From: Stylophora pistillata
Taxonomy: Eukaryota
Direction of reading: 5' to 3'
DNA length: 64,000 bases
NCBI RefSeq assembly: GCF_002571385.2
Contig: NW_019218016.1
Span: 178,011-242,010 of the forward strand
The notes beneath the pieces are model-generated. The model did no database searches. It was given only the letters and a program-made list of their open reading frames with translations, and was not told the DNA's origin. Below, piece after piece: positions 1 through 64,000 of this stretch. Position 1 is the stretch's first letter; each line of letters starts with the position of its first letter. The position numbers and the translations under genes are program-made.

Positions 1-261
1 GTTAGTAAACCAGCTAATATCGATGTTCTCACAGTTGGATCTTATCAAAAGTGACGTGTGAAGGTGAAATACCTTATCAGTATGAATTAGTATATTGATA
101 TTTCTCGCTTACAATTGTGTGAAATGACTACCAGGAATTGTGCAAACAGTCCAAAACTTGTGCGTAAAGACTTGTGCAAAATGTCCAGTTACCTTTAGTA
201 ATGTTTAAATAACAAAAACTGTTATAAGAGAAAATCAAAATCAGCTCTTGATTTCACCCAC

Positions 262-3200
262 CTGGTCACTGAGATTCTCTTTGCTGAATGCAGGAAAAAA
301 CCTTGGTGCTACTTTCACATCCTTCCTCTTGGGAGTGCGAGATCCATGGCGGTTTTCTTGAGTAGGAGACTCAGGTACAGTGGTGGGGAGAGACCTGGAC
401 ACAGGTTCAGAGGGGGCAGTGTTTGCTCGTGGACGGAACACTTCAGCCGATGGTGATAATGTGGCATGAGGAACTGCTGTCACAGGAGGACTGGGTGGAG
501 GGAACTCTGCCTCTGTGAATGAGCGAGCTCTCTGAGGTTCCAGGGCATCACGCTGTGTGTTAAATTTGTCTTGACTGACCAGTTCTACACGTTTCATTGA
601 TGAAGACAGGACCATCTGTGGACAGCAAAGGAAGGCAAAAACTCAAATAATATGTCACTCATGTCAACTTATTTGATGTACAATTCAACAATTGAAGAGG
701 ATGGGATTATCCACACATTTTTTTGTGCCTACTGAAAAAAAAACACCTTACCTTTCTATTTAGGTAACTATCATCACTGTCATCCCAAAGATCCTGCAAA
801 GAGATTCCCAAATAGTTCAAAATTTCAGTGAACTATAATGCTCTCCTTCAGTGGATCAAATATTATAAAAGTTATCAACTCCTACAGGGCTAGATTTTAT
901 TCATTTCAAATAGCAAGCTGGATTTTGAATCCTCCCACTATGAACTCTAAAAAGGCTCCATACCTGCTCATAGTAATACAGGCCATCATTAATAGCTTTG
1001 GAGAGTTCCTGCGTCATTTTAACTCTAGTGACATAGTTTCCTGTCCTGTCATGTTTCTTAACAGGAGGTGGCGTCTGCGTCACAATCATTATTTTGTGTA
1101 TATCTTGATCATCAATTTCGTCATCCGAATCATCATCCCTGATAAAAAATATATCATTCATTTAGTATAACCCTTAAACTCCAAGAAGTCATTAACCCTT
1201 TCACTACCAATTAACAAAATTAATTAACAAAATTAATTAACAAAATTAAAGTTAAACACCACTGCATACAGTTATGGTGCACACGGGAGGTTACTAAGCA
1301 CAAAAGAAGCACAAGAGTCACTCAAGGCGATAGCCAAGAGCGACTCTAGCTTCTTGAGTGCTTAGCAAACCTCCCAAGTGCATCCATAACTCAATAGTGT
1401 ATGCTGTGGTGTTTACCATTTGTTTTATAACATAACATTGATACATTGTAGCTAAAGATTTCCCTTTTATTTAACAAATCTTACATGACCAGAAAAAACA
1501 AACGCGCACAGAAAAATAGTCTTTGCATTTGCTCACGTCAGCAGCATACACCCATGGGCAAAATGGGGGACGCTAAATTGACCAATCAGAATCTCATTAG
1601 TAACTCTCCTTCCTGTCTGCCATACAATTCTTATGATGTTAGTTCAGAGAATTTGGAGCTGGAACAACTAATAATTCCCTAACTGATATTCTTATTTATT
1701 CTCATCACTTGACTGCTTGATATTGTGTTGATATTTTAAGGAGAAATTCTCTCTTGGTCACTCATGGGAGTTGAAGGGTGATGAACATGTAACTTCTCTC
1801 TATAACAAGCATACATTATCCAGTAGACAGGTGAGGAGAATACTGTAGCAGATCTAAGCTGTTAGCTTGATCTTGATCTAACTCTAAATTCTGGCAATTA
1901 GTTTACAAGGAAACGTGTAGCAGCTAGAGTGGTGAATTCACAATCTGATCTTAGGAGCTGGGAGATAACTGGCACAAAATGTCATTTTATTCTTTTTTCA
2001 CTAGGATCTTTGGAAATAAGGCAAAACATTTATTCAATAGAAAAATATAAGTCAACAAGGTTTGCTTCTCATAATTGAATGAACTCAAAACTCAGGTATT
2101 AAGTTAAAGTTAGGTCACACTTGACAAGGCTCTCCACAAAAAAAAAACTGTTGATATGCACCAACTCAACCCAAACAATCATCTTTTTTTTTGGCTCAGT
2201 CAACAGCCAAGTTTTACCAGGAATCAAGTACATGGTTAACGAGCAGACACGCACATTGTCCTTAAAGAGATTACTTACCAATCAGAGGAGCATATTGTAG
2301 GCTGTTTGCCTTGGTGTTCTAGTTCTTCATCAAACTGGAAGTCTAGCTCTTCTTGGTCATTGGCAAAACTCACCTAAGGGGATGAAATCCACCTTATTTC
2401 AGTAGGACATCTAGAAAGCTGTTATTTCTTGTCTAAGAATATGCCTCTTTGGGGTTGTTATTTACTTTAAGAACCTTAATGCCCAATACCAATCAAAGAC
2501 TAGCAAACAACATACAACTACTGTAAACGATGTAAAAAAAACTGCAACCCATATGCTTAGTCATACAACTTAAATTGTACCAGAAGCTTCTTTACTTTTT
2601 TTAGTTCCTTAAAAGTTGGCATCTTGATGACATACTCATAAATTCTTTATCCAGCTTTAACTTGTTTAGGGAAATTCAAACCTTGACTGCAAGACAATTT
2701 CACGAGACTGTTTTACAATCTACTAACCTTAGTATCCACTGACTTTGATGAAGATGGTTTGCGTCTTTTTACCTCTGTCCAAGCTTCAGGATCATGCTTA
2801 TTTGTTTCTAAAACTAAATAACAAAAATTACTAAGCTTCCAATACAAAAAGTACAAAATAAATTCTTAAAGGAAAACTGAAGCCTAAAATTGGTATATTG
2901 TTTGCATTCATTTCTAGTTAGCTTTAGAGGAGTAAGATAAAGTGTCAATATTCATTTTCGTTCACTTCTTGTTTTTTTACGAGGAAATTCGATTTGTAGC
3001 TGCCTTTTTCCCGCTTTTGGGGCTGTAAGACCCTTGGCTCAAAATAGGTCAGCAGCGATCATTTATGTCAGTGGTGGGGAACCAACTTAAGAAAAACAAC
3101 TGTTACTATTTCATTTTCGTAGTTAATCCCCATTAAAAGTCACGCAACTTCGATAACTCCATAACCAAGCCAATTTTCTGTACGAAGAGTATGGGTTTAT

Positions 3201-6200
3201 TATCTTTCTTCCCCACCCATGATATAAGAGGGATCTAAAATGACTGCTGACATCCCTATTCTGAGCCGCTGTACTACGAGGCCAAAATACCACTTTGAAC
3301 TATTTTTCCAAGGCAAAGTTGGGCCCAAAGACTGAAAAAACCCCTCAAACATTGCTATTTGAACTAAAAGCTGCAATTTAAAAATGGTTCATTTTTAGGC
3401 TTCAGTTCCCCTTTAAATAGCAACATTCCTCGAAGGAATTTTTGGAAGAAACCTCCACCTATATAAAGTACACATGCAGGAGGTAGCTTGGTTTAGCAAC
3501 AGAAAACTGGTGGATGTTTCACCTTTTGATTCCAAGTCGTTCTGTTTCTCCTCTTGGACAGATGGGTTACTGTTTGAGTTAATGAACACCAATCCATTCT
3601 GTCCTTGTTTAACCATCTCACTGTCCACTGCAACATCTATGTGTTCTTGTTTTTGCATCTCCATGCTGTTGTGCACCCCAATCTCTGCAAATTCCAATTT
3701 ACATTGACATTAGAAACTATAAATGAAACCTATAAGGATGCCTTTTAATTCCCAGATTTTTTTGTTAATTCAAAAAGGAAAATAACAAACAGAAGTCAAG
3801 GACAGTGCGTCTCTTTCTGAGTAACAATTTAAACACTTAAAATTCAATGGGTATTTGCTGTTGCTTAGAAAAGCATTTGTCAGCAAAACATTGCCCTTCA
3901 CACTGAATTCAAATTTAACCAAAATGCTGAAAATCTACAATTGTATTGAGTGTTACCTGCTGGGATATGTTGCTTCAATGAAGGCATGTGCTCATAAACA
4001 TGGGTAATGGTGTTTTCAACTGAAATCACATCAGTATTTGCACATATTAGGTGGCTACCTTAGTTTAAATGTTGTGATACAGTTAACCATATTTTTATTA
4101 TTCAACTAGACAAGTTAATATAACTTGCCACCCAATGGGTAATCTTATGAAAAGCTGATGTCCAGGTGCCAACAGCTGTGAGCTCTAAACAGCTGGAGAG
4201 TAACCAATACCAACAATAATCAATAACATGTTTGGGACACTTGCCTTAAGACTCTTGCATTCGAGAAACCTTTGTAGAATCAGTAGGCATTTTGCAACGG
4301 TTGGCCAATCACAAATTCAGTGAAACACTCTCTCAGTGTTAAATCTATTCTCTAACAAAACATAATTCATTCCTAATGAGTAAGATATGAAATACCTGTG
4401 ACAGGTTGGTCTGGAGGGATGGCCCATATTGCAGGGTTGTCCTTCTTCCTTATCTTGCCGTCAATTATTTCCACAGCTTCACTGCCTCTCAGTGCCTGTA
4501 AAAAAAAAATCATTTTGCAAATAGTGGCACTTCAAAAGTACAATAAAACGTCAGGGAAGTAAGTATGCTCAATCAGAGTACAAAACATGGAGCTGAGCTA
4601 AAGCTGTCATCTCATCTACCACTTTGTCCTATGTCCAACCATTTCCCTCAGGGAGCTGCTAGAGCACTCAAGAAGAGGGGAAAAACACACGACTACATCT
4701 CTGGTTTCTTTCTACTATTCTTTTATGCTCTAGCTGCTTCCTGCATGCTTTAACAACAGAACACAGGACAATCAAGGCTTCTCTATTTGTTAATTAAGGG
4801 GAATACAATTGTAAATTACGTTTACAAACCTCTAAAATGAGATTAACATCCTGTGTGAGGGCCTGAACCCTATAGAAGCTTGCAATAAGTCCAATAGGTA
4901 TAAAGCCTTCGTAGTCCATCTGAGTATAACAAAAAAAAAATAAGTATACAAGCGTGAGTTGCCATAAAAATCAGCTGATTCAGTTTATATGTAACAAATT
5001 ATTAAGTTACTGTACCTGGCGTCTCAAGAAGATGTCTTTGGTAAGATTCTGTTCACTGAAATAATACTCTCTACAAAAAAATCAAGAAATAATTACTTCA
5101 GTTAAGGTACATTATACACCAACATATCAGCAAAATCCATGACTTAATACACCTCCTTTTCAAAACTGCACTTACATTTGGTTCTTGATATATTCCTTGA
5201 GTGTTATCTCCTCCAAAGTTACAGCAGTGGCAGTAGCAGCAGCAGCTGCTGCTGCAGGTGCAGCAGGCATATAGTTACCAGAGTGATAATAGAAACTAGT
5301 GCTGTATGGCTGATTTGCAGTGTACTGGGGCTGTGCAAAATAAGTTGTTCCATTGTACATCTGATAGCCAAACTGCTGGCGGTAAGCTGGGTTGTAAGGC
5401 ATTTGCTGGTGACTACCATCCCCTGAAGACAACAAGAAAAACTTTTGCTGAGTAAAAAAAAAAACACACACACACATTCTCATCTGTAGTATTTACCTAT
5501 TCAGATTCAGACAATGCCATGCTATTAACTTTCAAAAGGAATAGAGGGAACAACCTGTCCATCCCAAAAAACAACAGAGACAATGATGCTAATGATATCT
5601 TCCCCTAGGGGTTGTTGAAACATCAGTTACTACTACCAACAACAGTCCTTCTAGGCAATACACTCACTTGAAAAATCAGGCTACAAGATCAAGTTCAAGA
5701 GTTATAAAGAACTCTATCTTAAGTGTTCTAAGTATCAGTCACTTGCTGTTCCTGAAGCAAGAATCAAAATATCCTTTCACTTAGGCAACCCTTTCATTTC
5801 TTTCCAAACTGAAAACTACAGCCCCTTTTTGAACATTTTTGTATAAAAAGATTTCAGAAATCTTCCACAGACAGTATTGTTTGTAGGAATAAACCATCAA
5901 TCTTGTGTTATCATGTAACTTTGTAACTACCTGCTATCCAACCAGCACTCAACTAACAAGAAACACAGCACAAAATCAAAAACAGTACCTCTTGGTGAAC
6001 GTTGCCGTCCTCGTCCTCCACGTCCTCCTCTTCCTCCACCACGTCCCCCCCTGCCTCCTCTCACAGGTGACACATTGCCTGGTGCATTTCCTGGACTGAA
6101 CCTTGTGGTGGGTGACTTAGTTGACTTGGGGTTAACAGCTGTTGGTGAGATGGCCTCGGGTGATGTGGGTGATTTTTCCACACCTGAATCATTAGCAGAG

Positions 6201-9200
6201 TTCTCCAAAGCACTTTCAGCACCTTCTAAGTTCAGTGGGACCCACCTATGTCTTCCACCTGAAAGCCAGAGACAAAAGAGACTAACTGATGATTCTACCC
6301 TCAAACTTGCTAGGGATAAATTGCCAAGCAGTATGAATAAGTCCAGAGTTTGTTGAGTTTACTATTAAAGATGTTTAAAAAGCTGTCCAAAAGCCATCTT
6401 ATGAGGAGAGGAAATCCATTTGTAGGGTTAAATGACAGACTCCCCAGTTTAAAATGTTCTGGAAGTCTTAGCCCTAAGCTTGCAATCATCTGCCTTAATA
6501 ACGGAATGCTGAAAACTCACTTTGTCCAGAAAAATTTTAGGAAAAGACAAAGACTTTTCAACTTCAAAAGTACCAGATTTTTTTACCATCCTTGACAACA
6601 AAAGAAATATTATCAAGGAGCATACCCTTCTTTAACTTTTTTCAAGATAAACAATAATATCGCTTGAAATAATAAGATGAAAAATAGGGCAGTTCAGGTG
6701 TTGAATAACACAACATCCATTGCTATTAATAAGCAGATTCCTACATTACACATGGTGGGTGGAATAAAGATGTCTGCAGGAGAACTGAAATAATGGGCAA
6801 ACAGAGACACACTGGGCCTGAACAATGCAATGAATGATACAGCAACACAATATCAGCTTCTGGTGTCTAACCCAAAGAATGTAACACTTGTTAAATGTCT
6901 CCTTCTCTGATCAAGAATTATTGTCACACTGACCATGAAAAACTTGAATAAAGCAAAATCTAATGCAATGTATCATTTGGAACAATTATTCTTGGTTAAA
7001 AACCACTCAACTGCCATCACTGGGTCTAACCTTAACAAGCAACATTTCCTCGCTGTGAATTTACTGCTGCTTCTTTATTCTATAAGGCTATTTTAGGTGC
7101 AAATTGCTACATTTACTTTTGTCTTTAAAAACAATTCTTAAATATCAACAAGACAAAAAGAAAACTATGTAGTTGATCTCATGTTGACGACCCACAGTTT
7201 CAATACCAAAAACAGTAAAATCACAGAAACTAGCCAACTATTTACCAGCAGTGATGGCAAAACAAAAGAAAGTGAAATGAAATCCATAACCTTTGCATAA
7301 TGAATTATTTGCTGTTTTTGGGCTGATTTCTTCTTTCCACTCGGTAACTTTATTTTCCTACGGCCCATCCTTAGGTAAAGAATATCGTCCCTTTAAACAG
7401 CTGTACACGCGGGTACTATTTTGCAATTGATATGAATTGAAGTAGAGACTGTTGAGACTGTGAAGGTGTAGTCTGATCGTCCGGGTGAGTGTAGTCCTGA
7501 GAAGGACTGTTGTCGGTGGTAGTGACTGACGTTTCGACAACCTGTGCGGAAGTCATCATCAGAGTCAAGTGGTCACACTTGACTCTGATGATGACTTCCA
7601 TGAAGCACACTTGACTCTGATGATGACTTCCGCACAGGTTGTCAAAACGTCAGTGACTACCACCAACAACAGTCCTTCTCAGGACTACACTCACCCGGAC
7701 GATCAGACTACACCTTCACATGTTACCCCGGGGTTCAAACCATTTACTGCATTACGGTTGAGACTCTTCATTGTTGGCAGCTAGGCAACCAAGAAATAGA
7801 AAAACTATTTAATTACTTTTTTCTTGTTTTCCTGTCTTTCCCCAAGTGTAAATTTACAAAGAAGGATCTTTTTTGAAAGCAATATTTAGAAGAAACATGT
7901 GTACAATGCCCTATGAAAACTGAAATATGGAAGTTCAAAAGAGCAAAAATTTGCATTCTTGGAAGTAAACTTTAGGAAAACTAAATTACTCCTTTCAGGG
8001 TAAGATTTAGAGATTAAACACCAGTTGTTCAAAAAGTTGGATTATAAAAGCACACTAGGAAATCACCAACTAATAGAAGAGAACAAACCACATGTACTGG
8101 TGAATTGATAATTCATCACATCACAATGTTCTGCACTTCTTACAACTACAAACAAACAAAAAGTTTGCTACATGACTCTAACAAGAAAGGACCAGTTACT
8201 TATAAATGTGCAAAATATCTTATGGTGCAAAACTGCAATGATAGCTTTCAACTAAAGAGAAATAGGCCAATGATGCTCAACAAAACACACGATTGCAAGA
8301 ATTCTTAAAGGAGAAGCAGACTTTGAAAGCCACAAAATTTCTTACCCACCACTAAATAGCATAAATAAAATTTTTACTCCTTGCTGCATCTTGTGATCTT
8401 AAGAGAGTACCCTGACCAATCTAAAATAGTCCTTAAATTTTCTTTTGATCATAGATGCCCCAATTTAAAAAGAGTTCAGTTCACAAACAACTTCTTCAGT
8501 TATCAAAAAGAGAATATAATTATCACTCTAGATAAGAATACCCTTCTGTGAAGCTCTTAAGAGCATCCCATCACCAACAATGGAAAAGAAAGAGTGATAC
8601 TTCCATGAGTCATAAGGCTATTGGGCAAGATTCCAGGTGACAACACCTGCAGTAGCAGGGGTTTCAAGAAGAGAAGGCTGATGATGTAATAGGCAGCAGT
8701 ACCCAAAAAAGGCATAGCAAAACCCAAACACAAAGCCTGCTTTTCAGGCCAATCAGACAGCCATAAGAGTTTAACCCATTGACACCTACGTGTAACACGT
8801 GCCTACAAAGTCAAAATTTTGGAGAAACCAAGAAAGCAAACAATGTGCAGTAATTTTTTAAAAATCATCTTTTCCAAAAAAAAAGCTCCAGTGAAAGACT
8901 AATTAAAGAACTTCTTTCCGATGAACAAAGCGATAGGTGCATATTAAGTTTTTACTCAAAAATCAAGACGAAAGATAAAAATCACTAAATATTTTTGCAT
9001 GTGTACAAATGGGCATGTGGATCATATTTCTAAAGGGAATATGCAAATTTATCCATGAGTGAAGAGATCTCAAGTTCCATGGAATCTGTCAATAGGAAGC
9101 AAGACGAAAATGACCAAGAAATATTTTGAGACAACAGATTTATTCAAAACAGTTTTTGAATTGCTGTTATAAGCGAAAAACGTACGAATTTCTTACATGT

Positions 9201-12200
9201 ACAAAGCCCACGCAGTAAAATTCATCATGCTTAGATCGTTGTATACTTCCCTTCATGGCCAGAAAATTGTGCAACATTCTGTTGAAAATTCTGAAAAAAC
9301 TTCAATTTGACACAAAATCTTCCATGAAACAATACTTTTTGAACACATTGTTACTTGAACATAATATTTACCGGGCCACTGAATGGTAAAATTGTTGCTA
9401 CACCCTGCTTGAAGTCTGAAAGTTTGGTTTTCACTTTACGTCCATCATTCGCATCGCCTTAGAGAAACGTAGTGTCATTGACTTGAGAGCTTATTCTGTC
9501 ACCTTTAAGACCTAGATATCCATTATTTTCCAAGCAGAGTATTCTAGAGCATTGCTACTTTACATTCTGAGTTCCACAAGGTCTAACTCAATTGCAAATG
9601 AACAAAAAATCTGACCTGAAAATTTTGAGGGTCACCCGCGCAGATGCCATATTTTCAAATTTGATCATTTAGTGAGGACGCATAGAATAATGCCCCTTCT
9701 AGTACCCTCTAAAGCCATCAAAATATATGCGTAAACGACAGATTCTGATTGCTTTACTGATCTCCAAACAATAGAGGAAGTTTGGGGACAAAACTCTGCT
9801 TAGTTGAGGAGGTAGGGGGGAAAGCGTTCTCGGGCAGTTTGGGTGTCAATGTGTTAAAGCTGTGGTAAACAGCCAGAAACCAAATCTTGTTGGAACCCAT
9901 GCTATAGTAAAACTTAAGAATAACTAAAGACAATGGCTCTTCAAATTTCAAAATATGGTTGGCTCCATAATTTTATGAACACCTTTTAGAGCGATCAGAT
10001 AAATATGAATTCCGAGGCATTTTTCTTTAAATAAAGTTACAAATGACATTGCAACTAACACAAACTAGGGAAAAAAACACTTAAAACATTTTACAAGTAG
10101 ATGACTTAACTGTTTTGAGAGCTGCACTTATTCACATGACAGCAACAGATTACATGGACAACTGAACATTTACCTGGTATAAACCACCTTGACTGGTAAT
10201 TTAAATACACCAAACACATTGGTAATAAACTGTGTCTTACAGGTAATTTTGATGGTAGACGGTAACCCTGTTTACATCTAATAACAGACAAAATTGTTGA
10301 CATCTTCATTTCTTCATCAACCAGTTTATCTCAGACTTAAAAAAATCCTTAACATGCGTTTAAAGCTATGGTGATCTTGACAACTGACTGGTGTTCCTGT
10401 TATGGAAATGTGATTCACAGTTGGAACAGTTTGTCACGCATTTGTATCAATCCAAAAGTATCTTCCATCAGGGCTAGAATTTAATTTTTGGAGCACTAAC
10501 CCCTGGGGTTAGTAGACATCTTTTCTACTAACCAAATTATAAAGTTTGGTATCCAAGCTCACAAGTTACGATATCTCAAATATTCAACATTTTGATAATA
10601 ATGACTAGGACAAATTAAAGAGTAGCTGAAATTGCATGGTGACCTTTAAAACGTTGACAATTATGCACTTATTTTATTTTCTTCTCGTTTACCATGATTA
10701 GTCAAGAACAGTACATCTACAGCACATTCTCTAAAAAGAGTTTAAGTTGATTNAACAACTTGAGTATTCTAAGTATTCCTCTGAGAGTTGGGTCTACGTG
10801 CTCTTTGTCCTGATGTCGACCAATGTTTAAATATGTTAGAAAATTTTACTAACCATGTCGGGTTAGTTGGACACATTTTTAGTAACCAAATGTTGAAAAT
10901 TACTAACCATTGGTTAACAGGTTACCGTTAATTTCGAACCCTGTCTTCCATCCACATAACTGCCAGATGTACATAAAAAAAAACCCTTCTGGGAATAACA
11001 AACTTCCAAAAGGTTGAAACAGAAAGGAAAGCATACAAAGGACAGAACAATTTTAGTAACAAAACCTAAACTGCAGTAAGAATTGGGTCTGTTACTATTT
11101 CAAACCACTGAAACGAATATAACAGATTAATATAATTGGAATTTGGTGCCACCACAATACAACCACTGATACAATGGATTAAAATTATTCTAATCAGGTT
11201 GTAAAACCATTGACCATAACCGTTTTAGGGAAGAGTCAGTTTCAAATTTTAAACTTTTAGATTGTTGATAGTATGTTATGGTGTATACAAAAATTAGCCT
11301 GCACAGACATTGAGAATCAGGTGGGAATTAATAAAAGAGCATTCAAAACATATATTCAGATTAAAGAAGAAAAAAAAAACAGTTTACAAAGGAAAGCAAA
11401 AAGTATGAATAAATTGAAAGTATGCATACGGAAAGCGATATTTGAATTATTGTAAAAATGGATTAAAAACATGAGCAAAGCTTAAACAAAACAAAATTCG
11501 GGAGTGAAAGGTCAAACCCTACAATATCTTCCCGGAATAAAAGGATTGGCCGAATATGCTAGCTTACTTGTTTTCTCCCGTTGTTATTGAACGCTATAAA
11601 CGAAATACAAAACACGTGAAGTCTATTTTGGGAACAGTAGTAAAAAGAGAATAAATTGAAACACTTCTACGCTCCCAAAAAAGCCCTACTTCAGCCAAAA
11701 GATACAAATCATTAATATCTCAAGACAAAAGCATAGCTAGTCGGTGGTCAGAGCGACAATGTTCTAATGTTTGCAAAGAGCACTTTAAACGTGTGTAATT
11801 AGATCACAAAAACCTTTTTTCTTCGGCGTGGTTTTCTGGTTTTCATCGTCGCCGGACAGTTCGTTCTCAGCATTTTCTTTCTTGCTAACAGTGGCCTTTA
11901 AAAAAAAATAGGTTTGAACAACAAACATTCAGCGAATCCAACAAAGCAAGTTCGTCGTAAATATACAAGGCTAAACATGAAACAGAATAAATGCACATCT
12001 ACTTATCTCCCTGCTGTCGTGATATTATAATTTGTAGTACCTTTCCGTCCTTAGTGGAAGCCGTAGATTCGCCAGGAGTTGGCCAATTTGTGATATCTGT
12101 GAATTCGCTACCCTAAAATATTCAACAGAAAGCAACACCTGAGCAAATGTATAACCTGTGTTGTGGCTTCATTGCGAGCATAAAGCAAAACTAGGCACCA

Positions 12201-12604
12201 ACCCCATACCCCTGAGTTTCACTTACCTTGCCTTTGCGTTTAGCGGCTTTCACAACAGTTGGTTTCGCAGCTTCTTCTGAAAGAGATTTACACACAAGGA
12301 CTCAAAACGAGTTCTCTCGAAAGTCAGTGGAAGTAAAGGAACCCTTTTCTTCCCTACCTTTTTCGCCACTGCTTTTCAAGTGTCTCGTCCAAGGATTTTT
12401 TGGCGGGGGAGGTGCTTCCATAGGATCATTGCGATTCCCCTCTTTCTGCGTTGTGTTTTCGCTGGAATTATCGTTTTCTTCTACTGCAGCAGTATGGTTT
12501 TCGACTTTGACGTGTTCTTCAACATGTCCACAACTGTTGTTAACTTGATTTTTGCCCTCCACGATATCAAGTTTCGTCTTAGGAACGCTTTCGACTTCAG
12601 TCAT
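262..12604 (-). CDS. LARP1: La-related protein 1 (LARP1/LARP1B family), multi-exon; 3' part (DM15 region) continues beyond window start
   Basis: Approximate exons: 12604-12359 (EAPPPPKNPW), 12277-12227, 12112-12041 (DITNWPTPGE), 11896-11813, 6258-5988 (RWVPL, RGG repeat), 5423-5176, 5072-5016 (EYYFSEQNLTKDIFLRRQ, La motif), 4919-4830 (MDYEGFIPIGLIASFYRVQALT), 4496-4396, 4019-3957, 3685-3523, 2812-2729, 2373-2279 (EELDFQFDEE), 1138-964 (MTQELSKAINDGLYYYEQ), 615-262 (RSLPTTVPESP, PRFFP). These are LARP1 signature motifs; some boundaries are uncertain by a few nt. Confidence 0.93.
1250..1420. repeat. Palindromic (hairpin) interspersed element
   Basis: Arms ...GTTATGGTGCAC..GGGAGGTTACTAAGCAC.. 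and ..GTGCTTAGCAAACCTCCC..GTGCATCCATAAC.. centred on ~1333. Confidence 0.75.
7459..7753. mobile_element. Palindromic Penelope-LTR-like element (family A) carrying hammerhead motifs
   Basis: ~110-bp near-perfect inverted arms (7459-7571 and 7608-7720) plus a unique tail. A second copy lies at 57316-57561 in opposite orientation. Confidence 0.8.
7524..7566 (-). ncRNA. Minimal type I hammerhead ribozyme motif
   Basis: The minus strand reads GACT-CTGATGA-T-GAC(loop)GTC-GAAAC-GTC-AGTC: stem I GACT/AGTC, core CUGAUGA/GAAA, palindromic ACGT stem III, GUC cleavage triplet. Confidence 0.7.
8771..9857. mobile_element. Non-autonomous piggyBac-like DNA transposon (~1.08 kb)
   Basis: TTAA-CCCATTGACACC ... 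GGTGTCAATGTG-TTAA: 12-bp TIR with one mismatch and TTAA target site; no transposase ORF. Confidence 0.7.
10469..10943. mobile_element. hAT-like MITE with 8-bp TSD
   Basis: TIR CAGGGCTAGAA / TTCGAACCCTG; TSD TCTTCCAT on both sides. Closely similar inverted copy at 52110-52750. Confidence 0.85.
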
Positions 12605-15120
12605 AATACGGAGTTGAACGTGTTATTACGTCGACGTATTTCAAACAATTCCACAAGGCAACCTTCAGCCGACGAACAACCTTGAACCCCACACACGAAG
12701 AGCAGATAGTCTCAGATTGCGTCCGCGAAGGTTTCCTGCGTTCTTCCAAAGGCAAACAACCTAAAATATCCGGCAAATTTACCGTTTTTTTTCACCATTC
12801 AGCCATGTGGCTAGAGAGACCGAATCTTGACTCCGCAAGATCCTAGTAGCCATGCGCGGAGCAAGTGATCAGGACTGCAAATGGACCAATCAGCTTCGAG
12901 AAAAGAACAAAGAAAGGAAATAAATAAAAGCTTGTCTTTGGGTCAGTCACAGGCTGTACAAATATGAAAGAACTACCCGTGCTTAGATGAAACATTAAAG
13001 ACAAAATAATAGCGATACCTTCCATACCTGTTGTATTGGAAACGTGAAGCGATTGTCCCGACTCCCTTAACGCTCAAAAACGTGGGATACTCCAACCAAA
13101 CAAAAGAAATCAATTTCTCTGACGGTTTTTCTATTTACGAGACATTTACATCAAAGCGCTTCTTTAAAACAGTAGGTGAAAAGTTTGATTATCTCTCATG
13201 AATATTCATGACTGTTTTCCGACTGTTGAAAGCAGCTGTTTTAAACTCGAGAGTGTTTTCTCACCATATTATCTGAATTCTCCAAACCGGCACGGGTAGA
13301 TCGGCAAAGCATTTGAGTCAATCGTAAAGATTTATTGCAAATAAATATTCAAATAAGACACGCGAAAGAAAGAAAAAAAAAAACAGACTTAAGGCTAAAG
13401 TACACTATGATCTACTGGATGTCTTGATTTTTTATTATTGGTGAAAATTCAAACAAGTACAGTCAGTGAATAGCAAGGGCTCATTTAAATTTTGTCAGTC
13501 ATCGTTCTAATTTTAGCATCACATCCAGAGATACCCTATATACGCTAGGATATCACAACTCTCGTACCCAAGGCTCACTGTCAAAGAAAATATATATTTT
13601 AGTCTTTGCTTTTCCAGTTAAATTAATGAAAAGTTTTTTTGAAATTATCAAGAAAGCGTATTGCATCGAAGTTGTAGGATGAATAAAGTTTATATAATCT
13701 CACGTCAAGTCAGTCTTACTTAGCTGACTGCCCACGTAACAACGCTTGAGTAATGACACTAAATATCGGGCTGTATAAAAATTTACTTTTTCTACAAGCG
13801 GGGAGCTCATTCAGTCGCGTGGCCATTTCCCGGAAAATCATAGCTACTGGATCAAAGTTTCTGCTGACTCCTCTAAGATGAAGTAATGGCGTTTTTCATG
13901 TTTTAATATTCTTTGCTATTAAGTCTACTTATTTACGGTTAATCAGCATCTTAAGAATTGACGGTTGCGGTTTTCCGTCGGGGTGACCACGTTTATACTG
14001 ACGCAGTGCTCTTTTGTCTCACAATGTCATCATTTCCGATGGAAATCGCGACGTTTCGACTGCATATAGACATTGAGAGTCTTCTACAGGAGATAAGTTT
14101 GACTGGAAACGCGTCACCTAATAACCCATTAGGCTTACCTCTTACTAGCTAGTATTCAACAACTTTGATTGGTCCATTTCTACCATGCTATTAGAAAGCG
14201 GAGCTCGTAACGCGTGCGAAGGGCGCATCGCAACACCATAGTCTAGAAAAATTGGTAGCCTATCAGTAAGAGGCGGAAAATTTGGTAACCTACGACCCCA
14301 CTACCGACCGTATGTACAAGATGCTACTTTTAGCATGCGCGTCCAGCTCCATTGCGAGCATATTCACACTGCCGCGTTACTCTTGTTCAGCGGACGACTT
14401 GGATTTATTTTTTCTTCAAGCAATAAAATGGTTAAGACAAAGAATACAGGATTGTACATCCATAATTTTAGACTACTGTTCTGCGACATTTCGTGATGAG
14501 AACGCACTTTGTGACACCCTGCGCATTTCGTAATAACGGCTGCGGCAATTTGTTTGAGGTGTCCATTTCATTGGAAGTGAAGTTTAACCCTTGTTTGCAA
14601 GTAAGGCCAATACTATTTTTTTCTTATTTGTTTTTATGTTTTTGTGACGAAGTTGATGTTACTACAATTTGCGTCAAGGTGTTGTCACGCATTGCATAGA
14701 CCGACGATTACAATTACAAAATGCTGCAGCGCATAAGGCAAATTGCGAGGCTCGCCTTCATTACAAAATGCGCAAGTTATTAAAAAATGCCCCACCCGTT
14801 GTTAAAAACTACATAGATTATTGCAAAAAGCGTCCTTATTACAAAATGACGCAGAACAAACACCTTTAGATATTCGTAAGAAATCCTTCTCACATGTGTA
14901 CATAAGGATTATCTTTTCATTCCCTTCAAATTCTGTGTATTTTTACATAGCCCTACGCTCTCGCACGTACAACTACAAGGTTGTTGCTTCACCTTTTCAC
15001 TACAAGGATCAAAACCTCGTTTTTTCACACATTTCTTACAATATTACATGGGAGGATTTGGTTTTGGAGCAAATCATGTCATCTGTTTGATAGTTTTTGT
15101 ACTTTTCATCACCTATCTAC

Positions 15121-15313
15121 CACAGGTAACCCAGGCTCACTGCTTGTGTCACAAAACTTCGTGTACATATTAAAGACAACAAATCGCACAGGTACGTTTC
15201 ATTGATTTTTATTTCCATTATCAAACAAATTTCCAGACCTAAACTTGGCCCCATATGCTCTCTCTATTTAACCATGTGCATGTGACACAAACAGTGAGCC
15301 TGGATTACCTGTG
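15121..15313. mobile_element. MITE with ~33-bp TIRs and 7-bp TSD (P-element-like)
   Basis: CACAGGTAACCCAGGCTCACTGCTTGTGTCACA ... TGTGACACAAACAGTGAGCCTGGATTACCTGTG, flanked by TATCTAC on both sides. Confidence 0.85.
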
Positions 15314-16806
15314 TATCTACTTGAAAATGTAACGACATTGTAAGGAGAAATTCATTTTTGGTCACTCTGGGACCGCAAGGGCTAACTAATAATGGCTTTC
15401 TTCCCTTACCCGACCTCTTTCAGAGCTAAATCTCTAATTTATCCTAAACTAAAGCCGAGCTATTATAAAAGTATGATTTACAATCAAATCCCCAACTATC
15501 AAATTACCCTGAAGCCTCGAATAAGAACTCCCCTTGAATAGGCGCCCCTTCAAATATGGGCCCCCCCTTCTGGTCCTCTAATCACATGCACGGTTGTCTA
15601 ATGTACTTTTAAGAGGCTGGGTCACCTAACACATTAAAATTTCAACTGACCATTAGCCATGGAATATGCTCAAGGACCATCAAAACAGCTCAGACCAAAA
15701 AAACTCTCATAATTAATTTACCTAATCTGTGCTATTTTATTACTTAATGCTATTATTAATGTCAAAAAATGGTTAGATATTCTAGTCTTCTCGGATAGGG
15801 ACAAATAAATGGAGGTCCTTTCTCCTGCAGGGTTGGGGTAGGAGACGTTAATTTCCCACACACGAGATTACTGTGTGGTGGATGTCCTCCCCTGGGGTGG
15901 GATGGGTGGGAGGGTGGACTAGCACAAATGGTTCCTATGTTCCTTTCTAGTCCTTCCCCACTGCAAATAATGCAGTGAAAATGGACTAAATTCAATTAAA
16001 ATTAAATTAAATTATTACTTTCCAGATTAGTTAGGAGAATTTTGTAATATCCAGATGGTGCTCCTAAACAAACAAGAATTGTCTATTTCCCCATCTTGTT
16101 GACAAGACAATGTATTAATCACATAAGGTGAGGTGGCAATAAAAATTTGAAACATAATTTATTGTAAGCAAACAGAGGTAAGAATAGGAGAATTTGGAAG
16201 CTGAAAAGCAAGTTCACTTGGAAAAACAAAACACAATATTTCTTCTGATTAATATCATTCATATTGTATAAAAGTTAACGGAAAGTCTGCTCTTAAGCAC
16301 AGTAGTACACCCAAATCTGTGCAGCATCCCCTTGAATGCAACACTGGTTCATCAACCCTTCCAGTATTTCATCACCTTTCCCTGACAGTTCACCAGAACT
16401 AATTTACATCTCTAAGTAAAAAGAGGTACTGTAAAGTATCAAGCACAAGAACATGCCACAGATCTTGCCAGGGATTAAACCTGAATTTCTGGCTCAAAGT
16501 CCAGCTAAACCATTTGTCCAACATATCCCCCACTATCAGAAATGACCTTTCTTCCTTACTTGACTAGTATTTTGATAAAGTAGACTGTTTGCTATCTTAA
16601 TTCTAAGTTTAGTGCTCACAATTAAAAACAAACAAAGGAACAACAAAACAAAATTAAGACTAAAAAGCTGAATGCAATAACTGAGCCTTTTCCTCTTGTC
16701 TACATTGCCACCCACCTTCATGATTATTTTGATTATCTAAATTATGACTAAATGTAATAAATTGGAAATTTTCTTTCTACGTACATGATTTTACAATGCT
16801 AATATT

Positions 16807-16980
16807 CAGGGTTGTCCCCCCAAGCACCTGCTGCCAGCACAATTGGCTAGCAATCACTAGGCAGAGCACAACAGGTACTTCTGACATTGCGCACCTACAG
16901 TTGTTTGATACTTAACACTATCTTTGAACTGCATCACTTGAAATTTCAGCCACCGGCATAATTTCGTAGCTACAACCCTG
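16807..16980. mobile_element. Putative old hAT-like MITE overlapping the sGC beta stop codon
   Basis: Perfect 9-bp TIR CAGGGTTGT / ACAACCCTG; TSD not recognisable. Confidence 0.5.
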
Positions 16981-19900
16981 AGCATGTCACTGTCCTAAGC
17001 ACGTCCCTGTGTTCCTTCCTCTGTAAGATGTATGTTATCATTGGTTCTGGTTTTCCCTTCATAGTAACAGGTCCTCGCTTTTTGAACACAAAGTGATCAT
17101 GTGGCTGGCACAGCAGTGACCTGAAGTCAAACAAAGTCACAAATTGCAATCAATGAATAACCTCTTCACTCCCAAGGTATAAAGACCAATTTTCACTGCT
17201 GTCTGCCATCAACATGTAACTTACCATCCAAATTTCAGTTCATTATGAATTCAATAATCATGGCTGTTGACAAAGGAAGGGGTCAGGAAAGGCCAAATCC
17301 CTGTGGATGGAATCCCTGGGAGGGGTATCCCTGAGGAGTGAATTCAATAATTGCAGCTGGTGACTGAGAAGGGGGAGAGAAAGGCCAAATCCCTGTGAAA
17401 GGAATCCCTTGGAGGGGGATCCCTGAGGGGTGGATTCAATAATTACAGCTAGTGACTGAGGAGGGGGAGAGAAAGGCCAAATCCCTGTGGATGGAATCCC
17501 TGGGAGTGGATTCAGTAATTAGGGACCGAGGAGGGAGGAGGGAAAGGCCAAAATCCCCAAGGGTGGTATCCCTTGGGGTGGTATCCCATGGGGTGGTTTC
17601 TCTGAAGGTGACTAAGGAAGGAGAAGTGAAAGGCCAAATTCCCTGGGGGTTGTATCCCTGAGGAAGATGGCCAAAACTTGGGGGAGGATGTAAGGCCTCT
17701 GGAGACAACAAATGAGTTGGTTGGCCCATAAGGGTCATGGAAAAACAAAATCATCTCGACCCATTTCACCTAATCAGTGACACACCTGTAGGCATATTCT
17801 GTCACATTTATCTTTCCTCGCAGTCCAGTAGTTTCTGTACGACTTGTCAGGTTGACAGTGTTTCCAAATAGGCAGTAACGGGGTTTCTTCTGTCCAACAA
17901 CGCCAGCAACAACCTCTCCAGAATGAATGCCAACTGTGATCTAACACAGGAAAAGCACATCTCTCAGAGTTCACACTATAGTTTTTGTTTTAAAAAAATA
18001 ATAATAATTACATTTTTTTTAGCCCAAATTCCATGTTAATACGATCAAATCTAAAGCCTTTTAAGGACTTTTTAATACCTGCATCTTTCTCCCTTGTGCA
18101 TTCACTTCCTGAACAATGTCGATCATGTCAAGAGCAAGATTTGCAATGTTTGCAGTGTGATTTGTGCACTTTGTTGGTAAGCCACTCACAGCCATGTATT
18201 TGTCTCCAACTGTCTCAACCTGTAAAATGAGTGTAAGGTGCAGTAAGGTAAGGTAAGGTTAGGACTACACATCAACAGAGCTGCCCACAGAAGAAAACAA
18301 AAGGAACAAATCTGTCCTTGAGAGTCCATCACAGGTCCCCCGCTCCTCTCTCCTCCTGGAGAAACCAGGTTGTACTCCTGGGTGGAGAGAGGCACTTAGA
18401 AGAAATTGTGTCGCACAAGAAAACAGCATGATGACCTAGCCTGGTCTCAACCCAAGCTTCTTAGTCCAGAGTTGAGCCTGCCAACCACAAGGGCAGCACC
18501 TCTCCTTCAGAGTGGCCAAAAGAGCTGAAGAGCACTTTTCCTTCCCCAGCAATAAAATGACTCAGAGTATTGCTTTGCCTCCTCAATGAGGTCACAGGTC
18601 CATCTCAGATTGTCCTCTCATCTTTCATTTAGTTTCATAATATTTCTTTCATACCTATTCATATTCTGTGCTTTAAATAGGCAACACGTCCCGCAAAATG
18701 ATACAATACAATAACCATGGCAGGGGCTTCAAAACAGCCTCTCGCTCACTTGCTAACCGGTTCTCTCGCATACTAAGGGTAGGGTAGCATCTTCCCAAAA
18801 TTGGCTCTATTTTTTTAAAAGAGACATTTCAACTAAAATAGCAAGTATGCCTGTTCTCCCAGAATGTTGTTGATATTGTAATATTATACCTTAAAAACTT
18901 CATTGTTCTTGTCTGCCAGAGCATCAAATCTGATATATGTGTCATTCAAAAGTTCCACGATTTCCATAGGTTCGCTGCTCTGATTACAATAATTTGTAAA
19001 ATCCACAATACCACTGAACATAATTGTCACAATCTCATATTTTTTGGCCATCACTGGTCGCTTCAGTCTGAGGTCATTTGCAACTGATGACGGTAAGATG
19101 CTGTAGAGGAGTCTATCAGTGAGCTGCTGCTCCTGCTGCAGTTCACGTGAGGTCTGCTGAAGCTTGTCAGTCAGTATCTCAAGTCGCTGAGACAGACGTG
19201 ATTCTGCATTATGCTGTTCAGAGAGTAGAATGAGATCCCTTGTGGCATCATGAATTGGAATGTCACTGAGGTACAAACCTATCACATAAATAAAAACAAG
19301 TATCAATAATTGAATTCACATGGGTTGTCATGGGGACCAGATGCCACTAAAAATTACTTGACAAGAATGATAACAAGATTCTCCTTCTCATTTAGTAGAC
19401 AGCAGTCTTCACCCTCAGCGAACCTGAGCCTTGGTGAATAACTTAAAATACTATAAAAAAAGAGTATAACAACTTTGGAAGATAATTTATATTTTGATGA
19501 TGGGGGATATGGGTTTACAGAACTTGAGCAATCCCTCCTTTTCAAAAAAGTCTGTTGTATAAGTAATTGAGATGTAACCAACTCAAAAGACAGACAGGGC
19601 TTGACACTAACAGTAGCTTGACACTAACAGTAGCTTGACAGGGCTTGACACTAGCCACAGACTAGTAGAAATTCAGTTTTGGCTAATGGTTTTTGCTTTC
19701 CACCAGCCAGTTTGGCTAGTAAACAAACTGAAATTGTTGTAACATCTAAGTTGTCACCTGCCACTTGGCTAGTAAGTTGAAAAGTTAGTGTTGTGCCCTG
19801 ACAGACTTGGCTGAAAAGGAGGGAGTGCTCAAAGTCTAATGGGTTTATGTGAAGTGAATCATACCAATTTCATTGAGACCATCCAAATTGAGAACACTTG

Positions 19901-22355
19901 GAGAACATAGGAACATAATGCTATCACATTCGGGAAGGTACATCATTTGACCACGAAATCTCATTGTAGGAAAATCCAAGGTACCCACATCATCTTCAGA
20001 AACTGTTGTCAAGGTAGCAGAGTCTAGAAGTCCTTCTTTTGTTTTAACAACATACACCTTATTGATAAATTGCAAAATATTATCAAATGTCAGCGAAATG
20101 TGTGGACGAATACATTCAAACATTTCACCCACTTTAGTTTCACCAACTTTAATAGAGGGTAAAACTCGCAGCAACGAAATTCCAGCTTGGTAAATAACCA
20201 TTTCATTGTCAAAGAGAATGTGAAAGGGACATGCTTGGCAGAAAGTCTGGCTACTGATGCGAGACCCCAATGTAACAAGCTCCAACTTCTGTTCAATCTT
20301 TTGAATCTGCTCGTCATGTTGTTTCAGATGTATCATATCTTCATAGTTCTCAGGTGTAACAATAATCTTTGACCAAGTCTTCTCCTGGTTTGTAGGCACA
20401 GCTACCTCAATGTTCACCTTGGTGTTGTAAACCTCTCTTGCCACTGCTTTCACAACACCCACAACCATATACTCAAGCCCTGACCTTTCAGAATAATAAA
20501 GGATTTCTAACCCATTGCCATCAGGATTATCTTTGGCGTGAAATGAAGGTGCCCGCATACCAGGGAAAATATACAACAGATGCTCATGCAGAGCATCCAG
20601 ACTGTTGAAAAAGTCCTTGAGGTTGCTTCCAAGACTGTCCAACATTTTTTCATAGCCAGAGTTTTGGCAGTACTCGAAGAATATTTCCCCAAATTTCTCC
20701 AAGATCACATTGTGCGATAACCCTAATACAGATTGGTGTTTCAAATTAGTTATCTTGAAAAGTAAAGTTTGTTGACTAAAATTTATGTACGAGTCACTGT
20801 GTGGATATTAAATGACCTAAAATCCTAGGGGAGTGGGTGAGGGAGGAAGAAGGAATTAAGGTATTATACAGAAGGTGATAACTAGAAAAGTATCATCCAA
20901 GGGATATTGTCAGATTTAAAAACCAAATTCCAAAGGTATCCACTGCCAAGATCTCATTCTCAATTCTCTTGGCTGTCAGTCATACATCTCTACTAATTTA
21001 GTATCTGATGCTCCTTAAAACAAAAAGAATACACTTAAATCGAAAAAAGAATAAGTTGTTTGGCAGCCATAAGAGTCAAAACCAATTAAAAGAGGTCCTT
21101 TAAAGATTATCTGTCAGAAAAACACAGATTGTCTTTTCCTGTGTGCAAAAGGTATTTTGCATCTAAAGTAGCTGTTAATGCCAGTGTCAATTTGAATAAC
21201 CTATTGTAGACGTGTCAAAATCAATCTGGTGCAATTGTCAAAATTGTTATCACCTAAGTTGTGGAAGAGAAAGACAAATCCCTCTTCGAGATAATGCACT
21301 AAAGTTCTTGCTCGATGATATTTTTTCAATGTACTGTGGCAACTTGCGGCATTGTTTACAAGCATGCAAAAGTACCTTGATGCAGTCAAAACGAATTAAA
21401 GGCTTGATCGTATTAGTCTTTGTAAGACTAATTTTTGATTTGCACACGGCAGAATTCATCTGGATTCTTACTTCTTTATCATTACCAATAAAAGCTGACC
21501 TTTTTTAAAAGTTTTGTCAAAAGAGTTTATCGAAATCTAACTGAATCACTTTTAGAATACGTACTATACAGTTATGGTTCATGAAGTTGCAAAGCAAGCC
21601 CTTCACGAAACAAAAACGAAATATAAACATAAAATGAATTTGCCCCTCGGTCCAGTTAACGTTAAAAATTTTATTTTTCACATAGTTAAAACTTGTCATA
21701 AGAAGTCATATCGGCTTATAAAATACTTGCTGTCTAAATCCGCGAACGAAACTGCCAAATGGTGATTTCGTGCAATTGCTTTTAATTCGTTGTCACATTC
21801 AGAACTAAACCATTCCACAAAGGCATAAATAAATACAAATAATACCGCAATTTCTAACGCGTCGACCGGCATTTATCGATATTTAGCTTCTTCAGAAATC
21901 GAGGGGCATCTATATAACCACAGATCCGAAGACAGGTAATATTGGAAACCCAACTGTGACCGTAACAGTAAGCTAATACAAGTACAAAATGTAAACTCAC
22001 CGAGAACTTCCGAAGCGACTCTTAACAGGTCAAATGTATTTTGATCATCATATATTCGCCGTTGATTGAATTCTCCTGTTTCTCCTAAATCGATATTTGC
22101 TTTCTTCCTAAGGAGATAAAGATTAAGAGCAATCGATAACATTTCAGCTAAATTCTGGATTTTATTAATGGATACACGAGCAATACCGTTTTCCCTTCGC
22201 GCGAGATGCATCGCTTACGCGCTTCAAAGCTGATAACAAAAATTAATAAACAAACGAAATATGTTTCATTATACATACAATATTTCTTCCCAAGTTCCGA
22301 AGCTGCTCTCTCGCAATACCAAATCTTGCAAAGCTTGGTTTACAAAGCCATACAT
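16970..22355 (-). CDS. GUCY1B1: Soluble guanylate cyclase beta1-like subunit (H-NOX, PAS, coiled coil, cyclase), ~625 aa
   Basis: Exons 22355-22279 ([13 protein letters not shown]), 22107-22001, 20722-19865 ([13 protein letters not shown]), 19278-18890 ([10 protein letters not shown]), 18219-18079 (VETVGDKY), 17940-17786 ([20 protein letters not shown]), 17120-16970 (RGPVTMKGK). Total 1878 nt, in frame. FSG, GDKY and NLTSRTE are beta1 signatures. Confidence 0.93.
17270..17660. repeat. Diverged G-rich tandem repeat (~90-110 bp unit, ~5 copies) in the last sGC-beta intron
   Basis: Recurrent GAAAGGCCAAATCCCTGTGGATGGAATCCCTGGG motif. Confidence 0.8.
19595..19800. mobile_element. CAGGG-terminated MITE; second copy at 50445-50635
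   Basis: CAGGGCTTGACACTAAC ... GTTAGTGTTGTGCCCTG; the two copies share an internal body. Confidence 0.8.
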
Positions 22356-25300
22356 GGTCACAGTTCTTCAGGACGCCAGAGGAAGATGAACACAACCAGT
22401 GCAGTCGATGGGTACTCGTATTGACACCAAACAATTTCTGGTATCAGCGCACAAATAATAAACGTCCAACATAAATGTCACCTACTTTGCATAATAATGT
22501 TCATTCCCATCAAATACATATCGTTACGATTGGTTCAGACTTACGTATCCGTTAAGATAAGCTTACCTGGAGAGAATAAAATCAACTGATATCGCCAAAA
22601 AAATGACACTTTTAACCGATATTTTTATTAGCTGATCAAACCTCACATTTCCCTAATTGGCCAAGCGCCAAAAAGATGGTATGGCGGGAATCTGCTAGAA
22701 AATAAACACTCACTTCAATCGACCTCTGTGTCATATCGCATTTGACCATCTTTTAAGTTAATTTTTGAGTCCACCTTTACATTAAACAACATTGTACCTT
22801 AAAAAACAAAACAAAACAAAACAAAAAGGCACTGTCACGCGAAAATGAGGGTCAAGGTAGATAACAACAAACTCTTAAGGGGTGGGGTAGGAGAGTTAAA
22901 ATCCAGCGCAAAGATCAATGCGGTGAGAACAAACGAACTGCTCAAATTTATCGGGCGATATGGAAAGGCGCAGAAGGAAATCACGTTACAGCCGCCTTTG
23001 TGCACTGATAGAGCCCAGCTGTTCCAAGATTCGGTCCGTAAACAACTGCGAGATCCCCATCTTGTTTTCCTTACCTCAGACCTCCTCTACGCTGTATCGC
23101 ATATCCCGATACTGTATGTTTTTTCTCCGTTTTCAAAAAGCATTCGCACTCACACGTGGCATATTCGAATCGATTTGGTCTCGCCACACTTTCCTGCTGT
23201 AGGGGAGAACAATCACCCTGGTAACCGTTTTCCGGCGTACCGGCCGGCGTTTTTCACATGACTTCGGCCAAGTTTTTAAAGCATTCAAGAGCAAACATAT
23301 CGTTCACAAAGCAGGCCAGTTTAGTCACTTAGGTTCAAATGTCAGTCAAACCCCTCTTTTGCAAACCTTTGGGAATCCTTATGGAGCCACAAAATGTGGC
23401 TGTGCGAATTACTTGAGGGGTGATAAACAATGAACTAGATCATGTATGTTTACACGAGGTATACATTGTCTGGAGGTTGAGGGAGGGGATAGGGGTGGAG
23501 GGCAATAAGTTGCCAATTTACCCAAAAGACTGTTTCAAAATTAATTGACAAATATATGTTTGACATGTGTTTGATATGTGACCAGACGTAAAGTCAGAAC
23601 AATGCGTTACTGTAAGGTTAGATTGCTTATCCAAACTACTGAGCAATTTTATTTCATGTTAGAGTCGAAAGTAACCTGGGATTAGCTTTTAGATTGGTTT
23701 TGCTTACTTTGCTCTGTGATTGGTCCAGAAAACACTCACCATTCTCTTGACCAATCAGATGTAGAACTAACACCAATCACAACTTGATTTCCCGCCTTTT
23801 TCCCGCGCTTTAGACGGTTTGCTTGTTTTTACTTCCGAGTTCTCATTGGCTCTTCAGGATATTTTCCCTTCCTATGATTGGCCGGTGTAATTTTTTTCGG
23901 GTTTTGGTTTTACGACAATCTATCCATAGGCGCTCGGGACCGTATTTACAAAATAATAAAAACAAAAAAGAAAGAAACTTCAGTCACAACTTTTGTTAAG
24001 ATATTGTAATCTTAATGGAGGTTTCAATATTTTCAGTTTTTTCAAGGTTAGAGATTTCAATAACCCGCGACAACGGGAGGAAAAGTATCTGGTAATCTTG
24101 AAACACACGTATTGATTTGCCTTTCATTGAAAAAATGTCTATAAGGGAATCTAAACGAGAGAAAGAATCATTTTCTCACATACTTCAGTAACAACTGAAG
24201 GAAATAAGTGTATGCTTACTCTTTGACAGTTAAAAAAATAGCTTTAGCCATTTGGATATTGCTGGGATACATTTGCATTTACAGAGGCCTAGATTCTAGT
24301 ACTATTTACACTGGATAAATTACATATGATTTTGGCCAAGAGTTACCGTATTTGCCTATACTCCTGACGCTTCAAGAAGTGATTGAAACCAAGCTTTTCC
24401 TTATAATATGAATGCAACGTCCACCTATAGGGTGACGAGAAAAGACGTATTTATCAACTAGATGGTGTTGAATTTGATACAACACCAAACCCTACAATAA
24501 ATTGAAACTGTATTGCAACCAAAAGAATTGCCAAAAAATAATCATTTCAGAAGATCTGTCAAGTTGCTTCAAAAATTTGATTCTACAACGATGCAAAGCA
24601 TATTTATGGTCATGTTTTTTTCAGTACTTAGTAAGTTTTATAATTTTTCAAGTGATCTCACCTCTCAATAAATCTGTTAAAAATGAATTCTAACTAAAGT
24701 AACTGTGGTGTAAGCTCAAACAAACTGTCTGTCCAGACAGGAGGTCATGATTCACGAGGCTTGCACAAATCGTCGCTTGGCAGAGTATTAGAATTTTTTA
24801 CACAACTTTCATGAAAAGTTGTGGATTATTGTAAACTTTTCAGCTAAATTTTTAAAACATTTCGTTCGTTTTTCTCCTGTAAAAACCTAATGAGCCTATA
24901 CAGTGTCAGTTTAGGTAGCCCGCCTAGATTAGCTTTGCTAACTGCGGGCTACAAAGGCCTTTATTTCTGCAATTTCAAAAATAAAGTCAATGTTGTTGTA
25001 TGTTGTTGTTAATGATTCGAAAATATGATTTTTGCGAAATAATGGCAACTGGTTGTGTTTAAAGTCTTAAAACCTTTGATGAGCTACTAATTCTCTAATA
25101 GAGTTTTCAACACAGAAACAATATTACCTCTTCCTTGTGTCGAATTCTTGTCTTAAAACTTATTTAAACGTATTTACATCCTATGTGCAGGAGCATTTCC
25201 TTGGGAGCCCCACAAATTGGGGGGAACGCCCGATACCTCTCGGCCTTAACTTTCTCAAGAAAAAAAGTAAACATCCACAAAAGACATTAAAGAGTATCCT

Positions 25301-25367
25301 GTTCTTAATCTTCCCTAAACTCATTTATCCTTATGAGGGGGACTGGGTATTAGCCATAACACCTCAG

Positions 25368-28300
25368 TTATAACGTAGTCTCAATTTTTTGGCTCAGTTC
25401 TACCAATTCCGTTAATGACTCCTCATCCATTCCGATCAGGGAAGCATCGCCATTGATGTTTTTATGGCCACGATTACTGTCTTCTATTTCCTCATCATCA
25501 TCCTCAGCTTCGTCAAAACTCTCGTCTCTATTGAAGCTGCTTGCCTTGCGTATAGGACACAGAGAGGTCACAGTGATTCTCCGTTTCTTAGTGTGTTTGT
25601 TTCCTTGCTCATTTTTCAACATCTCCAGCCTTTCGTTTACCGAAGAGGCAAAATCAACCGAGCTGATTCTTCGCTGGGGTGGGCCGTCCGGAGAGCTATT
25701 GCGGTAAGCGGCCGGTCCTGTATCACTTCTTCGCTTTATCGCTGGAGAGTGCGTCGGAGAGGTCCTCGGGGACCGAAACATGCAGATGTTGTTTGGTGCA
25801 ACGGATGCCGCGATATCCAGAATGGACGGCTGTTGTTTGGCGTTCTTGCTTCTGATCAGGAAGAAGCATGGGAGGGGGTTGGGGATCTCATTGTTGGGAA
25901 TGAACTCGAATTCAGAGGAACCTTTGAGAAAGCTGCGCAAAAAGAAAAAAAAAAAGCAGTTATAGCTGAGAATTTTGAGTGCACGAGTCCACGACGAATA
26001 TTGTGTCTTCTCAGAAGATTACACAATCAATCAGTGCTTCAGTCAATGAATCAATCAATGAATAAGTCAATTGATCAATCAGAGAGCCGGTTGGTTGGTC
26101 AATGAGTCAGTCAGCCGGCCAGCTAGCTATAGTCAACCCAGTCAGCTACCGAGCTGAAAGTCAGTCGGTCAGTCAGTCGGTCAGTCAGTCAGTCAACCAG
26201 TCAGTAAGCTAGCAAGTAAGTCAGCCAGGCAGTCAGTCAGTCAGTAAGTGATCAGTCAGTCAGTCAATCCCTCAGTCAGTCAGTCAGTCAGTCAGTCAGT
26301 CAGTCATTCAGGCACTTTGTCAGTCAGTCGCTCAGTCAGTCAACCAATCCATCACCCATTCAGTCAGCCGGCTGGTTAGTCCGTCAGGCAGCCAACCAAA
26401 CAACCAGTTTGTCCGTCAATGCATCCGTCAGAGGGTCAATCATTCAGAAATTGCCTTATTTTTAAGTATCGTAAATCTTATAATTCAATAAACAACATGA
26501 TTCCCATTACAGGTTTAATCGTCCCTTTGCTGCTATGTTAGTAAGCTCTTATTGCTACTCACCGTTTAGTCTCGTAGCTGACGTTAATGTATCCTGGTTT
26601 ACTTCCCGATTCCATCTTGTTTGCCAGTGTGACAGTGCTTCCAAACAAACAGTAGCGGGGCATCATTTTGCCAACAACTCCAGCCATAACTGACCCACTG
26701 TGAATTCCGATTCGAATCTGCCAAAGAAATAAACATTCCCAGAGTAATCTTAGTTACCACGATTTGCTGACTGGCATTGCTGCGGGAATGAACACAGGGA
26801 AGGGGGGAGGGGTAGGTAGGGAAGGATACACAGACATTTAGACGCAGTACACCCTCAAACCCTTGTTCGCTCTCCCCCACCTTCCATCGAACTCAATTAC
26901 TTAGTTCTTATTAACCGAGCGGGAGGTCTGTATGGGAAAATCTTGACCAAGGTCGCCAGTACAGACCGAACGCAGTGAGGTCTGTACCAGCGACCGAGGT
27001 CAAGATTCTCCCATACAGACCGACCTAGCTCGGTTAATAAGATGTTTATTGTATGGCTGTGTCTTATATGCCAATTTTTTATATTCTTTGTACCTTTTTT
27101 TTCTAGACCGGTCTAGATGCCGTTCTAGATGGGAGAATCTAGATCGCTTTCACTATTGATTTCAGCCAATCAAATTCGTGAATTCGGTAGTTCCCAGTCC
27201 TTGTGAGACACAGCCATACAATAATGACTTTTAACACTGGTTATGTAACCTATGACAGGCTCCTAGTCGGTAGAAACCAGTAAAAAAGAAAGGTAGTGGG
27301 GTCGCCTTTTCAAATTTTTTTCCATCCCACCCTTTCCTGTCACTTTCCATTACCCATGCGTACTTGTTCTACACTCATTTCGCGCTCTTTAAAATGCGAG
27401 ATGGTGTAATGGTGTCTCTTCTTTTCTCGGGACCGCTCAAGAAACCAAAGATCTGTCCCTTGAATTATCGTATGTGTGTTTAGAGCAATTCACATCTAGT
27501 ACCTTAAGAGGAGATTTGTCAACAGGCGACAAAACCTTTCGAGAAGCTTCCATCATCGAGCATGCCATGTGGGCCACCCTCTCTGCATGATTATCACATG
27601 GCTTTGGTAGACCCCCGACAACCATGTAAGCGTCGCCAATTGTCTCCACCTATGTGATGTGAAGAAGAAAGTAGGAGAATGAATACATAACAACTCTTGC
27701 TTTGATAACTGCTAAGAGAAGGAAGCTGAAAGAAAAAGCACATTCAAACCCTAATCTTATACATTTCTGGAGGGAAACAACGTTCCTAAGAAAACGATCT
27801 TCTTTGAGCGATCTCTCAAAAAATCTAATGCACAGAACGAAACCAAAATAAAAAACAATACTAAACACGAAAGTACGAAAAAATAAAAAAAACCGGTTGA
27901 AATTCGTTATGATATATACAGCAAAGTGTACGAAGGGAACAGTCCTTATTCCCAACACCTGTGTGGAAAAGAAAAATTGAAATAAATGCTGTTTCAAAGA
28001 CAATGTTTTTAAACGTTTTTAGTCCAAACATCGATCATCCATGGAGAAAGAACCGCTTTGTTGCTTTTTAAGTCAAAATGAATTATTTAAATTTGGTTGG
28101 TATTATAACAGTGACTGGATAAAAGCAAAATTCAATTCTAGTTTCGGCTGATCCTAAGGGTAAAAAAAAAATTCAAAATTAATCTTGAAAGGATATTAGG
28201 GAAGGGGCGGTAGATTACGAAGATAAATTTTAAATGTTTATCCAATTTTCCTTGTCCTTTTTTTGCCAAACTAAATATAGCTGAGTTAAGCAGTTTTCTT

Positions 28301-31300
28301 TTTTCCTTTTGGTTTACAGACGAAACAATGAAACACGCCAGAAACTTCAAGACATAAATTGTAAATAAGGCACTTTCTTGATAAAAAAACGCCATTTTCA
28401 CGAAACACTTTTAAGCGATTTTGACTATAGAAGATAGATAGAAAGTGAGATGCTGTAAGATTATGTAAGTCAATTTGTAGTTTAAATAGTGTTTCGTCAT
28501 TCTTCTTTACTCAAAGTGTGAGTAACGATCAATTTTCGTTCGAAAGCTACGGAAAGAATCCTAGCAATCAACGAATGCAAATTCACTCCAAAACACCGCA
28601 TCTCATGATGAGATGACTTTGATAAAAAGCGGCTATGAACCTAAAGAGGTCCGAAATGATGACTTTATTGGATCAGATAAATGATACAGTTAATTCTAAA
28701 TACGGATTTTGTATCTTGCAAAAATCCTTCTTCTCAGAGTGTTATAATTACTGAGGTTAATTTAAATCTCTCAGAACTCCTTTTCTTCTCTCTTAACAGC
28801 TTGCAGCCAACTTTCGATGTTTCCGTAAAAACCACAATGATAAGATGTTCAAATAAAGAATTACCTATAAACACATAAAAATTGCTCGAGGACAGCAGGT
28901 AATCTGTTTTTTAAAATTAAAAATAGCACCAAAACGCAGAAACACGCGAGGGAGAATCTGTTCATCTATCTATGTTATTTTTGTTTTTTCGTTTCTCTTT
29001 AGAAAACTTGAATCTTTCTCCTTGGATTATTCCCAAGCGTTTTATACTCCATGCGAGAACATTTCAACTATGGATTCACTTCAAACTCCTTAAGAAATAC
29101 CCTGTCACTTCGCTTATGAATAATCTATAAATTTTGTCAGTTCATGCAAAATTCATAATTTAAACTGCAAACTAAAAATAAACAGAAAAAACTGCTTGAG
29201 ACTGAACCCCTTTTTTTCTTTGACACTCCCACAAATTGAAATTAAAAAATGAGAAGTTTTCTGATAGGCGTGAAAACTTCGCACATATTAGCAAAAAAAT
29301 GATAAATCTATCAAGGAGACAATTCGCAGATTCGACAAAACTTGACAATGTCTGCGGTGATAATATTGATCTCAAACATTATTTCGATAAAGATGGAAAA
29401 CACATTATTTTTCATTACCGCTAACCATGATTAGACTATCATACACAGAAATAGCGTTATTAATTTGAAGGGTAAAAATATTATTCCTTCGACGATAGTC
29501 AAAATAACTGATGACAAAAAAGTTATTTTGGAGTTTTTAGTGTAAATTTTGTAGACATTAAAAACCTGATGATAAGTTACTACTTTATTGAAAAAAAAAA
29601 CCCACAAAAACAAAGGTTGGCATTTGGAGGGCAATAAGGTAACTTTTTAACACTCGATCTCCAGTGTAGCGTTTCCACTAGCCTCTAGAAATTTCGTAAG
29701 TGGAAAATCTGAAACATTTCCTCGTATTTACGTATTGCTATTCAAAACGTTCTCCGGCAAATTCCGCATGAGCATGCTTCGTTATGTTTTTCAACTTAAG
29801 CCTTTAATTTTTCTGCTTTCCTCTTAGAAGCAAATAAACAATTTTGTTATGGTGGAAATATCCGGGGTCGAAATTGCAAAAGAAGTCCAATCGAAAAAAT
29901 CATTTTTTCGGCCGTTGCAAACTAAGCTAAGAGCCACTACAACCTTTATCAAAATATACGTTTACTGTGAAGATGAAATATGTTGCGTGGGGTCATATCC
30001 GAAGATAGATGATAAATAAAACCCGTTCATTCAGGAAGTCTCAAAAGCGTTTCAAAGAAGTGAGACTGTCAGAGAATTCAAATATCAGGGGAGGTGATAT
30101 TTACATAAAAAGTTTGAACACAAAATAGAAATGATGAGAGATTGAAAATTGTGTCGATGAAAATGAATTCCGCGGTAAACCTTTCAATATGAATTATTGA
30201 TACTAAAGCGAAAAGAAATAAAAATTAAGATTTTTATCGATAAAATTCAGATAATGAAGGAACAAAAGTGACAGATTTGTGCTGTTGAAGCGTCCATAGA
30301 AATGCGCGAACAATGAAAACAGTCGGTTGTTTGAAGAAGTTATAGAATTTGAAAGAAATATTATCTTCGTGTCCTCGTGACAGTTATATGCGAGGCGTGA
30401 GATTCATCGAGATCAGAGTTGTCATCGCTAATAAAATATAAGCCCGCTAAAGGAGATGAACCGAGTTCGAAGGGTTATTTTAAACAGCAAAGCCACCAAC
30501 GGTGAAAAAAGACGCAGGCTTAGTGTTCCAGCGTTTTGGTAAACACTTGTCAATCACAAACAACCTTCTCTCCCACAAACACAAAAGCAGATTTAAAAGG
30601 AAAAAAATAAGGTTATTATTCTTACCTTGTAAACATCGTTCATCCCACTCAACATGTCAAAGTAGGTGTAAAGCTTGTTCAGCATCCGAACGATGTCCAT
30701 GGGAACAATTTTGTCGTCGGAACATAGCGCTGTAAACCCGACGATGTCGCTGAAAAGTATAGTAACCAGCTTGTAGTTTTCCGCGGGCACCGGTTGATTT
30801 AACCGCAGTTTAGCCGCGACTTCTTGGGGCAGAATAGAATGCAGCAATTCGTCTGTGCGTTTTTTGTTTTCCGTGAGCTTTACCTCCAGTTTCTTCAGGT
30901 CGTTGCTAGTTTCCTCTAACTTTTCCACCAATTCTCGCTCGGCTCTTCTTGCCTGTGACATGAAAATGAGGTCACGCGTTGCATCGTGAACTGGTATATC
31001 ATTGAAAAAAATACCCAGGTTCTTAAAATTGTCTAAGTCGTTTGCCCGAGGGGAGCACAAAAATAGAATGCTGTCGTTCGTTGGAACATAAATCATCTGA
31101 CCCTTGAGGCGTAGTAATGGATTTGTAAGGATCATTCTCTGATCTTCTCGACCGTCTGACTCGTTGGACATTGTATCCGCCGCAAATCGCAGCGCGGACT
31201 GTTTTACTGTCACAATAAAAACTGTATTTATGTGCGCAAGAACAGAATCAAACGAAAATTCCATACGCGGTCTTGACAGTTCGAAAATTTCCGTGAACGA

Positions 31301-32500
31301 GAAGGCACTGCCGGTTGTAAACCGTTTGCTCAGAAGGCGCATCATGGCAACCCCAGTTTGCGTGATGTTAAGTTTATGATCGAACATCACGTGAAATGGG
31401 AAAGCTTTGCAGAATGACAACAAACTGAGCCCTCCTCGCCGCTTCTTGTCCATGTTTTCGCCATCCGAGGACAGCTCCGCACTGTGATTATCTACCATGG
31501 TTTCTAAATCAAACGCCTGTAGCCCAAGTTTTGATTGCGTTGCATTTTTGCAGCCTGTCTCTCTGATTGCAAATATGACATGTCCGCGATCGTCGGATCG
31601 CGCTTGCTGCACACACACTTCCACCTCGGTGTCAAGCATTTTATTCGCTACTGCTTTAACGACTCCGATAACGATGTGTTCCAAACCTTGTCTCCGTGAG
31701 TAATAGTGTAGGAGCAGTGTTCCATCAGGAGTCTCGGTACAGCGAAAAGACGGTGCTTCCATACCTGGGTAAATCGTAGCGAGATGATCATGGAGCGCGT
31801 CCAAGTTACATAAAAAATCTCTCAGATTCCTCCCCAGCACTTTCAGAATCCGATCATAGCCGGTCTGCAGACAGTAATCCAGAAAATGTGAGCCAAAAGC
31901 TTCCAAAACAGCGTTCAGGGGTAAAGCTGAAACAAGTCAACGAAGCAAATTTTAACTTTTTTTATTTTAAAATATCTCGCGCGATAGAATTACATTTGCG
32001 ATAACCTTAGTTAAGACTGGAAAGAATGTTCTTAAATAGGATTTACGATATATATCAGCCCATAAGACCTCTGTCTATAGAAAAACATTTTTGTAATAAA
32101 TAAAATACAAGCTGAACAGTTCACTATATTGCATACCCAGAGTCTCGCAAGCCGCAGCGACCAAACTCAGAGTTTCTTCATCATCATAAATTTTGTGAAT
32201 TAGGTATGATCCGCCGTCTAATTCCACCCCAGCCTTCTCGCTGAAAGAAGAAACAGAAAGAACATAATTGCACTGCAGAGCGGCCTCTTTCACTTGCAAC
32301 CCATTTAGGCGTTTCAAAAACTATTAATGTCTTCTTACACGATAGATCGCCATACGTCTTCGCCAAACTTAGAAACCACCAAGTCCGCCAGAGCGCAATG
32401 AATGAATCCATACTGTGAGCGAAACAAAGATGCGTTTAGTAACACGCAACACAGATAACTTAAGCGATCTTTGAAAGCGGGAGCAAGGAAATCTTACCAT
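25368..32500 (-). CDS. Soluble guanylate cyclase with alpha-type catalytic domain and intact beta-like H-NOX, ~782 aa
   Basis: Exons 32500-32498 (ATG only), 32412-32339 ([12 protein letters not shown]), 32240-32137, 31926-30626, 27649-27503 (VETIGDAY), 26717-26563 ([18 protein letters not shown]), 25932-25368 (ends KIETTL*). Total 2349 nt, in frame. [12 protein letters not shown] and VTLANK are alpha signatures; no MKGK motif. Confidence 0.9.
26030..26450. repeat. (CAGT)n/(CAAT)n degenerate microsatellite
   Basis: Long runs of GTCA repeats. Confidence 0.9.
26908..27223. repeat. Double palindromic interspersed element in an sGC-alpha intron
   Basis: Hairpin 26908-27040 (TTATTAACCGAGC...GCTCGGTTAATAA), then a second inverted pair TTATTGTATGGCTGTGTCT / AGACACAGCCATACAATAA (27046-27223). 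Confidence 0.8.
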
Positions 32501-35500
32501 ATTTTTGTTGCGCTTCACAAGTTCAGCCCCTCTGTGTCAAACTTTCGGCGCTCTCTTAATGATTTCCTTGATTGTTTTAGGTGTTAGTCACGTGTCATTG
32601 TATCTCCCACGGCATCTAGGCTGTAATTACTGATAGCTCAGGCCATCCAATCACCTTGAAGTGCCTTTGTCAATAAGGCACCTTAGCCTCGTATCTGCAA
32701 AGCAACCGGCTTGTCAGAATTCACTGCGACTAATTGCGCGTCTAAAGCCTAAAACATCTGATATTGCATTTACGTTCGCAAAAGTATCAACAAGGCTTAG
32801 TAAAAACTTCATACAATAGATAAGTTTTAATTCGCATGACACATAACAAAGTTTAGGACGGAAATTCTGATTTATTCATCCAATTTTCCACGCATTCTCC
32901 GCATTCAGTGTCCGAAGTAAACAAACAATTCGCTCTGCAATACGTAAGGTGTCGAAGTCTTATCGCGTAGAATATGTTTCCTGTGTGCTTTCATTTCAGC
33001 AATCACGATTTTGTTTTCCTTCACTTTCTGTTGCGATTATTCAGAAACGACGAGTTGACGTCAGCGATCGCTAACACTGTTTCATCGAGCGTAGGTCAAT
33101 TACGGATTTAAACCCTCGAGGCAACACAAAAATGCGACGCTACGATGAAGGACTTTATTGCCATATCTTTGTATTGTGATAGAAAACGTCTCGTGAACAA
33201 ACACCACGATAGTTTATTATGTGCAAAGTACAATCTTGTACATACCAATTCTGAAGGTTCAAAATCCAGTTGCTCATAAAATAAAACAATGTGATGTTTA
33301 TGAAAGCATCCCGTAGAGACAATGAAATCCTCGAATATCAAATGCCCTTGAGCAGGTAGCGTCTTAGTAAAAAGCGACCACACGTGTTTTGGCTTAACTG
33401 CCCATAAACCAAAATAAGGGAACCGAAAAGCCATTAATATAATTATTTGCCATACGAGTGTCATTTCTTCGCCCGCTCACGTCTATAATGCATAGATGCG
33501 TAATAAACTTGGCGACCTCTTAGTGAAAAAAAATTAATAGGTTGCCCTCATTTTGACTTTAGATGAAAATATTCGAAAGGTGTCTGCGGTTATCATGACT
33601 ATATGCGTTTTAAATTCGCGTCGCTAGCTGGTGATCTATGTAGTTTAGAGGACACTAAGAAGATCTGTCATAAAATAAAGCAAATTGAATACCCCACTTT
33701 TACCGAGACGTTGATATCTTTTCAATCTGTTTCTGCTTTCAATAAACACTCCTCGACGACCTTGTATGTCAAAACAGTAATGATGTATAACCTTAGTTCA
33801 GTAGCTTTATTCCAGGTCTCCCGACGAACCAGTTCACAGACGGACGCACTTTGCCTTGATGTAGAAATGACTTAGGCAAAGGGGCCGACATGAAACAACG
33901 CTTTCCAGGCGTTTTTATTTTTGTAAACTACGGAAGTGCAATTAACGCATGAATGGGCTCACCTTTTGAGAGCTTCAAATAAATTCTGTTTGATTTGGTC
34001 CGCGCATACACAACACAACCTTCGCAGTACAAGTCAGAAAGATGAAAGGGATGTAGATTATAATCCTGGACAATCGTAGTCTTGTCGTAGTTCCTTTAAT
34101 TCAAGTGAATATGACCTAAGCAGAAGCGCACGCAGTTGCTAGGTAGCGGTGCACAGAGAGGTTCTTAATTTGAATATATTACTTTTAGGCTAAAAGGATG
34201 TAAATTTTCAGCGGAAAAAAAACCAAAACAAAACAAAAACCGACACGTTACGCTTAAAAAAAAAATGTAGGAATTGTTTTTATTTTGTTTTGTAGCTTTC
34301 CTTTTACATAGTTCATTTTAAAATATTGGTAATCGTTTTTGTAACGGTCTTCAAAATTCACGGAAAACTGTCAGAAATTGAATTTCAATACTATCGATTT
34401 TAGAACAACAGATTCTCCATTTAGCGTACATTTGGAATCCAAGCGTCAAAAAGGTTTAACAAAGACGTCCATTGGACAATGGAAAATAATATTAGCACCA
34501 TAGAATATTGTCTCCTCTATTAACTATGAGGTAATGAATCAAATTTCGTAGAGAATATACCAACATTACAGATTGCATCTAATATTTACAAAGATCCTGT
34601 GCCACAAATCTGAAACATGAAAGCAATTTTAAAATCCATTACGTGAAAGAGCTTTTGGTACAATACATATGTGATTTCATTGGCTGCCAGTACGTTGCAT
34701 AGACCCTTCTATGTTAAGTCTCGGTGTACTAAGAAAGCACTATATATTCAAGGCTATAGATTAAAAATCAAAACACATGTGAAGAGCAGAATGTCAAAGA
34801 AAATGTTTTTATGTAATTAAAAAAAAGTGGAACTCACTAGTGGCTAGAAAAATAACAACATTATCAGCCAAAATTTCTTTCAGCGTGATTCATACATAAT
34901 ATTCAATTAAAAAGTACGATTCTTAACCAGGAACTCAGCATCTTCTGTATTCAATTCACAAACCTCCCTAATGAATTAACTGAAACCATCAAAAGTAATC
35001 TCAATTTAACCTTTTTTCTCAGAAATCAGATACTGTAATTTTTTTTCTCAAATGCTCGAGCACTTAGTCGAAAGAAGCATCTACCTTGACCAATTGCCTG
35101 GTGTAGAACCTTCGGACTCAAAATTTAGCTCTGAAAAAACTTAAAAAGCAGCTCTCGAGTTTTCCCCCAAGAAATTCACGGGGCGATCAAATTCGCCTTA
35201 AGGCTAAAAATTTCATTTTCTAATTATGTGAAACAATTTTCTGGCTTTAGAAGCAGTAAAAAGTGTCATTCGGATCTGAAAACCCGTGGTTTTGGATCGC
35301 AACCAACGCTCCAAGTGTTCCCATTGAAACAATTTTTTTTGTTTTGCGTTTATCTAGTTTACCTCCCGGGATGTGGTCTTCAGATTGAGTTGTGTCTGTG
35401 AAGAGAGATTTGTATCTGCAACAGTCCATGAAAATAAGTATTACCACTTTGATTTTTCCATACAGTAGCTCAGTACCTTCTCAGTGATTGTTCAGCTCGA

Positions 35501-35689
35501 TCCACGATAGCAGATTTTCTCGCAACGATCTTCGTTTTCTTCAAAGGTTGTAGTGTTCACATGGAGCTGGAACCTCGCTGGATTTGACAAAGCACACACA
35601 ATTATTGAATACTTTTATTCTAACGTTCTCAACTTCCCAATTTTAGCAAATTTTACGCGATTTCGTTGCTGTAGATTATATGCATACAA

Positions 35690-35960
35690 ATGCACTAAGC
35701 TTCGCATATGAGCACAAGGTCCACTTATTTATTCGTGATGTCTTAAAGAGCAGCGTAATTCCAATAGGAGAAATAGCTGATTATTACTACAGAGTTGAAT
35801 TTCAGCAAAGAGGTAGCCCACATATCCATAGTTTATTTTGGGTAAAAGAAGCCCCACAGTATGGAAAAAATTCTAATGAAGAAATTTTGAACTTTGTTAA
35901 AAAATATATCACTTGCCAGAAATCAGATAGCTCCAGCGAGATGGAAGAGCTAATAATATT
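35690..35960 (+). mobile_element. Helitron Rep (HUH endonuclease) fragment
   Basis: YYYRVEFQQRGSPHIHSLFWV is the Helitron Rep HUH motif region; no flanking helicase. Confidence 0.85.
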
Positions 35961-37944
35961 TGAAATTCTCAGATGTATCCAGCTAATTAGGTCAAAACCT
36001 TTTATGAAATTAATACGTACTTCTTTCAACGAACGCCATGGTTTCCATCGCTTTCACATTTGCAGACGCCTATCGCATTTCTTGATACGAAATTTATTCA
36101 ATTAAACGTCTTCTGTTGATAAATACGTTTCATTTCAGGCCGCAATTCCATCAATCGAGCGAGTGACTGGCCACTGTAGCAAGCTTAATCGTCTCCGCCT
36201 GTTCCTTTTCGATAAGTTTAAGCCAAACTTGGGCTCACGCTGAATATCAATGTGTGGGCATGACATTACATCTCGACAAAGAAGATGATACGGTATTTTC
36301 TAGATAAACATGTCATGTTGGCTTAAATGTATTAGTCGTTGAAATAATAATATAACATATAGACACTATCGGACGATACCAAAATTCTCTTCCATATGTT
36401 TCTGCTATACCAATCCTTCCACAAGAAGAGCACATTCAGAAAGTCTAAGAAAGAAACTCACCACAACATCCTTGAGGAAGACTTTTTGCCGGAAAAACAG
36501 AGTTTCTGCTTCCGTGAGTTCCCTTTAGGCAACACAAAAGTAAATTTCCATATGTAATGCTGTGTCGATGTAAAATGGGAAAATTATAATAGTGAGCTGA
36601 AATGTTTAAAATTCACAGTCCTTTGTAATATGTCGACGCAAAAGGCAATATCTTTTCTTAGTATTGTATGCGGCATTGATAAAAATATTTTCTTAATTGT
36701 TTCCAACTGGACATTCGCGCTCGCTACCTCACGGAGAAAATTCTAGATTTTTCTAACAGGTTATTAGATTTTTATTGATCTATTTACTACCCATGCCAAC
36801 CATCCACAAAGCTATTTCATGAACCAGACTAATTCAAACACATACTTAAAATGCTAATGAACTTCATCTCTGAATGTTTATTTGAAAGAGCACTTCTATG
36901 TTTTGACTATATGGGCGATTGGTAATATTTCAAATTGTTTTTTTTTATTTTTATTTTTTTTATTTTTTATCTTTTCAAGGAATGAGAATCTTCGCTCAGA
37001 CGTCAAAGTGACATTTTAAGAGATCTGACAAAGCCGGCATACCTTTACTAATCAAATTAGTCCAGAAAAACAAACTCTATCTCATCGAGAACAATATTTT
37101 TTTTTCGACACGGAGGAAGGAAGAAAGTATCGATAATTTTAAACGAACCCCTTAAGGAAGCAGAGCATTATTTCGTGATCGTATCTCAATAAACAAACGC
37201 CCCTTCTTCATGTGTTATGCTCATCCCTTCTACGTACCTTAATAGCTCCCGGAGGGGTCACTTCCCACGAAGTGATTTTAACCACTCCCTTTACATCATC
37301 AGCCTTCAAATCATCGCTTAGTTATTCTGGGACGTTCCTTTCTCCATTACAGTGAATTCCTCATAAGAAAGTAGTATTAAAGCGATTCATACCCGGAATT
37401 TATAAGATACCGCAAACTAATTTGAAGCCACTAGAAACCTTGTTAACCTTCGACTCTAGCAAAAGCATTTCTAATTTTGGGAAGTACTTGAGAAAAACAT
37501 GATGCGCCATTAAGTGCTCTCCAAATGAACAGGATTCTTTGATTAAGATACCCGTCAACGCATTCTCCCCAGTATATCGTGACGACAAGATGGGGGTAGT
37601 CTTTGGTAAAAATATCAACATTCAGTGATATCATTGCGAACCACAGAGGCTTAGTTAAATTTGGAAATCCTGCCAACCGTCTCTGTGGCTGGCCTTCGCT
37701 CAGGGGAGACTGGAACTGAAACAGGCTTGAGACACCCAAAAGAAAAAATGTGTGATAGATGAAAAAAAAAAATACTTAACTTAGAAATGCGTTAATTGCT
37801 TTAAGCTTCAGTACGTAAAGTACCATAACCCGAGTGTTAAAATTTATTACATCCCATAGTGCTGGCAAGGCGAAACAATCTGTTAGTCATTGCTTTACAA
37901 ACAGAAATAATGGTCCCATTACTTTCTCTTTCTTTACATGATTA

Positions 37945-38535
37945 GTATAAGCTTATCCTGCAATGGATCTTCCTTGACAAAATCCGAGTCTTTCAAATAT
38001 CTTGGCGTTGTAATTGATCAGCACTTGAGTTTTAACAACCATATTGAGCACGTGGTCAATAAGGTCTCAGTCAAGGAAATTGGTTTTTTTTAGGCGTTTG
38101 AGAATTTCTATTCCCATGGCTGCTGCTGAACGCCTTTATAAGACGATGATTTTACATGTTTTTGATTACTGAGATGTGGCCTGTCACGGCTGTAGTAAAG
38201 TTAATTCTGATGTACTAGAAAGCTTACAACATAGAGCTGCAAAGTTAATTTTTCCAAATTCTGGTCTCGATACTAAAGAGCTGAATGCTACTTTGGGTCT
38301 AGTACCCTTGATTAATAGACGAAAACTTCAAATTGTCTTGTTAGCTAGAAAATGCCTTGACGACTCAGTACCGCCTTATCTGAATAACTATTGAATTTAA
38401 ATACTTCTGTACACACATTTGCGACCAGACGCTGTAATGACATTCATCTTCCAAAAGTCGACCTTGAGGTCGCCAAGAAATCTTTTTATTTTACAGGCGC
38501 GATGGAATTTAACAGTCTCCCTTGCCATATTAAAG
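37945..38535 (+). mobile_element. Degenerate CR1/L2-type LINE ORF2 C-terminal fragment
   Basis: FKYLGVVIDQHLSFNNHIEHVVNKV...LESLQHRAAKLI...SFYFTGAMEFNSLP, with stops and frameshifts. It ends at an assembly gap (N 38536-38556) followed by (TTA)n. Confidence 0.85.
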
Positions 38536-38799
38536 NNNNNNNNNNNNNNNNNNNNNTTATTATTATTATTATTATTATAAATTTCATGCGATATAGCCAG
38601 AAAATGATCGTGACTTTAGTTCCACCCCCCAATCACTTTGTTCGAACGAGGTAATACTGATATCATCATGTAATATCTACAAAGTACCTAGCAGGAAACA
38701 GCTGAATGCCGATTCAGCCGATTCATTTTTACCTCATGGGTTTCAAGGAGCCTTAAATTTTTTAAGGGAAAGGGTGGTGGGGGGGGAGGGAAGCATCAT

Positions 38800-39050
38800 T
38801 AGTATAATTGTTCCAGTGGCTATTGAGATACATGCGCTCTGATTGGTCGAGTATTGCGTTATACCACTTCGTGCAGTCGCATGCGAGGTGATTTTAGCCG
38901 CAAGAGTGCTGAATTTCAAACTGGCCGTCCCGCCTTTTGTCAACGTCACTGAGGAACCGATAAACGCCACGGAAGAGTGAAATTGAAGTCGGAAGAGCAC
39001 AAAAGAAGCTACTAAGTTTGGCGTAACACTTTTCAAATGAAAGATACGAA
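38800..39050 (+). mobile_element. Possible Crypton-like transposon remnant
   Basis: GCTCTGATTGGTC block followed by degenerate coding sequence KSTKEATKFGVTLFK, resembling the N-terminal region of animal Crypton proteins (from recall). Confidence 0.35.
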
Positions 39051-39880
39051 GCTTTTACTGATTGAATGAAATAAAACTTTTCAGTAGATTCTAGTAGACT
39101 GGCTGCTTATCTCGATACAACTGGACATGACAATTGTAATAGAATGTTGTCGACTACAAAACAAATTTACGACAGAATTCGAAAGCATCTTGAATAATTT
39201 TCACTTCGCTGTTAAATGCGCTGATCGCATGGGTTTGCATGCCCAGAGAGTACCTTACCTTGCCACAGGAAATAAGTGCTATTACTAATTCTTGCTAATC
39301 ACATTTAACACGACGTAAATTAGCGCAAAGAAAGGTGGAAATTACTTTCCAAACCTTGAAGCAATAAGCTCCTAAAAATCAAAATGAAGGAAATTACGGT
39401 TCTCCGAGTAAGAAACAGAATTGCTTGAAACCGAAACCGAAATAAAAAGCAAACAAATTTTTATTAATTCTCGAAGTAAAGATCCGCAGAGCACATATTG
39501 TTTTTGTGGAATTCAGTCCCTTAATGTAAGGGTGAAGGGAGAGTCTCTACACAAATTATTGATGATCCTTGTGAATCTTCTCCCTGATAAAACGTTTTTT
39601 GATTATTGTTTCTTAGTTGTCAAAAATATGTGGAGTCGAATATTCCAAGAGAAAAAAAATTAAAAGTAAGGATTGCGAAATATAACAATCCCCTCTGTAA
39701 ATGACGGAAATTAAAGCTGTCAAAATTCACTGCGATCGAAATTACTACTAATTTTGAAGTTCTCCTTTATTATAGGAAACACTAATTTCCTATAATAGGA
39801 TCAATTGTGTGCGCCTGTGTTCCTACCAAATAAGAGAAATTTAGTTGATTGTATCGCAGTTTGAGATCATTGAAAGGAAA

Positions 39881-40331
39881 ACTCTGAATCTTCATTTAAA
39901 AATAATTGCTGTTTTCCAAGCGTGGCTCGTCCTGGATGATTTGACAGTTTTCAACTGCCGAAAGACCGATACTGAAGTAATTACTACAGCCAATCATGAC
40001 AAAGGATGACATCATCATAAGCCAATGACAACTCTGAATCTTCATTTAAAAATAATTGCTGTTTTCCAAGCGTGGCTCGTCCTGAATGATTTGAAGTTTT
40101 CAACTGCCGAAAGACCGATACTGAAGTAATTACTACAGCCAATCATGACAAAGGATGACATCATCATAAGCCAATGACAACTCTGAATCTTCATTTAAAA
40201 ATAATTGCTGTTTTCCAAGCGTGGCTCGTCCTGAATGATTTGAAGTTTTCAACTGCCGAAAGACCGATACTGAAGTAATTACTACAGCCAATCATGACAA
40301 AGGATGACATCATCATAAGCCAATGACAACT
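39881..40331. repeat. 149/150-bp tandem repeat, 3 near-identical copies
   Basis: Units start ACTCTGAATCTTCATTT at 39881, 40031 and 40180. Confidence 0.95.
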
Positions 40332-40559
40332 CATAGTAAATACTTGCAAACTACCAATAGCGCAAGGAAACGCAGCTGACCAAGTTGAGAGGATGGCGCC
40401 AGTTTTCTGGTCCAATCACAGAGCGAGGTAGCGCAGAAACTTATGTGTTCCCGGGTTACTTTGACACACAATTGAAAATTACTCCATGCAGTGTTGAAAG
40501 CGATTAGGTATTTTGGTGTTATCAACTAGGTTGATAAATAAATGTAAATTGGCCAACCG

Positions 40560-41040
40560 TTAAGAATGCCTAGATGCATTGCTACCTGTCATTACAAGAA
40601 TTGTTAACCTGTCACTAACAACAGGAAACTATGCATGGATCTATGGATGGATGGCATACAATAAGCTTAGGCGCAATCGCGATAAGACTGATTTTTTGGT
40701 TATACATGCCAAACATCGCCCACGACCAGCATTATGTGACATCAAAATAGCTGGTGCGAGGGTAGTTTCAACTGAGTCAGCTAGCAACATAGGAGTAATG
40801 TTTAACGATGTTATGAATCATGAGCATCAAGTTCAAAATATCTGTAAAGTAGCTTTCTTTCACATACGCAATTTATCTAAAATCAGGAAATGTCTTACTC
40901 AGAAAGATACTGAAACGTTAGCTCATGCTTTTATAACATCTAAGCTGGACAATTTCGATTCCTTGTTAGCCGCTGAATTGCCACAATACTTATTAGATAA
41001 GGTTCAGCGGGTACAAAATGCTGCGGCGCGTCTCGTCTCC
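40560..41040 (+). mobile_element. Degenerate L2/CR1-clade LINE reverse-transcriptase fragment with internal deletion
   Basis: LLPVITRIVNLSL joined to WMAYNKL..N.DKT...FFHIRNLSKIRKCL...HAFITSKLD...QRVQNAAARLV. Confidence 0.85.
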
Positions 41041-42424
41041 TTGTGATATGTTTTCTTAGTTCCGATTGGCCATTGTAATTCCTTGGTTTGGTTTAACGAC
41101 ACTCGGTCAAAGTCCGCTGGGAGATACTCTCTGCATTCTCCGGTTGAATAAAAAACACGCAACGAACAGCTATAGGGCACTGTACGAGTCCGCACAGCTG
41201 AAGTCATTCAATAATAGTAATTTCTTGTCTTAGGAAAGAGAAGACGATTGGTCTGGATAAATTGTTTGTTTTCAGACTTTTATTGTAAACAATTGTGGTC
41301 TACATGGCATTAAAAAGAAAATCTTGAACACCAACAATCAGCCTGAAATGTTCCTTCGAGGAATTCAAATAGTGTCTTTTAGAATTAAAAATCAATAAAA
41401 AAAAACACTCGCACACACCCACACACAACGCACACCCACGCACGCACGCGCTCAAACTCACGCATTACATGTACAATAGAAAACTGTCCAAATATAAGTT
41501 ACAATGATGTCTTTCTTCAAAACTCTGAAAAGAGAAAGACCAAAAAAGAGCATGACTAAAAAAAAAGAAAAAAGCCATCCAGCTCGCATCTTGTGGTGCT
41601 ATGACACTCTAAATATTGCAACATTGCAATATTTTCTCAAGTTTGTTTATAAAAAAAAAAACAAGATTTGTTTGACATATATTTTCATCTTCATGCACAC
41701 ATTATTTCACAACTTGTTTAACAAATTTCCTATTCAGTGCTAAAATTTAGACAATGTTTTTAAATATATTCATACGTTTACCTCAACAGTGATAGTTTTC
41801 CAATCTCATTGAACGAGGAAAAATCTATCAGCATTTTCTATTTTGTACAAGAAACAATTGGTTCTTTAAGCAACATAAATTCTGCAACAAAGGTTTTCTT
41901 AAAAATAAATTATGCATTAAGTTTACATAAATAAATCAATTCCTTACAACATTGTAGCATGCTAAATAGTAAGTACTTAAAGTATGGCTTGTCTACATAT
42001 TGGTAATCAATGTAAAAATGAAATTTAAAACTTCACTTACAAAGTAAAGTTGGAGCTACATTGACTCAGAGAGGATGTAAAGAAAAAAGATGCTCCTCTT
42101 AAGTCTTGCCAAGATCACATGTCAAAAATGACTAAATAACAATTAGTTCTTTTTTTCTTGCCATCTTCACATACTGACATAATCTTCTGTTAAAAATCCA
42201 CTTTAAGCCCTCTCAACTATATGAAGCAATACTTCTGGCACGCATACTATGCAAAGAATTCAATTATATAAAACCCTAACAGTAAATTTCAAAAATTGGG
42301 TTGAAATCAGGTTGGTTTGTGCTGATCGATAACTCTGTTGCTTTCCGTTTGGAAGTACTAACAATTTCATCTAAAAGAGTACAAAATCTTATTTAATTAA
42401 ATATGTTTCTTACTGATTAAATTA

Positions 42425-45400
42425 CTACATGTGTAAAAATATTTTCCCATATGGCCTTTCAAAAGGAAAGGTCGTTTTCTGCACACACTTCTTTGCCTTC
42501 AAAGCAATGTGTCCCTCTAAATACACATTGTCGTAAAGATCACCCAGAAACTCAGTACCAGGCCCTTGGATGAGACCACGCAGGTTTTTGACAAACTCCC
42601 TCTTTGTCATTTTGTTTTTCACATGCGGACTGCTCAGATCCACACTGAGAAGAATCAGCGAGTGGCACAGTATAAATACACTCTCTAGAAAAGGGAAATA
42701 CAAACCATCAAACCATGAGTTACCGTATACTGAAGGTAGATAAGCAGTGATATGGCAGTGATGACAGAGTAAACAACAGGGCGGAGAGGGGGGGGGAAGG
42801 GGGCACACAAACAGCCAGGAAGACAAATTGCAAAGGTGGTAGATGAACAGATACACTAAGAGAGACTGGCAAAAAGGGAATGAGGATGTCTGCTACCCTT
42901 TCTTGCCTCTCCTACCATGTCTGCCTTTTGGCCTCCACAGACTCAGTTCTCCTCACCCCTTGTTCCTCTTTCATCTCCAATAACCCCTACTACCCATCTC
43001 CCCCCCCCCACTCCATCTTGTCACCCCTCCTACTACTCCTCCTGCATGTCCTTCCACATTCAAGTCAGGTGTGAAGGCAGGCTTAGAGCCATTTGCACTC
43101 TATAGTGAATCAAATGAAGCATGAGTAAGGAAGAGAGATTTAAAAAATTGGACAGATGAATTGGAGCAAAAGAAAAAATTGAGGACAAGCAAGAAAGGAG
43201 GGAAAGAAGAAAAGGAGACGGTTTGAAAGTGGTACAGAAAGTCAAAAGAAAAATGGCAAAAAGGAAATGCTCACGAATAAAGACAATAGGAACAGCCCAG
43301 AGAAACTGCCAAGGGAAAGAGAGAGGGAGATAAAGGGAGACAAGTTACTGCAAGTAAATGTACATGTAGGTACAAAGTAGCAAACCACAGCTGAATACTA
43401 ACCTGGTGTTAAGGATGTGCTAGGATTTGTAGCACAGAACGGAATTGAGAACTTGTTTAAAAGGGTGTCTAAGAATTCTCCTCTTTGTTCGGGGGGATAC
43501 ACTCTTTCAAAAAACTGCCTGAAATTAGAACAAGAGTTTCATATCCACTAGGTCACAGCCTTGAGCTTCTCAGTAGTTTCAAGTGGGACTGTGTGGCCTA
43601 AAATTGTTCAGGTAAGAGTTGTCCAGGTAAGAATTATTGTTGGCTTAAGTGACTGATGTTTTGACAATCTGAGGGGAAATTATCATCAAAGTTGAGTAAG
43701 GAATTAATTGTCAGTGAAGTAAGTAAAGTTGCGAAAACTGTTTGAACCTTAGGAAAAGAATCATTAATTACAATTTACCTTAATGCCACAGGCAAAAATA
43801 TCCCCTCATAACGCTGCATGTTCACAATTTCTTGCAAGATGTCTCTTCTACAAAAAAAGTAATAAAAAATGAGATTCTTAAGGGTAGAGATGAAGAGAGA
43901 CTTGTTAAACATTTCGAAATGGAACACACCATTTATCTTCTATGAGTGTTTGGTTATTCTTTAACCCTTTGACTCCCATAGGTGACCAAGACAGAATTTC
44001 TCCTTACAATATCATCACCAGAGCTCTAAGCTCAATTTTTCAAAAAAGTCGCCATTTGGCGACCTTCAATTGTAAAATGGTCACCATAAAAGAAATTTAG
44101 TTGCCCCTTCCCCCCCTCCTCAAAAAAAAAAACAGAAGGGGAGGACACTTCATGATANAGTACATGATGGGCTATTGCGCCGAAAGGCACGTTTTATCAC
44201 TTAGGTTTGCTACTGTAAGAGAAAGAAAAGGAAGAGACTGTCTAGTAGCAAAAACGATTTATTTGAACATTACAAAGCTGCTGAGACCGTGCAACATTGC
44301 CAATTGCCCCTTCAAATCGATCGAATTTGCCATTTTTTTACGCAGTCGAGTTTCTGAACAACGAGAGGTGAAAAGAGAAAGGCAGGTGATGCCACCCCTT
44401 GTACTATTGATTAAACTCATCCTATTGTTGGTAATTTTTCAAGTAAGTTTCTCTTTTAATCTGTTGGTCGCCAATTGGTGACTTTTGCCAGAATTTTAGT
44501 CGCCAAATATTTTTTCACTCGCCATGGCGACCAAAATGGTAGCAGCTTAGAGCACTGATAAAAAAATCAAGCAGATAAGTAATGAGAATGAAGAAAAATG
44601 TCAAATTCTCCAATCTAACATCAAAAGAATCATATGGGAGACAGTAAGAAGAATTGCTATTGAGAAAGGACTAAGCTCTTACCTTGTATTTAGATACTCG
44701 CTGACAGACTTTCCATAAAGTGCACCTGTACAGTTGATAAACTTTGCTATCTCCATGCATGAATCATCCAACACATTGTGTCTGACGAGATAACTTATTC
44801 CCTGGAATAGAAAGAATATGTTTCAACACTTTTGGTACTATCTATAAAATCATAACCAGATTTTAATCATCTTAGGTAAGCTTATAAGTGGTTAACTATC
44901 AGATGAATGAATAAATGGGGTAAGTTTCTAAAGAGACTGTCAGTGGTGCTGCGTCAGTGGGAGTTAAACGGTAATTTTGGTTTAATCAAATGAATTGATA
45001 AATGTAGATTGGCCACCATAGAGAGTTTCAAATCTTACATTTTGAGCATTAGCCCTTGGTCATTCACCCTGAAAAGGCACTAACACTCGAAACATCAGCT
45101 TTGAAACTCTTTAGGGTGGCCCATTTACATTATCAACGCAGTTGATTAAGCCAAAATTATCAGAGGAATGATTTGGGTGTCCTGTGCAAGTAGTTGGGAG
45201 ATCCTTTCAAAGGATGCCAGTAAATCACTGCTGATTCATGCAAACTGTAATTTTTTGCCACCCAAAAAATATTTTAAGGGAAGACTAGTACTAACAGAGA
45301 ATGGTGCCTAGCTGCTATTAAATACCAACATGAAAAAAAACTAATAAAAAATATTGATTCATGAGTTTGTCCGTGAAAAACAAAGACAATATAAAGTCAC

Positions 45401-47562
45401 ATACTTTGATTCATTGCATTAAACTGAACCTGAATTACCAGTAAAAGAGTTGTGTCACTAATACACACAATCAGACAATTTCCTTTCCAGAAGGTTTACT
45501 AGTTGCTAAAATCAAGAGTCTGAACACTAATTTATAAGCCACAAATGTGAGGAGAAATGATATTGTGAAAAAGAAAATGCTTAGTCAAATACAACAACTA
45601 CAAAAGCCCCTTACAAATACAGATTGTTGACATTATGATCAAGCTCAAAGTATTGAACAGACAAAAATGTCACAAAATCACATGAACCATGTGCACTAAC
45701 CTGATGAGGATCAAAATTAAAGAGGCAAGTGCCCTCATCCAGCAACATGTACAGTTCCTTGTAGGAAATCTTTCCCTGGCAGTGGACAAAAATAATTTCA
45801 ACTTCATTCTTTTACTGTTGATTAAAAAAGCAACTTCTAAGTACATTAAGTGCAAATGAGGTATTTGCTGAATGTATACGTTTAGTTTTGTGCAGTAAAC
45901 AACAGTGTATACCAGCTTTTGATCTTGTTAAGCTATCAGCTGAGGGTCAGTTTCAAACTTAGAGGTTCTTTCTCTAAACCAGGACACCTAATCTATGCAC
46001 AATTTTATTCAGCTACTAAGGAAATTTGTTCAAGGGGCTGAGTTGCGCTGTGAGTATGCAAACCAAGTTCTTCCAATTTAGAACTTAATATGTAAAATTT
46101 CTATTTGTCCTTCCTGTTTTTTACCAAGGAGCATAGTACAAAGCTGTAAATACCAACAATTGCAAATTTCTGAAGTCAACTACTGCGATGAGTTAATTTA
46201 ATTTAGTAGCTTTGCCAACCGGCAGGGACACCACAACAGCTTGCACCAATTACTGCAGGCCCAATAAACCCACCCATCCCACCCCAGGGGAGGACATCCA
46301 TCACACAGTAATCTCATGTGTGGGAAATTAACGTCTCCTACCCCAACCCTGCAGGAGACGGGACCTCCATTTATTTGTCCCTATCTGAGAAGACTAGAAT
46401 ATCTAACCACTTCTTGATGTTATAGAAAGGCAGCAAATTCTTCTCAATTATTTTAAGACCCTGAGTGTTGGTCCGGCCAGGCTCGAACCCTTGACCTACC
46501 GCACAACAGTCCAGTGCTCTAACCATTGAGCTAACAGGGAGTGGCACTAGATAAAAACAATCAAACAAATAGACACTGCCTCAGTTTCAAAAATAAGATG
46601 AAGGTGACAAAGCTTACCTGACGCTTCCTGTAATATGCTGAAGCATGGCCCCATGTAACTTTTGACAGGCTGACACAAAAACAAGAATTACAAAAGAGTT
46701 ACTTAATTCTTCCAAATAACTACTAACTGTTATCAATTATTCATAAACTCATGAGGGCGGCTCAAACATATATATAACTACCTTATTTCCTAATTTGCTG
46801 TGCCATATCATATTATTGGGAGTGTTGCCACAACAAAAAATACCTTCAGGCCACCAAATATGATTTCGCAGGTAATGATAAACCTTTCAACAAATAACAG
46901 TCTCAGAAACAAGAATGAACATTTTATGGAGATGCTGGAGAGCCCCCTTAATTTTCTATAAATTTTGGATTGGATGAAAAACATCTCATTACTGACGAGT
47001 TTGTGCTCTGAGGATTTTAGGACTGGTTTAGTTTTCTTATTTGATTTTGGGATTTTGTGTAATATTGGTATATGTACTTCCACAGTTTATCTCCAAGGAG
47101 GCATGCACCAAACAAAGTGTCGGTTTTAGAAATCGCTAATCACTCCAACTAGGACCACAGAAAGTAGGGACTAAAAGGATAAAAATCATACTATAAAAAA
47201 GGAAAAAATCTCAAACGGGCTTAAGTGAGATAAATTACAACGGCGTTTAAAAATAATCTTTCCAGTTTAACTTACAACATCACAAAGTACAATGTCTGAT
47301 CTAAAAGAAAACTGCGCCTTTCAACGTGACAAGAAGAAAACACATCCATTACAGTATTGAAAATCCCAAACCTTTGCCAGAGAAGTTCATTGTCAGCTAA
47401 TTGCTTCCAAACACAGGCAGCAAGACATAGATCCGTTGCGTTCAAGTGCGACAAAACACACACAGCAACTTCGGGGGGGAAATTACTGAGATCAGGGAAA
47501 GATTTCAGCTGATGCGGAGTACTTCGGCTTCTGCGTTGAACTATGGACTGGAATTGACCCAT
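42425..47562 (-). CDS. FBXO8: F-box only protein 8 (F-box + Sec7-like domain)
   Basis: Approximate exons 47562-47372 (MGQ...PPEVAVCVLSHLNATDLCLAACVW), 46669-46618, 45775-45701 (LLDEGTCLFN), 44802-44683, 43847-43779, 43518-43403 (PPEQRGEFLDTL), 42684-42425 (LILLSVDLSSPHVKNKMTKREF). Confidence 0.93.
44019..44557. mobile_element. hAT-like MITE nested in a TTAACCCTT-family repeat
   Basis: TIR CAGAGCTCTAAGCT / AGCTTAGAGCACTG; subterminal TCGCCA/TGGCGA repeats. It interrupts the host repeat at 43960-44660. Confidence 0.7.
44925..45160. mobile_element. Palindromic Penelope-like element family B with degenerate hammerhead; other copies ~58175-58290, 60368-60525, 63820-63895
   Basis: Inverted arms around ~45060. 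Copies share ...CTAACGCTCGAAACGTCAGC...GGTGGCCAATTTAC...GCAGCACCACAGTTTC blocks. Confidence 0.65.
46262..46540 (-). mobile_element. tRNA-derived SINE; partial copy at ~15765-15905
   Basis: The minus-strand head has an A box (TAGCTCAATGG) and a B box (GGTTCGAGCC), followed by a non-tRNA body. The 3' part is repeated, inverted, at 15.8 kb. Confidence 0.75.
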
Positions 47563-48495
47563 GCGTTCAAAAATGCATAATACTGAGTCAAAAACTAGGC
47601 GATGGCCGGGGATTCCGCAGAACCCACTGCCGTTTCGGGGAGAATAACACTTTAAACTTTAAACGTTCATAATCACCAACTCAGCCATATGTAAAGGTTT
47701 ATTGTGATCATAACAAATGACATCTCGCGTTCTGACGTGGCTATAGAAATGCGCGTGCTTTTTGGGTAAAACTGCTGGTCGATATGAGCGAATCTACGAT
47801 GAAAAATAGATTAAAATTATTTTCTTTGTTTACAAATAATTCTTCCCTTTTTTTAGACACAAATTTACTTCATGTGAGATGAAAAAAGCGAAATAATCAG
47901 GCAAATCATTTTTTTAGAGGCTTTATTTTGTAAAGAACTCATGAGAAAAATAAAATTCAGATATAATGATATATTTTATTGATGGTTAAAATGAAAGTGT
48001 TTAACTTCACTCCTTTAACGCAGCACTCAGCTTTTGAGAATTTTGATAAGTCAGCTTTAAGGTTATTTTTGGGCCGATTACTTCTTTTCAGTTGAGACTT
48101 CTTTCCATGCACCGTGAAAGTTTGAATAGATATTGTAGTTTATTTATCATGCATATGTTTATAACTTTCCTATAGCATGTTCGAATAATTTTTCATCAAT
48201 TTGTTTTCGATTTGCCTTTTTTGTCGATCCGTTTTATCTGTACATGTTTACCAACGAAGATCTTGGTTAATTAGCTTTGATGAAGGAATGAATTCTCCCC
48301 AGGCCAAATACAAACAGAGGCAAATTTGAATGACACGCATGCTCTATAGTGCGGTTGTTAGGACGCTGTCGTTAAACCCGCGAGTCAATTATCACTAACG
48401 GTTTTCCTCTGAATATGACATTTTTACGCAAATTTCCTTGACTTCGGCCGAAAAATGGAAAAAGCTGAATAGAACAGTCATTATAGTCTTCGGAA
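47563..48495. promoter_or_regulatory. Putative bidirectional promoter region between FBXO8 and CEP135
   Basis: Divergent ATGs ~930 bp apart. CRE-like TGACGT at ~47733, CHR-like TTTGAA at 48325-48330, X-box-like GTTGTTAGGACGC at 48354-48366. Confidence 0.55.
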
Positions 48496-51400
48496 ATGAC
48501 GGAAAGAAAGTTTACCACGCTTAGAAAGCGTCTGGATCAGCTTGGCTACAGGCAAGCTTTGGGGATTGAATCTGTTCCTTTAGTGGAGAAGTTGTTTAGC
48601 GATCTTGTTCATACGACAGAAAGCTTAAAAAATGTTAAACTTCAACTGGGAAAGCAGGAGAAGGAAAGAACAGTTTACGAAGATAACGTGGAGCCATATA
48701 GAAGTGATAATGCAAAACTGGTTAAAGAAAACAATGAACTTCATCTGCAGCTCATAAAACTACGAGAGGAAACTGATCAGGTTATTAGAGATCTGAAAAC
48801 CAGCGTACGAAAGTTAGAACATGAAAATGCGGACCTGAAATTTTTAAATACACAATATGTGCATAAAGTGAAGGCTTTGGAAAAGGAAAACAAGTCGAAA
48901 ACTGAAAGGATACAGGACTTACAAGAGAAAAATTTGCATGCAGTTGTTGAAACTCCAGGCGGACGAAGGAAACAGATACCGCTTCGTCGTCAACGTATGG
49001 ATATTGAAAGCATGGTTTCTCCTGCTCGTGATCTGAACGACAAGGCAGACGATGTACACGATCCGTATGTAGCAGACTTGTTAAACGTGGCTGACACAAG
49101 AATAGAAGAGCTACAAGTTCAAGTGTCTCAACTTCAGGACGAAAAATCGAGCACGGAGAGACGAAACAAGAGTCTTCGAAAACAGGTAAATTTTCAAGTG
49201 CAGTGACTTCCGGAAACAATCGGCAGAATATTGATATAAAAATTTAACATCTAGAAGGGAAATAAACGAGGTTTTTCTGCATTGTAGACCTTTATACTGT
49301 CTTTATCAATTTTCACTTTCGTTTTCTTTCATCGATTTTTATTGGTATGATTTTGGCCAACCCTTCAAGTTGTTTTAGATGCTTGTAATTAACACTTTTA
49401 GCTGGTATAGAATTAGAGGCAATTTATAATTGATGGAGAAACTCTCGCATAGTTTACACTTTTCAATATATGTCTTGTATGATCATTGATTATTTCAATG
49501 ACTGGACTTTTAATTTGCACACCTCTGACATAACCCTCAATAATTCAAAACATTAAGCTATTAAATTTTTAATTAAATTTCTACCTTTCATATAAGTCAC
49601 CTAAAAATGAAATTATCTTACATCTGAAAATTATCATAATTGAAAGCTTGCTCAATGTCACCTGGTTTTTCCTCTTACATTTTCAAGGTGAATTCCAAAT
49701 TAACTATGAAATTAAATTATTGTTTAACTTTGCATAGATTAGCTTGGATGTTTAAATGAAATATTTACCCTGCCCTCTTTATATTATTTTGAATGACTAC
49801 ATAAATGCTGGGTGTCAAAAATATATTTTACAAAATGAAGACTTGTTATAGCACAGATATACTGCTATTTTAAAAAAGTGTCAGCCAAAACTTTATGAGA
49901 GAAATTTGGCAAAATTACATTGAAAAAAAAAGCAGAAGTTTTAAAAGCCATAATGATAAAAATTCTTTTTTATTCATTGACAACATGCTTTGAGTACATA
50001 ACCAATTTCAGATATCATCTCTGTTGTGTACCTTTTGTATATTCCTTTTCATTTAAATGGATGATCTTGCCTTAGTATTTGTCTTAATACCCAATTTTTT
50101 CAAAAAGAAGATTCTTTTTTTTAAGGTGGAGTCTCGTGATAAAGAAATTGAGAGGTTAAACCGGCTGCTAGACGGTGGGCGGCCTGTTGATGCAGTCCTT
50201 AGAGAGGGTAAAAAAGACAGCAGTGAAAGAGTTGTTGCTCATCTTAATGTTCAGGTACCTGTGTACGACCACTGCTTTGTGTGTTGTAAGAGATGTGCTG
50301 GCACGGTAGCTAACATGCTCAACTCCAGATTGCAAGGTTTGGGTTTGAGCACAATCCTGGCCAATTGATACTTTATACTCACAGTGCCTCTCCCCTCTAG
50401 GGCTGTAAAATGGGCACCAGCAAACTGATCAAAAGAAACGCAATCAGGGCTTGACACTAACAGTAGCCCACTAGCCACAGACTGGTAGAAATTCAGTTTT
50501 GGCTAGTGGTTTTCAATTTCCACCAGCCAGTTTGGCTAGTAAACAGACTGAGAATTAATTGTTGTAACATCTAAAAACAGCTAAGATGTCATGAGCCATT
50601 TGGCTAGTAAGTTGAAAAGTTAGTGTTGAGTCCTGCGCAATGTCAAAATAGTATCTATTGTATTGTTTTTCTTGCTTCAGTATTTTTGTATGGTTCAAAG
50701 TTTAGTTAGGTTACCACTTGCTGTAAATATCCTTTTTTGTATTTTAGTGAGGTTAGCAAGGGTGTTGTTTTAGCAGGAAAAACTGTGGCATGCACTTTGG
50801 CTTTGCTACCTGTCTCCATAAGCTTTTTATTTACAATTTTCTGCAAGTTTATTTGTGGTAAAAATTTTAATTTCTGGCAACCATTTAATGATCTAATCGT
50901 ACATTGCCAAACGGTGACTTTGAAAAAAAGTTGAGCATGGTGACCTTTTGTGATGCTGGTTAACCCCTTAATTCCCAAAAGTGATGAAAATGTAACTTCT
51001 CCCAAAAATATACCATGCATAATTCAACAGGGGGTAGTGAGAATACTCAAAGTTATCAGGGAGCAGTTGTTTTCTTGATCTAACACCAAATTCTCACAAT
51101 TATTTTGCAAGGAAATGTGATGCAATTAGAAGGAAGAATTGACAATTAGATCTTGGGTTAATTTAGCCTGTCATTTATCATTTTTCTATCAGGTGGATTA
51201 TCTGCAGCAGGCCAATCATGACTTAGAAAAGCAATTAAAAGATACAGTCGACCAGAAAGTTGAGGCGACCAGGCGAGCCAATGAGCTTGAAGCAACAAAT
51301 GCCGATCTTCTTCTGGAACTCAAAGATCTCAACAGACTCTCCAGACAAGTTGAGCAGGATAAAGAGAGAGATGTCATAGCTATGCAATCAGAGTTGTCAG

Positions 51401-54400
51401 ATACAAAGGTTTGGCAATGTAAATTCTCTCTCTCTCTAATTGATACTCAACATTGCTCATCCTAGCAGTATGCAGGACGTGTGTCACATAGGAACTTCGT
51501 AATGGGCCTTGCTCACCATAGAGTCTCTGTGATTCATCATGGGGACTCAGAATTTTCTTTGTGCTTGTGACATGACAAAAAAACATCTTTCCGTACATGA
51601 TACTCTTTTACTGATAAATGAAATTTCATTTTATTATGGTCTGGATCTTTTTAGGCTGTTCTCAACGACCTTCAACATCAAGAAGGTGCTCATAGAACAG
51701 AAATGCAAGAGCTCAGAAAGGTGGGTTAGATCCCATATGTCAGGGTTTATATTGGACTGGAAAGTCCTGGAAATCTGCTTAACTCAAGCAGTAGAGTTTT
51801 CAGAATGCACATTATAAGAAATGTTTCTAGGCCATAAGGAGTATTGATTTTTAAGCTTGGAAATAAAGTGTTTAAGGCGAAATTTGGAGTCTTGGAAAAG
51901 TCCTTGGAAATTGTTTCTAAAAAAGGGTACAGACCCTGATATGTTCAGATGTCAGAACTCTCCAGAAACAGCAGTGCTAGCATTTTCACCGGCCTTTTGT
52001 TTTTGAAGCTCACCCTGTATAACCCTTAAGCTCCCAAAATCTGATTTTTAATTCTCCCGTGTGGCAGCTACACAATCCTTGTAATTTTAAGTCACAAGAA
52101 TTTGGTATTCAGGGCTCGAATATTTTATTTTCAATTTGAATTATTTATTTCAGTTGTTTGGTGGAAAACCTGTAAACTAGCTTTTAGCTAAGCGTTTCTC
52201 CACGTTAAATAAATATTTTTTTTATTATTATTTTTTTTAAATCAACGGCCGCCCGTTAACCAATGGTTAGTAATTTTCAACGTATGGTTAGTAATTTTCA
52301 ACGTATGGTTAGTAATTTTTAACGTATGGTTACTAAAAATGTGTCCAACTAACCCGACATGGTTATATAGTAAAATTTTCTAACATATTTAAACATTGGT
52401 GGACTTTGGGACAAAGAGCACGTAGACCCGACTCTCAGAAGAATACTTAGAATGCTCAAGTTGTTAAATCAACTTTAACTCTTTTTAGAGAATGTGCTGT
52501 AGATGTACTGTTCTTGACTAATCATGGTAAACGAGAGGTAAATAAAATAGGTGCATAATTGTCAACGTTTTAAAGGTCACCATCCAATTTCAGCTACTCT
52601 TTAATTTGTCCTAGTCGTTATTATCAAAATGTTCAATATTTGAGATATCGTAACTTGTCAGCTTGGATACCAAATTTTATAATTTGGTTTGTAAAAAAGA
52701 TGTCTACTAACCCGAAGGGTTAGTGATCCAAAAATTAAATTCGAGCCCTGGTATTTAATCAAGACAACAACTTAACTTCTCTCTAAAGAGTTTGAGAAGT
52801 CTTGTTATTTGTTTGCTGGAGCATACTAACGTTAGGGCATATAGAGTGAAGGAACACTACATGTACACCTGGGTCTCTTTTTCGGATTGTATTTTAGAAT
52901 TTAACTTTGCTCTCTTATTTCTTTGACATTAGGAACGTCAGCGCTTGATGGAAGAAAACGAGCGCCTGGCTGTGCTTGTGGAAAACGCTGAACAAGATGT
53001 GCGTCATGTCACAGACTTACTGGATAAATCTGACAAGGAGAGGAAACGTCTGTCAGACAGAAACGCCCAGCTTACCATCAATGGTATAAAATATTTTTAA
53101 TTTTTCATTGCTCTTTTCTCTTTGGTGTTGTAATGCAATATCAGAGCGGGCAGTATTTCTGGGACATCCGAGTATCGTTGGTGCATCGCATTACTTCCTA
53201 CCCCGAAATTGAACGATAACTTTGCAATCCTAATGAGTAGCTGGGGTGTTTTACTGCAGACTAATGTTGTAGCGTGTTGTTATGATATTGCAATGAATGA
53301 TGACTTTTTTTTTGTTAATTCAGAGCGGGAGCTTGTCATGGATCTAGAGAGACTTAAGTTAACCAAGTCTGTGAAGCCTAAGAAAAGTCGAGACAAGGTA
53401 CATGTTACTGCCAACTTATTTCTACCAACTTGTCTAACTGCCTGCACACGGGGCTTTAGCCTTGTATGTGCTGTCAGCTTACAAATGTACGACTTGTTTC
53501 CAGATCAAATAGGAAATAAAATTGCCGAGTGATCCAGCTATAGGAATTGAGTGATTTTCCTTGACGTAAGATAGAGACACAAGTGCAAGCAAAGTGATGG
53601 AACTTGTGTGTTTTTTCTTTTCCTTTCTTGTTTTCTTTTTACATTATATCTTACTTTCGATCGTGTTGTCGGTTCATTTTTATTTTTAATCACCTAAACT
53701 TTTGTAATCCTGTTTAATTTCTCTTACGCTTGTCTCTTGCGTCCTCATCGGGCGCTTGTGAAAGTATTTTCAAGTGAATTAAAGCAAACCTTTCGTTCCG
53801 TCAGTCTCCATCTAAGATAGAATCGCTGGTTAAAACGCTAGAAAAGGAGAGAGATTACTACAAAGGTGAATGTGAAACACTTCAAGGAATGATGAGGAAA
53901 CGATTATCCGCATCGCCATCGTCAAACCGCAAAGGAAGCAAGGGCAAAGGAAAGGTAAGAGTCCTGTGCAAGAGCAAAGGAAAGGTAAGAGTCCTGTGCA
54001 AGAGCAAAGGAAAGGTAAGAGTCCTGTGCAAGAGCAAAGGAAATGTAAGAGTCCTGTAAACCCGGCCACCACCTTGAAACCGAAACCAAAGTGACCACCA
54101 CAGCTAATCAGAACAGAGGAAGGTCACTGGGAAACCAATCCCAAAGTGATCTCAATAGCGAATTAAAACATAAGAAAATGTTACCAGAAGCCAATGAGGA
54201 CTCTCGCAGTTACGACAAACAAACTATTTGAGGCGCGGGAAAACACGTGTGGCCAAGTTGCGATTGGTTTTTGTTTTAAGTTTTTTGTGTGTGAACCAGT
54301 TACAGAGCGGAGTGGCGCAAAACAATTGAAAATTGCCTTGGGAAAACGCTGTTTCGTTGAAGGCTCATTTACAGGTCTTTTGAAACATTGTTTTTTTATT

Positions 54401-57400
54401 TGCAGACGCTAGGACATTTAGAAAGCATGACACTGCTTTTGCAGGAGGAAAGAGACTTTTACAAACGAGAATGTGAACTTCTCAGAAATATGAAGGAGAA
54501 GAGCGTGTTAATGTCACCTCCGACAAGAGAAAGGGTATTGGGTTTAACTACTTTATTAAGTCCACTTTTCGTTTGTTTCACAAAACCAGAGTTAAAGAAA
54601 TCGCAACGGCCAAACGTAGCAAAGTATGGCCTTAATAACAGCGCCATAAATGTCCAGTTTAGTAAGAGGCCCAACGCGTACCTTGTCCCATCAGCAACTT
54701 AATCAAGCTGCTTTTAGCTAATCACGTTCGAGAATGTTTGTCATGATTTCGTTAATCAAGGAAAGATATCGTGGTTCTTGTCTTTACCCAGATTTTCACC
54801 AACCCTTTTTTAATGTTGTTCCAGGTATCACGTGACAGTCCCAGTGAATTGAACCGTTTGAGGAGAGAAAGAGATGAACTCCAGTCGTTAGTAGAAAAAT
54901 TCGAAAAACATCTTACAGAGGTGTGGAATTGTGAAATGTTACATTATATTATTGTTGCTTAAAAGTAGTTGTAGACGCAGTCATAGAATGATATACGCCC
55001 TTGAATCCGATCGATATACTGATACACCGACATATATCATTGACTTTATTTTTATTTTTTAAAATTACAGAAATAAAGGCCTTTGTAGCCGGCAGTTAGC
55101 AAAGCTATTCTAGGCGGGCTACCTAAACTGACACTGTATAGGCTCACACACACACACGCACGCACGCTCGCTCGCTCGCTCACTCACTCACTCACACTCA
55201 CTCTCTCTCTCACTCACTCTCTCACTCACTCTTACTCTCACTCACACTCACTCTCACTCACTCACTCACACTCTCACACACACTCTCACTCACTCACACT
55301 CACACACACACACACACACACGCAACAAGTAAATAAATAAACGAGCAAATAAAAATAAGTAATAAATAATAGTAGTGATAATCGTGTTAAAGGCTTTGTT
55401 TAACCCTTTGACCCCTAGAAGTGACCAGCATCTAAATTCTCCTTACGATATCACCCCTGAATCACACATTAAGATCAGGAGAATATTGCAAATGATCACC
55501 CACCAGAGAAACCTTTGGTTGTAAGAAACATTTTCCTTGTCAGCACTTTACTGAGGAAACGTATAAACAGGGTTCGTGCTACTCCTTAAGCTTAGGAAGG
55601 AGGGAGAACAAGTGGTTTCCTTTGATGGAACGCGAGCTCGCTAAATCCTTCTTATCAATCATTTTGCGAATAAGAAAGGGCGACTGGGTACGAGTCTGGA
55701 CTTTGGGATACCAGCAGCTCATCCAGGGGAATAAGCAATACTCCTTCCGCAGCGTAAACCAGGTTGAGCTACGACAGTAAAACGTGCAGTTTTTGCATTC
55801 AGACTTTAGAGAGATATGATAAAGGTTATAAAGTTGTTGTGTAGTTGTACGGTTGTACAATATCGCTTTTGTTAATTTTAGATTCAAGAGAATGTGAAGA
55901 CATTGACGCAAGACAGGGATAATATTCAACTACTTTACGAGCAGGTTAGCGATACTTCTTTTGATTATGTGTATGGTGGTTCGTTCTTGAATCGAGCATT
56001 TCTCGATCAAGTATCGTAAAACCAACATCATAATAATGAAAATACTACAGATAATCAGATAACAGGCCAATTACAAAAGGAAACAATGAAGGATCGAAGT
56101 TAAAACGTGAAACTGGCCTCAAATGCAGAATGATCTTGCTCAACATGCAATTGGTTTGAATATTTGTAATCGGTTTGGTGGAAATGGTGGCGCGAGGTAT
56201 CAGCTTAGTGGACCAAAGAACGTAATGCCAAAGATTTCTCCCGACACGTAGAAGAAACTTTCTCCAAAAAGAACACACACAAAAGTGCTTTTATTCTTCC
56301 CAGGCCACGGACGAAATCCAAAGACTGCGACGTCAGGTGTCTCATGCCCGCTCCCCTTCACCCTCTCGTGCAGCCTCGGCTGTTTTGTTACGAGTGGAGT
56401 CTGAGAGAGATGCTGCACTCGCTGATGTTCGACGCATCAATACTCAACTTGACAATCTTGAGGACAAACTTAAGGTTTGTAGCTGAAGCATCTGAGCTAT
56501 GGCGGAAATTAATTCAATCCTTAACCATACTCAGGAATTTACATGCGATGAGTTTCATATCGTTTTGTTCAGGCATCTCACGAAAGCAGTCTTCAAGAAA
56601 GACGACGTTATGAAGATAAAATAGAGCGATTGGAGTCCATGTTGGAAAAGGTAAGTTTTAATTCTTGCGCAGGTACGAAGACTTTTTAACACAGGCTTCG
56701 TTATTTGTCACTCAATTGTAATACTCTAACTGAATTATCCTCGATATCAGGTTGAGGCAGACAGGAACGAGCTGCACGCTCGAGTGACGTCACTAAGAAA
56801 CATGGTGGCCAATCTCGAGGACCAATTGAAACAGTCCTCGGCTCAGCTCTCCATGGCAAAGGACTCGGCCCTGGAACTTGAATCCGAGGTCAACAAGGTA
56901 CAACTAAGCGCTGACCAAGCTAATCGCACAGCGGAAGACATGGAAAGGAGGCTGAGTAGGAAAGCTGGGGAGTTACAAGCATCTGAAGAGAAATGTGCGC
57001 AGCTGGAGCGTAGATTAGGTCTGTATGCTAGGCAATTTTAAAAGATGACAGACAAATTTGTCACAAGTGTTGGGCAAAGAGCAAAAATTTCAGATCGCCA
57101 CGAGGATTCTAACCTCAGACCTTCGGTTTTGTCTTTTGATATTCTTTCACTGAGCAAACCGTTCCTAAATTCGTACACGACATGTGGGTGTAGGGAAGGA
57201 AAATTGTCTTCTTCATTCTATTTATCTGCACGATTTTTAGCTGATCCTAGCAACATGCAAAACCCCTTTTGTCTGTAAACTTTAAATGACCTGCTTTACC
57301 GTAGAGATCTATCTGTAATGCAGTAAATGGCCTGAACCCGGGGGTAACATGTGAAAGTGTAGTGTGATCGTCCGGGTGAGTGTAGTCCTGAGATGGACTG

Positions 57401-60400
57401 TTGTCGGTGGTAGTCACTGACGTTTCGACAACCCGTGCGGAAGTCATCATCTTGACTCTGATGATAACTTCCGCACAGGTTGTCAAAACGTCAGTGACTA
57501 CCACCGACAACAGTCCTTCTCAGGACTACACTCACCCGGACGATCACACTACACTTTCACAGATTTATCTGTAGCTTAGCGGAAAGGGCAGAGCGCCGTA
57601 TCCGAAAGTTTGAGGTTCATTTTCTTGTGGGAGATTTTCCCTTTTTGTGTAAAGAGCGCTAAAAATCACAGTTGAACCTCTCCGCAACAGCCACCTCGAG
57701 GACAGAAGAAAGTGACCGTTTTGGAGAGGTTTAAAGGAAGGTTTGGACAGCCCGTCGGGACTGGAGAGTGGCCGTTGTGGTGAGGTCGCCATAGTAGAGA
57801 GGTGGCCGTTAGTGGAGGTTCGACTGTACCATTTTTCTTGTGAAACGGTCCTTTCTTTTCGTTCCTTTAGAGGAAAATGAGAAGAGAAACGAAGAGCAGA
57901 GTTTTGAAACTGCTGAGATAAAAGCCAGTCTGAAATCATTGGATCGAGAGAGAGATGACCTACAACAACAGGTGGACGAGAAAACGGAAGAGATCATGCA
58001 AATGGAAGCAAAGAAAATACAACTGGTTAGTTTGACATTACACATAGGAACTACAGGGAAGTTTGTATTCACCTGTGAAAGTGACGATCATTCAACCTCG
58101 CCTTATAAAAGCACCTTGAAGCAAACAGCAAGGTCACGAGAATAACGAAAATGATCGCCATCTTAAGAGGCATTTGACGAAGGGCCCTTCGCTCTAACGA
58201 AGGGCTAACGCTCGAAACGTCAGCTTTTAAATCTTTACGGTGGCCAATTTACAATTTCAGCTTAGTTGATATAAGCAAATTATCTTGATTGTTGAACGAG
58301 TTCTCCTTGTCAGCGCATTAGAAAATGTATAGAGAACTATGTGAAGAATATGCGCACTGATGTTAGGTTGTAAAGAATTCCATTTCAAGAAAACGCCCTG
58401 TATCGAGCGGACATCAGTTATAGTCCCTATATATTTCTCACATCTTAACCGTAGATTAAGAGAACCTTTATCCTGCGGACGCCTGTTTCGCAGAGTGAAA
58501 CCCATCGCGCAAAAATCAATCCAACCAAATAGGAAGCAAAACATCGATGCCATATATGACTCAGTCATTTATGATCCAGTAACAACTAGATTTTTCGGAG
58601 TCGTAAGCCAGAGAACTGTCATTGTAACTATTTGGTTTTGTGGCTTTTGCACGGGACTTTGACAATCTAGTTTCTCTCCATGTTAGCGTCGCAGTCTTAT
58701 GCTAATCGGCCTTTTTTGCTCTCCAATAAGAAAGAATTATGTTTTCTTACTTCCTACCTACTAAAGGCAAACGAATTGTTTGCCCAAGACAATCCACAAT
58801 AGCATTTCTGGTATGAAGCGTTCTTTTTGTTGACTTTCTAGTCAAACAAAGCAGTGTTGTTAATTGAACAATTTTCCCAGGTGCTTCCGTAGTTACAAGA
58901 ATTTTCGCTGTTCTTTTGTTCACGAAATTATAACATCGCAGAAATAAGTGAAGCGATCGAAAGAAAGTTTAAATTGCTGAGATACTGTTTGACTGATATA
59001 GAAGAAGGGTAGGAACGGCTCTAGAGCTTTATTATTCAAAGGACGCTTTGCTTTGAAGATGGAGTGATATCAACAGAGTTTTTGAAACCGCAGAGCGCAA
59101 GAAAATAGTTTAGATCGTTCATTGTTTCCTGAGCATTTGTCTCTTCTATGGCGTGGTTAGCGGCATTGCACTCGTTAAATTATCTTAAAACATACGTTGA
59201 TGGTGATGAGGTAAGATTTATTTACATTGCAGACTTCAACCAATCGTTCTGCAATCTTTCTGAATCTTATTACGATCTAATCTCAGTAAATATTCTAGTG
59301 CTTCACAAGTCGCGTAAAGAGAAGTCAATACTCTATTTGCGTGCGACAGATCTCGCAGTTGATACTGTTTAGAGTCATTATTCACGATTATGTGACTGAT
59401 AAAATTTTTCAATACAAAAAAACACATTTTAGATTGAATTACATCCTTGTAATTGATCAGCTCCTTTCGTTAGGAAATTGAAGGTGGTGACTGCTCGCGG
59501 AGAATAACTAAATAAAGGGAAGGTGTCGAAAGCAATAAATATAGAAAATATGCGGTCGTTTTGTAATTTTACTTTCATTGCCTTTAGGAGAAAGCTGAGA
59601 GCGAGTTGAAGATGAATATGGAAGATGTTGAGGCGCAATTGAGGTATTCTTTCAAGTTTTCTTTGATTTGAACTGATTCAAAGAATTAGACCAGCCAGTG
59701 AAGTCTGCATCCATCCAGTGAAACCTTATTTCGGTTTATTAAACATAAAGCGACAAGGGGTATTGATAGTCACCCTGAATGGGATGGTAGTCCATCGCAA
59801 GGTAACCCCCCCCTCCCCCAGCAATTTGAGAGGCTTCCCTGGCAACTCGCTGGTACCCAGGCTTTTACTATTTATAATCCTGGATAGAATGGGGTTCTGT
59901 CAAAATTAAGTATCTTACCCAAGACCCGGCCAGCTCTCAAACTCAGGCCTCTTCTCCGGGATAACTTAGTTTCATCAACTGAGTCGATGTAAATTGGCCA
60001 CCCTAAAAGCTTTAGTCCCCACCAATAGCGAAGCTCCACTTTGTGCACATAAACATACACACACAACACACTATTCCACCGATAGCGAAGCTCCACTTTG
60101 TGCATATAAACACACACACACAACACACGATTCCACCAATAGCGAAGCACCACTTTGTGCATATAAACACACACACACAACACACGATTCCACCAATAGC
60201 GAAGCACCACTTTGTGCATATAAACACACACACACAACACACGATTCCACCAATAGCGAAGCACCACTTTGTGCATATAAACACACACACACAACACACG
60301 ATTCCACCAATAGCGAAGCTCCACTTTCTGAATATAAACATACACACTCAACATACGATTCCTCCAATCGCCCTGACAAAGAGCTAACGCTCGATAAGTC

Positions 60401-60493
60401 TTAAAAAAAATAATAAAATAGCTTTTAAACTCTACGGTGGCCAATTTACGATATCAACTCAGTTGATAAAATCATATTACCTTGTTACCCCCT

Positions 60494-60535
<42 letters not shown>

Positions 60536-62277
60536 TTCTCTTCTCCAAGAGCTCAGCTCGCGAACTGTTAGACCACTACGTCCACTTTCTTAACCCACTT
60601 GACGAGCTAAAGACGACAACACAAGATAATTTTTTTTTTTCCTTTTTCTGCTTGCCAACAGTCACGCGTTAGAACAAAGCGGCCTCAAGGATAGAGAAAT
60701 AAAGAGCCTACGGCGCCAGTTAGATTCCAGAGACGACGAACTAGCTGAAATGACGAGAGGGAGGGAAGTAGCTTTGAAAGAGAACAGGCGACTACAGACA
60801 GATCTCAACACCATGACTGAAGAACATCAGGTAAGTGAAGGGAGTAAGCCTCTTTCGTGTGACACGTTTTCGGCGTGTTACTGATCGCGGCAGTATGCAG
60901 GGCGCGTGTCACAAATGAACTTAGTTATTTGTTAGCTCATTGTAAAGCTCTCAGTAACTCAGTTGGTAAACACAGCGGTTCAATTTCAGGGGATCAATTT
61001 TGGCTGGCCGTGCGCCAATTTCCCGCGCAAAAGTTTAGTAGAAAACATATGAAACAACCTCAGGCCCTTGGATTCCGCGCGACGATTCGAATGAGCAACA
61101 GGGACTCTGTGTTGGTGAGCTGGGCCATCTATAGGTTCATAAGTCAGGATTTGCAGATGAAATAACAGAAACTCTTGGAACCTTAGAGCGGGAAAGATGT
61201 TCAGAATTTGTTTGTTGTTTCGGGAAAGACTGATAAAATAGTATGCCTTTTTTTTCCAGTCTATCCATCAACAACTTCAGGATGCTTTAGAAGAACAAGA
61301 GAGTTTGAAGGTACAAATAGCTGAATATGCCAGACAAGTGGCTCGAGTGGAAGAACTTCTGGCACAAAAGGTCAGTTAACTACGGTTAGATCTCTTCGTC
61401 GTAATATCATTGTCCTAGTAATGTTGTTTTATACAACGTCCTTGAATCTTGGATTATTTTAGCAAAATATCGTCAAGTTTTTGTGTTTGCTTGTGTTATC
61501 GTCCCATTGTGCGACGTCATCCAAAAAGAAAGAAGAGTGTCGTGGAACCAAACATGTAATCACGTCGGCAAATGAGAACAAAGAGAAATATTATGAAAAT
61601 CCAATGAGAAAACGTAATACAGGCGTCAAACGCGCGAAAACGCGGCAGACCAAGTCGTGCTGGTTTTACTCTTACATCTGATTGATTTTCGAGGTTGGCG
61701 CCAGAATTTTAGACCAGTCATAGTGTAGGAGTCAAGGGCGGGAATACGCGGCTTACCAAGTCGTATTGGTTTTATTCTTACATTTGATTGGTTTAGAGGG
61801 TTGCGTGAGATTTCTCGACCAATCACAGTGTAGAGTCAAACGCGGGGAAACGCGGCTTACCAAGTCGTATTGGTTTTATTCTTATATTTGTTTGGTTAAG
61901 AGGGTTGCGCGAGATTTCTCTACCAATCACAGCGTAGGGTCAAGCACGGGTAAACGCGGCTTACCAAGTCGCTTTGGTCTCACTCTAACACCTGATTGGT
62001 TAAAAGGGTAGCGCAAGATTTCCAGACCATTACTGGTGTGTGGTAAAACAAACCCAATGTAATCCCAGAATATTTTGACATTTGTCTTCAGGAACAAGAA
62101 AAAGAAGAGCTTCTAGAACAGTATCGAGTTCTGTCTGGTGAAACGGAGAGACTTGTCTCTGAGTCTAAGGCCTCTGCAGGACAAGTTAATAACTATCACA
62201 TGGAACTAATTCAGAAAGAACGAGCAGAGATGGAACTCAGCGATAAAATAAGAAGGCTTGAGAGTGAAATACAACAG
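48496..62277 (+). CDS. CEP135: Centrosomal protein 135 (coiled-coil centriole protein); 3' end probably beyond window
   Basis: The N-terminus LRKRLDQLGYRQALGIESVPLVEKLFSDLVHTTESL is diagnostic. Further coiled-coil exons at ~50127-50255, 51193-51408, 51656-51720, 52933-53082, 53323-53397, 53805-53954, 54406-54534, 54825-54920, 55882-55944, 56304-56474, 56573-56650, 56751-57018, 57871-58025, 59588-59643, 60662-60830, 61260-61370, 62091-62277. Confidence 0.92.
50445..50635. mobile_element. CAGGG-terminated MITE (same family as 19595-19800)
   Basis: Same TIRs; flanked by a CGCAAT direct repeat. Confidence 0.8.
50960..51162. repeat. Abundant TTAACCCTT...-type short interspersed repeat (piggyBac-like MITE); other copies ~1595-1960, 43960-44660, 52020-52105, 55400-55570, 58060-58375
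   Basis: Recurrent TTAACCC(T/C)TT..CTCCC..AGTGA...TTCTCC..ACAATA...GAGAATA..AAATTCTC blocks. Confidence 0.6.
51741..51938. mobile_element. CAGGGT-terminated MITE with 6-bp TSD
   Basis: CAGGGT ... ACCCTG, flanked by ATATGT on both sides; internal GGAAAGTCCTGGAAA-type subterminal repeats. Confidence 0.7.
52110..52750. mobile_element. Second copy of the 10.5-kb MITE, with an internal insertion and a 21-bp tandem triplication
   Basis: TIR CAGGGCTCGAA / TTCGAGCCCTG; body is the reverse complement of 10469-10943; extra ~120 bp at 52121-52240. Confidence 0.85.
53941..54060 (+). repeat. 30-bp tandem repeat x4 spanning a CEP135 splice donor
   Basis: AGAGCAAAGGAAAGGTAAGAGTCCTGTGCA repeated four times. 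Confidence 0.95.
55036..55322 (-). repeat. Short LINE-3'-end-like repeat (copy at 24890-24992) abutting a (CA)/(CACT)/(CT) microsatellite
   Basis: 55036-55146 is the near reverse complement of 24890-24992; compound microsatellite at 55146-55322. Confidence 0.8.
57316..57561. mobile_element. Second palindromic family A element with damaged hammerhead cores, in a CEP135 intron
   Basis: Highly similar to 7459-7753, with inverted arms and the tail on the left. Degenerate relatives at ~5585-5690 and ~43620-43700. Confidence 0.8.
57669..57827. mobile_element. Tc1/mariner(pogo)-like MITE
   Basis: CAGTTGAACCTC...AAC.GCCACCTC and GAGGTGGCCGTTAGTGGAGGTTCGACTG-TA termini. Confidence 0.65.
60018..60368. 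repeat. ~60-bp minisatellite, ~6 copies
   Basis: CCACCAATAGCGAAGCACCACTTTGTGCATATAAACACACACACACAACACACGATT unit. Confidence 0.95.
61625..62010. repeat. ~105-115-bp diverged tandem repeat, ~4 copies
   Basis: ACGCGGCTTACCAAGTCGTATTGGTTTTATTCTTACATTTGATTGG recurs at ~61640, 61746, 61850 and 61954. Confidence 0.85.
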
Positions 62278-64000
62278 GTAGGTGACATTGAAATTGTGAG
62301 TTTTCTGCATATTTCTCGCTTTCGGGTTACATAAAATTAAGGTTGAGCGATTAGCCACGTTCTACCGTAAACCGTACTCTATATGTCATGATAAAGTATG
62401 GAATGAAACAATGTGATCAGAATATTTAAGACTGTAAGGAGCGGAAATTAGCGAGAGGGTGTGTTACATTCTACAAAGCGGTTTCTGACCCATAGAAAAA
62501 CATTTCATCGTTTTAAAAAATAACGATGCCTAATATTACAAAGATAAACGCAAAAAAGGTAATTCTGTTTACGTAAATAACATGAGTAAATTAACATAAA
62601 AGAAATAGCATCATATTGAAATTCGTAAAATAAACGAGAGAAAATTCTATTACCACCGCAAAGAAAACTTCAACAGTAAAGTTTTTACTGGCTTTCTTTG
62701 TAACCACAGTTTGATCTTGTCACGCAACGCGCGAGGATTCTTGCTTTGCGGGACGGGATCATGCTATGGTCTTCAAGGAGACTAGATTTTTACCAAATAT
62801 AACTTGATTTGCCTTGGAAATCTTTCATCAGGTGAGAGTTTCGCTCAGGAATAAACGGAAACTGATGAGGAGAAACTTGTTGCATCCACACATATCATCC
62901 GAGGAGTTTTCTGATTAGTAGAAATAAAATATTTAATTTAATATCTAACTTAAAGATACTGGAGACAATTTTATAAATACTAAGCATGTGGCTGTTTCTA
63001 AAATTTCTGATTCAAAATGACATTAAAAAGCACAAGCATTGTTAATTTTAATAAAGAATTACTAAATAAAAAATTAATAATTGTGATTGAATGATTTAAT
63101 AAAGGTGCAATTCCAAACTTGGAAAAGTGATGAAAGGCGGTAATGAAGTATTTTACGAACTATCATTTAAAATAATACATGTATTCGGTAATTCTCTATG
63201 TCTTTTCTTTATACACATTTTGGTCTTGTGTCGAGAGAATCTTTTTAAAGAATAACAAGACGTAGCCTTTTTCACACTGTTATCCTTTCAAATTTTCAGT
63301 TCCTTCAGCCTCAAAAATATGAAATAATACCTTTATAAGCAAAGTCATTTTGGCTGATAATAATCATTTTTGTTACTCTGTGTAAGACCCGTCGTGTTTT
63401 ATAAACGGCAAAATTTACCCAACATAGCTCTTTATTTTCAACGAAGAAGATCGAGTTTTACTTTGTTTATGATAACTTAAGCCCTTTAGGCTTCAGGGTT
63501 TTGTGTGTGTTTTTAGTAAACGGGTTTGTAATTCAAAAACTTTAGTATCTTAGCTCGTTTTAAGAAACTTAACAAATTAAACATGCATTTGTTATAAATA
63601 ACCTCAGTAGTTCTTTGTTTTATTTGTAAGACTGAAATAAAGATTTCGCTACTACGTTTGTAATAACATTCAGACGTTTAGCGACTAATCTACAAAAATA
63701 AACTAATCATGGTTAAAATAAACGATTTAAGTGAAAGATTTTTCCAGTGTTAGCTATAAACCCTTTGAACACTTTTAACTAAAGTCAAATGAATATAAGA
63801 TGATCTGGCTAATATGGCTTTAGAAACTCCCTACGTTGGCCAATTTACCTTACTCAGACAACGACGATGCTGCACCACAGTTTCCATAGAAACGTACCTC
63901 CATGGTATAGATTCAGGTTTTGTTAAACAATCGCAGAACCTTGCCCTAATAACCGATCCCAGGGCTCAAGGGCCAATACTTCAAAAGGGAACTCGAGAAA

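What the first reader, a model, noticed from the sequence alone, without database searches (positions are those of the whole stretch)
30626..32500. sGC alpha-type subunit with an intact heme-binding H-NOX: candidate two-heme NO/gas-sensing cyclase
Seen: the cyclase half is alpha-type ([15 protein letters not shown], and VTLANK replacing the catalytic N..R; no MKGK). The N-terminus is a full beta-like H-NOX starting M-YGFIH, with the proximal His ([16 protein letters not shown]), the YxSxR propionate motif (YYSRR), and Cys at the beta1 C78, C122 and C214-equivalent positions. Around the His and YxSxR it resembles vertebrate beta1 more than the neighbouring beta gene does. Established: vertebrate and insect alpha subunits have a degenerate, heme-free pseudo-H-NOX. 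Inference: this heterodimer could bind two hemes, and may preserve the state before alpha lost heme binding. Automated annotation would likely mislabel the gene as beta.
Basis: partly seen in the sequence, partly recalled or inferred. Interest (0 to 1): 0.85.

Follow-up and report, generated by a model that had tools for sequence, protein, structure and literature searches.

The report
Heme-ready alpha-type guanylate cyclase subunit
A stony-coral gene encodes a nitric-oxide-receptor (soluble guanylate cyclase) subunit whose catalytic half is of the "alpha" kind but whose sensor half keeps every residue needed to hold heme, and it belongs to an old, overlooked animal-wide lineage that databases label "beta-1-like".

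Summary
On the minus strand, 32500 to 25368, lies a seven-exon, 782-codon sGC gene. PolyA RNA-seq contigs from four studies confirm its first four introns.

One 1301-nt exon carries four things in a row. They are a beta1-like H-NOX with the proximal His, YxSxR, C78/C122/C214 equivalents and no distal Tyr, then the PAS domain, the coiled coil, and the first catalytic Asp. This rules out a chimeric gene model. Later exons give the second Asp, the alpha signature VTLANK in place of N..R, and an alpha-like tail without MKGK.

The protein starts M-YGFIH. It lacks the N-terminal extension that blocks the heme pocket of classical alpha.

In cyclase-domain trees it falls in "clade A", sister to classical alpha (99/96). 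Clade A contains corals, Nematostella, a jellyfish, placozoans, Capitella, amphioxus, Strigamia, ticks and mites. All 73 clade A sequences keep His and Tyr. NCBI names them "beta-1-like".

This coral has no classical alpha. A beta1-type gene lies 3 kb downstream on the same strand.

Best reading: this is an alpha-type partner of beta1 that still binds heme, which would give two hemes per dimer. Heme binding and pairing are inferred, not shown. No paper in the searchable library describes this.

The parts
32498..32696 (-). Exon 1: 5'UTR plus the start codon ATG (32500-32498), which is the last three bases of the exon.
   Evidence: Sequence with donor gtaaga. RNA contigs reach 32695/32696 and join 32498 to 32412.
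32339..32412 (-). Exon 2: first H-NOX helix, [13 protein letters not shown]... It follows directly after Met, with no N-terminal extension.
   Evidence: joints 32412|32498 and 32339|32240. H-NOX profile positions 1-26.
32137..32240 (-). Exon 3: H-NOX residues 27-60.
30626..31926 (-). Exon 4 (1301 nt). It holds the rest of the H-NOX, PAS/HNOBA, the coiled coil, and the start of the cyclase domain. H-NOX features: His codon 31792-31790; YYSRR 31705-31691; Cys at the C78, C122 and C214 equivalents; Ile at position 145. The first metal-binding Asp is in FSDIVGFT (30748-30746).
   Evidence: Pfam. Alignment to human beta1. RNA contigs cover it whole. Coordinates.
27503..27649 (-). Exon 5: cyclase domain, ETIGDAY with the second metal-binding Asp (27634-27632).
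   Evidence: Pfam. RNA joint 30626|27649, and a loose end at 27503 that reads into exon 6.
26563..26717 (-). Exon 6: cyclase domain, VTLANK (26633-26616) in place of the beta1 N..R transition-state residues.
   Evidence: 63.5 bits to alpha1 against 52 to beta1, hexapeptide identical to human alpha1. Splice sites.
25368..25932 (-). Exon 7: alpha-like end of the cyclase domain without MKGK, a long low-complexity tail, C-terminus ...KIETTL, and the stop codon 25370-25368.
   Evidence: No Pfam family on the tail.
17015..22355 (-). Neighbouring beta1-type sGC gene and likely partner. It has MYGFVNQ..., [36 protein letters not shown] and [10 protein letters not shown]. Its start lies 3 kb downstream of the alpha-type stop codon, on the same strand.

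Best explanation
The gene encodes the alpha-type subunit of an NO-type soluble guanylate cyclase.

Its catalytic domain supplies the two metal-binding Asp residues. It lacks the Asn and Arg that stabilise the transition state, so it can form only one active site, and only together with a subunit that has them. The beta1-type gene 3 kb downstream is that kind of subunit, because it lacks the first Asp and has Asn and Arg.

Unlike classical alpha subunits, this protein starts directly with the H-NOX fold and keeps the proximal His, the YxSxR propionate clamp, Pro118 and a non-polar distal pocket. Its own sensor domain therefore most likely binds heme and NO rather than O2. The heterodimer would then carry two hemes.

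The gene belongs to an ancient lineage, here called clade A, that is sister to classical alpha. Clade A is the only alpha type in this coral, and the only alpha type recovered from any non-bilaterian in the sequences sampled here.

Shown: gene structure, expression, the residues, and clade membership. Inferred: heme binding, the choice of partner, and heme stoichiometry.
For: Structure and expression:
- One exon spans the H-NOX through FSDIVGFT, and RNA contigs from four studies link exons 1 to 5.

Heme pocket:
- It matches human beta1 residue for residue.
- There is no N-terminal extension, whereas classical alphas have an implied 37-263 residues (with one exception, a truncated urchin model). 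That extension occludes the pocket in human alpha1 (PMC8196705).
- Among 73 clade A sequences, His is kept in 73/73, Tyr in 73/73, Ser/Thr in 73/73 and Arg in 72/73. Position 145 is never Tyr.

Catalytic type:
- VTLANK is identical to human alpha1.
- The cyclase domain of the Montipora orthologue scores 189 bits to the alpha1 catalytic domain and 159 to beta1.

Trees:
- Cyclase domain: A+B+one sponge 99/96, A 98/78, B 100/100.
- PAS-CC plus cyclase: A+B 90/91.
- The A+B clade survives removal of the catalytic motifs (89) or of the tail (90).
- The H-NOX of clade A is a clade of its own (97/93) and is not nested in beta1. An A+B grouping of the H-NOX domains is not rejected (p = 0.21).

Genome context:
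- This genome has only five sGC loci and none is a classical alpha.
- A beta1-type gene lies in tandem.
- Clade A is linked to sGC genes in Trichoplax and amphioxus.

Complex prediction (Nematostella orthologues): weak support, ipSAE 0.43 against a best control of 0.00. The runs agree in at least 62% of contacts and the partner's pLDDT is at least 74. The mark was reached by 51 of 78 solved complexes and 2 of 108 mismatched pairs. At 0.60 or under, only 5 of those 78 solved complexes passed, as did all 4 mismatches that passed. A solved sGC complex exists, so this pass may come from memory.
Against: - No biochemical data exist. Conserved residues do not prove that heme is loaded in vivo.
- Once both the catalytic motifs and the tail are removed, 110 columns remain and the A+B clade is no longer recovered.
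- A cyclase tree that forces A with beta1 is 24.5 lnL units worse but is not formally rejected (p-AU 0.083).
- The PAS-CC and H-NOX trees alone do not resolve the order of A, B and beta1.
- The partner could instead be one of the three atypical sGCs of this genome.
- In Nematostella the beta1 gene is flanked by other sGC paralogues, not by the clade A gene. The tight tandem is therefore not universal.
- A Montipora isoform (P0012, 'X4') starts after the first H-NOX helix.
Confidence: 0.6

Rival explanations
1. It is an alpha-type partner of beta1 whose H-NOX keeps the motifs but is heme-free or only structural in vivo. The dimer would then still have one heme, as in mammals.
For: The alpha H-NOX is dispensable for dimerisation and regulation in mammalian sGC (PMC8196705). 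Some classical alphas keep single residues without binding heme, for example His in the moth and amphioxus B-type sequences.
Against: All four ligating residues are kept in 72-73 of 73 sequences across Placozoa, Cnidaria and Bilateria. The pocket-blocking N-terminal extension is absent. The H-NOX branch lengths are as short as those of beta1, against 2.5-5.8 changes per site in classical alpha. Such constraint is hard to explain without a ligand.
Confidence: 0.12
2. It binds heme but does not pair with the beta1-type neighbour. It would pair with an atypical sGC (contigs C33 or C402 of this genome), or act as a poorly active or inhibitory homodimer.
For: Three atypical sGC genes exist in this genome, and one has a complete catalytic set. 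The complex prediction for A plus beta1 gave only weak support. In Nematostella the A gene is not next to beta1.
Against: Catalytic complementarity is exact with beta1-type subunits (D,D,T,K against G,D,N,R). The two genes sit 3 kb apart on one strand. A and beta1-type genes are also linked in Trichoplax. A homodimer would lack both the Asn and the Arg.
Confidence: 0.15
3. Clade A is not of the alpha lineage. It would be an offshoot of the beta1 lineage that lost Asn and Arg independently. The mechanism would be the same but the history different, and it would say nothing about the ancestor of alpha.
For: The AU test does not formally reject A+beta1 for the cyclase domain (p = 0.083). Over the whole length the protein is closer to beta1 (506 against 325 bits). 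With the motifs and the tail removed, A groups weakly with beta1 (support 55).
Against: The best trees place A with B at 99/96 and 90/91. The hexapeptide VTLANK and the MKGK-less tail are shared derived states with classical alpha. The overall similarity to beta1 is explained by slow evolution of retained ancestral characters.
Confidence: 0.1
4. It is an artefact: a chimeric gene model, an assembly join or a pseudogene.
For: A fish database entry (P0072, Danionella) is such a chimera of alpha1 and beta1.
Against: H-NOX, PAS, coiled coil and the first catalytic motif lie in one uninterrupted exon. RNA contigs from four studies carry it spliced to both neighbouring exons. All seven coding exons are open, and 72 other sequences share the architecture.
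Confidence: 0.01

Closest known systems
Classical sGC alpha subunits (vertebrate GUCY1A1/GUCY1A2; insect Gyc-alpha-99B / Manduca alpha1)
   Same: - Both metal-binding Asp residues are present.
- T..K (VTLANK) stands in place of N..R.
- The C-terminal part of the cyclase domain lacks MKGK.
- It is the sister clade in cyclase and PAS-CC+cyclase trees.
- It lies upstream of a beta1-type gene on the same strand. The fused fish model P0072 reads alpha1 cyclase and then beta1 H-NOX, the same order.
   Different: - Classical alpha has a degenerate, heme-free pseudo-H-NOX on very long branches.
- Classical alpha has an N-terminal extension that fills the pocket.
- This protein has neither. Its H-NOX is more than 60% identical to beta1 around the heme ligands.
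sGC beta1 (GUCY1B1)
   Same: - The start is MYGF...
- The [16 protein letters not shown] block is identical.
- His105, Pro118, YxSxR, Ile145, Cys78, Cys122 and Cys214 all match.
- Whole-length similarity is highest to beta1.
   Different: - Beta1 has Gly in place of the first Asp.
- Beta1 keeps Asn548 and Arg552.
- Beta1 has the MKGK strand.
- The beta1 clade (100/100) excludes this protein.
Atypical sGCs (beta2, Drosophila Gyc-88E/89Da/89Db, C. elegans GCY-31 to GCY-37)
   Same: All subunits keep the heme-binding His (stated for the C. elegans proteins in PMC1435932). Heterodimers among them would also carry two heme-competent sensor domains, so the two-heme idea has a precedent there.
   Different: - Those proteins form other clades.
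- The O2 sensors among them have a distal-pocket Tyr.
- The active ones keep the complete catalytic set.
- This protein has Ile at the distal position and an alpha-type incomplete set.
- This coral has three such atypical genes elsewhere (contigs C33 and C402).

Membership tests
sGC alpha subunit (catalytic definition) | Both metal-binding Asp residues of the class III cyclase fold are present (human alpha1 D486 and D530; numbering from my own knowledge). | tested here: met
   FSDIVGFT and ETIGDAY are present. Profile columns read D,D.
sGC alpha subunit (catalytic definition) | The transition-state Asn and Arg of beta1 are replaced (VTLANK in human alpha1). | tested here: met
   The hexapeptide VTLANK is identical to human alpha1 in the alignment to 4ni2_A.
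sGC alpha subunit (catalytic definition) | The cyclase domain groups with alpha subunits in a phylogeny. | tested here: met
   A+B 99/96 and 90/91 on 384 columns. Caveats: the AU test for A+beta1 gives p = 0.083, and resolution is lost when the motifs and the tail are both removed.
sGC alpha subunit (classical, as described in the literature) | Heme-free pseudo-H-NOX: the proximal His and/or YxSxR is missing, and an N-terminal extension occludes the pocket. | tested here: not met
   His, Y-x-S-x-R and Pro are all present, and the protein starts M-YGFIH. Definition taken from PMC8196705.
sGC alpha subunit | Forms the active heterodimer with beta1. | tested here: inconclusive
   Catalytic complementarity and tandem position support it. 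The complex prediction on Nematostella orthologues gave weak support only: 0.43 against a best control of 0.00; 51 of 78 solved complexes and 2 of 108 mismatched pairs reached the mark; a pass at 0.60 or under is weak. An experiment is needed.
sGC beta1 subunit | Heme-binding H-NOX with His105, YxSxR and a non-polar distal pocket. | tested here: met
sGC beta1 subunit | Catalytic domain with Gly or Ala in place of the first Asp, with Asn and Arg retained, and with the MKGK strand. | tested here: not met
   The columns read D,D,T,K and there is no MKGK. The protein lies outside the beta1 clade (100/100).
Atypical O2-type sGC (beta2 / Gyc-88E / GCY-35 kind) | Distal-pocket Tyr and a complete catalytic set, or membership of those clades. 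| tested here: not met
   Ile stands at position 145. The catalytic set is T/K rather than N/R. The trees place the protein away from all D,D,E,N,R-type clades.
Heme-bound H-NOX protein | Actually carries heme. | not testable with these tools
   Only the sequence determinants and their conservation could be checked.

The most novel reading that the evidence does not exclude
In the evolution of the NO receptor, catalytic asymmetry came before sensor asymmetry. The first alpha/beta heterodimers had two working heme sensors. Clade A/beta1 pairs in corals, sea anemones, jellyfish, placozoans, amphioxus, annelids, myriapods and ticks still work that way, with an NO response shaped by two hemes, for example graded or cooperative. 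The classical heme-free alpha of vertebrates and insects would be a later, fast-evolving copy, probably made by a tandem duplication such as the one still visible in amphioxus.
Probability: 0.45. Interest if true: 0.8.

Novelty: new variant of a known kind. Interest (0 to 1): 0.68.

Why it matters
[quoted passage not shown] Here is a natural, expressed alpha-type subunit with an apparently intact heme pocket, and it is conserved across at least six phyla.

This makes three questions directly testable with ordinary protein chemistry:
- whether a two-heme NO receptor exists;
- what a second heme does to NO sensitivity and to the two-step activation of sGC;
- in what order the heterodimer lost its symmetry.

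It also flags a systematic annotation error. These genes are named 'beta-1-like', which would distort any count of alpha and beta subunits in invertebrate genomes and any reading of NO signalling in corals, where NO is tied to stress and bleaching.

Tried and rejected
- Chimeric model or assembly join: rejected (single exon, RNA contigs).
- Recent domain swap from the neighbouring beta gene: rejected. The H-NOX of clade A is its own old clade with the same internal order as the cyclase tree, and the neighbour's H-NOX is more divergent.
- A hidden classical alpha in this genome: not found. An HNOBA scan of the 397.6-Mb assembly gave five sGC loci and three receptor-type cyclases. The tool warns that counts are lower bounds.
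- Tight A-to-beta1 tandem as a universal feature: not supported. In Trichoplax a beta-like paralogue lies between them. In Nematostella beta1 is flanked by other paralogues. In amphioxus beta1 sits about 9.6 Mb away, measured in a different assembly.
- Timing of the A/B split: unresolved. The free tree puts the duplication before the placozoan-cnidarian-bilaterian splits, but a clade of B plus bilaterian A is not rejected (p = 0.146).
- PAS-CC and H-NOX trees alone leave the order of A, B and beta1 open.
- Literature: six searches and reads of Fitzpatrick 2006, Moroz 2020 and 2023, Reyes-Rivera 2022, a 2026 preprint and the Wittenborn-Marletta review found no description of a heme-competent alpha. 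Subscription journals are not covered.
- Look-up of the Montipora gene's surroundings: not on record.
- Complex prediction: weak support only.
- The spliced 782-residue protein was never joined and sent to a search tool. Exons were searched by reference, and the Montipora orthologue P0012 served as the full-length proxy in searches and trees.
Full report
**What is there**

The window is eukaryotic DNA of 33-45% G+C. The closest named relatives of the encoded protein are from stony corals: Oculina patagonica 83% over half the query, Montipora foliosa 75% and Desmophyllum pertusum 70%. The source is therefore a scleractinian coral, which I cannot name to species.

The gene lies on the minus strand. 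The start codon ATG (32500-32498) forms the last three bases of exon 1 and is followed by the donor gtaaga. Exon 2 begins YGFIH.

The whole coding region has seven exons: 32500-32498, 32412-32339, 32240-32137, 31926-30626, 27649-27503, 26717-26563 and 25932-25371. The stop codon is at 25370-25368. This gives 2346 nt, or 782 codons.

**Expression and splicing**

PolyA RNA-seq runs from four different studies hold the stretch. Their contigs show four GT..AG joints at exactly these exon borders. One 1724-nt contig runs from the 5'UTR (32695) through exons 1, 2, 3 and 4 into exon 5. A loose end at 27503 reads on into the next exon, IRIGIHSG.

These are contigs, so nothing can be said about expression level.

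**The two halves**

Exon 4 alone matches Pfam HNOB, HNOBA and the start of Guanylate_cyc. Exons 5 and 6 continue the cyclase domain. The heme-binding region and the first catalytic motif share one uninterrupted 1301-nt exon, so the architecture cannot be a gene-model chimera. One such chimera does exist in a database, for the fish Danionella (P0072).

Sensor half, aligned to human beta1 (6jt0_B, 344 bits):
- The gene matches Cys78, the 16-residue block around His105 (identical), Pro118 and Cys122.
- It also matches Tyr135/Ser137/Arg139, Ile145 and Cys214.
- Ile at position 145 means the distal Tyr that stabilises O2 is absent.

A 130-residue H-NOX segment scores 139.6 bits to human beta1 and 150.2 to Manduca beta1. 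The same segment of the neighbouring beta gene scores 119.5 and 117.9.

Catalytic half:
- Both metal-binding Asp residues are present ([15 protein letters not shown]).
- The beta1 Asn..Arg pair is replaced by VTLANK, letter for letter as in human alpha1.
- The end of the domain lacks the MKGK strand, which the neighbouring gene has.
- For the Montipora orthologue, the isolated alpha1 catalytic domain scores 189 bits and the beta1 domain 159. The whole protein scores higher to beta1 (506) than to alpha1 (325) because of the sensor half.

**Not a coral oddity but a lineage**

The same combination is found in these taxa:
- Cnidaria: Nematostella and the jellyfish Sanderia
- Placozoa: Trichoplax and haplotype H4
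- Annelida: Capitella
- Cephalochordata: amphioxus
- Myriapoda: the centipede Strigamia
- Chelicerata: ticks and mites

NCBI names the Montipora, tick, mite and amphioxus proteins 'beta-1-like'.

I call this group clade A and the classical alphas clade B. The named members of clade B are all bilaterian: rat alpha1, lepidopteran 'head-specific' cyclase, and alphas from Lineus, Lottia, Owenia, sea urchin, scorpion, amphioxus and Strigamia.

Among 73 clade A sequences the conservation is as follows:

| Position (human beta1 numbering) | Residue kept |
|---|---|
| His105 | 73/73 |
| Tyr135 | 73/73 |
| Ser137 | 69 Ser, 4 Thr |
| Arg139 | 72/73 |
| Position 145 | never Tyr |

Complete clade A proteins start MYGF... 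without an extension. Clade B proteins have an implied N-terminal extension of 37-263 residues, with one exception, a truncated urchin model. [quoted passage not shown] It adds that the His is missing in human alpha and the YxSxR in moth alpha, and that in the human structure an N-terminal extension runs into the pocket (PMC8196705). Clade A lacks all three obstacles.

**Trees**

Support is given as ultrafast bootstrap / SH-aLRT.

| Data set | Result |
|---|---|
| Cyclase domain, 73 rows, 185 columns | A+B+one Oscarella sponge sequence 99/96; A 98/78; B 100/100 on a long stem (0.84); beta1 100/100 |
| PAS-coiled-coil + cyclase, 384 columns | A 99/96; B 100/100; beta1 100/100; A+B(+sponge) 90/91 |
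| H-NOX | A 97/93 and not nested in beta1; B 95/95 with end branches of 2.5-5.8 changes per site |

Within clade A the branching order is Placozoa, then Cnidaria plus Bilateria.

The A+B clade survives removal of the three catalytic motifs (SH-aLRT 89) or of the tail (90). It is lost when both are removed and only 110 columns remain.

AU tests:
- Forcing A with beta1 on the cyclase domain costs 24.5 lnL units, p = 0.083. This is disfavoured but not formally rejected.
- Holding the H-NOX domains of A and B together costs only 2.3 lnL units, p = 0.21. The domains do not disagree, and no domain shuffling is needed.
- Holding B with the bilaterian members of A is not rejected, p = 0.146. The A/B duplication may be older than the cnidarian-bilaterian split or may date to the bilaterian stem.

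**Genome context**

An HNOBA scan of the coral's own assembly (397.6 Mb) finds five sGC loci: this gene, its neighbour, and three atypical genes on contigs C33 and C402. One atypical gene has a complete catalytic set and one lacks the first Asp. No classical alpha appears. Clade A is thus the only alpha type here.

The neighbour is a beta1-type gene ([22 protein letters not shown], heme residues present). It starts at 22355, 3 kb downstream of this gene's stop codon, on the same strand. This agrees with the scan's own note s1-773192.

Elsewhere:
- In amphioxus the clade A gene and the clade B gene lie 35 kb apart on one strand.
- In Trichoplax the clade A gene, a beta-like paralogue and the beta1-type gene lie within 55 kb on one strand.
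- In Strigamia the two alpha types have consecutive accessions.
- In Nematostella, beta1 is flanked by other sGC paralogues instead.

**How it most likely works**

Class III cyclases form their active site across a dimer interface (established knowledge). One chain gives the two metal-binding Asp residues. The other gives the Asn and Arg. This protein can give only the former and the neighbour only the latter, so together they form one active and one pseudosymmetric site, as in mammalian alpha1/beta1.

The new element is that this alpha-type chain should also hold heme and bind NO, so the dimer would have two sensors. Heme loading, partner choice and the effect of a second heme are inferred.

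A complex prediction with the Nematostella orthologues gave weak support:
- The score was 0.43 and the best control 0.00.
- The three runs agree in at least 62% of their contacts, and the partner's pLDDT is at least 74.
- The mark was reached by 51 of 78 solved complexes and 2 of 108 mismatched pairs.
- At 0.60 or under, only 5 of those 78 solved complexes passed, as did all 4 mismatches that passed.

Since an sGC complex has been solved, the pass may reflect memory of that structure.

**Novelty**

The precedent for two heme-competent chains in one dimer is the atypical O2-sensing sGCs of flies and worms. PMC1435932 notes the conserved His in all seven C. elegans subunits.

For the NO-type alpha/beta enzyme I found no description of a heme-competent alpha in six literature searches and six papers read. 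A 2026 preprint recovers 'GUCY1A1-like' sequences from placozoans and anthozoans but does not look at heme residues. The library lacks most subscription journals, so prior description cannot be excluded.

I rate this a new variant of a known kind, of solid interest to the sGC field, with the biochemical claim still open.

The spliced protein was not joined for any search. Exons were searched by reference, and the orthologue P0012 stood in for the full length. The N runs (10753, 38536-38556, 44158) were not touched.

Noticed in passing
window 25368-25388 (-): The protein ends ...KIETTL and the Montipora orthologue ends ...KIDSTL. This looks like a class I PDZ ligand, as another note of this scan says. 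Other clade A proteins (P0034, P0045, P0081) end differently, so it is not a clade-wide feature.
   Followed up: partly
window 35680-36102 (+): This ORF matches the end of Pfam Helitron_like_N (E 1.9e-10). It is probably a Helitron transposon remnant about 3 kb upstream of the sGC gene.
   Followed up: partly
window 42428-42856 (-): This ORF matches part of a Sec7 domain (E 3.6e-11). It is probably an exon of an Arf-GEF gene.
   Followed up: no
window 20328-20774 (-), neighbouring beta1-type gene: The H-NOX of the coral's beta1-type gene is unusually divergent: end branch 1.5-1.6, 45% identity to Nematostella beta1, and Ala in place of Cys122. It still keeps His and YxSxR. In this genome the alpha-type gene has the more canonical sensor.
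   Followed up: partly
G000 contigs C33:137.6-146.4 kb (-), C402:72-79 kb (+), C402:179-181 kb (+): Three atypical sGC genes start MYGLLLEN or MYGMLLES. One has a complete catalytic set. One lacks the first Asp (FSYLDNF), like Drosophila Gyc-89D as I recall it. This may be a second, O2-type heterodimer system in the coral.
   Followed up: partly
P0012 (Montipora foliosa 'isoform X4'): This annotated isoform starts [14 protein letters not shown]. It therefore lacks the first H-NOX helix encoded by exon 2. An alternative first exon may produce a form with a damaged heme pocket. In this window's RNA contigs exon 2 is included.
   Followed up: no
P0137 (Oscarella pearsei, sponge): A sponge sGC with heme residues and a D,D,S,N catalytic pattern groups with the alpha lineage, on a long branch with weak support (92/59 and 66/23). 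This hints that the alpha type may predate the Porifera split.
   Followed up: no
window 27618-27647 (-): RNA contigs from other, more deeply covered transcripts join the ETIGDAY exon at 27618. This is most likely a de Bruijn-graph overlap with another cyclase transcript sharing this conserved stretch, not alternative splicing.
   Followed up: no
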